Positions 1-64,000 are shown, numbered from the stretch's first letter. The stretch is DNA of 64,000 nucleotides from an uncultured delta proteobacterium (GCA_963790475.1 CAWBOS010000006.1:256001-320000), one strand, 5' to 3'. The notes: generated by a model not told the origin, from the letters alone. Numbers and translations: made by a program.

Positions 1-79
1 GATTTCAAGTTTGAGGGGAAAGCGGGATCAGGTCTATTGTAAACTCGAGATTGATTCGCTAAGTTAGGTACTACTTATC

Positions 80-117
80 CCTCAAGCCTCGTGCCTCAGG
101 CCTCTCGCCTCCTGCCT
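80..117. repeat. Heptamer tandem array (CCTCNNG)x5 overlapping the ahbC stop codon
   Basis: cctcaag cctcgtg cctcagg cctctcg cctcctg cct read directly. Confidence 0.8.
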
Positions 118-1289
118 ATTTCCTCATCCGTTAAATAACAAGCCGGGTCCGGGGCCCAGAGATCTCCGACAGCGGCTTCGGCACGGACCCGGAAATTACC
201 TCCGCAGATATCCAACCAGCGGCATTCGGAACATCGTCCGGTGACATATTTCTTTTTGTCTTTCAGTTGGGCCATCAGGGGATTGGTGGTATCCTGCCAG
301 ATCTGGCTGAAAGGTTTCTGGCGCACATTGCCGAAGGAAAAGTGGCGCCAGAATTGATCGGCATGGACCTCTCCGTCCCAACTGACACACCCGATCCCCC
401 GGCCCGAACTATTGCCTTCGTTCATCTTTAACAGTTCTAAGACTTGCGAAGAACGGGAAGAACCTTCTTTCAATAAACGCAAATACAGGTAGGGGCCGTC
501 AGCATGGTTGTCCACGGTTAGCACTTCTTTTTCATAACCGGCCTCAAATAATTCCTTAGTGCGGTCGATGACTAAATCTACGATTTTCCGGGTTTGGGCA
601 TGATCCAGATCTTCTTCGATCAACTGAGAACCACGGCCGGCATAAACCAGGTGATAAAAGCAGACCCTGGGGATATCTTCGGTTCGGAGGAGATCAAAGA
701 TGGGAGCAACTTGATCCTCGTTCAAACGATTGATGGTAAAACGTAATCCCACCTTGATTCCGGCTTCCCGGCAGTTCCGGATGCCGGCCAGGGCCTGGGC
801 AAAGGCCCCGGTAACTCCTCGAAATCGATCATTGACGGCTTCCATCCCGTCCAGGCTGATGCCTACATAAGACAGGCCTACGTTCTTCAATATTTTTGCC
901 AGATCCCGGGTGATTAAAGTCCCATTGGTGGAGATGACTGCGCGCATCCCTTTGTCCACGGCATATTGGGCAAGTTCGGGAAGGTCTGGCCGCAAGACCG
1001 GCTCCCCGCCGGAGAAGAGAATCACTGGAGCTCCAAAGGCACTTAGGTCATCCAGTAATATTTTACCTTCTTGGGTGGTCAGTTCGCCACTTGGTTTTTT
1101 CCCCTGAGCCTGGGCGTAACAATGACGACACTTCAGGTTGCATTGCCGGGTGACGTTCCAGACCACTACAGGTTTTTTATCCTGAGAAAACTGAAGGAGA
1201 TGAGAAGGCAATTGATCCGAACGCCGGCCGTAACGCAGGGCATCGGACGGTTCAACGGTCCCCAGATAGAGTTTGGATATGCCAATCAT
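96..1289 (-). CDS. ahbC: Radical SAM/SPASM 12,18-didecarboxysiroheme deacetylase (alternative heme pathway)
   Basis: N-terminus MIGISKLYLG..DALRYGR typical of AhbC/NirJ1; CNLKCRHC radical SAM motif; C-terminal CSECRWLDICGGNFRVRA..DPACY SPASM region. Confidence 0.88.
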   Translation of the reverse strand: MIGISKLYLGTVEPSDALRYGRRSDQLPSHLLQFSQDKKPVVVWNVTRQCNLKCRHCYAQAQGKKPSGELTTQEGKILLDDLSAFGAPVILFSGGEPVLRPDLPELAQYAVDKGMRAVISTNGTLITRDLAKILKNVGLSYVGISLDGMEAVNDRFRGVTGAFAQALAGIRNCREAGIKVGLRFTINRLNEDQVAPIFDLLRTEDIPRVCFYHLVYAGRGSQLIEEDLDHAQTRKIVDLVIDRTKELFEAGYEKEVLTVDNHADGPYLYLRLLKEGSSRSSQVLELLKMNEGNSSGRGIGCVSWDGEVHADQFWRHFSFGNVRQKPFSQIWQDTTNPLMAQLKDKKKYVTGRCSECRWLDICGGNFRVRAEAAVGDLWAPDPACYLTDEEIGRRREA

Positions 1290-1309
1290 AGTGATTTAAT
1301 CTCGATGTT

Positions 1310-3118
1310 TCATGCATCATGCATCATAGGTGCCCCGGAGTCCTCGGTCCGGTAATAGGTTCGGATCAGTTTTTGAATATAACCTTCCGGGTTGGAAACG
1401 GCCTCCGAGGTGATGACAAACCGGCTCATCCCGGTTTTTTCTTGGACCAGTTTAAACCCATATTCGAAATCCTTAGAAAGATTTTCGCAGATCGACCAGA
1501 CGCTCACCTTTGAGTCCAGGGCTTTTTGAAGGACCGCATCAATTCCATCCTCAGAGAACTTGAGTCCGATGCCGAAACGCTCGAAAAAACGCAGTTCGTA
1601 TTCCCGAACCTGTCGGGTCATTTGCCCTACTTCTTCAAGGGATCTTGGAAAATCCTGAATCATTTCCAGGCATCGTCCGGCAACCAATTTCAGGCGGAAT
1701 TCCGTTAACCCGTTGTCAAACCGGCCGGCGAATTCAAAGGTTCTTTTTTTAAGTCTTTCGATCAGAACCTTTTGTTCCCTATCCCAGGCTTCAGAAAAAC
1801 GTGTTTTTTCCTGAGGGTTTTCCGGATCATTTAAAAGTCGTTCCAGTTCCGTTTCCGGAGCTAAGATCACCTCCCGGGAGATTAGTAATTGATTAATGGA
1901 AGTGGATGGTAAGGTCTTCTCAAATTTGATTAGCGCCTTTTCAACCACGCTGACCAGGCCTCGGGCTCCGGTCTTTTCTTTACAAGCCTTTTGGGCTAAT
2001 AAACGCAGGGCCTCATCTTCAAACAGGATATCGATGCCATAGGATTTAAAATCCCTTTTCTTGCTTCTGATAATCGGGTTATTGGGATTTTTGAGAATTT
2101 GATAAAGGTCCTCTTCGGATAGCTCTTCCAGTACGACGGCCACCGGCAGTCTTCCGACGAACTCTGATTCAAATCCATAAGCAATCAGGTCTTCGGCCTG
2201 AACCTGACTCAGTAATTTCGGGGTTTGCTTCTTTGATTTAAGGGTAGCCCCGAATCCCATCCCTTTTTCCTGAATCCTTTTTTGGATTAATTTTTCAAGG
2301 TGATTAAAAGCCCCGCTGACTATGAAAAGAATATTCCGGGTATTGACGGTTCTCTTTTCTTTCTTACCGGTTTTGCGATAATTCTCAATGGCCTGTATTT
2401 GGGAAATCGGGTCATGAGACACCTTCAGGTCCACTTCGGTTTCTTCCATGGGTTTCAGCAACGCCCTCTGGACACCGGTCCGAGAGACATCCGGACCGAT
2501 CGAATGATTGCTGGAGGCGATTTTATCGATTTCATCAATATAAATAATCCCGTATTGAGCCAGTTCGATATCGTCACCCGCTTCATACACCAAATCCCGG
2601 ATTAAGTCCTCGACATCGCCTCCCACGTAACCGGTTTCGCTGAATTTAGTGGCATCCCCTTTGACAAAAGGGACCCCGAGTTTCTTGGCAATCAACTTGA
2701 TCAAATAGGTCTTTCCAACGCCGGTCGGACCGATCATGATGATGTTGTTTTTAATCATCCCTACCGGGTCGGACCCATTTTGCTTGTCCTGCTGTTCCCA
2801 GAACTTGATGCGATTAAAATGGGTACATATTTTGGTGGCCAGCACGGCCTTGGCCTCATCCTGTCTGATAACGTATTCGTTTAGATAGGCTTCCAGTTCT
2901 TCCGGCTTAAGATTAAAATTGATCTTTGAGGCCACCCCTTTGTTTTCCTTAGGAGGGACCTGGGTTTCTGCGGTATCCCCCTCAGGGAAAATAAATGGAG
3001 TGACGATTTTCACCCGGTCCCCGTATTTCTTGGAAAGATAATCACTCAATTCCCTTTCCAATTCTTTCTGGGTGGGAAGTTTTTGGTTTGTTTCTTTTGT
3101 ATGCTCTGATTCATTCAT
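1310..3118 (-). CDS. ClpX-like AAA+ ATPase lacking the N-terminal zinc finger, with a C-terminal extension
   Basis: Walker A GPTGVGKT, DATKFSETGYVGGDVE, Walker B IIYIDEIDKI, GVQRALLK, MGFG loop, TGARGL. Confidence 0.8.
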   Translation of the reverse strand: MNESEHTKETNQKLPTQKELERELSDYLSKKYGDRVKIVTPFIFPEGDTAETQVPPKENKGVASKINFNLKPEELEAYLNEYVIRQDEAKAVLATKICTHFNRIKFWEQQDKQNGSDPVGMIKNNIIMIGPTGVGKTYLIKLIAKKLGVPFVKGDATKFSETGYVGGDVEDLIRDLVYEAGDDIELAQYGIIYIDEIDKIASSNHSIGPDVSRTGVQRALLKPMEETEVDLKVSHDPISQIQAIENYRKTGKKEKRTVNTRNILFIVSGAFNHLEKLIQKRIQEKGMGFGATLKSKKQTPKLLSQVQAEDLIAYGFESEFVGRLPVAVVLEELSEEDLYQILKNPNNPIIRSKKRDFKSYGIDILFEDEALRLLAQKACKEKTGARGLVSVVEKALIKFEKTLPSTSINQLLISREVILAPETELERLLNDPENPQEKTRFSEAWDREQKVLIERLKKRTFEFAGRFDNGLTEFRLKLVAGRCLEMIQDFPRSLEEVGQMTRQVREYELRFFERFGIGLKFSEDGIDAVLQKALDSKVSVWSICENLSKDFEYGFKLVQEKTGMSRFVITSEAVSNPEGYIQKLIRTYYRTEDSGAPMMHDA

Positions 3119-3329
3119 AGATCCTCACAAAAAAGCAATGTACTTTCAGCCATAAGGAGAAGGACATTCTTGCTTAATCTGTCCCTTTTCTGCTCCCAAT
3201 GGCCTCCTGCGCATAGCCTGATTTTTTTAATTAATATAATGCATCCCCAAAGCTATTTCAACCACCGATCCATTTTCTCAGGTAAAGGGGAAATTTAAAG
3301 AAATTCCAGGGTTAATCCAACTTTTTTCC

Positions 3330-3392
3330 TTGACAAAGGCAGTTTTTTTACTATAGTTACATGAAAGTGGAGAAATATGGGGATTTGTGGGG
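3330..3392 (+). promoter_or_regulatory. sigma70 promoter plus MraZ-binding direct repeats of the dcw operon
   Basis: TTGACA(3330)-16 nt-TATAGT(3352); GTGGAG/ATGGGG/GTGGGG at 10-bp period (3367, 3377, 3387), like known MraZ boxes. Confidence 0.75.
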
Positions 3393-3420
3393 GAAAAAGC
3401 CAAAATAGGGGGGCAGGAAA

Positions 3421-3861
3421 GTGTTTCGGGGACGTTCAAACCATTTAATTGACTCCAAGGGGCGGATCAGTGTCCCGGCTCGTTTCCGGGACTTGATAAA
3501 AACCAACGGGGATTCTCGCCTGATTGTCACCAACTCCGACGAATGCCTGGCTGTTTATACTTATAAAGAATGGCAGGAGATTGAAGAGAAAGTGGGTCAG
3601 CTCTCCTTAGTGGATCGGGACATCCGGTCTTATAAACGATTTTTTATTTCCGGAGCCTGTGAATGCAGTCTGGATAGTCAAAGCCGAATCCTGATCCCGC
3701 CGACGCTCCGAGAACATGCCGGATTGGAGAAAGAAGTTATCCTGGCCGGTCAGTTAAAATATTTTGAGATATGGGATAAGGTCAAGTTCGAAGAAGAACT
3801 GACCAAAAGCAAAAACAACTTGCCCGTATTGGAAGATAAATTGGCCTCTCTGGGTCTATAG
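3421..3861 (+). CDS. mraZ: Division/cell wall cluster transcriptional repressor
   Basis: Two DxxxR repeats (DSKGRISVP, DSQSRILIP); first gene of the dcw cluster; GTG start. Confidence 0.95.
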   Translation: MFRGRSNHLIDSKGRISVPARFRDLIKTNGDSRLIVTNSDECLAVYTYKEWQEIEEKVGQLSLVDRDIRSYKRFFISGACECSLDSQSRILIPPTLREHAGLEKEVILAGQLKYFEIWDKVKFEEELTKSKNNLPVLEDKLASLGL

Positions 3862-3866
3862 AAGGA

Positions 3867-4805
3867 GTGACGACATCGGTCATTCATCAGCCGGTAATGG
3901 TTCATGAAGTGGTTCAGTATCTTCGGTGTGAACAGGGAGGCCTTTTTGTAGACGGCACCCTTGGAACTGGAGGACATACCCTGGCCATTCTTCAACACAG
4001 TCCTGCAACAACCCAGGTTATCGGGATAGATCGCGACCCGGATGGTTTAGCCATAGCCCGGGAACGATTAAAATCTTTTTCAAATCAACTACGACCGGTT
4101 CAGGGAAAATTTGGAGACTTAAGAAAAATTCTTTCCGGTTTGGGGGTTAGGGCGGTGGATGGCATCCTTCTTGATCTGGGTTTTTCTTCATTTCAGATAG
4201 AAAGTCCAGGGAGGGGATTCAGCTTCCAACGGGATGATCCACTGGATATGAGGATGGATCAGACTCAGGGAATAAGCGCCCGGGACTGGCTGGCCCGGAG
4301 CAGCCCAAAAGAGTTAACCCGGGTCTTAAAAGAATATGGGGAAGAAAGATGGGCCAAAAGGCTGGCAGGAAAAATCTTGGCCAAGGGACCTATTACAACC
4401 ACTCGAGAGTTGGCTGAACTCGTCGCCGGGTCTATCCCCAGGGGGGGACGGATTCATCCGGCCACCCGGACTTTTCAAGCCCTGCGGATCTTGATTAATG
4501 ACGAGTTGACCCAATTGAAGGCCTTCTTGGAACAGTTTCTCGAAACTTTGAAGGATGGAGCGAGGGTCTGTTTGATTTCTTATCATTCATTAGAGGACCG
4601 ACTCATTAAGCAGTCCTTTCTAAAATTGGAACGAGGGCTCCTGGATCCCCTGGGAATGTCGGAGCCTGTACGACCGGAGGGTCAGCCGGTTTTTAAAAGG
4701 GTTATTTCCAAACCGGCAGTCCCCTCTCAGAATGAGATGAAGGAGAACCCCCGATCCCGGGGGGCAAAACTGAGGGTAGGAGAACGGTTAGGAGGGTCGG
4801 TGTGA
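3867..4805 (+). CDS. rsmH: 16S rRNA m4C1402 methyltransferase
   Basis: HQPVM, DGTLGTGGH, DLGFSS, PLDMRMD, HPATRTFQALRI, HSLEDR, NPRSRGAKLR. Confidence 0.95.
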   Translation: MTTSVIHQPVMVHEVVQYLRCEQGGLFVDGTLGTGGHTLAILQHSPATTQVIGIDRDPDGLAIARERLKSFSNQLRPVQGKFGDLRKILSGLGVRAVDGILLDLGFSSFQIESPGRGFSFQRDDPLDMRMDQTQGISARDWLARSSPKELTRVLKEYGEERWAKRLAGKILAKGPITTTRELAELVAGSIPRGGRIHPATRTFQALRILINDELTQLKAFLEQFLETLKDGARVCLISYHSLEDRLIKQSFLKLERGLLDPLGMSEPVRPEGQPVFKRVISKPAVPSQNEMKENPRSRGAKLRVGERLGGSV

Positions 4806-5128
4806 ACAGTTCCATCAAACCCCAACCCCATTCCAGGAAAAAACAGGTCAAGGAAAAACATCGCCTTGGCCCCCTGAAGTATTTGTCTATCCTTTTGGCC
4901 GTTTTTGTGCCGGGATTGCTGATTTTTATCTGGCTCCATGTCCAGACTATGAATTTAAGCTACGACATTGCCGCGGCCCAGAAACAAAAAGGCGAGTTGA
5001 TGGAAATCAGTAAAAAATTGCGTATCCAATTGGCCAACATGAAATCTCCGGAAAGGATCGAGGGTATCGCTTTAACCCAATTAGGATTGAGGGTTCCGGA
5101 AAAAGGGCAGATTGAGATTCTAAAATGA
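4802..5128 (+). CDS. ftsL: Cell division protein FtsL
   Basis: Short TM segment plus coiled coil, SPERIEGIA..LGL; between rsmH and ftsI. Confidence 0.85.
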   Translation: MNSSIKPQPHSRKKQVKEKHRLGPLKYLSILLAVFVPGLLIFIWLHVQTMNLSYDIAAAQKQKGELMEISKKLRIQLANMKSPERIEGIALTQLGLRVPEKGQIEILK

Positions 5129-7119
5129 GGGAACCGGAATTCAAAAGGGTCCGTTTTCGTTTATATGGAGTCTTTGGACTGTGCTGCCTTCTCTTTGTTG
5201 TTATCATCGGCCGGGCCGTCCAACTCCAGTTGTGGGAGGGCCCCAAATTGGCCAGGATTGCCAAAAGTGAAATCGAGAAACTGATTCCCCGGTCCAATAA
5301 ACGGGGGGTCATTTATGACCGAAACCGTTTTGAATTGGCTATGACCGTTGAAATGGAATCCATATTTGCCCAACCCAAAGAAATAGAGAGCCTCCAGGAG
5401 GTTTCCCATCAATTGGGCCCTATACTTTCCATGGACCGGAAACACCTTTCCAATTTGCTTCATCAGTCAAAACCCTTTGTCTACCTGAAACGCCGGGCCA
5501 CCCCCAATGAATACGAGGCCGTAAAGGCCATGGGACTGGAAGGGGTGGCTTTTACTAAAGAAGGTCAGCGATTTTATCCCTATATGGACCTGGCCTGTCA
5601 TGTCATCGGGTTCGTCGGGATGGATCCCAATGGGTTGGAGGGATTGGAAAGACAATACAATTCCTATTTGAAGAGCCCTTATCTTTATGAACCCAGTGTC
5701 CGCGATGCCCTGGGAAGAGCCCTGTATTTAAATGACATGGAATCCATCCAGGAAAATGAAGGGTTAAGCCTGGTCTTGACCCTTGATAAAAACATTCAAT
5801 ATTTTACGGAAAAAGAACTAAAGAAAGGGGTGATCAAGTCTCAGGCCAAAGAGGGATTCGCCATTGTCCTGAACCCTAAAAGCGGGGAGATCCTGGCCCT
5901 GGCCAATTACCCGTCTTATAACTTGAATACCTTTCAGAAGGCCCCACCGGCCTCCAGGAGAAACCAGGCCTTAACCGATACCTTTGAGCCGGGATCCACC
6001 TTTAAGACTTTTTTATTGTCCGGTGCTTTGGAGGAAAAAACAGTCTCCCCCAATGATATGATTTTTTGCGAGAACGGAAATTATCGGGTGGGAAACCATG
6101 TGATTCATGACGCCCATCCCCATGGCTGGTTATCAGTTCAGGATGTGATCAAGGTTTCCAGCAATATCGGGGCCACCAAGATCGGGAAAAAATTAGGTCC
6201 CAAGACTTTTTATACCTATATAAAAAATTTCGGCTTTGGGAAACAAACTGCGATAGATCTGCCGGGGGAAGTCAATGGAGTGGTCTGGCCTTATAATCGC
6301 TGGGGAGAAATTGAGGCCGCCAATATCTGTTTCGGGCAGGGAGTCACGGTCACTGGGATTCAATTAGCCTCCGCCCTGGGGGCCATCGCCAATGACGGCC
6401 GTCTGATGAAACCCTATGTGGTTCGGCAGATACTCGATCAGAAAGGGAACCCGGTCAAACAGTTCCCTCCTCAACCGGTTCGGCAAGTCATCTCGCCGGA
6501 AACAGCCCGGCTGATGAGGACCCTCCTGACCCGGGTGACTGAGCCCGGGGGAACTGCGACTCAAGCGGCTATAGAGGGCATTTCGGTCGCGGGAAAGACA
6601 GGTACGGCCCAAAAAGTTTCCCCGGAAACCAAGCGCTATGCACCCGGGAGATATATCTCAACCTTTATGGGCTTTCTGCCGGCCGAGGCCCCTTCATTGG
6701 TCATTGTAGTTGTGGTCGACGAACCCAAGGGATCTCATTATGGAGGGGTGGTCTCGGCTCCCATTTTCAAGGGGATAGCGGAGCAATCCCTTTCTATTCT
6801 GGGAATAAGACGGCCGGCCCAGACCGTCCCCCAGGGGCAGCCCGATGAGCCACTTTACCAGAAACCGGATATGGCCCCTTTGCTCATGGCCCAAAAGGCC
6901 GGGGAAGAAGAGAAGGTCAGCGCAGAAGACTTGCAAAACAAGCGAATCATGCCCGATATCCGGGGAATGAGTATGCGCAAGGTGCTGGAGCTTATGAGAA
7001 GTTATGAAATCCCGGTCGTTCTCAGGGGGAGTGGAAAGGCCGTGGCTCAATCGCCTTTACCCGGGACCGTCTTAGGTCAGAGGACCCGCTGTCAGATCCA
7101 ATTTCAGCCGGTTCTGTAA
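5125..7119 (+). CDS. ftsI: Peptidoglycan D,D-transpeptidase PBP3 with C-terminal PASTA domain
   Basis: RGVIYDRN, EPGSTFK (SxxK), SSN, KTGTAQK; MPDIRGMS PASTA-like tail. Confidence 0.93.
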   Translation: MREPEFKRVRFRLYGVFGLCCLLFVVIIGRAVQLQLWEGPKLARIAKSEIEKLIPRSNKRGVIYDRNRFELAMTVEMESIFAQPKEIESLQEVSHQLGPILSMDRKHLSNLLHQSKPFVYLKRRATPNEYEAVKAMGLEGVAFTKEGQRFYPYMDLACHVIGFVGMDPNGLEGLERQYNSYLKSPYLYEPSVRDALGRALYLNDMESIQENEGLSLVLTLDKNIQYFTEKELKKGVIKSQAKEGFAIVLNPKSGEILALANYPSYNLNTFQKAPPASRRNQALTDTFEPGSTFKTFLLSGALEEKTVSPNDMIFCENGNYRVGNHVIHDAHPHGWLSVQDVIKVSSNIGATKIGKKLGPKTFYTYIKNFGFGKQTAIDLPGEVNGVVWPYNRWGEIEAANICFGQGVTVTGIQLASALGAIANDGRLMKPYVVRQILDQKGNPVKQFPPQPVRQVISPETARLMRTLLTRVTEPGGTATQAAIEGISVAGKTGTAQKVSPETKRYAPGRYISTFMGFLPAEAPSLVIVVVVDEPKGSHYGGVVSAPIFKGIAEQSLSILGIRRPAQTVPQGQPDEPLYQKPDMAPLLMAQKAGEEEKVSAEDLQNKRIMPDIRGMSMRKVLELMRSYEIPVVLRGSGKAVAQSPLPGTVLGQRTRCQIQFQPVL

Positions 7120-7136
7120 CATAAGAAAGAGCTTTT

Positions 7137-8663
7137 TTGCAACTTAATGAATTATTGAAAGCCATACCCGGGGCGGTGATTAAAGGGACTGCGGCCCTGG
7201 AAATAAATAATCTCGCTTATGACTCCCGTAAGGTTATGGACCAAGGATTGTTCGTGGCCATAAGGGGGCACAAGGTCGATGGGCATCGCTTTATAGATCA
7301 AGCGATCTTAAAGGGGGCTCGGGCTGTTGTGGTCGAGGAAGAGGGGTGGCCGGTCCCTTCTTCGGTAACTCGAATCAAGGTCAAGAACAGCAGGCAAGCC
7401 CTATCCGGATTATCGGCCTGTTTTTTCGGCTATCCGGCTTCCGGACTACATTTGATCGCTATCACCGGAACCAGCGGAAAGACGACCACTTCATATTTGG
7501 TGGAATCGATATTAAAGGCGGCTGGGTTTTCGGTTGGTGTTTTGGGAACGGTCTCTTGTCGCTATGGGTCCTGCGTAAAACCGTCACCGGTCACCACGCC
7601 GGAATCTCTGGACTTGCAGGCCCTTTTGGCCGAGATGGTCAGGGAGAAAATAACCCACGTAGTGCTGGAGGTTTCCTCCCATGCCCTGGATCAGGGAAGG
7701 TTAGGGGAAATGGTTTTTGATCAGGCAGTGTTTACCAATCTGTCTCAGGACCACCTGGATTACCACCAGGACATGGAAAGGTATTTTCAGACCAAAACCA
7801 AATTGTTTAATCAACATCTAAAAAGAGACGGGCAGAGTCTGTCAATCATCAATCGGGATGATCCTTATGGACAAAGGCTTTGGCGGGAATGTCCGGACCC
7901 CAAAAAAGATTATGGAATTAAGAACCGGGCCGCTTACTTCCCTTTGGAAGTCCGCTCAAGCTTGAACGGGATTGAAGCACGGATCCAGACTCCCAAGGGA
8001 GAATATACCCTGAGGTCCCCCTTGATCGGAGAATATAATATTTATAATATCCTGGCTGCCTGGGCCGTGGGAGAGGGATTTTCTCTGGAGGGGGGGACTG
8101 TCCAAAAGGGGCTTGAGGTCCTTGCCCTGGTCCCCGGCCGAATGGAGCCGGTCCCGAATAAAAAAGGATTAACCATCCTGGTGGATTATTCCCATAAACC
8201 AGGGGCCTTGCGTTTTGCATTATCTTCTTTGAAGGGATACGGCCAGGGAAAAATCCTGACCGTATTCGGTTGCGGAGGGGAACGGGATCGAGGAAAACGA
8301 CCGCTAATGGGCCGGATTGCCGGAGAGCTAAGCCACCTGACGATAGTTACTTCGGATAACCCAAGGTCCGAGGACCCCATCAAGATCATGCAAGACATTG
8401 AACAAGGGCTCAAAGACCAGGGCGTAAGCTTTCTGGAAAGCGATGAATTAAAAGAAATCCCGAAATCTCCGGGATATACCATGGTCCAGGATCGAAGGGA
8501 GGCCATTGCTTTGGCTGTCCGTTTGGCCCGGCCCGGAGACAAGATCCTGATTGCCGGAAAAGGGCATGAAACCTATCAGCTTCTGGGGTCGACCATTATT
8601 GATTTTGATGATCGGATTGAAGCCCGGAAGGCTTTAGAGGCTATAGATGTTCAATACGGATAA
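7137..8663 (+). CDS. murE: UDP-MurNAc-tripeptide ligase (mDAP-type)
   Basis: ITGTSGKTT, EVSSHAL, DHLDYH, DNPRSE, AGKGHETYQ; TTG start. Confidence 0.95.
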   Translation: MQLNELLKAIPGAVIKGTAALEINNLAYDSRKVMDQGLFVAIRGHKVDGHRFIDQAILKGARAVVVEEEGWPVPSSVTRIKVKNSRQALSGLSACFFGYPASGLHLIAITGTSGKTTTSYLVESILKAAGFSVGVLGTVSCRYGSCVKPSPVTTPESLDLQALLAEMVREKITHVVLEVSSHALDQGRLGEMVFDQAVFTNLSQDHLDYHQDMERYFQTKTKLFNQHLKRDGQSLSIINRDDPYGQRLWRECPDPKKDYGIKNRAAYFPLEVRSSLNGIEARIQTPKGEYTLRSPLIGEYNIYNILAAWAVGEGFSLEGGTVQKGLEVLALVPGRMEPVPNKKGLTILVDYSHKPGALRFALSSLKGYGQGKILTVFGCGGERDRGKRPLMGRIAGELSHLTIVTSDNPRSEDPIKIMQDIEQGLKDQGVSFLESDELKEIPKSPGYTMVQDRREAIALAVRLARPGDKILIAGKGHETYQLLGSTIIDFDDRIEARKALEAIDVQYG

Positions 8664-10041
8664 ATTGGCCTGGGACGAATTGATTTCCGGCCTGTCCGGC
8701 CGGCTGGTTCAGGGAAATCTAAGCCGAAAGGCCATTGGGGTTTCAACCGATACCAGGTCTCTTGAACCCGAAAATCTCTTCGTAGCCTTAAGAGGCCCCC
8801 GTTTTAACGGCCATGATCATATCCTCCAGGCCTTTGAAAAAGGGGCATCAGCCGTCCTGGTTTCCGACCCTGTCCCCTCGGGGAAATTGCCCGCGGATAG
8901 GGGGGTTATTGAGGTCGAAGATACACTTAAAGCCTTGGGAGATTTAGCGGGCCTCTGGCGCAGGAAGTTTCCCGTGATCCTGACTGGGATCTCAGGGAGT
9001 AATGGTAAAACCTCAACCAAGGAAATGCTGGCCGCCATTCTGGAATTGGAAGGCCCGACCTTGAAGAATCCAGGGAACCTGAATAACTGGATCGGAGTAC
9101 CGTTAAGTCTTTTTTTTTTAAATGAGGATCATCGATTCGCTGTTATGGAAATGGGCATGAATCATTCCGGGGAAATCACTCGATTGTGTCAAATAGCCCA
9201 GCCTTCGGTTGGTCTTTTAACCAATGTCGGGCCGGCTCATTTGGAGGCCTTTGGAACACTGGAGGCAGTGGCTAAGGCCAAGGGCGAACTCTTTGAGGCC
9301 CTTGAACCAGACCACTGGGCAGTGATTAATCTTGATGATTCAAGGATAAAAGAACTGGCTCGAATTTGCAAAGCCCGAAAAATAACTTTTGGTCTAACCC
9401 CTGAGGCTCAGGTCCGAGCAGAACCAATTGAAATATCCGACCGGGGGGTCCGATTCCGAATCCTCTTTCAAGGGGAAGAAGAGGTATTCCTGCCTGTTCA
9501 GGGAGAACATAATATCGGCAATGCCTTGGGGGCTGCGGCGACCGCTTTGGCCCTGGGGCTTTCCCTGCAGAAAGTCAAGCAAGGTCTGGAGCATCTTCAT
9601 CTTCCGGAGCATAGGTTGCAGATTAAAAAAGGCCTAGGGGGCCTCCGGTTGATAGATGATGCTTATAATGCCAATCCGGCCTCCATGAAAGTCGCCCTAA
9701 AGGCCTTCGATTCTTTAAGACAAGGGAAGGGGGGAGGATTGGTCCTGGGCGATATGCTGGAGCTTGGGGATCAAGCGCTGGAAGCACACCGGCAACTCGG
9801 TCGGTGGGTAGGGGAGATGGGGGTGGATTATCTCTTTGGCTTAGGCCCATTGTCCGAGGAGGTGGTGAAAGAGGCACAAAAAGCGGTCCATCCACCGCTA
9901 AAGGCCTTCGGGGTGTTGAACTCTAAAGAAATAATCGATCTTTTGCCGGGCATCATCCGGGAAGGGGATTGGGTGTTGATTAAAGGATCTCACGGTATGG
10001 ACATGGAAGCCATTGTCAGGGCCTTGGAGGATCAGGAATAA
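8647..10041 (+). CDS. murF: UDP-MurNAc-tripeptide--D-Ala-D-Ala ligase
   Basis: GSNGKTSTKEM, NLNNWIGVP, EMGMNHSGEI, DAYNANPASM, GDMLELG. Confidence 0.95.
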   Translation: MFNTDKLAWDELISGLSGRLVQGNLSRKAIGVSTDTRSLEPENLFVALRGPRFNGHDHILQAFEKGASAVLVSDPVPSGKLPADRGVIEVEDTLKALGDLAGLWRRKFPVILTGISGSNGKTSTKEMLAAILELEGPTLKNPGNLNNWIGVPLSLFFLNEDHRFAVMEMGMNHSGEITRLCQIAQPSVGLLTNVGPAHLEAFGTLEAVAKAKGELFEALEPDHWAVINLDDSRIKELARICKARKITFGLTPEAQVRAEPIEISDRGVRFRILFQGEEEVFLPVQGEHNIGNALGAAATALALGLSLQKVKQGLEHLHLPEHRLQIKKGLGGLRLIDDAYNANPASMKVALKAFDSLRQGKGGGLVLGDMLELGDQALEAHRQLGRWVGEMGVDYLFGLGPLSEEVVKEAQKAVHPPLKAFGVLNSKEIIDLLPGIIREGDWVLIKGSHGMDMEAIVRALEDQE

Positions 10042-10044
10042 GCC

Positions 10045-11124
10045 ATGCTGTATTATCTGTTATATGCCTTACATAATCAGCTCTCTTTCTTTAATGTCTT
10101 CCGGTATATCACCCTGAGGACCATCTATTCCACCCTGACGGCCTTGTTGATCACCTTTCTCCTCGGGCCTTATGTGGTGAGGCTTCTAACCAGATACCAG
10201 ATCGGGCAGTATATTCGGGAGGATGGTCCCAGTTCCCATTTGAGTAAAGAAGGAACCCCAACCATGGGTGGGGTGTTGATACTTTTTGCCGTCTTTGTGG
10301 CTACCCTTTTCTGGGCCGATCTGACCAATGGGTATATCTGGCTGGTCCTGCTGGTCACTCTCTGTTTTGGAGGGATCGGGTTTCTGGATGATTATTTGAT
10401 GTTGATCAAAAAGAAGAATAAAGGATTGAGTGGCAGGTCCAAATTTATCCTGCAGATCGGGATCGCCCTGGTGCCAGCCATTTTTTTGTATCTGAATTTT
10501 AGATATAATACCCGTTTAAACATCCCCTTTTTTAAAACCCTGACCCCCGATCTTTATTGGGGGTATATCCTTCTGACCTTGGTTATTATCGTGGGAACTT
10601 CCAATGCCGTGAATCTGACTGACGGATTGGATGGTCTGGCTATCGGCCCGGCGACGATCGCCTTCGGCACCTTTTTACTGCTTAGTTACCTGAGCGGAAA
10701 TGTCAAGATTGCCAACTATCTGCAGATCCCTTTTGTTCCCGGAACCGGGGAACTTTCTGTTTTTTGCGGGGCCATGGTCGGGGCGGGAATGGGCTTCCTG
10801 TGGTTTAACAGCTATCCGGCCCAGCTCTTTATGGGGGATGTAGGCTCTCTGTCTCTTGGGGCCGCACTGGGAACGGTAGCCGTTATTACTAAAAATGAAA
10901 TCTTATTAATCATTGTCGGAGGGATTTTTTTGATGGAAGCCCTCTCGGTCATCTTTCAGGTGGGTTATTTCAAGATAACTCATGGGAAGCGGATTTTCCG
11001 AATGGCCCCCTTACACCATCATTTTGAATTAAAGGGCTGGCCGGAACCGAAGATAATCGTCCGGTTCTGGATCATTGCCGTGATTTTAAGTTTAATATCT
11101 TTGAGTACCTTGAAACTGCGTTAG
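10045..11124 (+). CDS. mraY: Phospho-MurNAc-pentapeptide transferase
   Basis: [37 protein letters not shown]. Confidence 0.97.
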
Positions 11125-11139
11125 GTATAAGGACCTTAT

Positions 11140-12504
11140 TTGAACTTTCATGGTAAAAAAACCCTGGTGGTCGGTCTGGGGAAAACGGGGATGGCCCTGG
11201 TATCCTTCTTATTGAAAGAAGGGGCCCAGGTGATGGTTTCCGACTACCGGGAATTATCTGAACTTAAAGAGATGGTATCCGCCTTTAATGGGTCCGGTCC
11301 TTCTTTAGTTCTTGAGGGGGGAGGTCACCGTACGGATTTTTTCTTGACGGCGGAGATGGTTTTAGTCAGCCCCGGGATCCCCCTGGACATTCCGGCCCTG
11401 AAGGCCGTCCGGGAAATCGGAACCCCGATCCTTGGTGAAATTGAAGTGTTTGCCGACCGTTCAACTGCTCCGGTGGTAGCCGTGACCGGAACCAACGGCA
11501 AAACCACCACTACGGCGTTATTGAACGAAATGCTGGTCAATTCCGGGAAAACAACATATTTGGGCGGAAATATCGGACGGCCTCTGATGGACTATATCCT
11601 GAATGGACAGAACAAAGACATCGTAGTCGCTGAAATCAGCAGTTTTCAGTTGGATACCACTACCCACTTTTCTCCCAAGGTCGGGCTCCTATTGAATATC
11701 ACCGAAGATCATCTGGACCGCTATCCCGACTTCAAGGCCTATACGGCCTCCAAGGCTTCCCTTTTTCGCAACCAGGGGGAAATTGATGCGGCGGTGATCA
11801 ATTGGGACGACCCGATCTGCCGTTCGATTGGAGAAGGTCTTTCCGGACCGGTCTTTTTTTTCAGCCGGGAGAGAAAAGTTCCCCAAGGGGCTTATCTGGA
11901 CCGGAACCAGGCCCTGGTTTTTTTGGGAGGAACCGGAGAGTCCTATGATTTGAACGGATTTGCTCTGCCTGGAATTCACAACCAGGAAAATGCCCTGGCG
12001 GCCATCCTGGGAGCCCGCCTGATGGGGGCCGATCCCTCGGCTGTTCAAAAAACCCTTTTGACTTTTAAGGGATTCGGCCATCGATTGGAATATGTCGGTG
12101 CGGTTAAGGGAATAGAGTTTTATGATGATTCCAAGGCCACCAATGTAGGGGCTGTAGTCAAGGCCCTGGAGGGTTTTATAAAACCGATTATCCTGATTGC
12201 CGGAGGCCGTGACAAAGGGGGAAATTATTATCCTCTCCGGGAATTGATTCAACGCAAGGTAAAGAATTTAATTTTGATCGGCGAGGCCCGGGAAATCATG
12301 ATGAAACAACTGGGGGGGTTGACCAAGACTGAATACGCCGGCACCCTCGAAGAAGCGGTCCTTCGTGCCTTTCAAGAAGGCCGACCAGGGGACATAGTCC
12401 TTTTGTCTCCGGCCTGTTCCAGTTTTGATATGTTCCGGGATTATGCCCAGCGGGGGGATATATTTCAAAAGACGGTCAGGGAATTGGGCGGGGTTGGGAA
12501 ATAA
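11140..12504 (+). CDS. murD: UDP-MurNAc-L-Ala--D-Glu ligase
   Basis: GLGKTG, TGTNGKTTTT, GGNIG, DHLDRY, DDSKATN, SPACSSFD; TTG start. Confidence 0.95.
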   Translation: MNFHGKKTLVVGLGKTGMALVSFLLKEGAQVMVSDYRELSELKEMVSAFNGSGPSLVLEGGGHRTDFFLTAEMVLVSPGIPLDIPALKAVREIGTPILGEIEVFADRSTAPVVAVTGTNGKTTTTALLNEMLVNSGKTTYLGGNIGRPLMDYILNGQNKDIVVAEISSFQLDTTTHFSPKVGLLLNITEDHLDRYPDFKAYTASKASLFRNQGEIDAAVINWDDPICRSIGEGLSGPVFFFSRERKVPQGAYLDRNQALVFLGGTGESYDLNGFALPGIHNQENALAAILGARLMGADPSAVQKTLLTFKGFGHRLEYVGAVKGIEFYDDSKATNVGAVVKALEGFIKPIILIAGGRDKGGNYYPLRELIQRKVKNLILIGEAREIMMKQLGGLTKTEYAGTLEEAVLRAFQEGRPGDIVLLSPACSSFDMFRDYAQRGDIFQKTVRELGGVGK

Positions 12505-13682
12505 TGGCTTCCTTATTTACAGAAAGACCAATGCCGGATTTTCAGGAAAACTTCGGAGGTGATGGGGACAGGACCGATCGGAAAATCGATTTGGTCTGGT
12601 TAGGGGTAACTATGACCCTGGTCATCTTCGGGATCGTCATGATTTACAGTGCCAGTTCCGAGTTGGCCGCCAAGCGGTATCACAATAGCTTTTATTTCGC
12701 CCAGAAACAAATGGTTTTCGCTTTCTTCGGGTTTTTGGTCATGATCGCCTTCCGGTTCATCCCTTACCAAAAGTTTCAAAAATGGGGTTTCTGGCTCATG
12801 CTGGGAACTTTATTAAGTCTAATTCTGGTCCTGATCCCTGGGATCGGCTCCCGCATGGGCGGGGCTTCCAGATGGTTTCGATTGGGCGGAGTATCGTTTC
12901 AGCCGGCGGAATTTTCCAAATTGGTCCTGGTCATTTTTTTAGCCGGATCCATGATGCGGAACCATGATCAGATGCAAGACTTATTTAAGGGCTTTGTTTT
13001 TCATTGGGGTGTGGTCGGTGTATTTATTGTTTTGATTCTCCTCGAACCCGATCTGGGGATGGTCATTACCCTGGTCCTGATCACCGGGATCATGCTCTTC
13101 GTGGGCGGAGTGCGGATCAAACATTTAATTCTTTCCATCATACCCATGATCCCTTTAGCCTATTTACTGGTCTGGAGGGTCCCTTACCGCCGGATGAGGG
13201 TCTTGTCGTATCTAGATCCCTGGAAGGACCCCTTGGGTTCGGGATTCCATCTCAAACACTCTTTCCTGGCCTTCGGCTCCGGCGGCTTTGCCGGACGTGG
13301 TCTTACCGGGAGCCAGCAAAAACTCTTTTATTTACCCGAACCTCATACGGATTTCATCTTTTCAATTATTGGTGAAGAGTTCGGCTTTGTCGGGGTTTTT
13401 ATCATCGCGGCCCTATATTTGGTTCTGATTATCAAATGCCTCCAGCTGGCCCTCAAGGTGAAAGACCTCTTTGGAATGCACCTGGCAGTAGGAATCACGG
13501 TAATGATCGGGTTTCAGGCCTTGATCAATATGTTGGTGGTTATGGGACTTCTCCCGACCAAGGGTTTGACCCTGCCCTTTCTCAGTTATGGCGGGTCTTC
13601 TCTTCTATTGAATATGATTTGTATCGGGATCCTGATGAATATTACCGCCCAGAATCAGGAGGAAAAGGGGTGCGCATCCTGA
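12504..13682 (+). CDS. ftsW: SEDS peptidoglycan glycosyltransferase
   Basis: GASRW, QPAEFSK, EPDLG, LPEPHTDFIFS, LPFLSYGGSS. Confidence 0.95.
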   Translation: MASLFTERPMPDFQENFGGDGDRTDRKIDLVWLGVTMTLVIFGIVMIYSASSELAAKRYHNSFYFAQKQMVFAFFGFLVMIAFRFIPYQKFQKWGFWLMLGTLLSLILVLIPGIGSRMGGASRWFRLGGVSFQPAEFSKLVLVIFLAGSMMRNHDQMQDLFKGFVFHWGVVGVFIVLILLEPDLGMVITLVLITGIMLFVGGVRIKHLILSIIPMIPLAYLLVWRVPYRRMRVLSYLDPWKDPLGSGFHLKHSFLAFGSGGFAGRGLTGSQQKLFYLPEPHTDFIFSIIGEEFGFVGVFIIAALYLVLIIKCLQLALKVKDLFGMHLAVGITVMIGFQALINMLVVMGLLPTKGLTLPFLSYGGSSLLLNMICIGILMNITAQNQEEKGCAS

Positions 13683-14806
13683 TTGTCGGTGGGGGCACGG
13701 GAGGACATTTGTTCCCAGCCATAGCGTTGGCCGAAGCTTTTATAAAAAAGGACCCGGAAAATCAGATCCGGTTTGTCGTCACCCGGCGGCCCTTAGATGC
13801 GCAGGTATTGGGGGAAAGGGGATTTTCTTTCAAGGTGCTGAATGTGGAGGGGATAAAAGGCAAGGGAGCAGCGGGGAAGATACGGTCGATGGCCCTTCTT
13901 CCCCGGGCCTTTAAAGAATCTTTGAAAATGATTGAAGAGATCCGGCCGGAAGTCGTCTTGGGGGTTGGCGGATATGTGACCGGTCCCATGGTTTTGGCTG
14001 CCCGGTGGAAGGGTATTCCCTGTGCCATACAAGAACAAAACTCGATCCCCGGGATGACCAACCGCATGTTGGGGAAGGTGGCCGACCGGATATTTCTGAC
14101 CTTTGACGATCAGGGGTCCTATTTTTCGAAAAGAAAAAGCCGCCTGACCGGCAACCCTATTCGAAAGGGATTGATAGCGGCCTCCGGTCACCTGGTTTCC
14201 AATTCAGGCCCTCTGACCATAATGATCCTCGGGGGCAGCCAGGGGGCCCATCGGATCAATCAGGCGGTTTTGAACGATCTGGATGAACTGGGGTCTTTGA
14301 AAGATGACCTTTATTTTATTCATCAGACCGGGGAAAAAGATGAAAAGGAAATGAACCTGGCCTATCAGGAAAAGGGGTTCCACCACCAGGTCAGGGTCTT
14401 TATTTCTGATATGGCGGGAGCTTACCAAAAGGCGGATATGATCATCGGACGGGCCGGGGCCACGACCTTAAGTGAGATAACGGCCCTGGGCAAACCCAGT
14501 TTATTGATCCCATTTCCTTTTGCCGCCAATAATCATCAGGAACACAATGCCCAGGCCCTGGTCAAGGCCGGGGCAGCGGAAATGATCTTAGAGAAAGAAA
14601 TAAAACCCGGCCTCCTGGCTGAACACATAAGGAATTGGCTGACTAATAAGGACAAATTGACGGCCATGGGAAAAAAGGCCGGGACGCTGGGGCGAAGGCA
14701 GGCTGCTGAGGAAATTGTGGAAGCATGCTACCAATTGGTTGAAGAAAAAAAGAGATCGAAGGAAATAAGTAGAGTGAGGTGTGTAAGGTTCAGGGGAAAA
14801 CCGTAA
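13670..14806 (+). CDS. murG: Lipid II GlcNAc transferase (start moved to GTG 13670)
   Basis: GGGTGGHLFP, GGYV, EQN, GNPIR, GGSQGA, RAGATT; the ORF-track N-terminal extension overlaps ftsW. Confidence 0.95.
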   Translation: MRILIVGGGTGGHLFPAIALAEAFIKKDPENQIRFVVTRRPLDAQVLGERGFSFKVLNVEGIKGKGAAGKIRSMALLPRAFKESLKMIEEIRPEVVLGVGGYVTGPMVLAARWKGIPCAIQEQNSIPGMTNRMLGKVADRIFLTFDDQGSYFSKRKSRLTGNPIRKGLIAASGHLVSNSGPLTIMILGGSQGAHRINQAVLNDLDELGSLKDDLYFIHQTGEKDEKEMNLAYQEKGFHHQVRVFISDMAGAYQKADMIIGRAGATTLSEITALGKPSLLIPFPFAANNHQEHNAQALVKAGAAEMILEKEIKPGLLAEHIRNWLTNKDKLTAMGKKAGTLGRRQAAEEIVEACYQLVEEKKRSKEISRVRCVRFRGKP

Positions 14807-14826
14807 ACCGTACACCTTAATACCGT
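14773..14826. repeat. Degenerate opposed heptamer arrays at the murG-murC junction
   Basis: gtgaggt/gtaaggt/tcagggg followed by aaccgta aaccgta cacctta. Confidence 0.5.
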
Positions 14827-14891
14827 TTGCTGAAAGCTACTTTGAACCATTGAGCTCCTAAATTCTGGACCATAGTCAACAAGGAAATAAA

Positions 14892-16265
14892 TTGTATCCT
14901 CGTTTTCAACATATTCATTTTATCGGGATCGGCGGGATCGGCATGAGCGGTATTGCCGAGGTCTTATTGAATCTTGGTTATCAGGTCAGTGGATCGGACC
15001 TGAAAGAAACCGAGATCACTCGCCGCTTACAAGCGCTGGGCGGGGGAATTGCCTATGGACATAAGGCAGAACATATACTGGGGGCCGAGGTGATAGTAAC
15101 CTCTTCGGCGGTTCGGCCTGATAATCCTGAAGTCCTGGCGGCCAGGGCGGCCCTCTTGCCGGTTATCCCCAGGGCGGAGATGCTGGCTGAGTTGATGCGC
15201 TTGAAATATGGTGTAGCGGTTGCCGGGTCCCACGGGAAAACCACTACCACTTCCATGGTCGCCAATGTCCTGGCCTACGGCGGATTGGACCCCACGGTAA
15301 TTATCGGAGGTCGGCTGGATAAATGGGGGAGTAATGCCCGGCTGGGCCAAGGGACGTTTCTGGTGGCTGAGGCCGATGAGAGCGACGGGTCTTTTCTGCA
15401 CCTGTCCCCAAGTATTGCCGTCGTCACCAATATCGATCTGGAGCATCTGGATTTTTACAAAGACATGGACCATATCCAGAATACCTTTTTGGATTTCTTA
15501 AGCAGGCTCCCCTTTTACGGGTTGGCGATCCTTTGCCTGGATGATCCCCATTTACCTTCTTTAATTCCCAAACTCAAAAAAAGGTATAGAACGTATGGCC
15601 TGACAGCCCAAGCCGATATTCAGGCCAGAGACGTCATTCAGAGCGGCTTGTCCACCCGATATCGGCTTTTCAGCGCCGGAAAGGATTGGGGGGAGATTCG
15701 GTTTAAAATACCGGGAATCCATAATGTTTATAATTCATTGGCGGCCATTGCCGTGGGCTTCGAATTAGAGGTCCCTTTTGACCGGATACAGGAAGCCTTT
15801 GACTGTTTGGAAGGGGTCCAGCGGCGGTTTCAAATCAGAGGGGAATTTCAAGGGATTACCATCCTGGATGATTACGGGCATCACCCGACGGAGATACGGG
15901 CCACCCTGAATGCCGCCCGGGGATGCTGGCCGGATCGTCGGATTGTGGTTGTTTTTCAACCTCATCGGTTCAGCCGGACCAAGGCCCTTTTTGAAGAGTT
16001 TACCACTGCTTTTTATCAGGCCGACAGTTTGTTGTTGCTGCCGATTTATGCCGCCAGTGAAGATCCGATAGAGGGGATCGATTCCATCCACCTGATGGAA
16101 GGGATCAAGGAAAAAGGACACCGGGAAGTACGATTGATTTCCAATCGTGCTGATGTGATCCCCTCTCTCAAGGAGATACTCCGGCCTGGAGATGTGCTGA
16201 TAACCTTAGGGGCCGGAGATGTCTGGAAAATAGGTCAAGACCTTGTATCGCAAACAGGGGCTTAA
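14892..16265 (+). CDS. murC: UDP-MurNAc--L-Ala ligase
   Basis: IGIGGIGMSG, GSHGKTTTT, EADESDGSF, DDYGHHPTE, FQPHRFSR; TTG start. Confidence 0.96.
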   Translation: MYPRFQHIHFIGIGGIGMSGIAEVLLNLGYQVSGSDLKETEITRRLQALGGGIAYGHKAEHILGAEVIVTSSAVRPDNPEVLAARAALLPVIPRAEMLAELMRLKYGVAVAGSHGKTTTTSMVANVLAYGGLDPTVIIGGRLDKWGSNARLGQGTFLVAEADESDGSFLHLSPSIAVVTNIDLEHLDFYKDMDHIQNTFLDFLSRLPFYGLAILCLDDPHLPSLIPKLKKRYRTYGLTAQADIQARDVIQSGLSTRYRLFSAGKDWGEIRFKIPGIHNVYNSLAAIAVGFELEVPFDRIQEAFDCLEGVQRRFQIRGEFQGITILDDYGHHPTEIRATLNAARGCWPDRRIVVVFQPHRFSRTKALFEEFTTAFYQADSLLLLPIYAASEDPIEGIDSIHLMEGIKEKGHREVRLISNRADVIPSLKEILRPGDVLITLGAGDVWKIGQDLVSQTGA

Positions 16266-17181
16266 AGATCTTTTGGAGGGGATCTGCCCGGGACGGGTTA
16301 AACAAAGAGAGTCCTTAAGCCCTTACACCACCATCGGGATAGGGGGAAAGGCGGATTGGTTTATACAACCAAATAACATTTCGGAAATGAGACAATTATT
16401 GAAAATGGTAAAGACTGAGAATATCCCCTGGTTTGTTCTGGGGCGGGGCAGTAATCTGCTGGTATCCGATCAGGGAATTCGGGGATTGGTCTGCCATTTA
16501 TCATCTCCCAGACCGCCGATAACCCTTAAGCGATTTAAAAACGCCCAAATCCTGCTGGAGGTGGAAGCCGGATTTACCCTTTCCCGGCTGGTTCGTTTCG
16601 CGATCAATAACCGGTTAAGCGACCTTGAATTCCTGGCCGGCATCCCGGGATCGATCGGGGGGGCCTGGGCTATGAATGCCGGCAGCTATGGAAAAGAAAT
16701 AAAGGAGATAACGGCCTACTTAAAAACGGTTTCCTCCGATGGACGCGTGATTCGGAAGGGGAAAAAACAACTGGTCTTCGGCTATCGAACACTTAAATTG
16801 GAACCGGGAGAAGTCATCGTTTCCGGGGGTATTAAATTGTCTCCCGGGGTTGCTGAGAATATTCAAAAAGAAACCCGGAGACTTTGGTCTCAAAGGAGGG
16901 CCGTCCAACCCCTAACCCGACCGAGCTGTGGTTCAGTATTTAAAAATCCCCCGGGGGACTTTGCCGGACGGCTGATAGAAGAAACCGGATTGAAAGGGGT
17001 CCAAAGGGGCGGGGCGCAGATTTCCACCCGGCATGCCAATTTTATTATTAACCAGGGGCAGGCCCGGGCGAAGGATGTTTTGTATCTGATGAACCTGATG
17101 CGGGCCCGGGTCAGGCAACAGTTCGGGATCCTCCTCGAACCCGAGGTTCGATTGTGGGGCTGTAGTCTAAAAGAAATATAG
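16243..17181 (+). CDS. murB: UDP-MurNAc dehydrogenase
   Basis: GRGSNLL, GIPGSIGGA..MNAG, GSVFKNP, HANF, EPEV. Confidence 0.94.
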   Translation: MYRKQGLKDLLEGICPGRVKQRESLSPYTTIGIGGKADWFIQPNNISEMRQLLKMVKTENIPWFVLGRGSNLLVSDQGIRGLVCHLSSPRPPITLKRFKNAQILLEVEAGFTLSRLVRFAINNRLSDLEFLAGIPGSIGGAWAMNAGSYGKEIKEITAYLKTVSSDGRVIRKGKKQLVFGYRTLKLEPGEVIVSGGIKLSPGVAENIQKETRRLWSQRRAVQPLTRPSCGSVFKNPPGDFAGRLIEETGLKGVQRGGAQISTRHANFIINQGQARAKDVLYLMNLMRARVRQQFGILLEPEVRLWGCSLKEI

Positions 17182-17237
17182 CTGATAGCTCACCGCTCAT
17201 AGCTGAAAGGGAAGAATAATATTTTGCCTATGAGCTA
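17178..17237. repeat. Heptamer array (ATAGCTS)x4 plus an inverted remnant at the murB-ftsQ junction
   Basis: atagctg atagctc accgctc atagctg ... ctatgagcta; contains the murB stop. Confidence 0.65.
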
Positions 17238-17251
17238 CAGGAGAGGTTGTC

Positions 17252-18112
17252 ATGTACTTAGGAAAAACCAGGCTGGGAAATTTGGAACGTAATTATTACC
17301 GGGGTTCGGTGGAATACGCCGGGTTATCCTGGATGGAAAAGTTGATGCACCATTTCTGGATCGGGTCTTTGATTATGATGATTATTGTCGGGGTAAGCGT
17401 CGTCCTGCTGATTGGATACCTGGTCGCTTTGTCCACCCCGATATTTAAACTGGAAGATGTCAGTTTCAAGGGGATAAAACGGGTTTCTCAGGCGCAATTG
17501 CTTCAAAAAGGCGGGCTGGACAACGGAGTCAATCTTCTGGCTTTGAATTTGAGCGAAGTTAAAAAAAATATGGAAGCCACCCCTTGGGTTAAGAACGTTT
17601 TTCTTCATCGGGAACTTCCCAATAAACTCCAGGTGGTGGTTACCGAACAGCAGCCGATCTTCCTGGTCCTGGTCCAGCAGGATCTGTATTATTTAAATGA
17701 TGAGGGTCTCCTTTTTCAAAAATCCGAAAACAAAGATGGGGCCTCGATTCCACTTTTGACCGGTCTGGAGAAAAAGGATTGGACGCCGACAGGTCAACTT
17801 AAGCCCTCTATTCTTCAAGAACTGCTGTCTCTTGAGAGGGTTTTAAGCCAAGGGAGGGATCCGTTTTATCCTAATAAACTTTCGGAAATTCATTACGATC
17901 CCGATTGTGGTTTTTCATTATTTACCATAGAGAGAGGAATCCGGATCACCCTTGGGAAAGAAGAAATTCCGGAGCGGATCAAGCGTCTGGAGAGGGTTTG
18001 GGCCGAACTGGAAAGACGGCCCAACCAGACCCTGTTGAAAGGGATTTCCCTTCAATACGGCCAGCGGATTATCGTTCATGGCCTTAGATCCAAATCCGCG
18101 AAGGGGGCTTAG
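17252..18112 (+). CDS. ftsQ: Cell division protein FtsQ/DivIB
   Basis: TM plus POTRA (PWVKNVFLHRELPNKLQVVVTE); between murB and ftsA. Confidence 0.88.
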   Translation: MYLGKTRLGNLERNYYRGSVEYAGLSWMEKLMHHFWIGSLIMMIIVGVSVVLLIGYLVALSTPIFKLEDVSFKGIKRVSQAQLLQKGGLDNGVNLLALNLSEVKKNMEATPWVKNVFLHRELPNKLQVVVTEQQPIFLVLVQQDLYYLNDEGLLFQKSENKDGASIPLLTGLEKKDWTPTGQLKPSILQELLSLERVLSQGRDPFYPNKLSEIHYDPDCGFSLFTIERGIRITLGKEEIPERIKRLERVWAELERRPNQTLLKGISLQYGQRIIVHGLRSKSAKGA

Positions 18113-18120
18113 CATTAAAA

Positions 18121-18306
18121 TAAGCTCAAAGTTCAAAGTTCAAGGTTCAAGGTTCAAAGTTAAAAGTTCGAAAAAAAACCATTTTCATGTTTCAAGGCGC
18201 CCCATCGGGCAGGAAGGCTTAGGAGGAAAATACCCTGAGGCGTAAGGCGTGAGGCGAATCCGAATTTCATGCTCCGGCCTCAAACCTTAAACCTTATACC
18301 GAACCT
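18121..18306. repeat. Composite heptamer arrays at the ftsQ-ftsA junction
   Basis: About 7 AARGTTC units at 18121-18169; cctgagg cgtaagg cgtgagg at 18234-18254 opposed by cctcaaa ccttaaa ccttata at 18278-18298. Confidence 0.8.
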
Positions 18307-18328
18307 AAAGAAAGGGGGTGCGTCCTGA

Positions 18329-19555
18329 TTGGAAGATAATCTGATTGTGGGATTGGATATTGGAACCACCAAGATATGCGCGGTAGTCGGGGAAATATCT
18401 TCTGGAGGTATTGATATCGTGGGGATTGGTACCCATCCCTCGGTAGGCTTGCGTAAAGGGGTGGTGGTCAATATTGAAAGTACGGTGAACTCCATCAAGA
18501 AGGCCGTGGAGGAGGCAGAACTTATGGCCGGCTGTGAAATACGGTCGGTCTATGCCGGTATTGCCGGGGGACATATCAAGGCCTTCAACAGCCATGGGGT
18601 TATTGCCGTAAAAACCCGGGAAGTCACCAGAAATGATATTGAAAGGGTCATTGATGCGGCCAAGGCCATCGCCATTCCCTTGGATCGAGAAGTGATTCAT
18701 GTGCTTCCTCAGGAGTTTATCGTTGACGATCAGGATGGAATCCAGGACCCCTTGGGCATTTCCGGTGTTCGATTGGAAGTCAAAGTCCATATTATAACCG
18801 GGGCGGTCACCTCGGCCCAGAATATCATTCGCTGCGCTAATAAGGCCGGACTCGATGTCTCGGATATTGTGTTGGAATCGATCGCTTCCAGCGAAACAGT
18901 GCTCTCTCCCGAAGAAAAAGAACTCGGGGTGGGCTTGCTGGATTTTGGGGGAGGTACTACCGACCTGGCTATTTTTTCCAATAATTGCATCAAACATACT
19001 TCGATCCTGGCCCTGGGAGGAAATAATTTAACCAATGATATCGCCATCGGTCTCAGGACCCCTCATCAGGCGGCCGAACGGATCAAAAAAATTCACGGCT
19101 GTTGTTTGACGTCCCTGATCAATAAAGAAGAAACTATCGAGGTCCCGAGTGTCGGGGGGAGAAAACCACGGCCCCTTTCCCGACAAATCTTAGGGGAAAT
19201 CCTGGAGCCGAGGGTGGAAGAAATTTTTTCCCTGGTCAATCGGGAAATCCTGAAATCGGGCTTTGGAGACACCATCGCCTCCGGTATGGTGATCACCGGG
19301 GGGGGCGCTTTATTGGAAGGGATTCCGGAATTGGCGGAACAGATTTTTAATCTCCCGAGCCGGCGAGGCTATCCCCAGGGCTTTGGAGGAATCATGGATG
19401 TGGTCAACAGCCCCATGTATGCCACGGCCGTGGGATTGGTCCTTTACGGTGCCAAGGCCATGCCTAAGAAGAAATTCCGGATCCGCGATCAACATATTTT
19501 TTACCGGGTGATGGAAAGAATGAAAAAATGGTTTAAGGAAATCAAGATTATTTAG
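18329..19555 (+). CDS. ftsA: Cell division protein FtsA
   Basis: GLDIGTTKI, LRKGVVVNI, DFGGGTTD, TGGGA; TTG start. Confidence 0.96.
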   Translation: MEDNLIVGLDIGTTKICAVVGEISSGGIDIVGIGTHPSVGLRKGVVVNIESTVNSIKKAVEEAELMAGCEIRSVYAGIAGGHIKAFNSHGVIAVKTREVTRNDIERVIDAAKAIAIPLDREVIHVLPQEFIVDDQDGIQDPLGISGVRLEVKVHIITGAVTSAQNIIRCANKAGLDVSDIVLESIASSETVLSPEEKELGVGLLDFGGGTTDLAIFSNNCIKHTSILALGGNNLTNDIAIGLRTPHQAAERIKKIHGCCLTSLINKEETIEVPSVGGRKPRPLSRQILGEILEPRVEEIFSLVNREILKSGFGDTIASGMVITGGGALLEGIPELAEQIFNLPSRRGYPQGFGGIMDVVNSPMYATAVGLVLYGAKAMPKKKFRIRDQHIFYRVMERMKKWFKEIKII

Positions 19556-19589
19556 CAACCGCAGAAAGATCCTATTCAAGGGGAGGTAG

Positions 19590-20780
19590 ATGATGATGAA
19601 TATTGAAATGATCGGAGTGGAAGAAGATGTCCAAAAAGGGGCAAAAATCCGAGTGGTCGGGATTGGAGGAGGGGGGAATAATGCCATCAATAATATGATC
19701 CGGTCCCAACTCCTGTCGGGAGTTGAATTTATCGCCACCAATACGGATCTTAAAGCCCTTTCTTCTTCTTTGGCTGATACCCGCATTCAGATTGGGACCA
19801 GCCTGACCAAAGGCCTGGGGGCGGGGGCCAATCCTGAAATCGGCCGGAATGCCACCTTAGAAGATGCCGAGAAGATCCGCCAGGAACTGGAAGGCAGTGA
19901 CATGGTTTTTATCACGGCCGGGATGGGAGGAGGAACCGGAACAGGCGGTGCTCCGATCGTGGCCCAGATCTGCAAGGAGTTGGATATCCTGACCGTGGCC
20001 GTGGTTACCAAACCCTTTCATTTTGAAGGACCGATCCGGTTGAAACAGGCCAATGAAGGAATCGTGGAAATGAGGAAGGTCGTAGACAGTCTGATCACTA
20101 TTCCCAATGATCGGCTGATTTCTTTGGCCACCAAGAAGGCCAGCTTTTTGGAAATGCTCAAAAAAGCGGACGATGTTTTACTCTATGCCGTTAAGGGGAT
20201 TTCCGATTTAATTGTGGCCCCCGGCTTGATTGTCCTTGATTTCGCCGATGTTAAGACGATCATGGCCGAAATGGGGGTAGCCCTCATGGGAACCGGAATA
20301 GCCAGCGGGGAGAATCGGGCCCTGGAGGCGGCTCAACGGGCCATTTCCAGTCCCTTATTAGAGGATATCTCCATTGCCGGTGCCCGGGCTTTGCTGCTGA
20401 ATATCACCGCCAGCTCAAACCTTGGGTTCGAGGAAGTCATCGAGGCTTCTACCTTGATCCAAAAAGAAGTTCATGAAGAAGCCAATATTATTTGGGGTAC
20501 GGCCATAGATGAGAGTATGGGGGACGAACTCCGGGTAACGGTGGTGGCCACCGGAATCAATCCCAAAGAGGAAAGAGTGGTACTCGATTTCGACCGGATG
20601 CGGTCCGGGATGTCGGAGGTAAAACCGGATCGACCGGAAGACCGGGAAACCCCGACCTTTGTCCGCAAGGGGAAAGAGATCGACAAATACGGGCCCAGAC
20701 GGCCGGCCAAGGCTCCGGAGTATTACTTTGATGAGGAAGAACTGGAAGTCCCGACTTTCATCCGCAAGGGGGCGGATTGA
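19590..20780 (+). CDS. ftsZ: Cell division GTPase FtsZ
   Basis: GGGGNNA, GMGGGTGTGGAP tubulin signature, C-terminal LEVPTFIRK. Confidence 0.98.
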   Translation: MMMNIEMIGVEEDVQKGAKIRVVGIGGGGNNAINNMIRSQLLSGVEFIATNTDLKALSSSLADTRIQIGTSLTKGLGAGANPEIGRNATLEDAEKIRQELEGSDMVFITAGMGGGTGTGGAPIVAQICKELDILTVAVVTKPFHFEGPIRLKQANEGIVEMRKVVDSLITIPNDRLISLATKKASFLEMLKKADDVLLYAVKGISDLIVAPGLIVLDFADVKTIMAEMGVALMGTGIASGENRALEAAQRAISSPLLEDISIAGARALLLNITASSNLGFEEVIEASTLIQKEVHEEANIIWGTAIDESMGDELRVTVVATGINPKEERVVLDFDRMRSGMSEVKPDRPEDRETPTFVRKGKEIDKYGPRRPAKAPEYYFDEEELEVPTFIRKGAD

Positions 20781-20925
20781 AATGGGGTCCGGGAATAATC
20801 CCTATCAAGCCCCTGCAGACCACCGCCTTTATTTAGAAGGTGGAATGGAATTTTATGGCAGAGCCCCCGACCGGTTCAAAGGCACAGCGGAGTAAGGGCA
20901 GTATCAGCGAATTGGAATCCGTCTA

Positions 20926-23067
20926 ATGTTTAAAGATCAAACTGGAATCAAGACAAAAATGGGCATATCCATTCCGACCGACGATTTTTTGAAAGAGGAA
21001 GAAACCGAGAGACATGATTTGTCCTATGGGAATTTGTTTGAATTGGTTCGCCTATTGACCGTAGGAGAACTGGAAAAGGGTTTTGACAATGTCAAACGGA
21101 TCCCCCCCAAAAAACTAATCGATCTTCTCAATTTTTTGAATTTTTCCGAGAAGGAATTGTTGGTCGTCTTTCAACATCCCCAATACGATGAGATCGTAAC
21201 CCGGGCGATCCGACCCCAGCCCTATCAGGAGGGGGTTATTTCCGGCCTTTGGGCCGCCCCGGAGGACTGTGGTGATTCCTTAAGGGATTTCGAGGTACTT
21301 TGTTTTCTGATTGAGACCAAAAGAGAAATTCTTTTAGCCCGGACCCGGCGGGTTGACATAGATGAGCAAGGGATTGAATTGACCTTGCCGGAATTCGGTT
21401 TTGAAATTACCTTACGAAAAACCGATCGATACCCCTGTCAACATATCCAAGCGGAAATAATCCAAGGCGGGATTTTATTCCCGGGGCGCCTGGACGTCTT
21501 CAGCGTCAACTCTTTCCGGGTGGAAATCTTTTCCCGGGAAGGGATCTCATTAAAATGGATCAATTCCGAGTGCCCGGTTCAAATCATTTTTAAAGATCAG
21601 GAGAAAATTTGTTATTCCCGGGAATGTAATATAGTCAAGCAGAAGGAAAACCTTAATACGAAAACCCTGATTCTGGAACCCAACCGTGAATCTATTCGTC
21701 GATTCGAACACCGGGAATTTCGCTCCCCAAGACCAACCCTGAATCCCGCTCCAGGGGTCTATTTTCTTCATCCGCTCATTAAAAAATTATTCAAATTAAA
21801 TATTTGCGACTTATCGACCTCCGGCTTCTCCGTGGAAGAAGAAGGGGAATCCTCGGCGCTTCTGCCGGGAATGATCATTCCCGATCTACAAATCGAACTG
21901 GCCAACACCGCCACTTTATCCTGCAAGGCCCAGGTCATTTACCAGAAAAAAATGGAAGACCCGGTTGTCAGATCCGGCTTCACCATTTTAAATATGTCCA
22001 ACGAGGACTATATTAAATTAACCAATATGGTCAATAAATCCATGAATATCAACCTGGATATTTGCGGATCCATTGAACAGGAATCTTTGTGGCAATTTTT
22101 TTTCGAGGCCGGATTTATCTATCCGCAAAAATATCATTATATCCAACAAAATAAAGAAGAATTCAAAAACATATATAAGAAGCTCTACCAAAATCCGACT
22201 GAAATAGAAAGGCACGTTACTTACCAGGAGAGGGGAACGCTTCTGGGCCATATCTCCATGCTCCATGTTTACAGCGCCACCTGGATGCTTCACCACTTTG
22301 CGGCCACCCCCAGTTCCAGACACAAAAAGGTGGCCTTGACCCTGTTGCAACAGATCGAACAGTATATCATTGATTCTCATCACCTTGAATCCTCACGGAT
22401 GGATAACATCATCTGTTATTTCCGTCCGGAAAATAAGTTTCCCAATCTGGTTTTCGGCGGAGCGGCCAGAGCGTTAAAAGACCCGAAAATTTGTTCTCTG
22501 GACCGGTTCGCCTATATTTCCTATCCCATGATTCTGGACCCTCAACAAGGGAGACTTCTCGAACCCTGGATGATGGCCCCGTCTGTACCGAACGATTTGA
22601 AGGAACTGGGCCATTTTTATAACCATACCTCCGGAGGGCAGATGATCGAGGCCCTTGATCTGCAACCGGATACCCTAAGGGACGATCTATTAACCTCCAC
22701 CTATCATCGCCTGGGTTTTAAACGGGAACGCCGTCTTTTTTCCATCAAGAAAAAAGACAAGGTCAAGGCCGTTATTAGCCTGATCAAAACCGATATAGGC
22801 TTGAATTTATCGGAATTGACCAATTGTGTAACCCTGTTCGTTTTGGATCCGGAAAACCTTCCCTTTGAGGTGTTTTTAAAGTCCTTTTCCCAGTTGAGGG
22901 CCTATGATGATCGGCAAATGATCCCAGTTTTAATTTATCCCACGCGATATGCTCAACGGCATTCCATGGCCTGTGACCGTTTTTATGACCTCTGGGTATT
23001 TGGAGTAGAAAACAGCGACCATTATTTTAAATACGTTAATAAAATCTTTTCCCGTCTTCTTTCCTGA
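20926..23067 (+). CDS. PilZ-domain protein with a C-terminal GNAT-like region
   Basis: RxxxR-like segments (RKTDRYP, REFRSPRP) and DLSTSG (DxSxxG); C-terminal LWQFFFEAGFIYPQK..GHISM..TWMLHH..YFRPENKFP. Confidence 0.6.
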   Translation: MFKDQTGIKTKMGISIPTDDFLKEEETERHDLSYGNLFELVRLLTVGELEKGFDNVKRIPPKKLIDLLNFLNFSEKELLVVFQHPQYDEIVTRAIRPQPYQEGVISGLWAAPEDCGDSLRDFEVLCFLIETKREILLARTRRVDIDEQGIELTLPEFGFEITLRKTDRYPCQHIQAEIIQGGILFPGRLDVFSVNSFRVEIFSREGISLKWINSECPVQIIFKDQEKICYSRECNIVKQKENLNTKTLILEPNRESIRRFEHREFRSPRPTLNPAPGVYFLHPLIKKLFKLNICDLSTSGFSVEEEGESSALLPGMIIPDLQIELANTATLSCKAQVIYQKKMEDPVVRSGFTILNMSNEDYIKLTNMVNKSMNINLDICGSIEQESLWQFFFEAGFIYPQKYHYIQQNKEEFKNIYKKLYQNPTEIERHVTYQERGTLLGHISMLHVYSATWMLHHFAATPSSRHKKVALTLLQQIEQYIIDSHHLESSRMDNIICYFRPENKFPNLVFGGAARALKDPKICSLDRFAYISYPMILDPQQGRLLEPWMMAPSVPNDLKELGHFYNHTSGGQMIEALDLQPDTLRDDLLTSTYHRLGFKRERRLFSIKKKDKVKAVISLIKTDIGLNLSELTNCVTLFVLDPENLPFEVFLKSFSQLRAYDDRQMIPVLIYPTRYAQRHSMACDRFYDLWVFGVENSDHYFKYVNKIFSRLLS

Positions 23068-23190
23068 AGACTTTCGAATCCCTCCCCCTTTTTTTCATTA
23101 ATCGTGAACCTGATTTTTTTGTTGATTTTTCTTTGAACCTGTCGTAATACCGTCTCAATATTATCGGAAAAGCGGAGTAATGTTCAGGCC

Positions 23191-23221
23191 AAGGCCATCC
23201 CTACTCGGGGTGGCCTTTTTT
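23191..23221 (+). terminator. GC hairpin plus U-tract directly upstream of the ABC substrate-binding pseudogene (terminator or attenuator)
   Basis: AAGGCCATCCC-tactc-GGGGTGGCCTT-TTTT. Confidence 0.6.
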
Positions 23222-23240
23222 ATTTTTAAGGAGGGAGTGA

Positions 23241-23931
23241 ATGGAAAAAATGAAAATCGGTGTAGGGCTAATAATCTTTTTGATGGTTTGGACGGTCTTT
23301 CAAACGGCTTATGCGGAACCCCGGGAAATCCGGATTGGGGCCACGGTTTCGGCCACCGGAAAGTTTGCCACAGAGGTCGGACCTTTCAAAAAATTATTGG
23401 AGGCCTGGGCCGGGAAAATAAATGAGCAGGGGGCCTTTATCTGAAGAAAAGCAATGCCCGGGTACCGGTTAGGATGGTGGTCTATGATGATCAAAGCGAT
23501 GAGGCCACGGCCCGGAGGTTTTATCAGCGTTTGATCACCGAAGATAAGGTGCATTTACTCTTAGGACCTTACAGTTCCCTGACCTTTGCCGTCAGTTCGG
23601 TGTCTGAAAATCAAAGGATTCCTATGTTGGCGGTCTGTGCCAATTCCCTAAAATTTATCAGCGCGGCTATCGGTATTTGAGCGGTTTGCTTGATGAGGCC
23701 CCTCGTTATACCTATCGTTACTGGGAGATGCTTCAGGCTGAGAAAAAGGCTGGCACTGTTTCTTTTATCATCGAGGAAACTCTTCATCCTTTAAGTGTCT
23801 ATGAAGGGGCGAGGGTTATGGGAGGCAATTTCCCTTATCGCCTTGGATCTGCAGCCAGGGGATCTGTACGACAATCGAGGATTATTTTTGAGGTGAGGCG
23901 ACTTTGCTGTAGTGGGAAAATTGCATGGTGA
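23241..23931 (+). pseudogene. Branched-chain amino acid ABC substrate-binding protein, frameshifted and truncated
   Basis: Signal peptide, IRIGATVSATGKFA, VYDDQSD, LLGPYSS; frame changes at the G-run near 23430 and the C-run near 23647; ends against the 3' end of fusA. Confidence 0.75.
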
Positions 23932-25930
23932 AGGTGGCCCGCCCCTGGCTGGCGGAACGAAGGACCGTGGAATAGCCGAACAATTGGGACAAAGGGGCGG
24001 TGGCTTGAACTTGCTGGATTTTATTCCGGGGAAAGATATTTTCAATTTTCCCTTTCCGGGCGTTGATATCTCCGATGATTTCGCCCAGAAATTCGTCGGG
24101 TACAATAATTTCCAATTTCATGACCGGCTCAAGAAGCACCGGCTTCGCCTTTAGGCAACCGCTTCGGAAGGCCATGGAAGTCGCCACCCGAAAGGCCATT
24201 TCAGAGGATTGGCTTTCGGTCGTTTGAGCGGATTCGAGAATGACTTTAATGTCGGTGGCCGGATAACCGGACAGGACCCCAGAGGTGAAGGCCTCATGAA
24301 TAGAAGATTGAATAGCCTCAATCAGGGGCTGGGGTAAGGTATCTCCGGGAATCATATGCAGAAACATATTCCCTTCCCCCCGTCCGTTGGGGATTAAGCG
24401 CAATCGGACCTTGGCCTGGTGACGAGTACCCCCCAACTCACGATCAAAAATTTCTTCAACCTCCACCTCTTCTTCTATGGTTTCCCGATAGACCACCTGA
24501 GGTTTGCCGATATTGACCAACAAATTATACTCTCGTTCCATCCGATGCAATAAGACCTCAAGATGAAGTTCCCCCATTCCGGAAATGACCGTTTGCCCTG
24601 AATCCTCATCATATTTGAAATGAAAAGTGGGGTCCTCCTGGGAAATTTTATCTAGAACCTGGACAATTTTATCTTGCTGGCCGACTGTTTTCGGCTCAAT
24701 GGCCAGGGAGATGACCGGTTCATAGACCTGGATGGCCTCCAGGATAATCGGATGATCGAGGTCGGTCAGACTGTCGCCCGTTGTGGTATCTTTAAGCCCC
24801 ATCAGGCCGACAATATCTCCGGCCCGGGCTTGTTCAATCCGTTCCCTTTTATTGGCATGGATACGCAGCATCCGGGCAACACGTTCCCGGATATTTTTGG
24901 TTGGATTCAAAATCTCCTGCCCGACATTCAGGGTTCCCGAATAGAGGCGCAGATAGGTCAATTTTCTCCCCTGATCCATTATTATCTTAAAGGCCAGACC
25001 GGCAAAAGGGGCCTCATCTTTGGCCGGACGAATTTCGATCTTATTGCAGAGAGGATTCAGGCCGCTGACTGGGGGGATGTCCATGGGATTGGGAAGAAAA
25101 TGAATAATGCCGTCCAATAAGGGCTGAACCCCTTTGTTGCGCAAGGCCGCCCCGCAGTAGATGGGGACGATCTTCAAGTCAATGGTGCCTCGGCGAATGA
25201 CCGCTAAGAGATCGGCTAAGGGAATTTCCTGCCCACCCAAATACAAATCCATGAGGTGATCGTCCAGATCGGCCAGGGTCTCCAATAATTGTTCCCGATA
25301 AAATTCCGCTTCATCCCGCAGACTATCCGGTATATCGACTAAATCGTATCCCATGCCCAATGTTTCTTCCCGCCAGTGGATCCCTTGCATATTCAATAAA
25401 TCAATAGTCCCTTGAAAGCCGTCTTCCCGCCCCCAGGGCAAGTGGAGAATAAGGGGACGGGCTCCTAGTTTCTCTTTGATCTGCTCAATGGTGTTGTTGA
25501 AGTCCGCACCGATGCGGTCCATTTTATTGATAAAGGCGATCTTGGGTACATGGTAACGGTCGGCCTGATGCCAGACGGTCTCCGACTGAGGTTCCACCCC
25601 GCCGACGGCACAGAATACAGCGACAACCCCGTCCAGGACACGCAAAGAACGCTCCACTTCGATGGTAAAATCGACATGGCCGGGAGTGTCTATGAGGTTG
25701 ATGGTGTGTTGAAGCCACTGGCAGGTGGTTACGGCTGAAGTGATGGTGATGCCTCGTTCCTGCTCTTCAGGCATCCAGTCCATGACCGCCTCCCCGTCAT
25801 GAACCTCTCCCATTTTGTGAGACCGGCCGGTGTAATAAAGGATCCGCTCGGTCAAAGTGGTTTTTCCGGCATCAATATGGGCCATGATGCCCATGTTTCT
25901 GGTTTTACGAAGTCGTGATTCCCCGGCCAT
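23882..25930 (-). CDS. fusA: Elongation factor G paralog (outside the str operon)
   Basis: [48 protein letters not shown]. Confidence 0.92.
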
Positions 25931-26028
25931 TTTTTTTCTTTTCCTTTAAAAGTGGTAGGATATTAGGCTATTTTCAGTGACTTCGTCAAGAGGGGAAAAG
26001 AAAACTCTGCTGTTCCAGCCTTAAGTTT

Positions 26029-26254
26029 AAGTCAGGTGGGAGAGAATACTCCCCAGGGTTATCCAAAAGGTACTCCGGCGTCCTTTTTCCGGCCCAGACT
26101 ATTAAATGGCTTTAGAAATAAGGATATGCTTCGGCAGAATCATAAAACTATTTCCCTTGGCCTGCTTTTAAAATAATTTCATAAGCCGGCAAAGAAATCG
26201 TTATCCTGAGGGATGGGGTTGGCACCCAGGGGAACGTCCCCTCCCACCTGACTT
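26029..26254. mobile_element. MITE-like element with terminal inverted repeats
   Basis: AAGTCAGGTGGGAG (26029-26042) and CTCCCACCTGACTT (26241-26254) form a perfect 14-bp IR that extends imperfectly to about 35 bp; no ORF inside. Confidence 0.55.
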
Positions 26255-26334
26255 TTGACGTCCTCGGGGGAAGGTGAAGAGAGGAAAGGGGAAAAGGGGT
26301 TGTTTAATCAGGGAGGGTTTGTTATACTTTTTTA

Positions 26335-26991
26335 ATGGGACCGATAAAAAATTCCAAACTGCTGGACATCTATGATCTACTCCACAGGCATTTAGGTCCC
26401 AGCCACTGGTGGCCGGGGGACAGTCCCCTGGAAGTCATGGTGGGCGCCATCCTGACCCAGAATACGGCCTGGAGTAATGTCGAACAGGCGATCGGACGGT
26501 TAAAGTCCGAAGGGGCTCTTTCCGCTTCTTTTCTGCACCAGGTGGATGAGAGGGTTTTGTCGGAATGGATACGTCCGGCCGGGTATTTTCGCATCAAGGC
26601 CGGGAGATTAAAAAATTTTTTTGATTTTTATATCCGGGAATATCAGGGGCAAATAAAAAAAATAAAAAACCAGCCCCTGGAATCCCTTCGTCAGCAGTTG
26701 CTTTCGGTGAAGGGCATCGGACCGGAGACGGCGGACAGTATCCTGCTTTACGCCCTGGGAATGCCCACCTTTGTGGTCGATGCCTACACCCATCGCATCT
26801 TTTCCCGTCACCAGCTCATCGATGAGGATATTGGTTATGAAGAACTCCGGGCTTATTTTATGGATCATTTGCCTTCGGACCCTCCATTGTATAATGAATA
26901 CCACGCCCTTTTGGTGCGCCTGGGAAAGGAGTATTGTAAGAAAAAGAACCCCCGGTGTGATGAGTGTCCTTTGAAGGAGATGGAGTTGTGA
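26335..26991 (+). CDS. Endonuclease III-related HhH-GPD DNA glycosylase
   Basis: GAILTQNTAW, IRPAGYF, LLSVKGIGPETADSI (HhH), VVDAYT, C-terminal CKKKNPRCDECPL. Confidence 0.88.
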   Translation: MGPIKNSKLLDIYDLLHRHLGPSHWWPGDSPLEVMVGAILTQNTAWSNVEQAIGRLKSEGALSASFLHQVDERVLSEWIRPAGYFRIKAGRLKNFFDFYIREYQGQIKKIKNQPLESLRQQLLSVKGIGPETADSILLYALGMPTFVVDAYTHRIFSRHQLIDEDIGYEELRAYFMDHLPSDPPLYNEYHALLVRLGKEYCKKKNPRCDECPLKEMEL

Positions 26992-27046
26992 CGGGCGATG
27001 AAAAGTTCCAGGAAAAGATCGAGGCCGTCGGCCGGAAGGGAAACCC

Positions 27047-27883
27047 TTGAGTCGTAAACGAAGTTCCTCCAGGAGATCCATCGGTTTTTATCAAAAATTG
27101 GAAAACGATGATATCTTTTTCCTGGCCTCAGGGTTGGCTTTTAATTTGTTGGTTTGTTTTATACCCCTCCTTCTGGTGATCTTATCGATTCTAGGGTTTT
27201 TTCTCCATTCTTCACAGGATATCCTCGGGTACATCCAGATGTATCTGGAAAAGATGCTCCCTCAAGCCTCTTCCCGGTTGACTTTCAATATCTTGAACTT
27301 GATCAAAGACCGAAAATTAGTGGGGTTAATCGGATTTCTGGGTTTGCTATGGGCGGCTACCCGTCTGTTTGGTTCCATCCGCACAGTGCTGGATAAGACC
27401 CTGGAATCGACCTTGCAGCATGGGTATTTAAAAGAAATCCTGTATGATTTGGTCATGGTCCTTATTACCGGGCTCTTCTTTTTGATTTCGATTGTCCTGA
27501 CGAGTATTTTCGGTCTGATAAAAACCTTTCCGGAACGAATCGGGATCCCTTGGCCAGGAATATTTCATTTTCATTGGGGAGCAAAGCTGGTTGGGTTGGG
27601 GGTAGGTTACTTTTTTTCTGTATTGATGTTTTTTATCTTATTTCGCTTTATGCCCAGTCGCCGGCCGAACCATAAGATTGCCTTGGTCACCTCCTTGCTG
27701 GTTGCCGGATTATGGGAGATAGCTAAATATCTTTTTCGTCTTTATGTGAATTTTATCAATAATTTTACAGCGGTTTATGGCTCTTTGGGTTTGCTGGTAG
27801 TCCTTTTTTTCTGGATCTATTACTCCTGCCTGATCTTTGTTATCGGAGGAGAATTGATCTGGCTCTTCCAAAAACGGAAATAG
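27047..27883 (+). CDS. YihY/BrkB family inner membrane protein (start uncertain)
   Basis: ASGLAFNLL..FIPLL, multiple TM helices, VYGSLG..WIYY..IGGE. Confidence 0.85.
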   Translation: MSRKRSSSRRSIGFYQKLENDDIFFLASGLAFNLLVCFIPLLLVILSILGFFLHSSQDILGYIQMYLEKMLPQASSRLTFNILNLIKDRKLVGLIGFLGLLWAATRLFGSIRTVLDKTLESTLQHGYLKEILYDLVMVLITGLFFLISIVLTSIFGLIKTFPERIGIPWPGIFHFHWGAKLVGLGVGYFFSVLMFFILFRFMPSRRPNHKIALVTSLLVAGLWEIAKYLFRLYVNFINNFTAVYGSLGLLVVLFFWIYYSCLIFVIGGELIWLFQKRK

Positions 27884-28090
27884 CCCAGTTCAGCTCGAAT
27901 CTCCTTTCAGGGGTAATTTATTCCGATATGGGAAAACATAAGGTAAGGATAAAACAATTCAGGATGCACGATCCACATTAGTTACCGGGAAAAAGAGATA
28001 ACCATGAAATGAACTAAGGGGTTTTATCCGGTATCGAGCCCCTTGTTTCATTCCTTTTCACCAAATAAAGGAATTTTTTAAAAAAATAAA

Positions 28091-29431
28091 ATGACTTCTG
28101 AAATATCAAAATCCGATCAATCGAAAGATCTTCCCCTTCCTCCCCTGGCCGAGAGGATGCGTCCCCGAAACCTGGAAGAATTTGTGGGGCAAGAGCACCT
28201 GCTGGGGGCGGGAAAATTCTTGCGCCGGATGTTGGAGTCGGGGAAGATCTTCCCTATGATCTTCTGGGGACCACCGGGATCAGGCAAGACCACCCTGGCC
28301 CAGATGATGGCCCGCTATACTCGGGCCCATTTCGTCCAATTCTCAGCTGTCCTTTCCGGGGTCAAAGAGATTCGGGAAGTAGTCAAGGAAGCCGAAGAAC
28401 GGTTAAAGGAGAAGGGGCAAAGCACTATTTTATTTGTCGATGAAATCCATCGGTTCAATAAGGCCCAGCAGGATGCTTTCTTGCCCCATGTGGAAAAGGG
28501 AAGCATCATCCTTATTGGAGCCACCACAGAAAATCCTTCTTTTGAGGTTATTGCCCCCTTGCTCTCCCGGACCAAGGTCCTGGTCTTAAAATCCTTAACC
28601 GGATCGGATTTGGAAAAGATTGTTCAAATCGCCCTCCGGGATTCGGAAAGGGGACTAGGGAAAATCCGGGCTCATCTGACCCCGGATGCCCTGGAGTTGA
28701 TTATAAGCCTGGCCGACGGGGACGCCCGAATCGCCTTGAATACCCTGGAGCAGGCCTTGTCCTTTACACAACCCGAGGCCGATGGCACACGCCTTATCAG
28801 CCGGACTATGGTGGAAGAAGCCCTGCAAAAAAAAGCTCTAAGATACGACAAGGCCGGAGAAGAACATTACAATCTGATATCCGCTCTCCATAAAAGTCTG
28901 CGGGGCAGTGATCCCGATGGGGCCTTGTACTGGCTGGCCCGGATGCTGGAGGCCGGGGAAGACCCCCTTTACTTGGCCCGGCGTCTGGTTCGATTCGCTT
29001 CGGAAGATATAGGCTTGGCTGATCCCCAGGCCCTGCAACAGGCTTTGGCGGCTAAGGAGGCCTATCATTTTTTAGGAACCCCGGAAGGAGAACTGGCTTT
29101 GGTTCAAGCGACCATTTATCTGGCCACTGCCCCCAAGAGCAACGCCCTTTATCAGGCCCAGGGCCTGATCAAAAAGGTTATTGAAAAAACCGGGGCCCTG
29201 CCGGTCCCTCTGCACCTCCGAAATGCCCCGACATCCCTGATGAAAGGTTTGGGGTACGGCCGGGGATACCGTTATGCCCACGACTATCCGGAAGGGCTGG
29301 TGGCCCAGGAGAATTTCCCTGAGGAATTAAAAGGCCGCAGGTTTTATCATCCAACAGATCGGGGATTTGAAAAAACGATTAAAACCCGTTTGGAATATTG
29401 GCGGAAAAAGTTGAATTTAGTAACCTCTTAG
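28091..29431 (+). CDS. rarA: Replication-associated recombination protein A
   Basis: PLAERMRP, WGPPGSGKTT, DEIHRFNKAQQD, GATTENP, SEDIGLADP, PKSN. Confidence 0.95.
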   Translation: MTSEISKSDQSKDLPLPPLAERMRPRNLEEFVGQEHLLGAGKFLRRMLESGKIFPMIFWGPPGSGKTTLAQMMARYTRAHFVQFSAVLSGVKEIREVVKEAEERLKEKGQSTILFVDEIHRFNKAQQDAFLPHVEKGSIILIGATTENPSFEVIAPLLSRTKVLVLKSLTGSDLEKIVQIALRDSERGLGKIRAHLTPDALELIISLADGDARIALNTLEQALSFTQPEADGTRLISRTMVEEALQKKALRYDKAGEEHYNLISALHKSLRGSDPDGALYWLARMLEAGEDPLYLARRLVRFASEDIGLADPQALQQALAAKEAYHFLGTPEGELALVQATIYLATAPKSNALYQAQGLIKKVIEKTGALPVPLHLRNAPTSLMKGLGYGRGYRYAHDYPEGLVAQENFPEELKGRRFYHPTDRGFEKTIKTRLEYWRKKLNLVTS

Positions 29432-29485
29432 TGATAGTGTAAAAAGTACGAACCAAAATCCGATTTTTTTTAAAGGGAAAACAAG

Positions 29486-30910
29486 ATGAAAAGATGCCTG
29501 GATTCGTCCTGGACTCAGGAAATGAGAGTGGAGATCGACGCCAACCTGATGATGCTCCAGGCCCTAGGGGAAAAGGAAGGGATTTCCGAAGAAGAACTTG
29601 AAAAGCTGCAACCTGCGATCCAAACCATTCACGGACAACTTGAAGAAGAAAAAGGCCAAGACCATCTCCCTTTTCTGACCATACCCTTTGAGCTGTCACT
29701 GGGACCAAAAATAAAAAAATTTGTTCAGGGAACCAAGCCCTGGGTGGAAAATTTTGTGGTCCTGGGCATTGGCGGATCGGCCCTGGGGGCCAAGGCCCTC
29801 CATACGGCCCTTTCCCATCCCCATTATAACCTGTTATCCAAAACCATGCGAAAGGGATTTCCACGGCTCTTTGTAACCGATAATGTGGACCCTGATGGAT
29901 TTAAAGCCCTGTTGGATCTTCTGGAAGTAAGAAAGACCCTCTTCAATGTGATCAGCAAATCGGGTGGAACGGCTGAAACCATGAGCCAGTTTTTGATTAT
30001 CAGGGATTTGCTTAAGAAAAAGCTGGGCAACCGGAAGGAAAAGGATCACCTGGTGATTACCACCGATCCGGTGCAGGGAGTGCTGAGAAAAATCGCTGAA
30101 GAAGAACAATTTAAAAGTTTTGAAATACCCTCGTTGCTGGGAGGAAGGTTCTCGGTCCTTTCGGCCGTCGGGTTACTGCCGGCCGCTATGTGCGGAATCG
30201 ATATCGAGGAATTACAGGCCGGGGCCAGGGAAATGGCCGGACGCTGTCAGAACCCTTCCCTGTGGGAAAATCCGGCCTACGGGTGCGCCTGTTTGTCCTT
30301 CCTGAGTTATAAACAGATGAGAAAAAATATCCGGGTGATCATGCCCTACGGGGATGCCCTGAAAGGAATGGGGGAGTGGTTTTGCCAATTATGGGCCGAA
30401 AGTTTAGGGAAGCGGTTTAATCTCAAAGGGCGGGAGATTTGGAACGGTCAAACGCCGGTGACGGCCCTGGGGGCCACGGATCAGCATTCTCAGCTGCAAT
30501 TGTATATGGAAGGACCCGGAGACAAAGTTTTTTCCTTTTTGGGAATCAAAAATTTTGCCGGCCTGATCCCCTTGCCGAAACTGTATCCCAAGACGGAAGA
30601 ACTGGCCTACTTGGGAGGCCATTCCCTGAACCAATTAATTCAAGCCGAAATGCAGGCCACCCGCTTAACTCTGGCCAAAAATGGGCGTCCCAGTTTAACG
30701 ATCACTTTGCCTAAAATCAATCCGTTCACCATTGGTCAACTGATCTTTTTGTGGGAACTGGAAACTTATGTCTGCGGCCGGTTGATGGGCATTAATCCCC
30801 TGAACCAGCCCGGGGTGGAAGAAGGAAAAAAGATGACCTATGCCTTCCTGGGGAGAAAGGGATTTGAAAGGGAAGGCCAAGATGGGGGACTCCCTGTCAA
30901 AACCCAATAA
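29486..30910 (+). CDS. pgi: Glucose-6-phosphate isomerase
   Basis: GIGGSALG, SKSGGTAET, GGRFSVLS, QLWAESLGK, DQHS, QPGVEEGK. Confidence 0.93.
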   Translation: MKRCLDSSWTQEMRVEIDANLMMLQALGEKEGISEEELEKLQPAIQTIHGQLEEEKGQDHLPFLTIPFELSLGPKIKKFVQGTKPWVENFVVLGIGGSALGAKALHTALSHPHYNLLSKTMRKGFPRLFVTDNVDPDGFKALLDLLEVRKTLFNVISKSGGTAETMSQFLIIRDLLKKKLGNRKEKDHLVITTDPVQGVLRKIAEEEQFKSFEIPSLLGGRFSVLSAVGLLPAAMCGIDIEELQAGAREMAGRCQNPSLWENPAYGCACLSFLSYKQMRKNIRVIMPYGDALKGMGEWFCQLWAESLGKRFNLKGREIWNGQTPVTALGATDQHSQLQLYMEGPGDKVFSFLGIKNFAGLIPLPKLYPKTEELAYLGGHSLNQLIQAEMQATRLTLAKNGRPSLTITLPKINPFTIGQLIFLWELETYVCGRLMGINPLNQPGVEEGKKMTYAFLGRKGFEREGQDGGLPVKTQ

Positions 30911-30934
30911 AAAATTTATTCTGTAGTTTGATCT

Positions 30935-32348
30935 ATGGAAATCCTACCGGAAACCACCAAGCCTTTTAAACTGGTCAAATACTTTTTTTTGAGCAGCTTT
31001 ATTGTTATGTTGATTTTTGCCGTATCCTTGACCCTGTTCATAACCCAACGCTCCAAAGAGGCCTTACTGAAAAAAAGCGAGGCTTTTGCCGTACTTCTGG
31101 CCGAGAATCTCAATCATCAGGTGTTTTTTTACTTTGAACTGCCGCTTACCCTGCAGAAAAAAGAGGTCCGGCTGAGAGACCCCAAACAATTTAAATGGTT
31201 GGATCAATATCATTCGAAATACGATTTACAGTTTTAAAATTGAAAAAGTCAATATGTATGACCCGCTCAATATTATCGCCTACAGTACCGAACAATCCTT
31301 GGTCGGCAAGAAAGGAGTAGGGGGTACGGATTTTAAAAAAGCAATGACCGGGAAAAATTCCTCCCGATTCATTTCCGAGGGTGTCTTTTTGAAATTTCGC
31401 CCTTGGGAAAAGGCTCCGACCGGAAAATTAATCACCACCATTCCCTTTCGGGTGGACCCCTCTATCCAACCCGACGCTAGAATTCTGGGGGTCTTTGAGA
31501 TCACCCAGGATATTTCCAAGGATTACGAGGCTATTTTCAGGGATCAATACTTGATGGTTTTTTTCTCGATCGGTCTTATGGCCCTCCTGTACCTGATCCT
31601 TTTGTTTATCGTCAAACGCGGCGAGATGATCATGGAAAGAAAGGCTCAAGAACAAAAGCGGTTAGTCGATAAACTGCACCAGTCCGAACGGATGGCTTCC
31701 TTGGGGGAGATGATTGCCTCGGTCTCTCATGAGATTAAGAATCCCCTGGGGATCATTCGCAGTACGGCCGATCTGCTGGAAAAAAAGGTGATTCAATTTG
31801 AACCTCAAAACCAATTGGCTTCGATCATTCGGGAAGAAGCCGATCGGTTGAATCGTATCGTGACCGAGTTCCTGGATTTTGCCCGACCCCAGATCCCCAG
31901 GATGGACCAGGTTCGGATCGAAACGATATTGGAAAAAAATTTACATTTTTTAGGTCCGGAATTGGCTCGCCGGGGGATAACGGTTCAGAAAGATTTTATC
32001 CCGGGGTCACAGACCATTCCGCTGGATCAGGACCAGATTTATCGGGCTTTTTTAAATATTCTGTTGAATGCCGTTCAGGCCATGCCCGAGGGTGGGAAGA
32101 TCGGAATCAAGGTTCGGTATATTTCCCGGGAGGCGATCATTGAGATCAATGATTCGGGGTCCGGTTTATCAGAGGAAGAGCGGGTTAAGGCCTTTCAGCC
32201 TTTTTTTACTACTAAGGAGAAGGGCAGCGGTTTGGGGCTGGCCATTGTCAAAAATATCATTGAAGCCCATAAGGGAACCATTCAAATGATTAATTCGGAA
32301 TCAGGAGGAACCGCGGTGGTTATTACCTTGCCGAGAAAAGGGGACTGA
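30935..32348 (+). pseudogene. Membrane sensor histidine kinase split by one frameshift near 31205 (possible sequencing error)
   Basis: TM1 in 30935-31237; the next frame continues NIIRNTIYSFKIEKVNMYD; HEIKNPLG H-box, NAVQA, DSGSG, FFTTKEKGSGLGL. Confidence 0.8.
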
Positions 32349-32398
32349 GGCATAGAAGGAAGATCCCGATTCCAATCACCTTACAGGGGCCCTCGGGG

Positions 32399-32485
32399 GA
32401 TGCGAGTTGCGGTTATGTGTTTATAAAAACCGATCGTTGTTATCTTTCAACTCCTAACCCTGACCCGCGAAGCGTAACTCGTAAC
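32399..32485. repeat. Degenerate opposed heptamer arrays between the HK and the response regulator
   Basis: gatgcga gttgcgg ... aactcct aaccctg acccgcg aagcgta actcgta. Confidence 0.45.
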
Positions 32486-32501
32486 AAAGGTTTTAATAAA
32501 A

Positions 32502-33835
32502 ATGGAAACAATTCTCGTTGTCGACGATGAAAAGAATTATCTTTTAGTGCTGAAAGAATTACTGGGGGAAGAAGGCTATGAAGTGGTTATTGCCCAGTCG
32601 GCCTCGGAGGCACTAAAGGTTTTTCAAGAAACGGAACTGGATCTGGTAATCACGGACATGAAAATGCCCGGAATGAGTGGGATGGAACTGTTAGACGTTT
32701 TGAAAGAAAAAGACCTTCATCTGCCGGTAATCATGATGACCGCCTATGGATCGGTGGAAAAAGCGGTGGAAGCCATGAAAAAAGGGGCCTACGATTATAT
32801 CCTCAAACCCTTTGATAATGAGGTATTAAAAAAGGCGGTCGCTAAAGGCCTGGCCATGGGGCGGGTGATCAAAGAAAACAGGCTGCTCTCCGGGGAATTG
32901 AAGGAAAAATTCGGACCCACCGACCTGATCGGCAACAGTTTTCCGGTGAGGCAAGTGAGGGACTTGATCTCTAAAGTGGCCGGAACCAAAGCAACCGTGT
33001 TGATCAGCGGTGAATCAGGGACAGGAAAAGAATTGGTGGCCCGAGCCATTCATTTCAATAGCCCCAGAAAAGATAAACCCTTGGTCTCGGTCAATTGTTC
33101 GGCCTTGACCGAAACTTTGCTGGAGAGTGAACTTTTCGGTCACGAGAAAGGTGCCTTCACCGGGGCCGTGGCTCAAAGAAAGGGACGGTTCGAAACGGCG
33201 GATGGAGGGACCCTTTTCCTGGATGAGGTGGGAGAGATGTCCCCTTCCGTTCAGGTTACCCTTTTACGGGTTCTGCAAAACCGGGAATTTGAACGGGTTG
33301 GCGGAAACAAGACTATTAAGGTAGATGTACGGGTCATTACAGCTACTAATAAAGATCTGAAAAGGGAGATTACCAAGGGGACATTTCCGCGAAGATCTCT
33401 ATTATCGTCTTAATGTGGTTCATATTGAAGTCCCTCCTTTGAGGGAACAGGAAAGAGGACCTTCCCTTATTGATACGATATTTTTTGGAGCGATTTACCC
33501 GGGAGATGAATAAAAAAGAGGTCCCGACCCTGGCCCCGGAAGTGATGGGTGCCTTGTTGGCCTATGACTGGCCGGGGAATGTCAGGGAACTGGAAAACAT
33601 GCTCGAAAGAGCGATTATTCTGAGTTCAAAACCGATTATCCAACTGGAAGATCTGCCTTTCACCAGCATTATTCCGTCAGGAGCCAAACTTAATGAGGTC
33701 CTGGAATTAATAGAAAAAAAGATGATTACTCAGGCCCTGGTCCTATCGGGGAATGTCCAGGCCCATGCCGCCGAACTGCTGGGCATAGAAAAGAATTTGC
33801 TGAAGTATAAGATGAAAAAATATGCTCTGGTTTAG
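32502..33835 (+). pseudogene. sigma54-dependent NtrC-family response regulator with two +1 frameshifts (about 33387 and 33448; possible sequencing errors)
   Basis: REC (LVVDDE, DMKMP, KP), [21 protein letters not shown]; removing single Cs restores [22 protein letters not shown]; WPGNVRELEN and HTH downstream. Confidence 0.85.
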
Positions 33836-33906
33836 GCCGGGGCAAAGCTCTCGTTTACGGTTTTTGTTGTTTTCCGAAAATCCTCCCTGCCCTGATCAGA
33901 GGTCTC

Positions 33907-33962
33907 GATCAGATATCTCCTGTTTTGGAGTTGTCCCCTGAAAATCCAGGAAATATCTGATC
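33907..33962. terminator. Long inverted repeat between convergent genes
   Basis: GATCAGATATCTCCTG / CAGGAAATATCTGATC, 15 of 16 complementary. Confidence 0.45.
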
Positions 33963-34052
33963 TCCGAACTAATCCCCTGATCACATCGAGTCCCTAATTC
34001 ATCGATCACCCAAGGTTACTCAAATAGCGGTGGATGGACAGGTACCGGCACT

Positions 34053-34706
34053 CTATTTCTTAAATTTACCTGGAAATTGCTTGACGATGCCATCGGTCAG
34101 TGTATCGGCCAGCATCAGTATATGGTCATGGCCTTTGTCGTAATAACTTATATCGCCATCCCAATCCTTTTTAAGTCTGGAAACCACTTCCCCCGTGGTA
34201 ACCGTCAGATGTTTATATAAACTATTGACCAGTTCCTGCTTGGGCCAATGCGGATTTGCGCCGCTCAGGAACGTAGCGATCTCTTCGGCATTATCCTCCC
34301 ATTTCTTTTTAGCGGTTAAGAACTCCTCCTGAGTGCCTTTTTTTGCCGATGTTACCACCTCAGCGGCAATCAAGATATGGTCTCGGAGCAAACCGGCTAA
34401 TTTTTTTCCGGCCTCCTCTCCGTAGAAGGGCTTTATCGCCTCCCCGATACTATCCTGATTTTTTAGAAGTCTCTCGGCAATTTTAGCGGTGTCTTGAAGC
34501 TCGGCCAGGGCACTTATGATGTAATTTCGTGTATAGGTAATATGGTCTTCCCATAGTTTCCTCATGGACATTCTTAAATCAATGACCGATTTTTTGCACA
34601 ACATGGTGCCGGTCGCCTTGCCCTTCATAGGTTCCGCATATGAAATACTGACCATAAAGATACCAATCAGTCCAATCAAGATCCCGGCTGATATTATTCT
34701 TTTCAT
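34053..34706 (-). CDS. Secreted all-helical protein of unknown function with repeated H(I/L) motifs
   Basis: Signal peptide MKRIISAG..SISYA; LWEDHITYTR, LLRDHIL, LYKHL, GHDHIL. Confidence 0.7.
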   Translation of the reverse strand: MKRIISAGILIGLIGIFMVSISYAEPMKGKATGTMLCKKSVIDLRMSMRKLWEDHITYTRNYIISALAELQDTAKIAERLLKNQDSIGEAIKPFYGEEAGKKLAGLLRDHILIAAEVVTSAKKGTQEEFLTAKKKWEDNAEEIATFLSGANPHWPKQELVNSLYKHLTVTTGEVVSRLKKDWDGDISYYDKGHDHILMLADTLTDGIVKQFPGKFKK

Positions 34707-34883
34707 GTCATCCTCCTGTATTAATTTTAGTTTAAGTAATGAAAGGTGAATTTTGAAAGGAATACTATCTTGCTTTTTTTAGGGATGCAATGAAAAATTA
34801 TGAGAATAATCCTGTTGGGTTGTTTAAGCCGGAATTTTTTAACTTGGGTAGATCAGGAGAAGAGAAAAAGTTTCAATAGGCCA

Positions 34884-34912
34884 TTGACTAAAAGAGAAGA
34901 ACTTTATACTAT
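34884..34912 (+). promoter_or_regulatory. Putative sigma70 promoter of the crp/fnr-hemB-ahbD-ahbA unit
   Basis: TTGACT-17 nt-TACTAT. Confidence 0.5.
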
Positions 34913-34960
34913 CTAACATAATAAAGCCGATCATAAGGGTTTATACAAAAAGGAGTTGGT

Positions 34961-35656
34961 TTGAAGGAAGTGGCCGAGTTATTAAAACAGAATCCCCTCT
35001 TCAGCGGCCTTGATGAAGCTGGACTTGACAAGGTCAAAGGGATTACCTCACACCATTTTTATAAAAAAGGGAGCATCCTTTTCTCCCAAGGTGATGGGGC
35101 TCATGGTTTCTACCTGGTGACCGAAGGGAAGATAAAAATATATCGCCTGTCGCCTAATGGCCAGGAATATGTCATGCGCCTGGTTGGACCTGGAGAAACG
35201 ATCGCCGAGGCGGCGGTTTTTTCCGGAAAAACCTACCCGGCCTCGGCTGAGGCCCTGGAGGATAGCCGGCTCTACTACCTGAATAAATCGGATTTCACGG
35301 CCCTCATCCGAGAGAGTCCCCAACTGGCCCTTAATATGATGACCGGTCTATCTCTTTTGTTGAGGGATTTGGCCCAACAGGTGGAAGATCTTTCTTTAAA
35401 GGAAGTCTCGGCCCGTCTGGCCCGTTTTCTGATCGCTGAGGCTGAAAAAATTTCTTCTGTACCGGCCAATGGACTCAAAATTCCCCTGGAAATGAAAAAA
35501 AATCTTCTGGCCAGCCGCTTGGGGACCATTGGGGAAACCCTGTCCCGCACTTTGTCAAAAATGAAACAGAAAGAAATTATCCATATCGATAAGGGCATCA
35601 TAACCATCCGGAATTTTGAGACCCTGAAAGAAATTGCTGAAGGAATAAAACTATAA
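34961..35656 (+). CDS. Crp/Fnr family regulator (HcpR/Dnr-like, no N-terminal Cys cluster)
   Basis: LFSQGD, GKIKIYR, AEAAVF..YPASAEA, SARLARFL, HTH LASRLGTIGETLSR. Confidence 0.88.
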   Translation: MKEVAELLKQNPLFSGLDEAGLDKVKGITSHHFYKKGSILFSQGDGAHGFYLVTEGKIKIYRLSPNGQEYVMRLVGPGETIAEAAVFSGKTYPASAEALEDSRLYYLNKSDFTALIRESPQLALNMMTGLSLLLRDLAQQVEDLSLKEVSARLARFLIAEAEKISSVPANGLKIPLEMKKNLLASRLGTIGETLSRTLSKMKQKEIIHIDKGIITIRNFETLKEIAEGIKL

Positions 35657-35665
35657 GGAGGCCCT

Positions 35666-36643
35666 ATGCTTTTTCCAGACTATCGGCCCAGGAGGCTGAG
35701 GCGGAATGAATCTTTCAGAAGGATGATTCGGGAAACCTCACTTTCGGTGGATAACCTTATCTATCCTATGTTCGTCGTTTTTGGCAAAGGGATTCGTAAG
35801 CCCATCGCTTCCATGCCCGGGATTTTTCAACTTTCCACAGATGAACTCATTAAAGAGGCCCGCGAGGTCCTTTCCCTGCGTATACCGGCCATCATGCTTT
35901 TCGGGATCCCGGAAAAAAAAGATGAAAAGGCTTCGGGGGCTTATGATCCCAACGGGATTATCCAGCGGGCTATGAAAGCCTTAAAAGAAAAGGTTCCTGA
36001 ATTGATAGTCATCGGTGATGTCTGCCTCTGTGAATACATGAGTCACGGCCACTGTGGGATTATCCAAGAGGGTGAGGTCGATAATGATGCCACCCTGGAG
36101 CTGCTGGCCCGTACCGCCTTGTCCCAGGTCAAGGCCGGCGCCGATATGGTTGCCCCGAGCGATATGATGGATGGAAGAGTGGCCGAGATCCGTCAGGCCC
36201 TGGATGAAAACGGTTTTGAGCAAACTCCTATTATGGCCTATTCGGCCAAATATGCTTCGGCCTTTTATGGTCCATTCCGGGAGGCCGCTGAGTCGGCTCC
36301 GAAATTCGGCGACCGGAAAAGCTATCAGATGGACCCGGCCAATTTTCGGGAAGCCATTCGTGAAGTGACCCTGGATGTTGAGGAGGGGGCGGATATTATC
36401 ATGGTCAAACCGGCCCTGCCCTATCTGGATGTTATCTGCCGGGTTCGGGAAGAATTCGACCTTCCTGTGGCTGCCTATAATGTCAGCGGCGAATACGCCA
36501 TGATCAAGGCGGCGGCGAAACAGGGTTGGTTGGATGAAAACAAAGTGATGATGGAATCCCTGCTTTCCATTCGCCGTGCCGGAGCCGATCTGATCCTGAC
36601 CTATTTTGCCAAGCAGGCCGCCCCCCTTTTGAAAGCATCATGA
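35666..36643 (+). CDS. hemB: Porphobilinogen synthase
   Basis: [53 protein letters not shown]. Confidence 0.97.
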
Positions 36644-36683
36644 TGCGAGATCGTTTGCCGGCATGAAAGGTAATACTCATTAA

Positions 36684-37772
36684 ATGCCTTCTCACACAAA
36701 AGAAAAATCCGAATTTCCACTAAAAGTTCCCGAACTACGCCTGGTGGCCTGGGAAGTGACACGGCAATGCAATCTTTCCTGTCTTCACTGCCGGGCCTCG
36801 GCCGAATCCGGCCCTTACCCAGATGAATTAAGTACGGCCGAAGGTCTCCTTCTTTTGGATCAAATCCGGGAGGTCGGGCAGCCCGTGGTAATTATGACCG
36901 GGGGAGAGCCGTTACTTCGCCCTGACATTTATGAGCTGGCCCGGTACGGACATAATCTGGGCCTGCGGATGGTCATGGCCGTTAATGGCACCCTCTTGGA
37001 TAGGGAAAAGGCCCGGATGTTGAAAGAATCGGGTATTCAGAGGATCAGTGTCAGTATGGATGGAGCCGCAGCTGAGAGTCATGATTATTTTCGCCAGGTT
37101 CAAGGGGCTTTTAACGAGATACTAAAAGGGATCGAAGCCGCCAGGTCGGTTGGCCTGGAATATCAGATTAATACCACAGTCACCAGGCACAATCTTCATG
37201 AATTGCTAAAAATACAAGAAAAGACCATTGAATTAGGGGCCGTGGCCCATCATATTTTTATGCTGGTCCCAACCGGCCGGGGAAGGTCTTTGACCGACCA
37301 GACCATCTCAGCCGAGGAATACGAACAGACCCTGACCTGGCTGGTCAAACGCAAGGATGAGATCCCCCTGTCCATCAAGGCGACTTGCGCCCCTCATTAT
37401 TATCGAATATTGAGGGAGACAGCCCGCCAGGAAGGAAAGGAAGTCTCTTTCAAAACCCATGGATTAGATGCTGTTACCCGAGGTTGTCTGGGAGGGGTCG
37501 GGTTTTGCTTTGTCTCCCACAGGGGACAGGTTCAACCCTGCGGTTATCTGGAGGTGGACTCAGGAAATACGCGGAGACAATTCTTCGGGGAAATATGGAA
37601 ATCCTCTCCGGTCTTTCTGGCTTTAAGAGATCAATCCCAGTATTCGAACAAATGCGGTCGGTGTGAATATTTTCGGGTTTGCGGCGGCTGCCGGGCCAGG
37701 GCCTTTGAAGCCACCGGGAATTATTTGGAAGAAGAGCCTCTTTGCACTTTTCAGCCTAAAAGGCAGGCGTGA
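36684..37772 (+). CDS. ahbD: Radical SAM heme b synthase (Fe-coproporphyrin III decarboxylase)
   Basis: LVAWEVTRQCNLSCLHCRA, KATCAPHYYR, TRGCLGG..FCF, VQPCGYL, CGRCEY..CGGCRARA. Confidence 0.88.
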   Translation: MPSHTKEKSEFPLKVPELRLVAWEVTRQCNLSCLHCRASAESGPYPDELSTAEGLLLLDQIREVGQPVVIMTGGEPLLRPDIYELARYGHNLGLRMVMAVNGTLLDREKARMLKESGIQRISVSMDGAAAESHDYFRQVQGAFNEILKGIEAARSVGLEYQINTTVTRHNLHELLKIQEKTIELGAVAHHIFMLVPTGRGRSLTDQTISAEEYEQTLTWLVKRKDEIPLSIKATCAPHYYRILRETARQEGKEVSFKTHGLDAVTRGCLGGVGFCFVSHRGQVQPCGYLEVDSGNTRRQFFGEIWKSSPVFLALRDQSQYSNKCGRCEYFRVCGGCRARAFEATGNYLEEEPLCTFQPKRQA

Positions 37773-37815
37773 GGCGTGAGGTTTTTTTAATGATTCCTTT
37801 TTCATTGTTCGTCCT

Positions 37816-38334
37816 TTGCCGGAATTAAATAGAAAATTGGGAATAAAAGAGATAAAAGAAACCCCTGATAAAAAACCAATCTATAGGCTGGATCGGATTG
37901 ATCGGGCTATTCTCAATGAAATTCAGTCCCATTTCCCTCTTAAGGCCAGACCTTATCGAGAGGTCGCGGAACGTCTGGATCTCACGGAAAAGGAGGTCAT
38001 CTCCCGGGTTAACTGCATGGCCCAGGGGGGGATCATCCGGCGTATTGGGGCCAATTTCAACTCCCGCAAGCTGGGATTCACCAGTACCCTTTGTGCCGCC
38101 CGGGTCCCGATGGAAAGAATATCCGAATTTGTTGAAAAGGTTAATCAATATCCCGGCGTCACCCACAACTATGAGAGGGAGGGGGATTTCAATATATGGT
38201 TTACCTTTATAGCTGAATCCAAGGGACTAATCGATTCCGCTCTTGAAGAAATTAAGAATAAAACAGGCATTGAAGAATTGATCAGCCTTCCGGCCGAGAA
38301 TATTTTTAAGATCCGCGTTGATTTCGAAGTTTAG
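37816..38334 (+). CDS. ahbA: Siroheme decarboxylase alpha subunit (Lrp/AsnC-like)
   Basis: DRAILNEIQSHFPL..RPY, GIIRRIGANF..KLGFTSTLCA, GVTHNYER, NIWFT; follows ahbD. Confidence 0.87.
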   Translation: MPELNRKLGIKEIKETPDKKPIYRLDRIDRAILNEIQSHFPLKARPYREVAERLDLTEKEVISRVNCMAQGGIIRRIGANFNSRKLGFTSTLCAARVPMERISEFVEKVNQYPGVTHNYEREGDFNIWFTFIAESKGLIDSALEEIKNKTGIEELISLPAENIFKIRVDFEV

Positions 38335-38555
38335 TGCAAAAATAGGATTTATGAAAATAGCGGATAACATAGCCCGGCGTAAATATCCCCAGATGTCATT
38401 GGGGCGGAAGGTGAAATTCAGTCAAAGGGAACTGGTCCCGACTTTCGCCGGGTGAGGGGAGTTGCCCGATGGAAGCATCTTGGTCAAAATCATATAACTT
38501 TATATTAATATTCATGGTTCTTAAGGCCCGTATCGGCCGGGGGTAAGGATAGATA

Positions 38556-39143
38556 ATGGAACAAAATCGGGAAGACAGGAAAGAACCGGAAGTCGAGGTT
38601 AATCAGGAACCGGAAGAATATTCTTCTCCCACCGGATTCAAAAAACCCAAGCGATCTTTTAGATTGAATAAATGGATGTTAGTGCCGATTTCCCTGGTTG
38701 GGATAACCGTTTTGGCCTTTGGGCTGTGGATGATCCTACAATCCGGTTTGTTTCCCAGTAAAGAACAAACCGAAATCCCTGAATTAAAGGCGCTCCGCAC
38801 AGAATTTCAGAGTCTGAAGGGTGAAATAGCCTCTTTGAAAAATGAAGTGCAATCCTTAAAAGAAGAACAGAAGGGTCTTCAGGAATGGACAAAGGCCATT
38901 CAAGGACAAGTTACGACCGTCAAGGACCAACAAACGGTTTTGGCAAAAAAAAGGGATTCCCAAGGAAACAAAAAGCCGAAGCCGAAGGTGATCGTCTATA
39001 AGATACAAAGGGGAGACACCTTGGCATCGATTGCTAAAAAATTTCGAGTGGGCCAGGATGATCTGAAGAACTGGAACCACCTTCCCTCGAAAGGAAAACT
39101 CAAACCTGGTCAAACCATAACAATTTATTCCCCTACTCCCTGA
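38556..39143 (+). CDS. Membrane-anchored coiled-coil LysM protein
   Basis: TM, coiled coil, YKIQRGDTLASIAKKF..LKNWN..LKPGQTI. Confidence 0.85.
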   Translation: MEQNREDRKEPEVEVNQEPEEYSSPTGFKKPKRSFRLNKWMLVPISLVGITVLAFGLWMILQSGLFPSKEQTEIPELKALRTEFQSLKGEIASLKNEVQSLKEEQKGLQEWTKAIQGQVTTVKDQQTVLAKKRDSQGNKKPKPKVIVYKIQRGDTLASIAKKFRVGQDDLKNWNHLPSKGKLKPGQTITIYSPTP

Positions 39144-40335
39144 AGCCAAACATGACTTTCTCGTAAGGTTCAAACATCATTTGATAAAGATCCATGGCAT
39201 AGCGGTCGGTCATTCCCGATAAATAATCGGCAATTATCCGGTGCCGGGTTTTTTTGTCCTTGGTCTGAAAAAATCGAGATTTAAAGACGCCAGGCAGCAT
39301 CTCCGGTTTTTCTTCCAGATGATGAAATATTCTGGAAATAATCAGTCGGCCTTTTTCATTCATGATGGACACCTGGGGGCGTTTATAAACATTTTCAAAA
39401 AGGAAAGTTTTCAGTTGATTGAAGTGGACCCAATCCTGATTTGGGGCAGTGACAATGGGGACCTCCTCCTTTCTAACTTCTTGAATACTTTTTATTTTCA
39501 AGCGACGTAGATTGTTGTGGGTCTGTTTAATGACCATAATGTTGGTTCCTTCGATCAAGGTCCTGACCAATAACCTGGCCCGGATGGTGGTATCGGCAGT
39601 GTCGAATCCGGGATAACGATCCCCACATTTTTTTAACACCTGGTCAACCAGGGGATTTTCCATTTTTGGAATATCATTCATAGATAAATATCCAGCAGTT
39701 AAAGCATCTTCCAAATCATGGGCACAGTAGGCCAACGGGTCGGCGATGTTGACTATCTGGGCCTCAAGAGTGGGAGAGGGATGTTCTCTGAATTCCTCCG
39801 AAGCGATGGGGTGATCATAAACGGTGGAATGCCGGGCAATACCCTCCCTGGTTTCAAAACAAAGATTGAGTCCGTCGTAAGCGCTATACCTTTTCTCCAA
39901 CAGGTCGACTATTCTCAGGCTTTGAAGATTATGCTCGAATCCCCCATCCTTTTTCATAAGCTCGTTTATAGTGGTTTCTCCCGTGTGTCCAAAAGGAGCA
40001 TGTCCCAAGTCGTGGGCATAGGCAATGGCTTCACACAAATCCTCGTTTAAACGAAGGGCCCGGGCCAGGGTTCGAGCATGCTGGGCGACCTCAAGGGTGT
40101 GGGTCAACCGGGTTCTGTAGAAATCCCCTTCGCTGATTAAAAAAACCTGAGTCTTGTACTGGAGATCCTTAAAGGCCTTGGAATAAAGAATCCGGTCCCG
40201 GTCGCGTTGAAAAACGGTCCTGAATTCATCCGGTTCATCCCCATGGAGGGTCCGTCCAATGCTTGCGGCACTTTTTGACGCATAAGCAGCAAGCGTTGAT
40301 TCCTCAATAGTTTCTAATTGCTCTCTGATTTTCAT
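39133..40335 (-). CDS. dgt: dNTP triphosphohydrolase (dGTPase)
   Basis: FQRDRDRI, KTQVF, RTRLTHTLEV, HDLGHAPFGHTGE, FEHN, DYLSGMTD. Confidence 0.92.
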   Translation of the reverse strand: MKIREQLETIEESTLAAYASKSAASIGRTLHGDEPDEFRTVFQRDRDRILYSKAFKDLQYKTQVFLISEGDFYRTRLTHTLEVAQHARTLARALRLNEDLCEAIAYAHDLGHAPFGHTGETTINELMKKDGGFEHNLQSLRIVDLLEKRYSAYDGLNLCFETREGIARHSTVYDHPIASEEFREHPSPTLEAQIVNIADPLAYCAHDLEDALTAGYLSMNDIPKMENPLVDQVLKKCGDRYPGFDTADTTIRARLLVRTLIEGTNIMVIKQTHNNLRRLKIKSIQEVRKEEVPIVTAPNQDWVHFNQLKTFLFENVYKRPQVSIMNEKGRLIISRIFHHLEEKPEMLPGVFKSRFFQTKDKKTRHRIIADYLSGMTDRYAMDLYQMMFEPYEKVMFGFRE

Positions 40336-40841
40336 AAATTCCTTCTTATTTTATTCGGTTGTAAAAACATCTTTTCCTGACCGGTCAATTTAAGGTCCAA
40401 AAGACTTTTCTGGGCTTTGGCTTATCATATCAGAAATGAAGCAAATTAAACAGTCAGTTATGGTGGACCGGTTCAAAATCCTATCGCAAGGTCTGCCATA
40501 GGCAGGGACTGATGGAATAGAATTTCAATTCACTTCAAGTGGCTATAGAATCCCCAAGGCAGGATTACCCGGCTCGCGAAAAGTTGTCTTCCATTTATGG
40601 AGACGTTATCCGCTATGACGTTTCGGTAAAAAGCCGTTGAGCGCTTATCCCGAGGGACCCCGGTAAAGGTCCGGGACTGGTGCTTTTATTAGTAACTATA
40701 TAATATTATTTACTTTAGTATGTAATTTGGCCTCACGATCGTTCTAAGCAAAATGGATCAATCTTGGTTTTTTAAAGGCCATCAGCCGTCAATTCATAAT
40801 ATCTCAATTTTGTACTTGAATTTTAAAATTTAGTGTTTATA

Positions 40842-40868
40842 TTAGCACTATCCAAAAGGGAGTGCTAA
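40842..40868 (+). promoter_or_regulatory. CIRCE element (HrcA operator) overlapping the groES promoter
   Basis: TTAGCACTA-N9-GAGTGCTAA (one mismatch to consensus); TTGAAT-16-TATATT just upstream. Confidence 0.92.
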
Positions 40869-40904
40869 CAAGCCCTATAACTATTTAGGAAGGAGAGTGA
40901 AAGT

Positions 40905-41192
40905 ATGAAGATCAGACCATTACATGATCGGGTCATTGTTCAACGAATCGAGGAGGAAGAAAAAACCAAGGGTGGAATTATTATCCCGGATACCGCCAAG
41001 GAAAAACCCCAGGAAGGCAAGGTTATTGCCGTAGGACCAGGGAAGATATTGGAAAACGGGACCAAGACTACGCTTGATGTCAAAGTGGGGGACAAGATTT
41101 TATTCGGAAAATATTCCGGGACCGAAATTAAGATCGAGGGCGAAGAATATTTAATGATGCGAGAAGAAGATATCTTAGGAGTGATTGAATAA
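40905..41192 (+). CDS. groES: Co-chaperonin GroES
   Basis: [26 protein letters not shown]. Confidence 0.98.
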
Positions 41193-42839
<1,647 letters not shown>

Positions 42840-42866
42840 TTCTGGAACCAAAAGGTAGTTTGTCTG

Positions 42867-42897
42867 AAAAGCCCCCTGGTCTCAGGGGGCTTTTTTT
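42867..42897 (+). terminator. Rho-independent terminator of groESL
   Basis: AAAAGCCCCCTG-gtct-CAGGGGGCTTTTTTT. Confidence 0.9.
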
Positions 42898-42972
42898 ATT
42901 GTAATTCTCTTGACTTCCGCCTCAATTTTTGTTAAATAGTGCCTCATCCCACCTTTAATAGAGAGGGAAAAG

Positions 42973-43629
42973 ATGGCCTTACCTTTCGTAACCATCCTTA
43001 TTGGAGCCCTTTTGCTGTGCCCTTCCCACCTATGGGCCAAGACCATGTTTATTACCGACCGAATAGAACTTAGCCTGCGCTCCGGGATTGGATTGGAGTA
43101 TCGTGCTTTGACCATGGTAAAAACCGGTGACCGCGTCGAGGTCCTTGAAGGGGATAAGAACTGGTCGAAGGTCAAACTACCCAATGGAACAACAGGCTGG
43201 ATCAACACCTGTTTTTTGGTAGATCAAGTCAAGACGGTTTCTTCCCAGGATCCGAAATTACAGGAAGATCTGCGTGGGATGAAAGAAACCAATCAAAACC
43301 TGGTCCGGGAAAAAGAAATACTTATTCAGGAAAAAGACAGGTTGCTCAAAGAACTTGAAGAGGCCAAGAACCAGACCCAGACCCTCAATCAGGAAAATAG
43401 TAAACGGAATTCCCCTGAACTTTCCGCCCTGAAAACAAAGAATGAAGAATTAGAAAAAGAAGTCGCGCAATATAAGGAACAGATCGACCATGTCGATCAA
43501 AAGGGAAAAGCCGGGAGCAACGAAGAACAGATCAAATGGTTTTTAATTGGGTCGGTCGTGCTGGTTGTGGGACTACTACTAGGCTGGTTTTTGAGCCGGA
43601 GCCGGCGCAAACCGCACCGGTACTATTAA
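42973..43629 (+). CDS. SH3-domain coiled-coil membrane-anchored protein (YgiM/TIGR04211-like)
   Basis: Signal peptide, FITD..LRSG..YR..V..G..VEVL..WSKV..GW, coiled coil, C-terminal WFLIGSVVL TM. Confidence 0.82.
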   Translation: MALPFVTILIGALLLCPSHLWAKTMFITDRIELSLRSGIGLEYRALTMVKTGDRVEVLEGDKNWSKVKLPNGTTGWINTCFLVDQVKTVSSQDPKLQEDLRGMKETNQNLVREKEILIQEKDRLLKELEEAKNQTQTLNQENSKRNSPELSALKTKNEELEKEVAQYKEQIDHVDQKGKAGSNEEQIKWFLIGSVVLVVGLLLGWFLSRSRRKPHRYY

Positions 43630-43724
43630 AATAAAAGAGCTGAGGGTACAAGAACCTTAAGGTGTCAAGTGAAAGCCCCCCCTGGATTGTAAAATACTTG
43701 TACCCCGTTTCCGTTTAGGCCATT

Positions 43725-44354
43725 TCAATTTTTTTTTGGTAAAATTCGAACATCCACCAGGCCTTTAAGTAATTCCGCAAACTTCCTGGCATCCTCCTCC
43801 GTCCCCACTATGGCCCCATAGTGCATGGGAATGGCAATTTTCGGTTTCAGGACCTTGGCCGCTTCCGCGGCTTCTTGAGCAGTCATGACATAAGTCCCGG
43901 AAACCGGAAGAAAAGCAATGTCGGCTTTAATTTCTTTCATCTCCGGAATGAAATCCGCATCCCCCGTATGATACACTCGCACTCCCTCCAGGGTAACGAT
44001 AAATCCCAGCCAGCCCTTGGCCTTGACATGAAAATCCTTATTGGTGTTATAAGAAGGGACCGCCTCAATGGCTATTCCCTGAATGGTTTTGGTTTCGCCG
44101 GGTTTAAGGATCTCGATTTTCCCGGTAAGCTTTTTCGCAGAATCCGCTTCGGTCACAATAATCGTGTCCTTGGTTTGGATTTTTTTAACGTCATCCGGTG
44201 AACAGTGATCGAAATGATCATGGCTGATCAGGATAATATCCGCTGCCGGCCCGCCTGCGATTTGAAAGGGGTCAAAATAGATGACCTTTTTATTTTGGTA
44301 CAAAATGCCGTCGTGCCCTAACCAGGACAGTTTTTTAAATACTTCTTCTATCAT
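43725..44354 (-). CDS. Metallo-beta-lactamase-fold hydrolase (UlaG/YtkL-like)
   Basis: WLGH, SHDHFDH, YHTGD, PMHYG. Confidence 0.88.
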   Translation of the reverse strand: MIEEVFKKLSWLGHDGILYQNKKVIYFDPFQIAGGPAADIILISHDHFDHCSPDDVKKIQTKDTIIVTEADSAKKLTGKIEILKPGETKTIQGIAIEAVPSYNTNKDFHVKAKGWLGFIVTLEGVRVYHTGDADFIPEMKEIKADIAFLPVSGTYVMTAQEAAEAAKVLKPKIAIPMHYGAIVGTEEDARKFAELLKGLVDVRILPKKN

Positions 44355-44553
44355 AAAGCACCTCCTCCACGTTCACTTTTCTTCCAGAATAATTTTATGA
44401 TTGACCAATGATAGTTGCTTGATTCTGCCATCTAAGAACCCTATTTTCATGACCTGCTTTTCTTCAAGAAACCCATTAGTGTTTTAATGAAGGAAGTATA
44501 AAATGAAGGGGACTTGGTAGTCAAGGGGATAAATAAATAATGGGGAAATAAAC

Positions 44554-44713
44554 TTGATGAATCGTAAGGGGTCATCTTCAGGCGCAGGCGAGAATCCGCC
44601 CCCTACGAAACCAATTGAAACACGGGGGGATTCTCGCTCCCCGATCCGGGGCAGGACCGGTTTCACCCGAATGATTTAACCGGGCCTTCGGCGACTTTTT
44701 AAGAATGCATCAA
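44554..44713. mobile_element. Nested palindromic MITE/REP-like element
   Basis: Outer imperfect IR TTGATGAATCGTAAGGGGTC / GACTTTTTAAGAATGCATCAA; inner perfect IR GCGAGAATCC(44588)/GGATTCTCGC(44628); REP-like CGCCCCCTAC. Confidence 0.5.
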
Positions 44714-44819
44714 TCTTGAGCTTTGAACTTGACCCTTTTGATGAAATGTTATTATATGAATTTTTACCCTATAGTTCCAAAAGAAGTCAAAAATCCGGAA
44801 TCAAAAAGAGGCTAGTCTG

Positions 44820-45857
44820 ATGAACATTACATCGATATTGCTGTTGTTCGGAGGGGGAGTCGTGGTCGGACTTTTTTCTTCCCATCCTGTTGAAGCTTCT
44901 TAATTTCCAATTCTTCACCGACCTGACGGCCCTGGTGACCCGCCGGCTGGCCAGTCTGTCGGCTGGGATTGGACGTTTTTTTCGAAACCGTGGGGATTAC
45001 GGGGGGATGGAGGCCTTGGTCTCCCGGCAAGTGGATCCCCGGGAGCAGCAAATAAACGATTCGGCACAGGAAATCCGGACCATCCTGCTGATCCTGACAG
45101 GCCTTCTCCGGCGAAGCAGCCAGGCGGCCAGTGATTCTTCTTCAACCCCTGGAGATGCCGCACCACCATTGACGACCTGCAGCCTCTTCAAAATCTGGGT
45201 AAGGTTCATGATCTCCTTATCCGGGAGATTGACCGGGTAATCTCCAGCAACATGACTCTGAAAGAAGAACTGGCCCGCTCCCAGGAAAGTCTGGAGGCGC
45301 AGCGCAAACAAATCGATAACCTTAAAACCGCCGTCCGAATTGACGGTCTGACCCAGCTTGCCAATCGGGTGTATTTCGACGAGAAGCTGATTGAGATGGT
45401 TAATTTGCAAAACCGTTATCAGGACCCGTTTTCATTACTGATGATCGATGTGGACAATTTTAAGGTGATCAACGACTCCCTCGGCCACCAGGCCGGTGAC
45501 CGTATTCTCAAGGGGATCGCTTTAAAACTAAAAGCCAGTATCCGGGAAAGTGACTTTATGGCCCGCTTCGGAGGTGATGAGTTCGCCCTTATTCTCTCCA
45601 AGACACAGAATCCACCGGCGATTGAGGTGGGATGGAAGATATGCCGTTCCATGGAAGAGAGCCGTTTTCTCTTGGACAGAAAGGAGTTCTCTGTAACACT
45701 TTCCCTCGGGGTTACCGAGATGGCGGCTGGTGACACACCGGAGACCCTGGTCAATCGGGCTGATCGGGCCCTTTACCAAGCCAAGCAAGAGGGACGAAAT
45801 AGAGCGATAATGGCTCCCCTCCCTCCGGAAACTTCCGCTGGTCCCGGGGAAGATTAG
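44820..45857 (+). pseudogene. Diguanylate cyclase with two apparent frameshifts in the N-terminal part (about 44875 and 45160)
   Basis: Intact GGDEF domain at 45252-45857 (DGLTQLANR, DVDNFK, RESD I-site, RFGGDEF); TM and coiled-coil N-terminus split across frames. Confidence 0.75.
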
Positions 45858-45982
45858 CCAAGGTAAACACCTCCCGCCCATTTTGGGCAGGATACAAAAC
45901 TATTTCACATCTCAAAATCAATTCCTTTCCTCATTCGATGAAAGAAGGGGGTGGGGGATTAAAAGAAGGAGAGCCGAATCTA

Positions 45983-46912
45983 ATGAAAAAAGCGGTATAT
46001 CATGGCATTTGTGATTTGCGGATTGAAGAGGTGCCCGAACCCATGCCCGGACCGGGACAAGTAAAGGTCAAGGTTAAATATTGTGGTATTTGCGGATCGG
46101 ATTTGCACGAATACCTTCATGGGCCATTTCCTCAAAGTCCCTTTGGCCATGAGGCTTGCGGCCTAATCGTTGAAATCGGCCAAGGGGTGAGCGGATTTCA
46201 AAAAGGAGATCCTGTGCTGGCATTCCAAAAAGGGGCTTATGCCGAATACCTGGTATTGCCTAAAGAAAGGGTGATCAGAAAACCCGAGGATATGAGCTGG
46301 GACCGGGCTGCCGTAGTCGAACCTTTGTCCGGGGCTGCTTATGCCATCGAAAAAGGAGGTATCCGAACGGACGATACCGTCCTGATCGCCGGTTGCGGCC
46401 CGGTGGGGCTTATGGCCCTGCTGGGTCTCAAAGCGATGGGTCTGGAGAAAATTTATATGACGGATCCTTCGGAAGCAAGAAGAAAAAAAGCCGAAGAGCT
46501 GGGGGCAACCCTGGTTTTGAATCCTCTGATCGACAAAATCCCTCCTCAGATCAAAGGACTTTCCGGCGGCCGGGGTGTGGATGTAGCCATTGAGGCCGTG
46601 GGTATCGAAGCCACCCTGAAGGATTGCCTGGCGTCCGTCCGCTATCAGGGCAAGGTCATTGTTCAGGGAATTTTTACCGACCGGGCTGCCGTGCATATGC
46701 TCGGATTTGTCACCCGGGAGACGACCATGATCGGTACCAACTCCATCAATCCTGCCTTGGCTATGGCCTGGATCGAGACCAAAAAGATCCGGCCGGAGTT
46801 GATTATCACCAAGATTATTCCTTTGGAGCAGATCTCCGAGGGCTTTGAAGCCTTGGCCCAGAAAACGAAGGAGCAGATCAAGATCCTGGTAGCACCGGAA
46901 ATGAAGACTTAA
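45983..46912 (+). CDS. Zinc-dependent MDR dehydrogenase (butanediol/sorbitol DH-like), structural Zn lobe missing
   Basis: CGICGSDLH, GHE, VEP, GCGPVG; start at ATG 45983 after AAGGAG. Confidence 0.85.
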   Translation: MKKAVYHGICDLRIEEVPEPMPGPGQVKVKVKYCGICGSDLHEYLHGPFPQSPFGHEACGLIVEIGQGVSGFQKGDPVLAFQKGAYAEYLVLPKERVIRKPEDMSWDRAAVVEPLSGAAYAIEKGGIRTDDTVLIAGCGPVGLMALLGLKAMGLEKIYMTDPSEARRKKAEELGATLVLNPLIDKIPPQIKGLSGGRGVDVAIEAVGIEATLKDCLASVRYQGKVIVQGIFTDRAAVHMLGFVTRETTMIGTNSINPALAMAWIETKKIRPELIITKIIPLEQISEGFEALAQKTKEQIKILVAPEMKT

Positions 46913-47089
46913 ACTTCAAGGCCGTATCGATGCTTTTTATTGGCTTTGACCTCTCCTTAATCTTTTGCTTTTTTTCAGGAAAAAAAACAGAAGGGAAAGA
47001 GGCCGGTGGCTGACCCTTTTCCTTCTGTTTCCGTAAATAATTCGTCACCAAGTCATTTCTCCGACATGCAATCCCATTTTTCCAATTTC

Positions 47090-47412
47090 GTCAAGCCAAC
47101 CCGGGAAAGGTAACCTATGCCACACCCGGAACAGGGACAAGCCTCCATCTCACCATGGAAATGTTGGCCCTTAAACAAGGCATCCAATGGACCCATGTTC
47201 CATTCAAAGGAAATGCGGAAACAACCGAGGCCGTTTTAGCCGGTCAGGTTACGGTTGCCGCCGATGCCTCCGGGTGGGGTCCTAAGGTTGAATCCGGAGA
47301 CCTTCGCCTTTTGGTTACCTGGGGGGACAATCGATCTGCCCGATGGCATAATGTCCCCATCTTAGCTATATATAAAGCCCCCTCGTTGACCCTGTTCGCC
47401 GCCTTGAACTGA
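47090..47412 (+). pseudogene. Internal fragment of a Bug/TctC tripartite tricarboxylate transporter receptor
   Basis: ANPGKVTYATPGTGTSLHLTME..HVPFKG..AVLAGQV..G.LRLL; no N- or C-terminus. Confidence 0.75.
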
Positions 47413-47610
47413 AGGGTCAGCGAGGGGGGGCTGATTTTTAGCCTGTTTTTTCTTTCTGCCCTGTTGTCCCAACAAAAAAGGCTGTCATTTCCATCCCACC
47501 CATAAAATCTTGTTGACTTTTCTATGATATTTTTATTTGATGAAGAGAGACAATCCATAAAACGGAATTAAGGACTAAAAAAGCTCTACCATTCTTGAAA
47601 GGGAGGAACA

Positions 47611-49110
47611 ATGAGAACCAAAGAACAGTATATCCAGGGTCTATCCAAGATGAAGAGGAATATTTATTTTGACGGCCAGCGGATCGACCGAACAGACGAG
47701 CTCCAGCAGGACTGCTTCAGTACCATCGGCACCACCTATGATGAAGCCGCCAAGCCGGAGAACCAGGACCTGTGCACGGCCATCTCCCATCTTACGGGAG
47801 AAAGAATCAACCGCTTCACCCATGTCCATCAAAATACTGAAGACCTGCACCGGAAGCAGGACATGACCCGCATGCTCTGCCAGAAGGTGGGAGGCTGTAT
47901 CCAGCGCTGCATGGGAATCGACGGTACCAACGCCGTTTACAATGTTTCTTACGAGGCGGATAAACAGAACAACGGGGCCACCCAATATCATGAGAACTTT
48001 AAGAAGTGGCTGACCCGCTTCCAGACCGAAGACCTGGTGGGGTGCTGTGCCCAAACGGATGTCAAGGGAGACCGGCTGCAAAGGCCGGCCGATCAGGAGA
48101 ATCCGGACGCTTATGTGCGGATCAAGGAGAGACGCAAGGACGGCATCGTGGTCAGCGGCTGCAAGGTCCACATTTCAGAGGCCTCCGTGGCCGACGAGGT
48201 ACTGGTGCTCCCCACCCGGGCTTTGCGACCCGAGGATAAGGATTATGCCGTGGCCTTCGCCGTTCCCGGTGACTGGGACGGGTTGAAGCAGGTGGTTACC
48301 ATTCACAACCTCCGCTCCAGAGAACATTTCAAGCGGGGATTTGTTCCGGGTGCTACAGATTCTTACATGATTTTTGACGACTGCTTCGTCCCCTGGGAAC
48401 GGGTCTTCCTGGCCGGCGAATGGCAGCATGGAGGGGTATTGGCCCTGCTATTCGCCCTGTTCCATCGTCACTCTTATTCGGGCTGCAAACCGGCTATCGG
48501 GGATGTCTTGCTGGGTACCGCAGCCCTGGCCGCTGAAGTGAACAATATCCATAAAGCCTCTCATGTCCGGGAGAAACTGGCCGAGATCATCATGACCACC
48601 GAATTGGGTTATGCCGCCGGATACACGGCCTCCGACCTGGGAAAGCCGGAGGTCTATATGCCCGGGGTGGGCTTTGTACCCTACGGCCCCGGCTCCTATA
48701 TCCCCAATTCAATCTACTGCAACGTCGGCCGCTGTTTGACCGGTGAGGCGGTTTATCGGGAAACGGAGATCCTTTGCGATCTGGCCGGCGGTGTGGTGGC
48801 TACCTTCCCTCATGAGAAAGACTTTGTTAATCCGGATATCAAGAATCTGCTTCTCAAGTACACCAAGCGTAATCCAAAGATGGCCGTGGAGGATCAGGCC
48901 CAGTTCTGGCGTTACCTGGGGGATATGATGTGTTCGGCTACAGGCGGGATCAATAACGTGGGCAATTACCACGGAGGCGGCTCTCCGATAATGGAACAGA
49001 TCGCCATCACCACCCAGTACGACATTGAGGCCAGGAAGAAACTGGTTAAGTATATTGCCGGAATGAGCGGGGGAGACCGCGAGGCCATGACCAGGCTTGG
49101 AAAAAAGTAA
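47611..49110 (+). CDS. 4-hydroxybutyryl-CoA dehydratase (AbfD)-like FAD/[4Fe-4S] protein
   Basis: INRFTH, GGCIQRCMGID, QTDVKGDR, FVPWERVF, FHRHSYSGCK, HGGGSP. Confidence 0.8.
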   Translation: MRTKEQYIQGLSKMKRNIYFDGQRIDRTDELQQDCFSTIGTTYDEAAKPENQDLCTAISHLTGERINRFTHVHQNTEDLHRKQDMTRMLCQKVGGCIQRCMGIDGTNAVYNVSYEADKQNNGATQYHENFKKWLTRFQTEDLVGCCAQTDVKGDRLQRPADQENPDAYVRIKERRKDGIVVSGCKVHISEASVADEVLVLPTRALRPEDKDYAVAFAVPGDWDGLKQVVTIHNLRSREHFKRGFVPGATDSYMIFDDCFVPWERVFLAGEWQHGGVLALLFALFHRHSYSGCKPAIGDVLLGTAALAAEVNNIHKASHVREKLAEIIMTTELGYAAGYTASDLGKPEVYMPGVGFVPYGPGSYIPNSIYCNVGRCLTGEAVYRETEILCDLAGGVVATFPHEKDFVNPDIKNLLLKYTKRNPKMAVEDQAQFWRYLGDMMCSATGGINNVGNYHGGGSPIMEQIAITTQYDIEARKKLVKYIAGMSGGDREAMTRLGKK

Positions 49111-49152
49111 TCCCAAATCGCAGTACAAATAAATTATAGGCTTAAGTTTATC

Positions 49153-49190
49153 GTGCCCCTTCCCGTTAGATCGGTAAGGGGCACTTTTTT
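49153..49190 (+). terminator. Rho-independent terminator
   Basis: GTGCCCCTT...AAGGGGCAC-TTTTTT. Confidence 0.75.
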
Positions 49191-49241
49191 CCCCCCTGCG
49201 TTGGTATAGACACTATCAGAATGAATCGCGGATAAGGAAGG

Positions 49242-50291
49242 GTGATGACCATGCGGGACAAACCTTGTTTTGCCGGGACGATGATGGGGGCGGTGCCTTA
49301 TCGGGAAATGGACCGGGCCTCTGAAGTTATTCTGAAATGCCTTCCGGAGGCGCCAAGTCTTCCGATCATGACCAGAGGCATCCGCTGGATGCTGGAGGGC
49401 ATACCCTGTCTGGTGTTCGACCGGGAAAGACGTATCGTTTATTTCGACCTGTCAACGGAAAGAGAAGGAGAAATTCTGGATTTCTATGACCGGATTGAGG
49501 CCGACGATTTGGACTATTTCGCCACTACCTCAAAAACAGCTCCATTTTTTTATCATATGATGGAGCGGATACAGAGTTCCCGGCCTTCCGGACTCAAATG
49601 GGTGGTTTTCCATACCTCCGGACCGTTGTTGTTTGGCGACATGCTCAAACAGGCCGACGGTACCCCTTCGATCCACAATGAAACCCTGCGGGATATCCTG
49701 ATCAAAGGACTGAACGCCAAAGCCCGGTGGCTGGAAAAAAAGATCAGGGCGGAAATCCCGGACGTTGAGGTGGTGGCTGATTTGCCGGAAACCACCCTGG
49801 TCAATTTTACTTCCTCGGCCGGAACCGGATCCCGGAAAGAAATTATTGAGGCCATCAACTTGAGCTTTGAAAATATAAACGGCCTGGCCTGGGTTCACTG
49901 CTGCGCTAATATCGATTGGTCGCTCCTATTCGAATCCCAGGTGCAAGTCGTCAATTTCGACGCCTACCAGCATGCCGAGAATGTCGCCCTTTATGCCAAG
50001 GAGGTCCAATCCTTCTTGAAGCGGGGAGGGATGTTGGGCTGGGGTATTGTCCCGGTGGTCAGCGATCATCTCCAGGGAGAAAATAGCGAGAGTCTTATTC
50101 AAAGGCTGGAGCAAGGGATCGAACGTCTGGTGCGGCAAGGGATCGATGAAAGGACCCTGGCCGAGTCTTCCTGGGTCCTGCCTTCCTGCGAGACGGTTCT
50201 TCTCACTCCAGAAGAGTCCGATCGGGCTTTAAAAATAACCAGTGAGATTTCTCGAGCGATGAAAAAGAAGTACGGCTTCGAACATCGTTGA
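49242..50291 (+). CDS. MetE catalytic-domain-like (core cobalamin-independent methionine synthase-like) protein
   Basis: GAVP, GP, WVHCCAN (HxC), NFDAY, WGIVP, LPSC; single barrel. Confidence 0.65.
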   Translation: MMTMRDKPCFAGTMMGAVPYREMDRASEVILKCLPEAPSLPIMTRGIRWMLEGIPCLVFDRERRIVYFDLSTEREGEILDFYDRIEADDLDYFATTSKTAPFFYHMMERIQSSRPSGLKWVVFHTSGPLLFGDMLKQADGTPSIHNETLRDILIKGLNAKARWLEKKIRAEIPDVEVVADLPETTLVNFTSSAGTGSRKEIIEAINLSFENINGLAWVHCCANIDWSLLFESQVQVVNFDAYQHAENVALYAKEVQSFLKRGGMLGWGIVPVVSDHLQGENSESLIQRLEQGIERLVRQGIDERTLAESSWVLPSCETVLLTPEESDRALKITSEISRAMKKKYGFEHR

Positions 50292-50314
50292 AAACAGGAC
50301 AACTTCCTTTTCTG

Positions 50315-50589
50315 CCACAGACCCACACGGACAAAAGGCGGACAGAGACTTGTCTCTCACAGAGCGCACAGAGGCGCTGAGAATAAAAATGTTTTCATTG
50401 CCAGTGAGGGTCCGGCAATGAAAAACCAGTCATGCGCTATCGCGCACTCTGGCCGAAGGCCGGAGAGGTTATGAAAAATCGGCCTCTCACCGATTTTTTA
50501 TAAAATATGGTCTTCTTTCTTTGAGAACTCTGCGGGCCCGAGTGACCGTAGGGAACGGGCGAGAGGAAAAATTAGTGCCTTTGTCTGTG
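50315..50589. repeat. Multi-hairpin nested palindromic intergenic element
   Basis: Ends CACAGAC/GTCTGTG; internal IRs TTTTCATTGCC/GGCAATGAAAA, TGCGC/GCGCA, CTCTGGCC/GGCCGGAG, TTATGAAAAATCGG/CCGATTTTTTATAA. Confidence 0.7.
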
Positions 50590-50648
50590 ACAAAAAAAAT
50601 GCTTTATTTATTAAATGGTGTAATAGGGAAGACAAACAGGGAGGAATA

Positions 50649-51506
50649 ATGCCATTCACACAGATCGATTACGAAAAGCGCGGCTCTGTGACGATCATCC
50701 GCTTCAACCGACCGAAGGTGCTCAACTGCATTGGTCTGACCACCCACCGGGAATTGGTCCAAGCCTGGTCGCAGTTCCGCGAAGACGATGAAGCTAAAGT
50801 AGCCGTCATTACCGGTATGGGTGACCGGGCTTTCTGCGCTGGAGGGGATCTCAAATCCGAAGGAGACTTGGTCCCCATGACCCCCTCGGAGATCGCTGCT
50901 CACAACCGGGGTGAGCGCCCGGGGATTCTCGGCCCCTCCCGGTGGACGGACATCTATAAGCCCATCATCGCCGCCGTCAATGGTGTCGCCTATGCCGGGG
51001 GACTCGAGTGGGCCTGTTTCGCCGATATCCGGATCGCCGAGGAGCAGGCCTCCTTCGGTGTGACCTGCCGGCGCTGGAATATCGGATTGGCTGATGGAGG
51101 CACCCAACGGCTGCCCCGGATCATCGGGATGGGCCGCGCCCTGGAGCTTATCATCACCGGCCGGGTGATTGATGCCCAGGAGGCCGAACGCATCGGCCTG
51201 GTCAGCGAAGTGGTTCCCAAGGGCAAGTCTCTGGAACGAGCCCTGGAGCTGGCCGAGTATATCTGCAGTCTTCCCCAGCCGGCCATCCGAACCGACAAGG
51301 AAGCCGCCGTCCGCGGTTTTGGGCTACCCCTTTCCGAAGGCTTAAGGATCGAGGCCGAGTGCTTCAACCGCTCTATTCATGATCCGGCTACTTTGGAGGG
51401 TCTGCGTCAGTTCAACCAGCGGGATCACCCGGATCGCCGGCGCGATCAACGGCCGCAGACACCGGGTTTGGTCAGGGATGAGGGTAGGGACGAGAGCGTG
51501 GTCTAA
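50649..51506 (+). CDS. Enoyl-CoA hydratase/isomerase
   Basis: NRPKVLN, AFCAGGDL, KPIIAAVNGVAYAGGLE, GGTQRLPR. Confidence 0.9.
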   Translation: MPFTQIDYEKRGSVTIIRFNRPKVLNCIGLTTHRELVQAWSQFREDDEAKVAVITGMGDRAFCAGGDLKSEGDLVPMTPSEIAAHNRGERPGILGPSRWTDIYKPIIAAVNGVAYAGGLEWACFADIRIAEEQASFGVTCRRWNIGLADGGTQRLPRIIGMGRALELIITGRVIDAQEAERIGLVSEVVPKGKSLERALELAEYICSLPQPAIRTDKEAAVRGFGLPLSEGLRIEAECFNRSIHDPATLEGLRQFNQRDHPDRRRDQRPQTPGLVRDEGRDESVV

Positions 51507-51681
51507 GCTCAGGGAGAAGGAAAGGATGATTTCTTAACAATCCAATGCCTCCTTATTCTGAACAGTTGCCGTGGCCTGACCTCTTTTTGGTTTTCAATGA
51601 AGCTTAAAAGAAAAAAGGCTTTGATCTCAAAGAAAAACAAGCACGATATGGCAGGAAAAAGAATTTTTAAGATGGGCCTCC

Positions 51682-51734
51682 TGACCAGATAGACTATATA
51701 GACCAAACAGACCAGAAAGACCAGAGGACCAGAA
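51682..51734. repeat. 9-mer tandem array (AGACCAGAN) of about 6 units at the left edge of the defence island
   Basis: tgaccagat agactatat agaccaaac agaccagaa agaccagag gaccagaa. Confidence 0.75.
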
Positions 51735-51845
51735 AAAGTTGACTTTAACCGTTTGTTATGGTTTATATTATAAAATTTTAATTTTGGCTTTAATGATTCC
51801 GGCAACCCCAAACCGAAAGGCTGGTCCATGAAGCAGTCCGATAAT

Positions 51846-51883
51846 ACCCCATTTTTTAATAAACGAGATGGGGTTTTTGTTTT
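51846..51883 (+). terminator. Terminator-like hairpin just upstream of hsdR
   Basis: ACCCCAT..ATGGGGT followed by TTTTGTTTT. Confidence 0.5.
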
Positions 51884-51915
51884 GGACTCTGCAAAGTATT
51901 TCATGTGATAAGAAT

Positions 51916-54273
51916 ATGAAGAAAGCCTTTAGCGAACGCGATATTTGCTCCAAGTACATTACTCCTGCATTAACCTCTGTCGGTTGGGACCTCCATCATC
52001 AGATTCGAGAAGAGGTCGGTTTTACCAAGGGCCGAATCATTGTTCGAGGAAAGCTGATTACCCGAGGGAAGGCCAAACGGGCTGATTATATTCTTTACTT
52101 CAAACCCAACATCCCCATCGCCCTGATAGAAGCCAAAGATAACACGCATTCTCTAAGTTCCGGTATGCAGCAGGCGTTGGCCTATGCTGATATCCTGGAC
52201 ATCCCCTTTGTTTATAGCTCGAACGGCGACGGCTTTATGGAACATGACCGCACGATTGTCACAGGAAAGATTGAGAAGGAGCTCTCCTTAACTGAATTTC
52301 CATCCCCGGAAACCCTCTGGCAACGATATCTGGATTGGAAGGCGATTCCTTTGGAATCCGAATCTTGCCTGACCCAGGACTACTATGTGGAGCCAGACTG
52401 GAAAACCCCGAGATATTATCAGGTCATAGCTATTAATAAGACTATGGAGGCCATCGCCAAAGGACAGAATCGTATCCTTTTAGTTATGGCCACCGGGACC
52501 GGCAAGACTTTTACCGCCTTTCAGATCATCTGGCGTTTATGGAAATCCGGCAGAAAAAAACGCATTCTCTATCTGGCGGATCGCAATATCCTGATTGACC
52601 AGACCATGACCAATGACTTTAAGCCTTTTGGTAAGGTTTTGACCAAGATTAAAAATCGGAAGGTAGACAAGTCTTACGAGATTTTCCTGGCTCTCTATCA
52701 GGGTATATCCGGCACGGAAGAGTTCAGGAATATTTACCGCGAATTCTCCCCTGATTTCTTTGATCTGATCATGATCGATGAATGTCATCGGGGCAGTGCC
52801 GCCGAGGATTCCGCCTGGCGTGAGATTCTGGATTATTTTAATAAGGCTACCCAAATCGGTATGACCGCAACACCCAAGGAAACCCGATTTATATCCAATA
52901 TCCATTATTTTGGTGAACCGATTTATGTCTACTCCTTAAAACAAGGTATTGATGACGGCTTTCTGGCCCCTTACAAGGTGGTACGTATTGATCTGGACAA
53001 GGATTTCGGCTGGCGTCCGGAACGGGGGAAACTCGATAAATTTGGGGCGGAGGTGCCGGATCGGGTCTATAACCAAAAGGACTATGATCGCGAGATGGTC
53101 CTGGAGCAACGAACCGAAGTTGTAGCTCAGAAGGTAACCGAATTCCTGAAGAAGACCGACCGGTTTGATAAGACCATCGTTTTCTGTGAAGATATAGACC
53201 ATGCCGAGCGGATGCGGGTAGCCTTGGTGAATGAGAATCCGGACATGGTTTCTAAAAGCAATCGATATATTATGCGAATTACCGGCGATAACGAAGAAGG
53301 CAAGCTGGAGCTGGATAACTTCATCGACCCCGAAAGTCCCTATCCGGTTATCGTCACTACCTCCAGGCTCATGACCACCGGCGTGGATGCTCAAACTTGC
53401 AAGTTGATCGTTCTGGATAAATCCATCAACTCCATGATCGAATTTAAGCAGATCATCGGCCGGGGCACCCGTATCAACGAAGAGTATGGTAAGTTTTTCT
53501 TCACCATTATGGATTTCCGCAGGGCAACAGAACTTTTTGCTGATCCCGCTTTTGACGGGGAACCGGTGCAGATTTATGAGCCGGGGCCGCAAGACCCTCC
53601 GGTCCCCCCAGATGAACCCGGAGGAGAAGATGATAAAGATATTATCGGTGATCCTCCTCCACCCGGACCGGGGGGCGATGAAGGGGGTGGCGGAGGCGAG
53701 GAAGGCCGGACTAAATATTATGTCAATGACGTACCGGTTTTTGTGCTCCGTCAACGGGTTCAGTATTACGGCCCGGACGGTAAACTCATCACCGAATCAC
53801 TGAAAGATTACACCCGTAAGAATGTCCTCAAAGAATATGCCTCTTTGGACGATTTCTTAAGAAAATGGACTGGCGCGGATAAAAAGCAGGCGGTGCTTGA
53901 AGAACTATATGAACAAGGGGTAATATTCGAAGCCCTGGCCGAAGAAGTTGGAAAAGACTTCGATCCTTTTGACTTGATTTGCCATGTCGCCTTCGATCAG
54001 CCGCCTCTGACCCGGCGGGAACGGGCCGATAATGTTCGGAAGCGTGATGTTTTCACCAAGTATGGAGAGCAAGCCCGGGCCGTGCTGGAAGCCTTACTTT
54101 TGAAATACCAGGATGACGAGGTCACCGAACTCGACGACCCGCAAATCCTGAGAATCGCGCCCTTCGATACCATGGGCACCCCGATGGAGCTCCTGAAACC
54201 CTTTGGAGACCTCAAAGGTTTCGAGCAAGCTGTCCATGACCTCCAAGCCGCACTCTACGAAAAGGCAGCCTGA
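51916..54273 (+). CDS. hsdR: Type I restriction subunit R, EcoAI (type IB) family
   Basis: SERDICSKYITPAL, ADY..IEAK nuclease motif, MATGTGKT, DECHRG, TATP, TGVD, QIIGRGTR, EcoEI-R C-terminus (DPFDLICHVAFD..LTRRERA). Confidence 0.95.
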   Translation: MKKAFSERDICSKYITPALTSVGWDLHHQIREEVGFTKGRIIVRGKLITRGKAKRADYILYFKPNIPIALIEAKDNTHSLSSGMQQALAYADILDIPFVYSSNGDGFMEHDRTIVTGKIEKELSLTEFPSPETLWQRYLDWKAIPLESESCLTQDYYVEPDWKTPRYYQVIAINKTMEAIAKGQNRILLVMATGTGKTFTAFQIIWRLWKSGRKKRILYLADRNILIDQTMTNDFKPFGKVLTKIKNRKVDKSYEIFLALYQGISGTEEFRNIYREFSPDFFDLIMIDECHRGSAAEDSAWREILDYFNKATQIGMTATPKETRFISNIHYFGEPIYVYSLKQGIDDGFLAPYKVVRIDLDKDFGWRPERGKLDKFGAEVPDRVYNQKDYDREMVLEQRTEVVAQKVTEFLKKTDRFDKTIVFCEDIDHAERMRVALVNENPDMVSKSNRYIMRITGDNEEGKLELDNFIDPESPYPVIVTTSRLMTTGVDAQTCKLIVLDKSINSMIEFKQIIGRGTRINEEYGKFFFTIMDFRRATELFADPAFDGEPVQIYEPGPQDPPVPPDEPGGEDDKDIIGDPPPPGPGGDEGGGGGEEGRTKYYVNDVPVFVLRQRVQYYGPDGKLITESLKDYTRKNVLKEYASLDDFLRKWTGADKKQAVLEELYEQGVIFEALAEEVGKDFDPFDLICHVAFDQPPLTRRERADNVRKRDVFTKYGEQARAVLEALLLKYQDDEVTELDDPQILRIAPFDTMGTPMELLKPFGDLKGFEQAVHDLQAALYEKAA

Positions 54274-54279
54274 TCGATT

Positions 54280-55719
54280 ATGAACGTAAGAACCACCGTT
54301 AAATCCATTCAAGATATCATGCGCCAGGATGTCGGTGTTGACGGCGATGCCCAACGCATCTCTCAGCTCTGCTGGATGTTTTTCCTCAAGATCATTGACG
54401 ACAAAGATAAAGAGCTGGAGACCTTTCAGAAGGGTTACCGTTCGCCCATTCCCCAAAACCTCCAGTGGCGGACCTGGGCCGCAAACCCCGAAGGCCTGAC
54501 CGGGGAGGGCCTGCTGATCTTCATTAATGACGAGCTTTTCCCAAAGCTTAAGGAGCTGCCCGAGGCCGGGCAAAACGGCCGCCGATTGGTGGTGCGTGAT
54601 GTTTTCGCAGATGCTTACAATTACATGAAGTCCGGCCAGCTCCTGCGACAAGTTATCAATAAGATCAGTGAGGTTGATTTTAACAATTTGGTCGAGCGGC
54701 AGCATTTCGGCGACATTTACGAACAGATCTTAAATGATCTCCAGAGTGCCGGCAATGCTGGTGAGTATTACACCCCGCGGGCCGTCACGGCCTTTATGGC
54801 CGACCGCATCGACCCTAAACCGGGAGAAATCCTCCTTGACCCGGCCTGCGGCACCGGCGGTTTTCTGACCTGCGCCGTTCGCCATATGCGCGAGCACTAT
54901 GTAAAAACCCCGGCCGATGAACAAAAAATGCAAAAGGCTCTAAGGGCTACGGAGAAGAAACAGCTTCCTCATATGCTCTGTGTCACCAATATGTTGCTTC
55001 ACGGTATCGACGACCCCTCTTTTGTCCGTCATGATAACACCCTGGCCCGGCCCTATGTCAGCTACACCAAGTCCGATCGAGTGGATATTGTCCTCACCAA
55101 TCCGCCTTTCGGCGGGCGTGAGGAAGACGGCATAGAGACCAACTTTCCGAAAAATTTCCAGACCCGGGAGACGGCCGACCTCTTTCTGGCCTTGATCGTT
55201 CGCTTGCTCAAACCAACCGGACGCACGGCCATCGTCCTGCCCGACGGCACCCTCTTCGGCGAAGGGGTTAAAACCCGCTTGAAGGAACATTTGCTTACAG
55301 AATGCAATCTCCACACCATCGTCCGCCTGCCCAACAGTGTCTTCAAACCCTACGCTTCTATCGGCACCAATCTTCTTTTTTTCGAAAAGGGCACATCTAC
55401 CAAAGAAATCTGGTTCTATGAGCACCGCGTCCCTGAGGGCCAAAAGGCCTACTCCATGACCAGGCCCATTCGATTCGAGCACCTGAAACCCTGTGTCGAG
55501 TGGTGGGACAAACGGGAAACGAATGAGGTCGCCTGGAAAGTGACCATCGATGAGATTAAGGCCCGAAACTATAATCTTGATTTCAAAAATCCCCATACCG
55601 TGGAGGAAGATCACGGAGACCCGGTGGAATTAATGGCCAAGCTGCAAGAGAGCGAACGGGAAACGGCCAAACTGCGGGACAAATTAAAGGCTATACTGGA
55701 AGAGGCCTTGCTTCGATGA
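54280..55719 (+). CDS. hsdM: Type I m6A methyltransferase subunit M
   Basis: IMRQDVGVDGDAQR, GEYYTPR, DPACGTGGFL, NPPF. Confidence 0.96.
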   Translation: MNVRTTVKSIQDIMRQDVGVDGDAQRISQLCWMFFLKIIDDKDKELETFQKGYRSPIPQNLQWRTWAANPEGLTGEGLLIFINDELFPKLKELPEAGQNGRRLVVRDVFADAYNYMKSGQLLRQVINKISEVDFNNLVERQHFGDIYEQILNDLQSAGNAGEYYTPRAVTAFMADRIDPKPGEILLDPACGTGGFLTCAVRHMREHYVKTPADEQKMQKALRATEKKQLPHMLCVTNMLLHGIDDPSFVRHDNTLARPYVSYTKSDRVDIVLTNPPFGGREEDGIETNFPKNFQTRETADLFLALIVRLLKPTGRTAIVLPDGTLFGEGVKTRLKEHLLTECNLHTIVRLPNSVFKPYASIGTNLLFFEKGTSTKEIWFYEHRVPEGQKAYSMTRPIRFEHLKPCVEWWDKRETNEVAWKVTIDEIKARNYNLDFKNPHTVEEDHGDPVELMAKLQESERETAKLRDKLKAILEEALLR

Positions 55720-55981
55720 AACCGCAGAATACATAGGAAGATATAAACCGCAGAATACGCAGAACAAGCAGAAAATTATCTTCGATTCCTTCCCTTCTGC
55801 GTCCTCTGCGTGTTCTGCGGTAATAAAATACCCGTGGTTTTTCTGGTTTACAAAGGCATCTTTACTGTAATTTCCGAGAAGCTTTCTCGGGAATCGGGAT
55901 ATGAACAGCAGAATACGCAGAACAGGCGGAAAAAGACAATTGGTTTAGACCCTTCTGCGTCCTCGGCGTGTTCTGCGGTTT
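55719..55981. repeat. Two palindromic units of a 9-nt-periodic repeat between hsdM and the Abi gene
   Basis: Left arms AACCGCAGAATAC.. (55720, 55746) and AACAGCAGAATACGCAG.. (55904); right arms CCTTCTGCGTCCTCKGCGTGTTCTGCGGT (55793-55821, 55951-55979). Confidence 0.88.
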
Positions 55982-56005
55982 GTGGTATTGTGACCTATTT
56001 TTTTC

Positions 56006-56035
56006 TTGACATTTACGGGATGATAATGGCAAAAT
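56006..56035 (+). promoter_or_regulatory. Internal promoter for the Abi cassette
   Basis: Perfect TTGACA at 56006; TG-extended CAAAAT at 56030 (18-nt spacer). Confidence 0.55.
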
Positions 56036-56040
56036 ACTTT

Positions 56041-56093
56041 CAACAATACCCGCCAAGCCTCTCAACGATGCTCAAATTGGCGGGTTACTTTTT
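56041..56093 (+). ncRNA. Candidate Abi-associated hairpin RNA (antitoxin or leader)
   Basis: ACCCGCCAA(56048-56056)/TTGGCGGGT(56077-56085) stem with 20-nt loop, then TACTTTTT, between the promoter and the Abi start. Confidence 0.5.
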
Positions 56094-56104
56094 GGTGGGA
56101 AGGG

Positions 56105-57022
56105 ATGAACGCCAATAAACCGCCAAAGACCTACCTCGAACAGCTTGAAATCCTTAAGAATAGGGGTATGGACGTCAAAGATGAAGGCAAGGCCATCCAT
56201 ATCCTTGAACACCATAATTACTATCGCCTTTCAGCTTACCGTTTTCCTTTTGTAGAAAAATCCAATCCTGATCGATATCTTCCTGGGACGACCTTCGAGG
56301 ATCTGTGGTCGTTATACTGCTTTGATCGCGGACTTCGTCAATTGGTGAACGAGGCTTGTAAACGTGTTGAAATCTCAGTCCGGGCGCGGTGGGCCTATGT
56401 GCTCGGGCATGCCTACCGCCCTCAGGCTTACAAAGACCCTGCCAATTTTCGGGACCATCCTCTACATACCAGACAACTTGCCACTCTTGATGAAGAACTA
56501 AATCGCAGTGATGAGGTTTTCGTTACCCATTACCGGAACAAATACGGGATGAATCGTCCGCCTATCTGGGCTGCCTGCGAGGTTATGTCCTTCGGGCTCC
56601 TAAGCCGTTTTTATACAAATATTCGGCGAGATCGAGATAAGAAACAGATTGCCCAGACTTACCAACTATCCATTGATAGCTTAAAGTCTCTACTGGAACA
56701 CACCGTTTATCTGCGCAACCTATGCGCTCACCATTCACGGCTCTGGAACCGTCGGTTTACCGTAACCGTGGCTTTGCCTACCTCAAGGCCGCCCGCGCTG
56801 ATCCCGAATTTCTCTCCGACACAAGACCGACGTCTCTATAACTCTCTTGTCCTGCTTATCCATATGCTGCAGATCATCGAGCCGGATAGCCACTGGCCGT
56901 TGAGGTTGATGGATCATATCAGACGTCTTGACCCAAAACTAATCCCTAATATGGGCTTCCCGACCGATTGGCAGTTGCTCCCGATCTGGCAGGGAATCCT
57001 GGGCAAAAGAAATACCGTATGA
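56105..57022 (+). CDS. AbiD/AbiF (Abi_2) family HEPN abortive-infection protein
   Basis: KPPKTYLEQLEILKNRGM, NYYRLSAY, LYCFDRGLR..VEISVR, PPIW..EVMSFG, HEPN RNLCAH followed by SRLWN. Confidence 0.9.
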   Translation: MNANKPPKTYLEQLEILKNRGMDVKDEGKAIHILEHHNYYRLSAYRFPFVEKSNPDRYLPGTTFEDLWSLYCFDRGLRQLVNEACKRVEISVRARWAYVLGHAYRPQAYKDPANFRDHPLHTRQLATLDEELNRSDEVFVTHYRNKYGMNRPPIWAACEVMSFGLLSRFYTNIRRDRDKKQIAQTYQLSIDSLKSLLEHTVYLRNLCAHHSRLWNRRFTVTVALPTSRPPALIPNFSPTQDRRLYNSLVLLIHMLQIIEPDSHWPLRLMDHIRRLDPKLIPNMGFPTDWQLLPIWQGILGKRNTV

Positions 57023-58791
57023 AAATTGATTCCCATCCTTCTGCGTCTTCGGCGTGTTCTGCGGTTTTGCAATATTTCGACCAGATCAGCGAAGCCCCCG
57101 ATTCCATCCAGCGCCTGCGGCGGTTTATTCTTGACCTGGCTGTGCGGGGGAAGTTGGTAGAGCAGAACCCAAACGATGAGCCGGCGGCGGAGTTGTTGAA
57201 GAGGATCGAGGAGGAGAAATACCGGATACAAAAAGCAAGTCAAAGTAAGAAGGAGAATTTTTTTGGAACTATTAAAGAAGATGAAATCCCATTTTCTGTT
57301 CCACCAAGCTGGGGTTGGGCCAGATTAGGGAATATCACTACTTATATTCAGCGTGGAAAATTGCCCCAATATTCAACTGGGTATGGCCCTTCTGTTATTT
57401 CACAAAAATGCATACAACGGGATGGCCTTCATATGGAGTGGGCAAAATTCCTGGTGCCGGAGTCCTTAGAAAACTATGAACCTGTTCGGTTTCTACAAGA
57501 TGGCGATCTTCTTTGGAACTCAACAGGAACCGGGACCATTGGCCGTGTAATTCGTGTTGATCATCCATCCGAGCCGCTAGTTTGCGATAGTCATGTAACT
57601 GTCATCCGTTGCCTTTTTGTTGATGAGAGATTTATCTGCATTTGGCTTCGCGCAGATTATGTTTATGGAACAATAGAGGATCGAGCAACAGGGGCTACGA
57701 AACAGGTTGAATTGACGGCATCAATGGCAAACAGCCAAATTACACCCCTTCCACCTCTCGCCGAACAACACCGGATCGTGGCCAAGGTGGATGAACTGAT
57801 GAAACTTTGCGATGAGCTGGAAGCAGCCCAGCAGAAGCGTGAGAGTCGACGGGACCGGTTGATTACCGCCGCGCTTAACAAACTAACCGATGAAACAGAA
57901 AATAAATCAATTCTAAAGTTTTCTATATCTTCCGCCTGTTCTGCGGTCTCACGGCCTACACATATACACCAACTCCGCCAGACCATCCTCAACCTCGCTG
58001 TCCGCGGCAAAATTGTCTCACAAAACTCAATGGACGAATCTGCTTCTGATCTGCTCGAACTAATCGCTCAGGAGCAACGGCTCTTAATAGAAAATGGACA
58101 CTTGAAGAGACGCATGCATTTGGATGATTCAAAGGTATTCCGTGGTCCTCATTCTATCCCAAAACACTGGCTTTGGGTCCCATTGGCCAAGTTAATTACC
58201 TTCGGGCCGCAAAATGGTGTTTCCCCGAAACCGACGAACGATGTGAAGGCGCCGAAGGCTTTAACGCTCACGGCAACTACCTCCGGCTATTTTAATTCCA
58301 CCCATTATAAGCATATTGAACTGAATGAGGCAGCCTGTGAACATTATTGGCTCAGTCCGGGTGACGTCCTTTTTCAGCGGGGCAACACAAGGGAATACGT
58401 TGGGATTGCGGCGGCATTCGACGGTCCGGAACAATCCTTTATCTTTCCCGATCTGATGATTCGAGTCCGATTTTCGAAGTCCCTGGATCTTCGATATATT
58501 CATACGGCACTTATTTCACCACCATTACGCCGATACTTTTCAGAGAGAGCATCTGGAGCATCGTCTTCGATGCCTAAGATTAGCCAAGGGGTCTTACTCA
58601 ATGCGCCTATTCCGCTACCACCCCTATCTGAACAACATCGGATCCTGGAGAGGATAGACATACTTATGGCGCTGTGCGCTGGCCTGGAAGCCAGCTTGAC
58701 TACCACTGCAACCACCCGCCTTCAACTCCTCAATGCCACCCTTGCCGAAATTTTTTCTGAGAGGAGTGAACTTCAAAAAGTAACCATATGA
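57019..58791 (+). CDS. hsdS: Type I specificity subunit S (two TRDs), start coupled to the Abi stop (ATGA)
   Basis: Two LR..IL.LAVRGK conserved blocks, PPSWGW/PKHWLW TRD starts, two PLPPLxEQHRI repeats. Confidence 0.93.
   Translation: MKIDSHPSASSACSAVLQYFDQISEAPDSIQRLRRFILDLAVRGKLVEQNPNDEPAAELLKRIEEEKYRIQKASQSKKENFFGTIKEDEIPFSVPPSWGWARLGNITTYIQRGKLPQYSTGYGPSVISQKCIQRDGLHMEWAKFLVPESLENYEPVRFLQDGDLLWNSTGTGTIGRVIRVDHPSEPLVCDSHVTVIRCLFVDERFICIWLRADYVYGTIEDRATGATKQVELTASMANSQITPLPPLAEQHRIVAKVDELMKLCDELEAAQQKRESRRDRLITAALNKLTDETENKSILKFSISSACSAVSRPTHIHQLRQTILNLAVRGKIVSQNSMDESASDLLELIAQEQRLLIENGHLKRRMHLDDSKVFRGPHSIPKHWLWVPLAKLITFGPQNGVSPKPTNDVKAPKALTLTATTSGYFNSTHYKHIELNEAACEHYWLSPGDVLFQRGNTREYVGIAAAFDGPEQSFIFPDLMIRVRFSKSLDLRYIHTALISPPLRRYFSERASGASSSMPKISQGVLLNAPIPLPPLSEQHRILERIDILMALCAGLEASLTTTATTRLQLLNATLAEIFSERSELQKVTI
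57037..57067 (+). repeat. Repeat copy translated in frame in the HsdS N-terminus (PSASSACSAV)
   Basis: 30 of 31 identical to 55951-55981. Confidence 0.9.
57921..57947 (+). repeat. Repeat copy translated in frame in the HsdS central region (SISSACSAV)
   Basis: 22 of 27 identical to the 57039-57065 copy; 57930-57944 is a perfect 15-bp inverse of 55917-55931. Confidence 0.8.
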
Positions 58792-58899
58792 AATCCTTCT
58801 TATCCTGTTATGATAGGCGCCGATTACCGATCACTAACCGTTCTGTCGGAGAAAACTGAAAAAGGAACAAATTTAAGACTCGAATGGGAGGGGGAAGAC

Positions 58900-60771
58900 A
58901 TGAAACTTAAACGGCTCCGCGTTAGGAACTTCCGCTGTTTCAAAGATGAAATTGCGTTTGATTTTGATGAGATGACTGCTTTTGTCGGGAAAAATGATGT
59001 AGGAAAGTCTACTGTAATGGATTCCCTTGATATTTTCTTGAACGAAGGTACGCCTGATAAGAATGATGCCTCCAAGCATGGTGATGGGAAGGATCTCACC
59101 ATCATCTGTGAATTCACGGATCTCCCTGATGAAGTTATCATCGATGATAATGTTCCAACTACCTTTCAAGGTGAGTATTTACTGAACGAAAATGATTCTT
59201 TGGAAATTCACAAAACATATAGCGGCCATACTGCAACGCCGAAGTGTACAAATATCGCTGCTTATGCCGTACATCCGACCGCAGAAGGTGCCAATGATTT
59301 ATTGCAGTTAAAAAATCCTGAATTAAAGAAGCGGGCAAAAGAATATAAGGTTGGCTTGGCGGGAGTAGATCAAAAGGTAAACGCACAATTACGTAGGGGT
59401 ATTCGGGACTCTATTGGGGACCTGAAACTACATCCCGTCATGGTACTGCTTAACGAAGAAAATGCAAAGAAAGCATGGGATGGGATCAAGACATACATTC
59501 CATCATTAGCTCTTTTTAAATCTGACCGCCAGAGCACCGATCAAGACCCGGAAGCTCAGGACCCGTTAAGGATGGCTGTTAAGGAGGCTATCAAGGAAAA
59601 GGAGACTGAACTTAACGCAATCGCTACTCATGTGGAAGCCGAGGTAAGACGGATTTCTGAAAAAACCTTAGAAAAGCTTAGAGATATGGACCCGAACCTG
59701 GCAAGAGAATTAAACCCGCAGATAAATATCAAAAAGTGGGATACACTATTTAATGTCAGCATAACTGGTGACGAAAACATCCCAATCAATAAGCGGGGTA
59801 GTGGTGTAAAACGGTTAATATTGCTAAATTTTTTTAGGGCCAAGGCAGAACAACAGGCCAGGGAGCGAAGTGATGCCCCTATCATTTATGCAATCGAAGA
59901 ACCTGAAACCAGCCAACATCCACATAACCAAAGGCTGTTGGTAAGCGCTTTAATGGATCTGTCTTTAGATAATCAAATCATCATAACTACCCACACACCG
60001 GTGCTCGCCAGGATGTTGCCTGACCAATGTCTTCGCTACATTCATCTAAAAAATGATGAGTCTCGGGAGGTGCTTCAAGGCGGTGGGGAGACTAACAAGC
60101 TGTTGGCAAAATCTCTGGGTGTTCTTCCGGACAATTCGATTAGGCTCTTCGTAGGAGTTGAGGGAAAGCATGACATCACCTTTCTTAAAAATATTTCGAA
60201 GGTGTTGCGACAAATGGGCGTGGATGTCCTCGACCTCGAAAATATGGAGTTGAACGGTGAACTTATATTCTTTCCCCTTGGTGGCTCATCTCTGGCGTTG
60301 TGGACTTCTCGTCTTGAGCCTTTATGTCGACCCGAATTCCATCTTTTTGATCGTGAAAACCAACTACCGATAGGAGCCAAGTATCAGGCCGAGGCTGATG
60401 CCATAAACCTGCGGGATAGATGCAAGGCCTCTATCACTGGTAAGAAAGAGATGGAAAATTATATTCACTTCGAGGCAATCAACGAAGCGTACACCCAGCA
60501 GTCCGGCCTCTCGCTGGGGCTTACAACAAATTTCGATGACTTCGAAGATGTACCAGCCAAGATTGCTGAACTCATTCATAACAAATCTGAAACTAAAAAG
60601 CCATGGACAGAATTGGAGATTGATACTCGAGACAAGAAGATTTCAAAGGTAAAGAAAACCCTTAATCACTTTGCGGTACAGTTGATGACGAAAGAACGAC
60701 TAAATCAAGTTGATCCGGACGCTCATGTTCTTGGATGGTTTCAACAAATGAAGCAACTGATCGAGATGTAG
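58900..60771 (+). CDS. OLD-family ATP-dependent endonuclease (ABC ATPase plus TOPRIM)
   Basis: RNFRCF, Walker A GKNDVGKS, signature RGSGVKR, Walker B AIEEPETSQHP, ITTH, TOPRIM VEGKHD..GGS..FDRE..KEMENY; GGAGGGG RBS before ATG 58900. Confidence 0.88.
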   Translation: MKLKRLRVRNFRCFKDEIAFDFDEMTAFVGKNDVGKSTVMDSLDIFLNEGTPDKNDASKHGDGKDLTIICEFTDLPDEVIIDDNVPTTFQGEYLLNENDSLEIHKTYSGHTATPKCTNIAAYAVHPTAEGANDLLQLKNPELKKRAKEYKVGLAGVDQKVNAQLRRGIRDSIGDLKLHPVMVLLNEENAKKAWDGIKTYIPSLALFKSDRQSTDQDPEAQDPLRMAVKEAIKEKETELNAIATHVEAEVRRISEKTLEKLRDMDPNLARELNPQINIKKWDTLFNVSITGDENIPINKRGSGVKRLILLNFFRAKAEQQARERSDAPIIYAIEEPETSQHPHNQRLLVSALMDLSLDNQIIITTHTPVLARMLPDQCLRYIHLKNDESREVLQGGGETNKLLAKSLGVLPDNSIRLFVGVEGKHDITFLKNISKVLRQMGVDVLDLENMELNGELIFFPLGGSSLALWTSRLEPLCRPEFHLFDRENQLPIGAKYQAEADAINLRDRCKASITGKKEMENYIHFEAINEAYTQQSGLSLGLTTNFDDFEDVPAKIAELIHNKSETKKPWTELEIDTRDKKISKVKKTLNHFAVQLMTKERLNQVDPDAHVLGWFQQMKQLIEM

Positions 60772-60817
60772 AAAAATGAGATCTAATCGCGGATACACAG
60801 ATTAATTGGATAGCGCC

Positions 60818-63097
60818 ATGCTAGAACGGAAACCGTCAAAAGTTCAAGCTGGGGAAGTGACCTATGAACTGCATTCTCTTGGCTGGAAAGCCTTTCAGAA
60901 CCTTTGCATTACGATAACCTCAGAGGTGTGGGGTCAAGTTGTCCAGAGTTTTTTCGATTCTCGTGATGGAGGGAGAGATGGTGCTTTTCATGGAACCTGG
61001 GAACCAATCGCCGGCGAATCGTTTCAGGGATCGTTCACGGTACAGTGCAAGTTCACCGCCAAGGCTGACAAGAATCTTCAACTTTCCGAACTAAAGGATG
61101 AATTTGCCAAGGCTCAACGCCTTGCCTCGCGTGGGTTGGCGGAGAACTACTTCCTCTTCACCAACTCTCGCCTGTCCGGAGTGACCGATGAAAAAATAAA
61201 AGAAGCTTTTCAAGCCGTTCCAGGCATCAGGCGTTTTGCAGCTTATGGTTATGACTGGATTTCCCATATAATTCGAGAGTCTCCACGACTCCGAATGTTG
61301 GTCCCACGTGTTTATGGTCTCGGCGACCTTAGTCAGATTCTCGATGAACGGGCTTACACACAAGCACGAGAAATCTTGAGTGCGTTAGGGGACGATTTGG
61401 CGAAATTCGTTATCACGGATGCCTACCAAAAAAGTGCCAAGGCCTTGGTGCAGCATGGCTTCGTACTGCTACTTGGGGAACCCGCTTGCGGGAAATCAAC
61501 TATTGCTGCCGCATTGGGGCTTGGCGCTTTGGATGAATGGGGTTGTTCAACCATAAAGATTCGTGACGCTGATGATTTTGTAAAACACAGTAACCCTAAT
61601 GAGCCAAAGCAGTTCTTTTGGATGGATGATGCTTTTGGAGCAACACAATTCGACTGGGCTAGCACGACCGCATGGAATCGAATATTTCCTCATATGCACG
61701 CCGCAATTCGTAGGGGTGCCCGTGTCCTTTTCACATCTCGCGACTATATCTATCGTTCGGCACGACAGCACCTCAAAGAGACTGCCTTCCCACTAATGAA
61801 AGAATCGCAGGTTGTTATTTACGCCGAGAAGTTGACCAACGATGAACGCGAGCAGATTCTCTACAATCACATCAAGCTTGGAACTCAACCCAAGGAGTTT
61901 AAGGGGAAGGTTAAACCTTTCTTACCGGAAGTAGCTGCTCACCGCAGATTTAGCCCCGAAATCGCACGAAGATTGGGTGACCCTATATTTACGAAGCAAC
62001 TTAATATAACACAATTTGGTCTAGATAATTTTGTAGCCAATCCTTTGGATTTACTCTGTGAGATTATTCGTACGCTTGACGCCAACAGTCGATCAGCTCT
62101 CGCCCTCATATTTATGCATTCAGGAATCCTGCCAAGTCCAATCGAGATAGGCGAAGAAGAGCGAAGTGCAATATCTTATATCGGTGGTTCCGCGGGTGGT
62201 GTCCGGGAAGCACTCAATGCGTTAAATGAGAGTTTACTCATTCAGTCTTTTCAAAACAATAGTCATGCATGGCGTTTCAAACATCCCACTATTCGCGACG
62301 CTTTTGCCACTCTCATTGCCGAGAATACTGAATTAATGGACATTTATCTCTCCGGGACACCAATTGAAAAGTTGTTTGAAGAGGTGTCCTGCGGCGATGT
62401 CGGCATTCAAGGTGTGAAGGTTATTATTCCTTCTAGCCGATATGATGCCTTACTTACACGTATTGAGAAAGGTGACCTCAAGAAGAATGGGACCTTATAT
62501 CAGTTTCTTGCTTACCGGTGTGATCGTGAGTTCTTAACACGTTTCATCGAAAGGCAACCAAAGTTCATTTCGAATTTACAGGTATGGTCCTATCTGTATG
62601 CGGTTTGGGATGTAGATGTCATCGTTCGTCTACATGAATTTGGCCTTTTGCCAGAAGAGAAGCGAATCGGTGTTGTGGCCGCTATTAAAAATTTGGCCGT
62701 TGATACGCCAGATGCTGGTTTCCTGCAAGGACGAACCCGCAACATTTTTACCGAGGCCGAACTTATAGACATTATTGAGCATGTCCAGGAGAGATTGCTT
62801 CCTGATCTTAACAGTCAAATTGATAATTGGCTCTCGAACTATAACAAAGATACTGACGAATCAGACGAATATTTCAGTGAGCTAAAAAGTGCCCTGGAAG
62901 ACTACCGTAATGAGTTTGAGGATTACCATGATTCCCTTGAATATATCGATGCCGGATTGGCTCGTATTGAGAAAGTCAAAGAAGATTTGCGTTCTGAGGA
63001 TCATAAAAAACCTGACTCAGATGATTACTACGGAAAGGACTCACCAGGCAACGACAGCAATGGGTCTCGATCGATTTTTGATGATGTTGATCTTTAA
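60818..63097 (+). CDS. Mrr-like PD-(D/E)xK restriction endonuclease fused to an nSTAND3-like NTPase
   Basis: LGWKAFQNLC..DGGRDG..VQCKF nuclease; Walker A GEPACGKS, WMDDAFG, FTSRDYI, SPEIAR, FKHPTIRD; acidic C-terminus. Confidence 0.75.
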   Translation: MLERKPSKVQAGEVTYELHSLGWKAFQNLCITITSEVWGQVVQSFFDSRDGGRDGAFHGTWEPIAGESFQGSFTVQCKFTAKADKNLQLSELKDEFAKAQRLASRGLAENYFLFTNSRLSGVTDEKIKEAFQAVPGIRRFAAYGYDWISHIIRESPRLRMLVPRVYGLGDLSQILDERAYTQAREILSALGDDLAKFVITDAYQKSAKALVQHGFVLLLGEPACGKSTIAAALGLGALDEWGCSTIKIRDADDFVKHSNPNEPKQFFWMDDAFGATQFDWASTTAWNRIFPHMHAAIRRGARVLFTSRDYIYRSARQHLKETAFPLMKESQVVIYAEKLTNDEREQILYNHIKLGTQPKEFKGKVKPFLPEVAAHRRFSPEIARRLGDPIFTKQLNITQFGLDNFVANPLDLLCEIIRTLDANSRSALALIFMHSGILPSPIEIGEEERSAISYIGGSAGGVREALNALNESLLIQSFQNNSHAWRFKHPTIRDAFATLIAENTELMDIYLSGTPIEKLFEEVSCGDVGIQGVKVIIPSSRYDALLTRIEKGDLKKNGTLYQFLAYRCDREFLTRFIERQPKFISNLQVWSYLYAVWDVDVIVRLHEFGLLPEEKRIGVVAAIKNLAVDTPDAGFLQGRTRNIFTEAELIDIIEHVQERLLPDLNSQIDNWLSNYNKDTDESDEYFSELKSALEDYRNEFEDYHDSLEYIDAGLARIEKVKEDLRSEDHKKPDSDDYYGKDSPGNDSNGSRSIFDDVDL

Positions 63098-63305
63098 GCG
63101 GAAAGGGACTTAGTTCACTTCATTTAGTAATCGAACGATCATGAAGTAATAAATTAGGGGTCTTTAATCTTGAATACAGCGGTGGGCAATAAAATTTATC
63201 CAGAGATCCTTTGATTTCGAAAAAATCAAGATGGATTAGAAGTTATGCCTTTACCTCTCAGCATCCCTGAGATCCTCAGTAATCGTCCATTAGAATGAGA
63301 GCAGC

Positions 63306-63425
63306 ATGAAATTTATCCACACCGCAGACTAGCAGTTGGGCATGAAGGCCGCCCAGGTGGGCGGGGCCGGGGAACGGGTCCGTGCCGAGAGGCTCAAAAC
63401 CGCGGAGCGGATTGTCAGTCCATAG
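63306..63425 (+). pseudogene. 5' remnant of an SbcD/Mre11-like metallophosphoesterase nuclease
   Basis: MKFIHTAD*QLG (TGG to TAG in the ADWQLG motif); ends after 39 codons. Confidence 0.75.
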
Positions 63426-63454
63426 TACAGGATTGGGGATACAGGGTTAGTAAG

Positions 63455-63736
63455 TTAAGCTTGTGCTTTTTCCTGTTCGATTCGTTCATGAAGCCACATA
63501 GCCATAAGTTGAGAAAAGGGAATCCCTTTAAGCCTGGCGATTCGTTTGGCCATAGACAAATCAAAAGGATCCATTCGGAGGGAAACCGGCTGACGAGCAG
63601 GACGTTGCGCCATGAAAAGTTCGGCTTCTTCAAGAAGTTTATTAACTTGGACTGAAGTTTCACGGGCAATTCGGGTGTCCCAGTAGGAAGCTTCTTTATT
63701 AAGTTCTCTCTTGATTTTTTTAGGAAGTTTACTCAT
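63455..63736 (-). CDS. BrnA/CopG-like RHH antitoxin (toxin apparently lost)
   Basis: EASYWDT..VSLRM..KRIARLKGIPFSQLMAMWLHERI; the MSKLPKK start overlaps the stop of a basic tail RYIRKKR*. Confidence 0.72.
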   Translation of the reverse strand: MSKLPKKIKRELNKEASYWDTRIARETSVQVNKLLEEAELFMAQRPARQPVSLRMDPFDLSMAKRIARLKGIPFSQLMAMWLHERIEQEKAQA

Positions 63737-64000
63737 CTCTTTTTCCGTATGTAGCGTCATTTTTTAATTACGTCAAGTAAATTTATTTCCCCAAACGAAA
63801 AGAGGGACGTTCTTCATTCCATTCAGAAATTAAGGGAAAGTTGGGTGGTTGAATTCATTGAATTGGCAGGAGGAAAATAATAAAAAAATGGGACGCTGTC
63901 AGAACGATTGACTCCTGAATTGTAGCGTGGCTTTTCAGAAGATAACCTCTCCAATATGAGAAGGTTTTTTCTGGTTTACAAAGAAACCTTTACAGGAATT

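Follow-up and report, generated by a model that had tools for sequence, protein, structure and literature searches.

A type I restriction-modification operon lies within the 64,000-nucleotide stretch of DNA analysed here (the window), which comes from the 6.3-Mb genome of an uncultured delta proteobacterium (G000). The Pfam domain sets of HsdR, HsdM and HsdS are all present, and the operon is of the EcoEI/type IB-like class. All features described below lie on the plus strand. The EcoEI/type IB-like hsdR gene (51868..54273, 801 amino acids; ResIII 1.3e-44, EcoEI_R_C 2.7e-33, HSDR_N) precedes hsdM (54280..55719, 479 amino acids; N6_Mtase 1e-74, HsdM_N), and hsdS (57019..58791, 590 amino acids; Methylase_S 8.7e-16) stands last. 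Between hsdM and hsdS sits a defence gene of the AbiD/AbiF family (56105..57022, 305 amino acids; Pfam Abi_2 1.5e-56, PADLOC AbiD 1.3e-76). The stop codon of hsdM is the TGA of an ATGA (55716-55719) whose ATG opens the short peptide MKPQNT. The stop codon of abiD is the TGA of a second ATGA (57019-57022) whose ATG opens HsdS, and the hsdS frame is open from this junction ATG onward.

Copies of a short palindromic repeat join these genes. Repeat searches and folding define the parts that follow hsdM: a segment made of the ATGA, half of a left arm and a spacer ('h', 55716..55744); a 77-nt palindromic unit composed of a left arm, a loop of about 21 nt and a right arm (unit 1, 55745..55821); a short fragment that we call element B (55835..55895); and another 77-nt unit directly 5' of the Abi module (unit 2, 55903..55979). 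The third unit (57019..57067) is truncated. It consists of the ATGA, a loop remnant (GAAAATTGATTCC) and a right arm (57037-57067), lacks the left arm, and makes up codons 1-16 of hsdS. A diverged fourth copy of the right arm lies in the central conserved region of hsdS (57921..57947), where it codes for SISSACSAV. The initial annotation missed this fourth copy, and it did not identify the hairpin of the Abi module as an abiF RNA.

The Abi module

The hairpin upstream of the Abi gene (56049..56085) is the known abiF RNA. It matches Rfam family RF03085 over the full model (1-37) with 61.3 bits against a gathering score of 37 (E 1.3e-10), and it ends 19 nt 5' of the AbiD reading frame. Upstream of it is a promoter-like site (56006..56035), TTGACA-18-CAAAAT with a TG, that scores 10/12 in a motif scan; one such site was found where 1.5 are expected, so the match is weak on its own. 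The site is conserved in four related loci (G013, L134, G003 and L069). A promoter-like site, one abiF motif and an Abi_2 gene follow one another as they do in known abiF modules, and from this arrangement the module appears to be self-contained, with a promoter of its own and an antitoxin-like RNA. Saunier et al. (2025; PMC12373285, in excerpt) report that AbiF of C. difficile is toxic and is neutralised by its RNA, in the manner of type III toxin-antitoxin abortive infection. Unlike RCd22 of C. difficile as described in that excerpt, which has two abiF motifs, the present module has one, is embedded in an hsd operon and would be coupled to hsdS through ATGA. In G003 and L069 the RNA leader is kept and the toxin reading frame is gone, so that two relatives retain an orphan abiF RNA after loss of the toxin gene.

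The palindromic unit

The right arm occurs at 55793-55821, 55951-55979 and 57037-57065, with 1, 0 and 1 mismatches to the query; 100 dinucleotide-preserving shuffles gave no match. The direct repeats that the initial annotation reported around the Abi gene are real, matching at 30/31 positions (55951-55981 vs 57037-57067) and 27/29 positions (55793-55821 vs 57037-57065). The first two copies are the 3' arms of complete palindromes, whose left arms lie at 55745-55773 and 55903-55931. Taken as 82-nt units, the two are 80% alike. Both fold stably, unit 1 with a free energy of -38.4 kcal/mol (z -6.2) and unit 2 with one of -32.1 kcal/mol (z -3.2); the third copy alone has no stable fold (z +0.9).

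Fourteen units from G000 and its relatives could be aligned, with a mean column identity of 89%. Complete units next to hsdS are exactly 77 nt long in four of four cases, and the other ten are 75-77 nt. At the 5' foot stands ATAAAC or ATGAAC, and in relatives ATGAAAC; at the 3' foot stands GTAATAA, GTTTGTG or GTTTTGC. Is the structure itself under selection? Over 25 pairs, 92.9% of the cells in the alignment are paired, as against 92.7% in shuffles, which does not support selection on structure; covariation is absent from the 14 units, with a single compensated pair. No Rfam or other model matches the units.

Every copy of the repeat in the G000 genome lies at the hsd locus and none elsewhere, so the repeat is not scattered through the genome, an outcome that would have told against the cassette reading of the initial annotation. 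Of 13 congeners, 5 have the right arm; of 20 further genomes of the class, 4 have the left arm. Each occurrence adjoins hsdM or hsdS. In all, the repeat was found in five congeners, one Desulfobulbia MAG and two metagenome contigs, only at a type I EcoEI-like hsd locus.

The unit belongs to a wider class of REP-like heptad palindromes (ACCGCAGAR three times, a loop, YTCTGCGG three times), a family spanning phyla that this analysis brings to light. Five other genomes hold 30-87 matches each, against 0-5 for the reversed control. The class is thus multicopy in other phyla and confined to one locus here. At 31 palindromic loci outside the genus (74 flanking ORFs scanned), hsd genes were found only at L069. 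In 13 of 32 matches the left foot bears a stop triplet, compared with 18% at random positions.

REP, REPIN and BIME elements are extragenic palindromes associated with RAYT transposases. Like them, the unit is a short imperfect palindrome of two inverted arms with a stable fold that tends to sit immediately 3' of a gene, where it could influence the relative stability of the upstream and downstream mRNA. Alternatively, the units could be passive passengers that inserted after each of the operon's genes or spread by local copying, with an effect on mRNA stability or relative expression at most. Recombination in the conserved hsdM and hsdS flanks and illegitimate events, and not the units, would then drive the turnover of the inserted genes. 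The dispersal of the class between genes and beside housekeeping genes in many phyla, together with the stop triplets at the left foot, favours this reading, as does a NucS-domain gene on a Paracoccus plasmid that is annotated with methyltransferase and S-subunit genes under a match. Unlike REP elements, the unit has a single locus in G000 and its congeners, where it runs over a start codon, stays in frame and would be translated; a genome with no copy outside the hsd locus is hard to square with a passenger. Among the 20 PF01797 (Y1_Tnp) matches in G000 none is at the locus, and a link between a RAYT and the unit was not seen. On these and the further grounds given below, we regard the passenger reading as unlikely.

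The reading frame at the hsdM-hsdS junction

The half left arm at 55719-55732 (14 nt) recurs at 55745-55758, and the 26-bp duplication in 'h' puts a TAG into the frame of MKPQNT. Removing the duplication yields MKPQNTQNKQKIIFDSFPSASSACSAV in frame. The initial annotation had predicted this collapse, and the collapsed form stands, exact, after hsdM in five relatives (G003, G006, L069, L134 and L135). It had further proposed that hsdS was once coupled directly to hsdM. This agrees with L150 (83% HsdM identity), where a plain ATGA overlap is followed by MSPMNLLTHLDQF with no unit. In more distant hsd loci, too, hsdM and hsdS overlap by a plain ATGA without a unit, which identifies the unit as an in-frame insertion.

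The proposal that the coupling ran through the repeat likewise gains support. In L135, G004, G003 and L069 the reading frame that opens at the junction start codon continues across the full unit into HsdS; the frame is open through the unit in all six loci examined by script, and L135 has no other plausible HsdS start. Translation through the hsdS-proximal unit would then add about 26 amino acids to the N-terminus of HsdS, and HsdS would start upstream of where gene callers may place it. All nine ORFs that precede a unit (hsdM, YhcG, GxxExxY and AbiD) end in the ATGA of that unit, a regularity that argues against passive passengers. The excerpted text of PMC3510504 describes translational coupling of hsdM and hsdS in EcoKI through a 1-nt overlap. 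Judging from the reading frames, a comparable coupling probably runs from hsdM to hsdS across the inserted ORFs.

Different genes between the same repeats

The genes between the units vary, as the initial annotation anticipated. AbiD is the cargo in G000 and G013. G004 carries YhcG/DUF1016 (PADLOC PDC-S02, 2.8e-138) and GxxExxY (PDDEXK_3, 2.4e-42), L135 carries YhcG, L134 carries GxxExxY followed by an Abi leader, and G011 carries a second type of YhcG; the slots of G003 and L069 hold remnants only. The arrays read unit-YhcG relic-unit-Abi-truncated unit in G000 and unit-YhcG-unit-GxxExxY-unit in G004. Element B is the YhcG relic in the first of these. It is 83.8% identical to the YhcG reading frame of L069 and 90.6% identical over 53 nt to positions 63966-64018, part of a second YhcG pseudogene fragment that explains it. 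This fragment begins at 63893, runs past the end of the window (63893..64000 within it) and lies outside the slot; tblastn gives 56-58% identity to YhcG over 36 amino acids, with an in-frame stop (E 3e-7). The initial annotation was right that the Abi gene is flanked by repeats, and wrong to count the stretch from unit 1 to unit 2 in the Abi module.

Two comparisons show clean unit-to-unit states. G013 has hsdM-unit-Abi where G000 has hsdM-unit-YhcG relic-unit-Abi, and L134 has unit-GxxExxY where G004 has unit-YhcG-unit-GxxExxY. The coexistence of such states with two-unit states again speaks against passengers. The proposed cassette-exchange slot thus gains support from variable cargo and clean losses, and loses some from the lack of a recombinase and of a strictly empty hsdM-unit-hsdS allele, for which the count is 0 of 9 loci; the empty site that the initial annotation proposed to look for among relatives was not found. 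No excised circle or joint is listed among the available Logan contigs, whose low depth would not reveal an absence.

Other loci are less orderly. In G000 (the relic), G003 and L069, cassettes have decayed by internal deletions that bypass the units, and some duplicated segments extend into the hsdM tail. Cargo lies without an upstream unit in G011, and L151 has a small inserted ORF coupled through ATGA with no unit at all. The unit is therefore not needed for embedding, a point in favour of the passenger reading. Nor is the hairpin required at the joint between Abi and hsdS, since in G000 and G013 the left arm is gone from this joint, which forms no stable fold. The order of cassettes also appears to differ: GxxExxY precedes Abi in L134, and in L069 and G003 an Abi leader precedes one resembling the leader 5' of GxxExxY.

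Could the arrangement in G000 be a mis-joining of the MAG at short repeats? Short-read Logan contigs of run X1 do break at unit 1 (one piece ends at 55816), no X1 contig covers 55826-56167, and contamination of G000 is reported as 9.68%. Against this, the independent genome G013 has the same order of unit, Abi, right arm and hsdS at 88% identity, and seven further independent loci have the unit at matching junctions. Two stretches, 56366-56931 and 56990-57203, agree fully with X1 contigs, and the second spans the joint between Abi and hsdS. An assembly artefact is thus hardly credible.

Breakpoints

Over 529 nt comprising the end of hsdM and unit 1, L069 and L134 are 97.5% identical; immediately beyond the right arm the two diverge, precisely where a passive passenger would give no reason to. 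In six of seven comparisons, homology to G000 on the hsdM side stops no more than 10 nt from where unit 1 ends; G011, which is without the unit, is homologous up to the hsdM stop. On the hsdS side homology begins either with the ATGA or with the right arm. The left edge of the cassette falls directly after ...CTGCGGT, and the right edge is the ATGA before AACCGCAG.

Different parts of the G000 operon have different nearest relatives. Its hsdM is closest in nucleotide sequence to those of G011 (92%) and G004 (91%); its Abi cassette is shared with G013 (88% over 1298 nt, as against 84% in hsdM); and its first and second target-recognition domains (TRDs) are nearest to those of L069 (81%) and G003 (86%), respectively. 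Such mosaicism is typical of recombination. Cassettes common to several loci are 74-88% identical, so exchange, if any, is not recent.

The TRDs of HsdS are known to reassort by recombination in conserved regions. The different nearest relatives of TRD1 and TRD2 in G000 fit this pattern and, since other type I systems do the same, would also be expected if the units were passengers. Unlike known HsdS reassortment, a single repeat family here bounds both accessory genes and TRD halves: the repeat found on either side of the embedded genes also stands before TRD1, and the diverged right arm stands before the second conserved region. This fourth right-arm copy is present in hsdS of G000, G004, G013, G003, L069 and L135, and absent from HsdS of L149 and L150.

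Discussion

PrrC is one gene embedded in a type I restriction-modification operon. That defence genes occupy such operons is already established (PMC11411939); further cases are TgvAB of Vibrio cholerae VPI-2, RloF of Campylobacter and the embedded candidates of Payne. The present locus resembles these systems in that defence families (AbiD, YhcG of PDC-S02, and the PD-(D/E)XK protein GxxExxY) sit in the hsd operon and vary between relatives. Unlike them, each ORF here is bounded by direct copies of a palindromic unit that supplies the ATGA, and the unit itself would be translated into HsdS. Flanking repeats are not mentioned for the embedded systems in the excerpt of PMC11411939, and no flanking repeat is described in the titles and abstract openings of the best matches listed for genes inserted between hsdM and hsdS.

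How might the cassettes move? We lean towards ordinary homologous recombination between repeat copies, with no dedicated recombinase, as the means by which repeat-bounded genes are gained and lost at the hsdM-hsdS junction. The ATGA would let each inserted ORF pass ribosomes to the next, so that hsdS would stay translationally coupled whatever the insert. Direct repeats of about 80 bp would be long enough for recombination to remove a cassette precisely, could allow a cassette with its unit to be re-inserted, and might support allele exchange after horizontal transfer of the locus. Differential loss from an older array of YhcG, GxxExxY and Abi cassettes can account for most of the cargo states; no gain event was demonstrated among the nine loci compared.

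The locus also recalls an integron. Integron cassettes combine a single ORF with an imperfect palindrome (attC), are mostly promoterless and have their edges at the palindrome foot; clusters of attC sites without an integrase are known as CALINs. The attC cores read RYYYAAC (R'') and GTTRRRY (R'). Here, too, single-ORF cassettes lie in tandem with their edges at both palindrome feet, and each has an imperfect palindrome that is comparable in size (about 80 nt) and contains internal mismatches. Most lack a promoter and the toxin-antitoxin-like one has a promoter-like site; toxin-antitoxin cassettes of integrons carry their own promoter. One could imagine an integron-like or HUH/IS200-like system in which a recombinase or nickase, acting in trans, recognises the foot of the unit, and circles of ORF plus unit are excised and inserted at another unit. 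The Y1_Tnp proteins of G000 could supply such an activity, and the apparent variation in cassette order (L134 vs L069 and G003) would fit.

Several observations weigh against site-specific exchange. No integrase or recombinase gene lies in or beside the locus, in agreement with the initial annotation, and for the integron integrase model TIGR02249 none of 25 matches exceeds the 265-bit cut-off (the best has 105 bits). The ends of the unit have only AAC...GTT in common with the attC cores, and the units are conserved in sequence, not merely in structure. The genome holds neither a Y1_Tnp gene at the locus nor a unit elsewhere, unlike an active REP or PATE population. Unlike integron cassettes, the units belong to an operon whose genes are probably coupled in translation, and would themselves be translated. 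The shared cassettes are old. Remnants, internal deletions, imprecise joints and duplicated hsdM-tail segments are common, and fit homologous or illegitimate recombination better than precise integron-like exchange. We therefore consider a site-specific system quite improbable.

A doubtful, more speculative reading makes the unit a portable docking joint: a REPIN-like hairpin with a built-in ATGA, at whose feet an ORF or half of an HsdS might plug in or drop out through a trans-acting hairpin-directed enzyme or through template switches at stalled forks. If true, the locus would be an integron-like cassette platform without an integrase inside a type I restriction-modification system.

Homologous recombination between the units would offer a testable route by which embedded defence genes enter and leave restriction-modification operons without breaking them. 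One repeat, at every gene boundary, combines a stop/start overlap with about 80 bp of homology, and the modular gain and loss that it may permit would extend to defence genes and to the halves of the recognition domain alike.

Organization of the locus and its repeats

The locus consists of hsdR (51868-54273), hsdM (54280-55719), a gene of the AbiD/Abi_2 family (56105-57022) and hsdS (57019-58791). Because HsdR carries an EcoEI_R_C domain, we place the restriction system near the type IB enzymes. Genes for an AAA_15/AriA-like ATPase and then an nSTAND3 NTPase lie 3' of hsdS (58810-63097). Both are defence-type genes: the ATPase matches the PADLOC model AriA (7.9e-61) and also the Old and GajA models, and the NTPase matches PDC-S73 (8.8e-32). 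The genes in this position differ among relatives.

The initial annotation described the Abi gene as bracketed by direct copies of a palindromic repeat, and these copies are indeed present. Three right-arm copies, at 55793-55821, 55951-55979 and 57037-57065, deviate by no more than one mismatch each; none of 100 shuffled sequences contained a match. The first two copies are the 3' arms of full 77-nt palindromes (55745-55821 and 55903-55979), with predicted folds of -38.4 kcal/mol (z -6.2) and -32.1 kcal/mol (z -3.2), respectively. The third consists of loop and right arm alone; the end of AbiD takes the place of the left arm, and the copy does not fold by itself. A terminator scan listed none of the units on the + strand, and we rejected this function for them. 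Nor did covariation back the hairpin in 14 units, a comparison that is uninformative because the columns are nearly invariant; we counted it against a dedicated cassette machine. By eye, there is no convincing sigma-70 promoter match within element B, which lies between units 1 and 2 (55835-55895).

We consider an artefact of assembly hardly credible. One public sequencing run contained 0.66 of the words and eight contained at most 0.08. Four of these runs, mapped on the locus to look for empty or excised alleles, yielded short contigs of low depth and no joints, with 55826-56167 uncovered.

The unit is an in-frame insertion at the hsdM-hsdS junction

In HsdM relatives of at most 83% identity, hsdS directly follows hsdM. 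At L150, one of the more distant hsd loci, the two genes share the classical ATGA overlap and HsdS begins MSPMNLLTHLDQF. In the present clade, the junction ATG stands about 26 codons ahead of the homologous LQYFDQ, and these codons are the palindrome, which reads as MKPQNTQNRQK, loop, SASSACSAV. No stop interrupts the frame between the junction start codon and the conserved HsdS helix, unit included, in 6/6 loci examined by script, nor by eye in congener G011. The metagenome contig L135 offers no alternative plausible hsdS start codon. All complete units next to hsdS (4/4) measure exactly 77 nt; ten other units, where stops are possible, are 75-77 nt long. Given the distant loci without a unit and the open frame in the clade, this REP-like unit was inserted in frame at the ATGA junction, behind the stop codon of hsdM. 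The open frame, the lack of another start in L135 and the constant unit length indicate that it is translated as part of the predicted HsdS. At another distant locus (L149, genome G087, 275-370), an unrelated inverted repeat of ~80 nt separates the stop of hsdM from the start of hsdS.

The conserved central part of hsdS contains a fourth, diverged right arm (57921-57947), which codes for SISSACSAV. This copy stands just ahead of the second conserved HsdS helix in each of the clade's six hsdS genes and is absent from the more distant HsdS of L149 and L150. As direct repeats ~885 nt apart, the N-terminal and central copies enclose the first target-recognition domain (TRD1). A candidate left-arm relic midway through hsdS (ATGAAACAGAAAAT...) was rejected, as its peptide TDETENKSILKF is matched by DQEQDAKFSF of L150, which has no unit; the right arm alone is shared.

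Distribution of the repeat

The initial annotation had called for a genome-wide search, by which a scattered repeat would be recognized. By pattern search and blastn, all copies in this 6.3-Mb genome lie at the hsd locus. The right arm was found in 5 of 13 congeners searched and the left arm in four other genomes of the class (21 genomes including that of the window), every time at the orthologous hsd locus. Further copies of the subfamily are few: they lie in a Desulfobulbia MAG, there at the hsd locus (L069; HsdM 94% identical), on two metagenome contigs (L134 and L135) and, as a single copy behind an unrelated gene, in a Nitrospirota MAG (L038). Of the metagenome patterns for hsdS-proximal units, the first matched nothing and the second matched two contigs. 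The viral contigs searched gave no match and the plasmids one weak match, on NZ_CP067132.1 of Paracoccus seriniphilus (275132-276653). Under it lie genes for a NucS-domain endonuclease and for the methyltransferase and S subunit of a related type I system; the NucS-domain gene may be another embedded gene. In a collection of 5.8 billion proteins, the unit-coded N-terminus was present in two of five near-length candidates, one being the query itself, and in no shorter protein. This HsdS subfamily is either rare in the database or called from other starts.

REP-like palindromes are well known. A loose right-arm pattern, scanned against one genome per species, matched 111 stretches in many phyla, including archaea, and 38 of 83 hits examined (77 loci) had a palindromic partner. 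The architecture is ACCGCAGAR three times, a loop, and YTCTGCGG three times, multicopy and intergenic, in Planctomycetes, Verrucomicrobia, Acidobacteria, Chloroflexi, Nitrospirota, Sporomusa and Methanosarcinaceae (loci L024-L102). With up to three mismatches, five genomes (G408-G412) contained 30-87 matches each, compared with 0-5 in a reversed control. Of 32 hits, 13 have a stop triplet at the left foot, versus 18% at random positions, a modest enrichment counted without regard to frame. Because the pattern is palindromic, multicopy and gene-adjacent in other phyla, we count the unit among heptad palindromes of a REP-like class.

The units might be passive passengers of this class. Outside the genus, the palindromic loci adjoin ordinary housekeeping genes, and a Pfam scan of 74 flanking ORFs found hsd genes at L069 only and a GxxExxY gene at one locus. 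In this lineage, however, the unit is restricted to one horizontally mobile locus, where direct copies mark off the embedded genes as well as the hsdS start. We regard mere passengers as rather unlikely.

Cargo changes at the feet of the units

What lies between the units in relatives? Congener G013 has, from hsdM to hsdS, a short duplication (h, the 26-bp repeat ahead of the unit), a unit, AbiD and a right arm. G004 carries h, a unit, a degenerate unit, YhcG, h, a unit, GxxExxY, h and a unit. L135 has YhcG between two units, and L134 has a unit, GxxExxY, a unit and an Abi leader, at which the contig ends. In congener G003 and in L069, a unit is followed by an internally deleted YhcG, a (degenerate) unit, an abiF-RNA leader without an Abi ORF, and a unit. 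In G011 there is no unit behind hsdM, only a different YhcG and a right arm. The G004 proteins match YhcG/DUF1016 (PADLOC PDC-S02, 2.8e-138) and PDDEXK_3 (GxxExxY, 2.4e-42). The prediction that relatives would carry different cargo between the same repeats was thus borne out, whereas its companion, an empty site, was not: a strictly empty allele occurs in 0/9 loci.

Several of these loci look degraded. The hsdM of G003 (L021) matches in shifted pieces, the hsdS of G004 (L019) is split into ORFs of 92 and 341 aa, and in G006 (L023) the left arm is fused directly onto a TRD fragment.

Between units 1 and 2, the window sequence is 84% identical to part of the L069 YhcG reading frame and 90.6% identical over 53 nt to a second YhcG fragment at 63893-64030. 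The present locus thus carries the remains of a decayed YhcG cassette and, behind it, an intact Abi cassette. The second fragment, a YhcG/DUF1016 N-domain pseudogene with an in-frame stop, lies 3' of the nSTAND3 gene and runs from 63893 to beyond the window (contig C6, ~320030). Element B and its copy at ~63964-64022 were considered as the outer bracket of an 8-kb insertion and rejected, both being fragments of YhcG coding sequence.

The breaks between cargoes fall at the unit feet. ORF ends preceding a unit have ATGA fused to AACCGCAG in 9/9 cases, and every cargo type starts right behind ...CTGCGGT, each with its own characteristic sequence. L069 and L134 are 97.5% identical across 529 nt of hsdM end and unit 1 and diverge directly behind the right arm, where L069 continues with a YhcG remnant and L134 with GxxExxY. 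On the hsdM side, homology to the window stops no more than 10 nt from where unit 1 ends in six of seven comparisons and, in G011, at the hsdM stop; on the hsdS side it starts at the ATGA or the right arm. Clean one-unit and two-unit states stand side by side (G013 versus the window; L134 versus G004), as is expected of recombination between direct units.

Reassortment of TRDs is a known property of type I systems. The hsdM of the window is nearest that of G011 (92%), then G004 (91%); the Abi cassette is common to G013 (88% over 1298 nt, versus 84% in hsdM), TRD1 to L069 (81%) and TRD2 to G003 (86%). Judged by these identities, the histories of the modules are discordant.

The Abi cassette

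The hairpin 5' of AbiD (56049-56085) is the abiF RNA motif RF03085, with 61.3 bits where the gathering score is 37, and a promoter-like site (TTGACA-18-CAAAAT) lies ahead of it. With these two elements preceding AbiD, the cassette would be a self-contained toxin/RNA-antitoxin-like module. The abiF/AbiF module is itself already known: in Clostridioides difficile, an RNA with two abiF motifs acts like a type III antitoxin and neutralizes the toxin AbiF, as PMC12373285 reports. G003 (L021) and L069 (4760-4870) have kept the promoter-like site and the RNA and lost the Abi ORF; this orphan antitoxin-like RNA directly precedes the last unit and hsdS. Among the AbiD relatives from 401 genomes, searched to find the gene in other contexts, that of G013 alone is close (92%). 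Seven others are at most 41% identical, and one of the seven has an hsdM-like gene within 1.5 kb.

How the cassettes may turn over

A dedicated cassette machine is difficult to reconcile with these data. The earlier statement that no integrase or recombinase is visible holds: 0/25 matches to integron integrase pass the cut-off, and the locus contains no recombinase gene. All 20 Y1_Tnp matches of the genome lie away from it. These IS200/IS605-type matches (PF01797; for example C10:971384-971743 and C6:223032-223358) include several identical copies, and some of the open frames are long (~290-330 aa), none near the hsd locus. The attC cores are missing at the unit feet. Cassettes also decay by internal deletion, and cargo is embedded without units in G011 (YhcG) and in the distant locus L151 (a small ATGA-coupled ORF). 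The latter (genome G127, 270-640) is by eye similar to a ribbon-helix-helix antitoxin; its ATGA overlaps the hsdS start. The leader before GxxExxY and the segment before the last unit of G003 and L069 resemble the hsdM tail, from which we conclude that duplications at times reach past the unit. Finally, shared cassettes are only 74-88% identical, so the loss of different members of an old array may largely account for the present states. A trans-acting system directed to the hairpins of the units is improbable in our view.

Defence genes embedded in type I loci are already on record (PMC11411939). What appears new in these sequences, and what we have not found described, is the combination: a single palindromic unit that brings its own ATGA, is read as part of HsdS and bounds embedded genes. 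A limited survey of top-ranked literature yielded no description of such a unit, and among the papers listed none naming GxxExxY was on the present topic, by title or abstract start.

We lean towards an ATGA-coupled unit with RecA-type turnover of cassettes. Stop/start coupling is reported as demonstrated for hsdM-hsdS of EcoKI (PMC3510504), and the ATGA of each unit would preserve such coupling along the operon. The direct repeats of ~80 bp would serve as substrates for RecA-type recombination, and events at the units could delete, re-insert or swap both cassettes and halves of HsdS.
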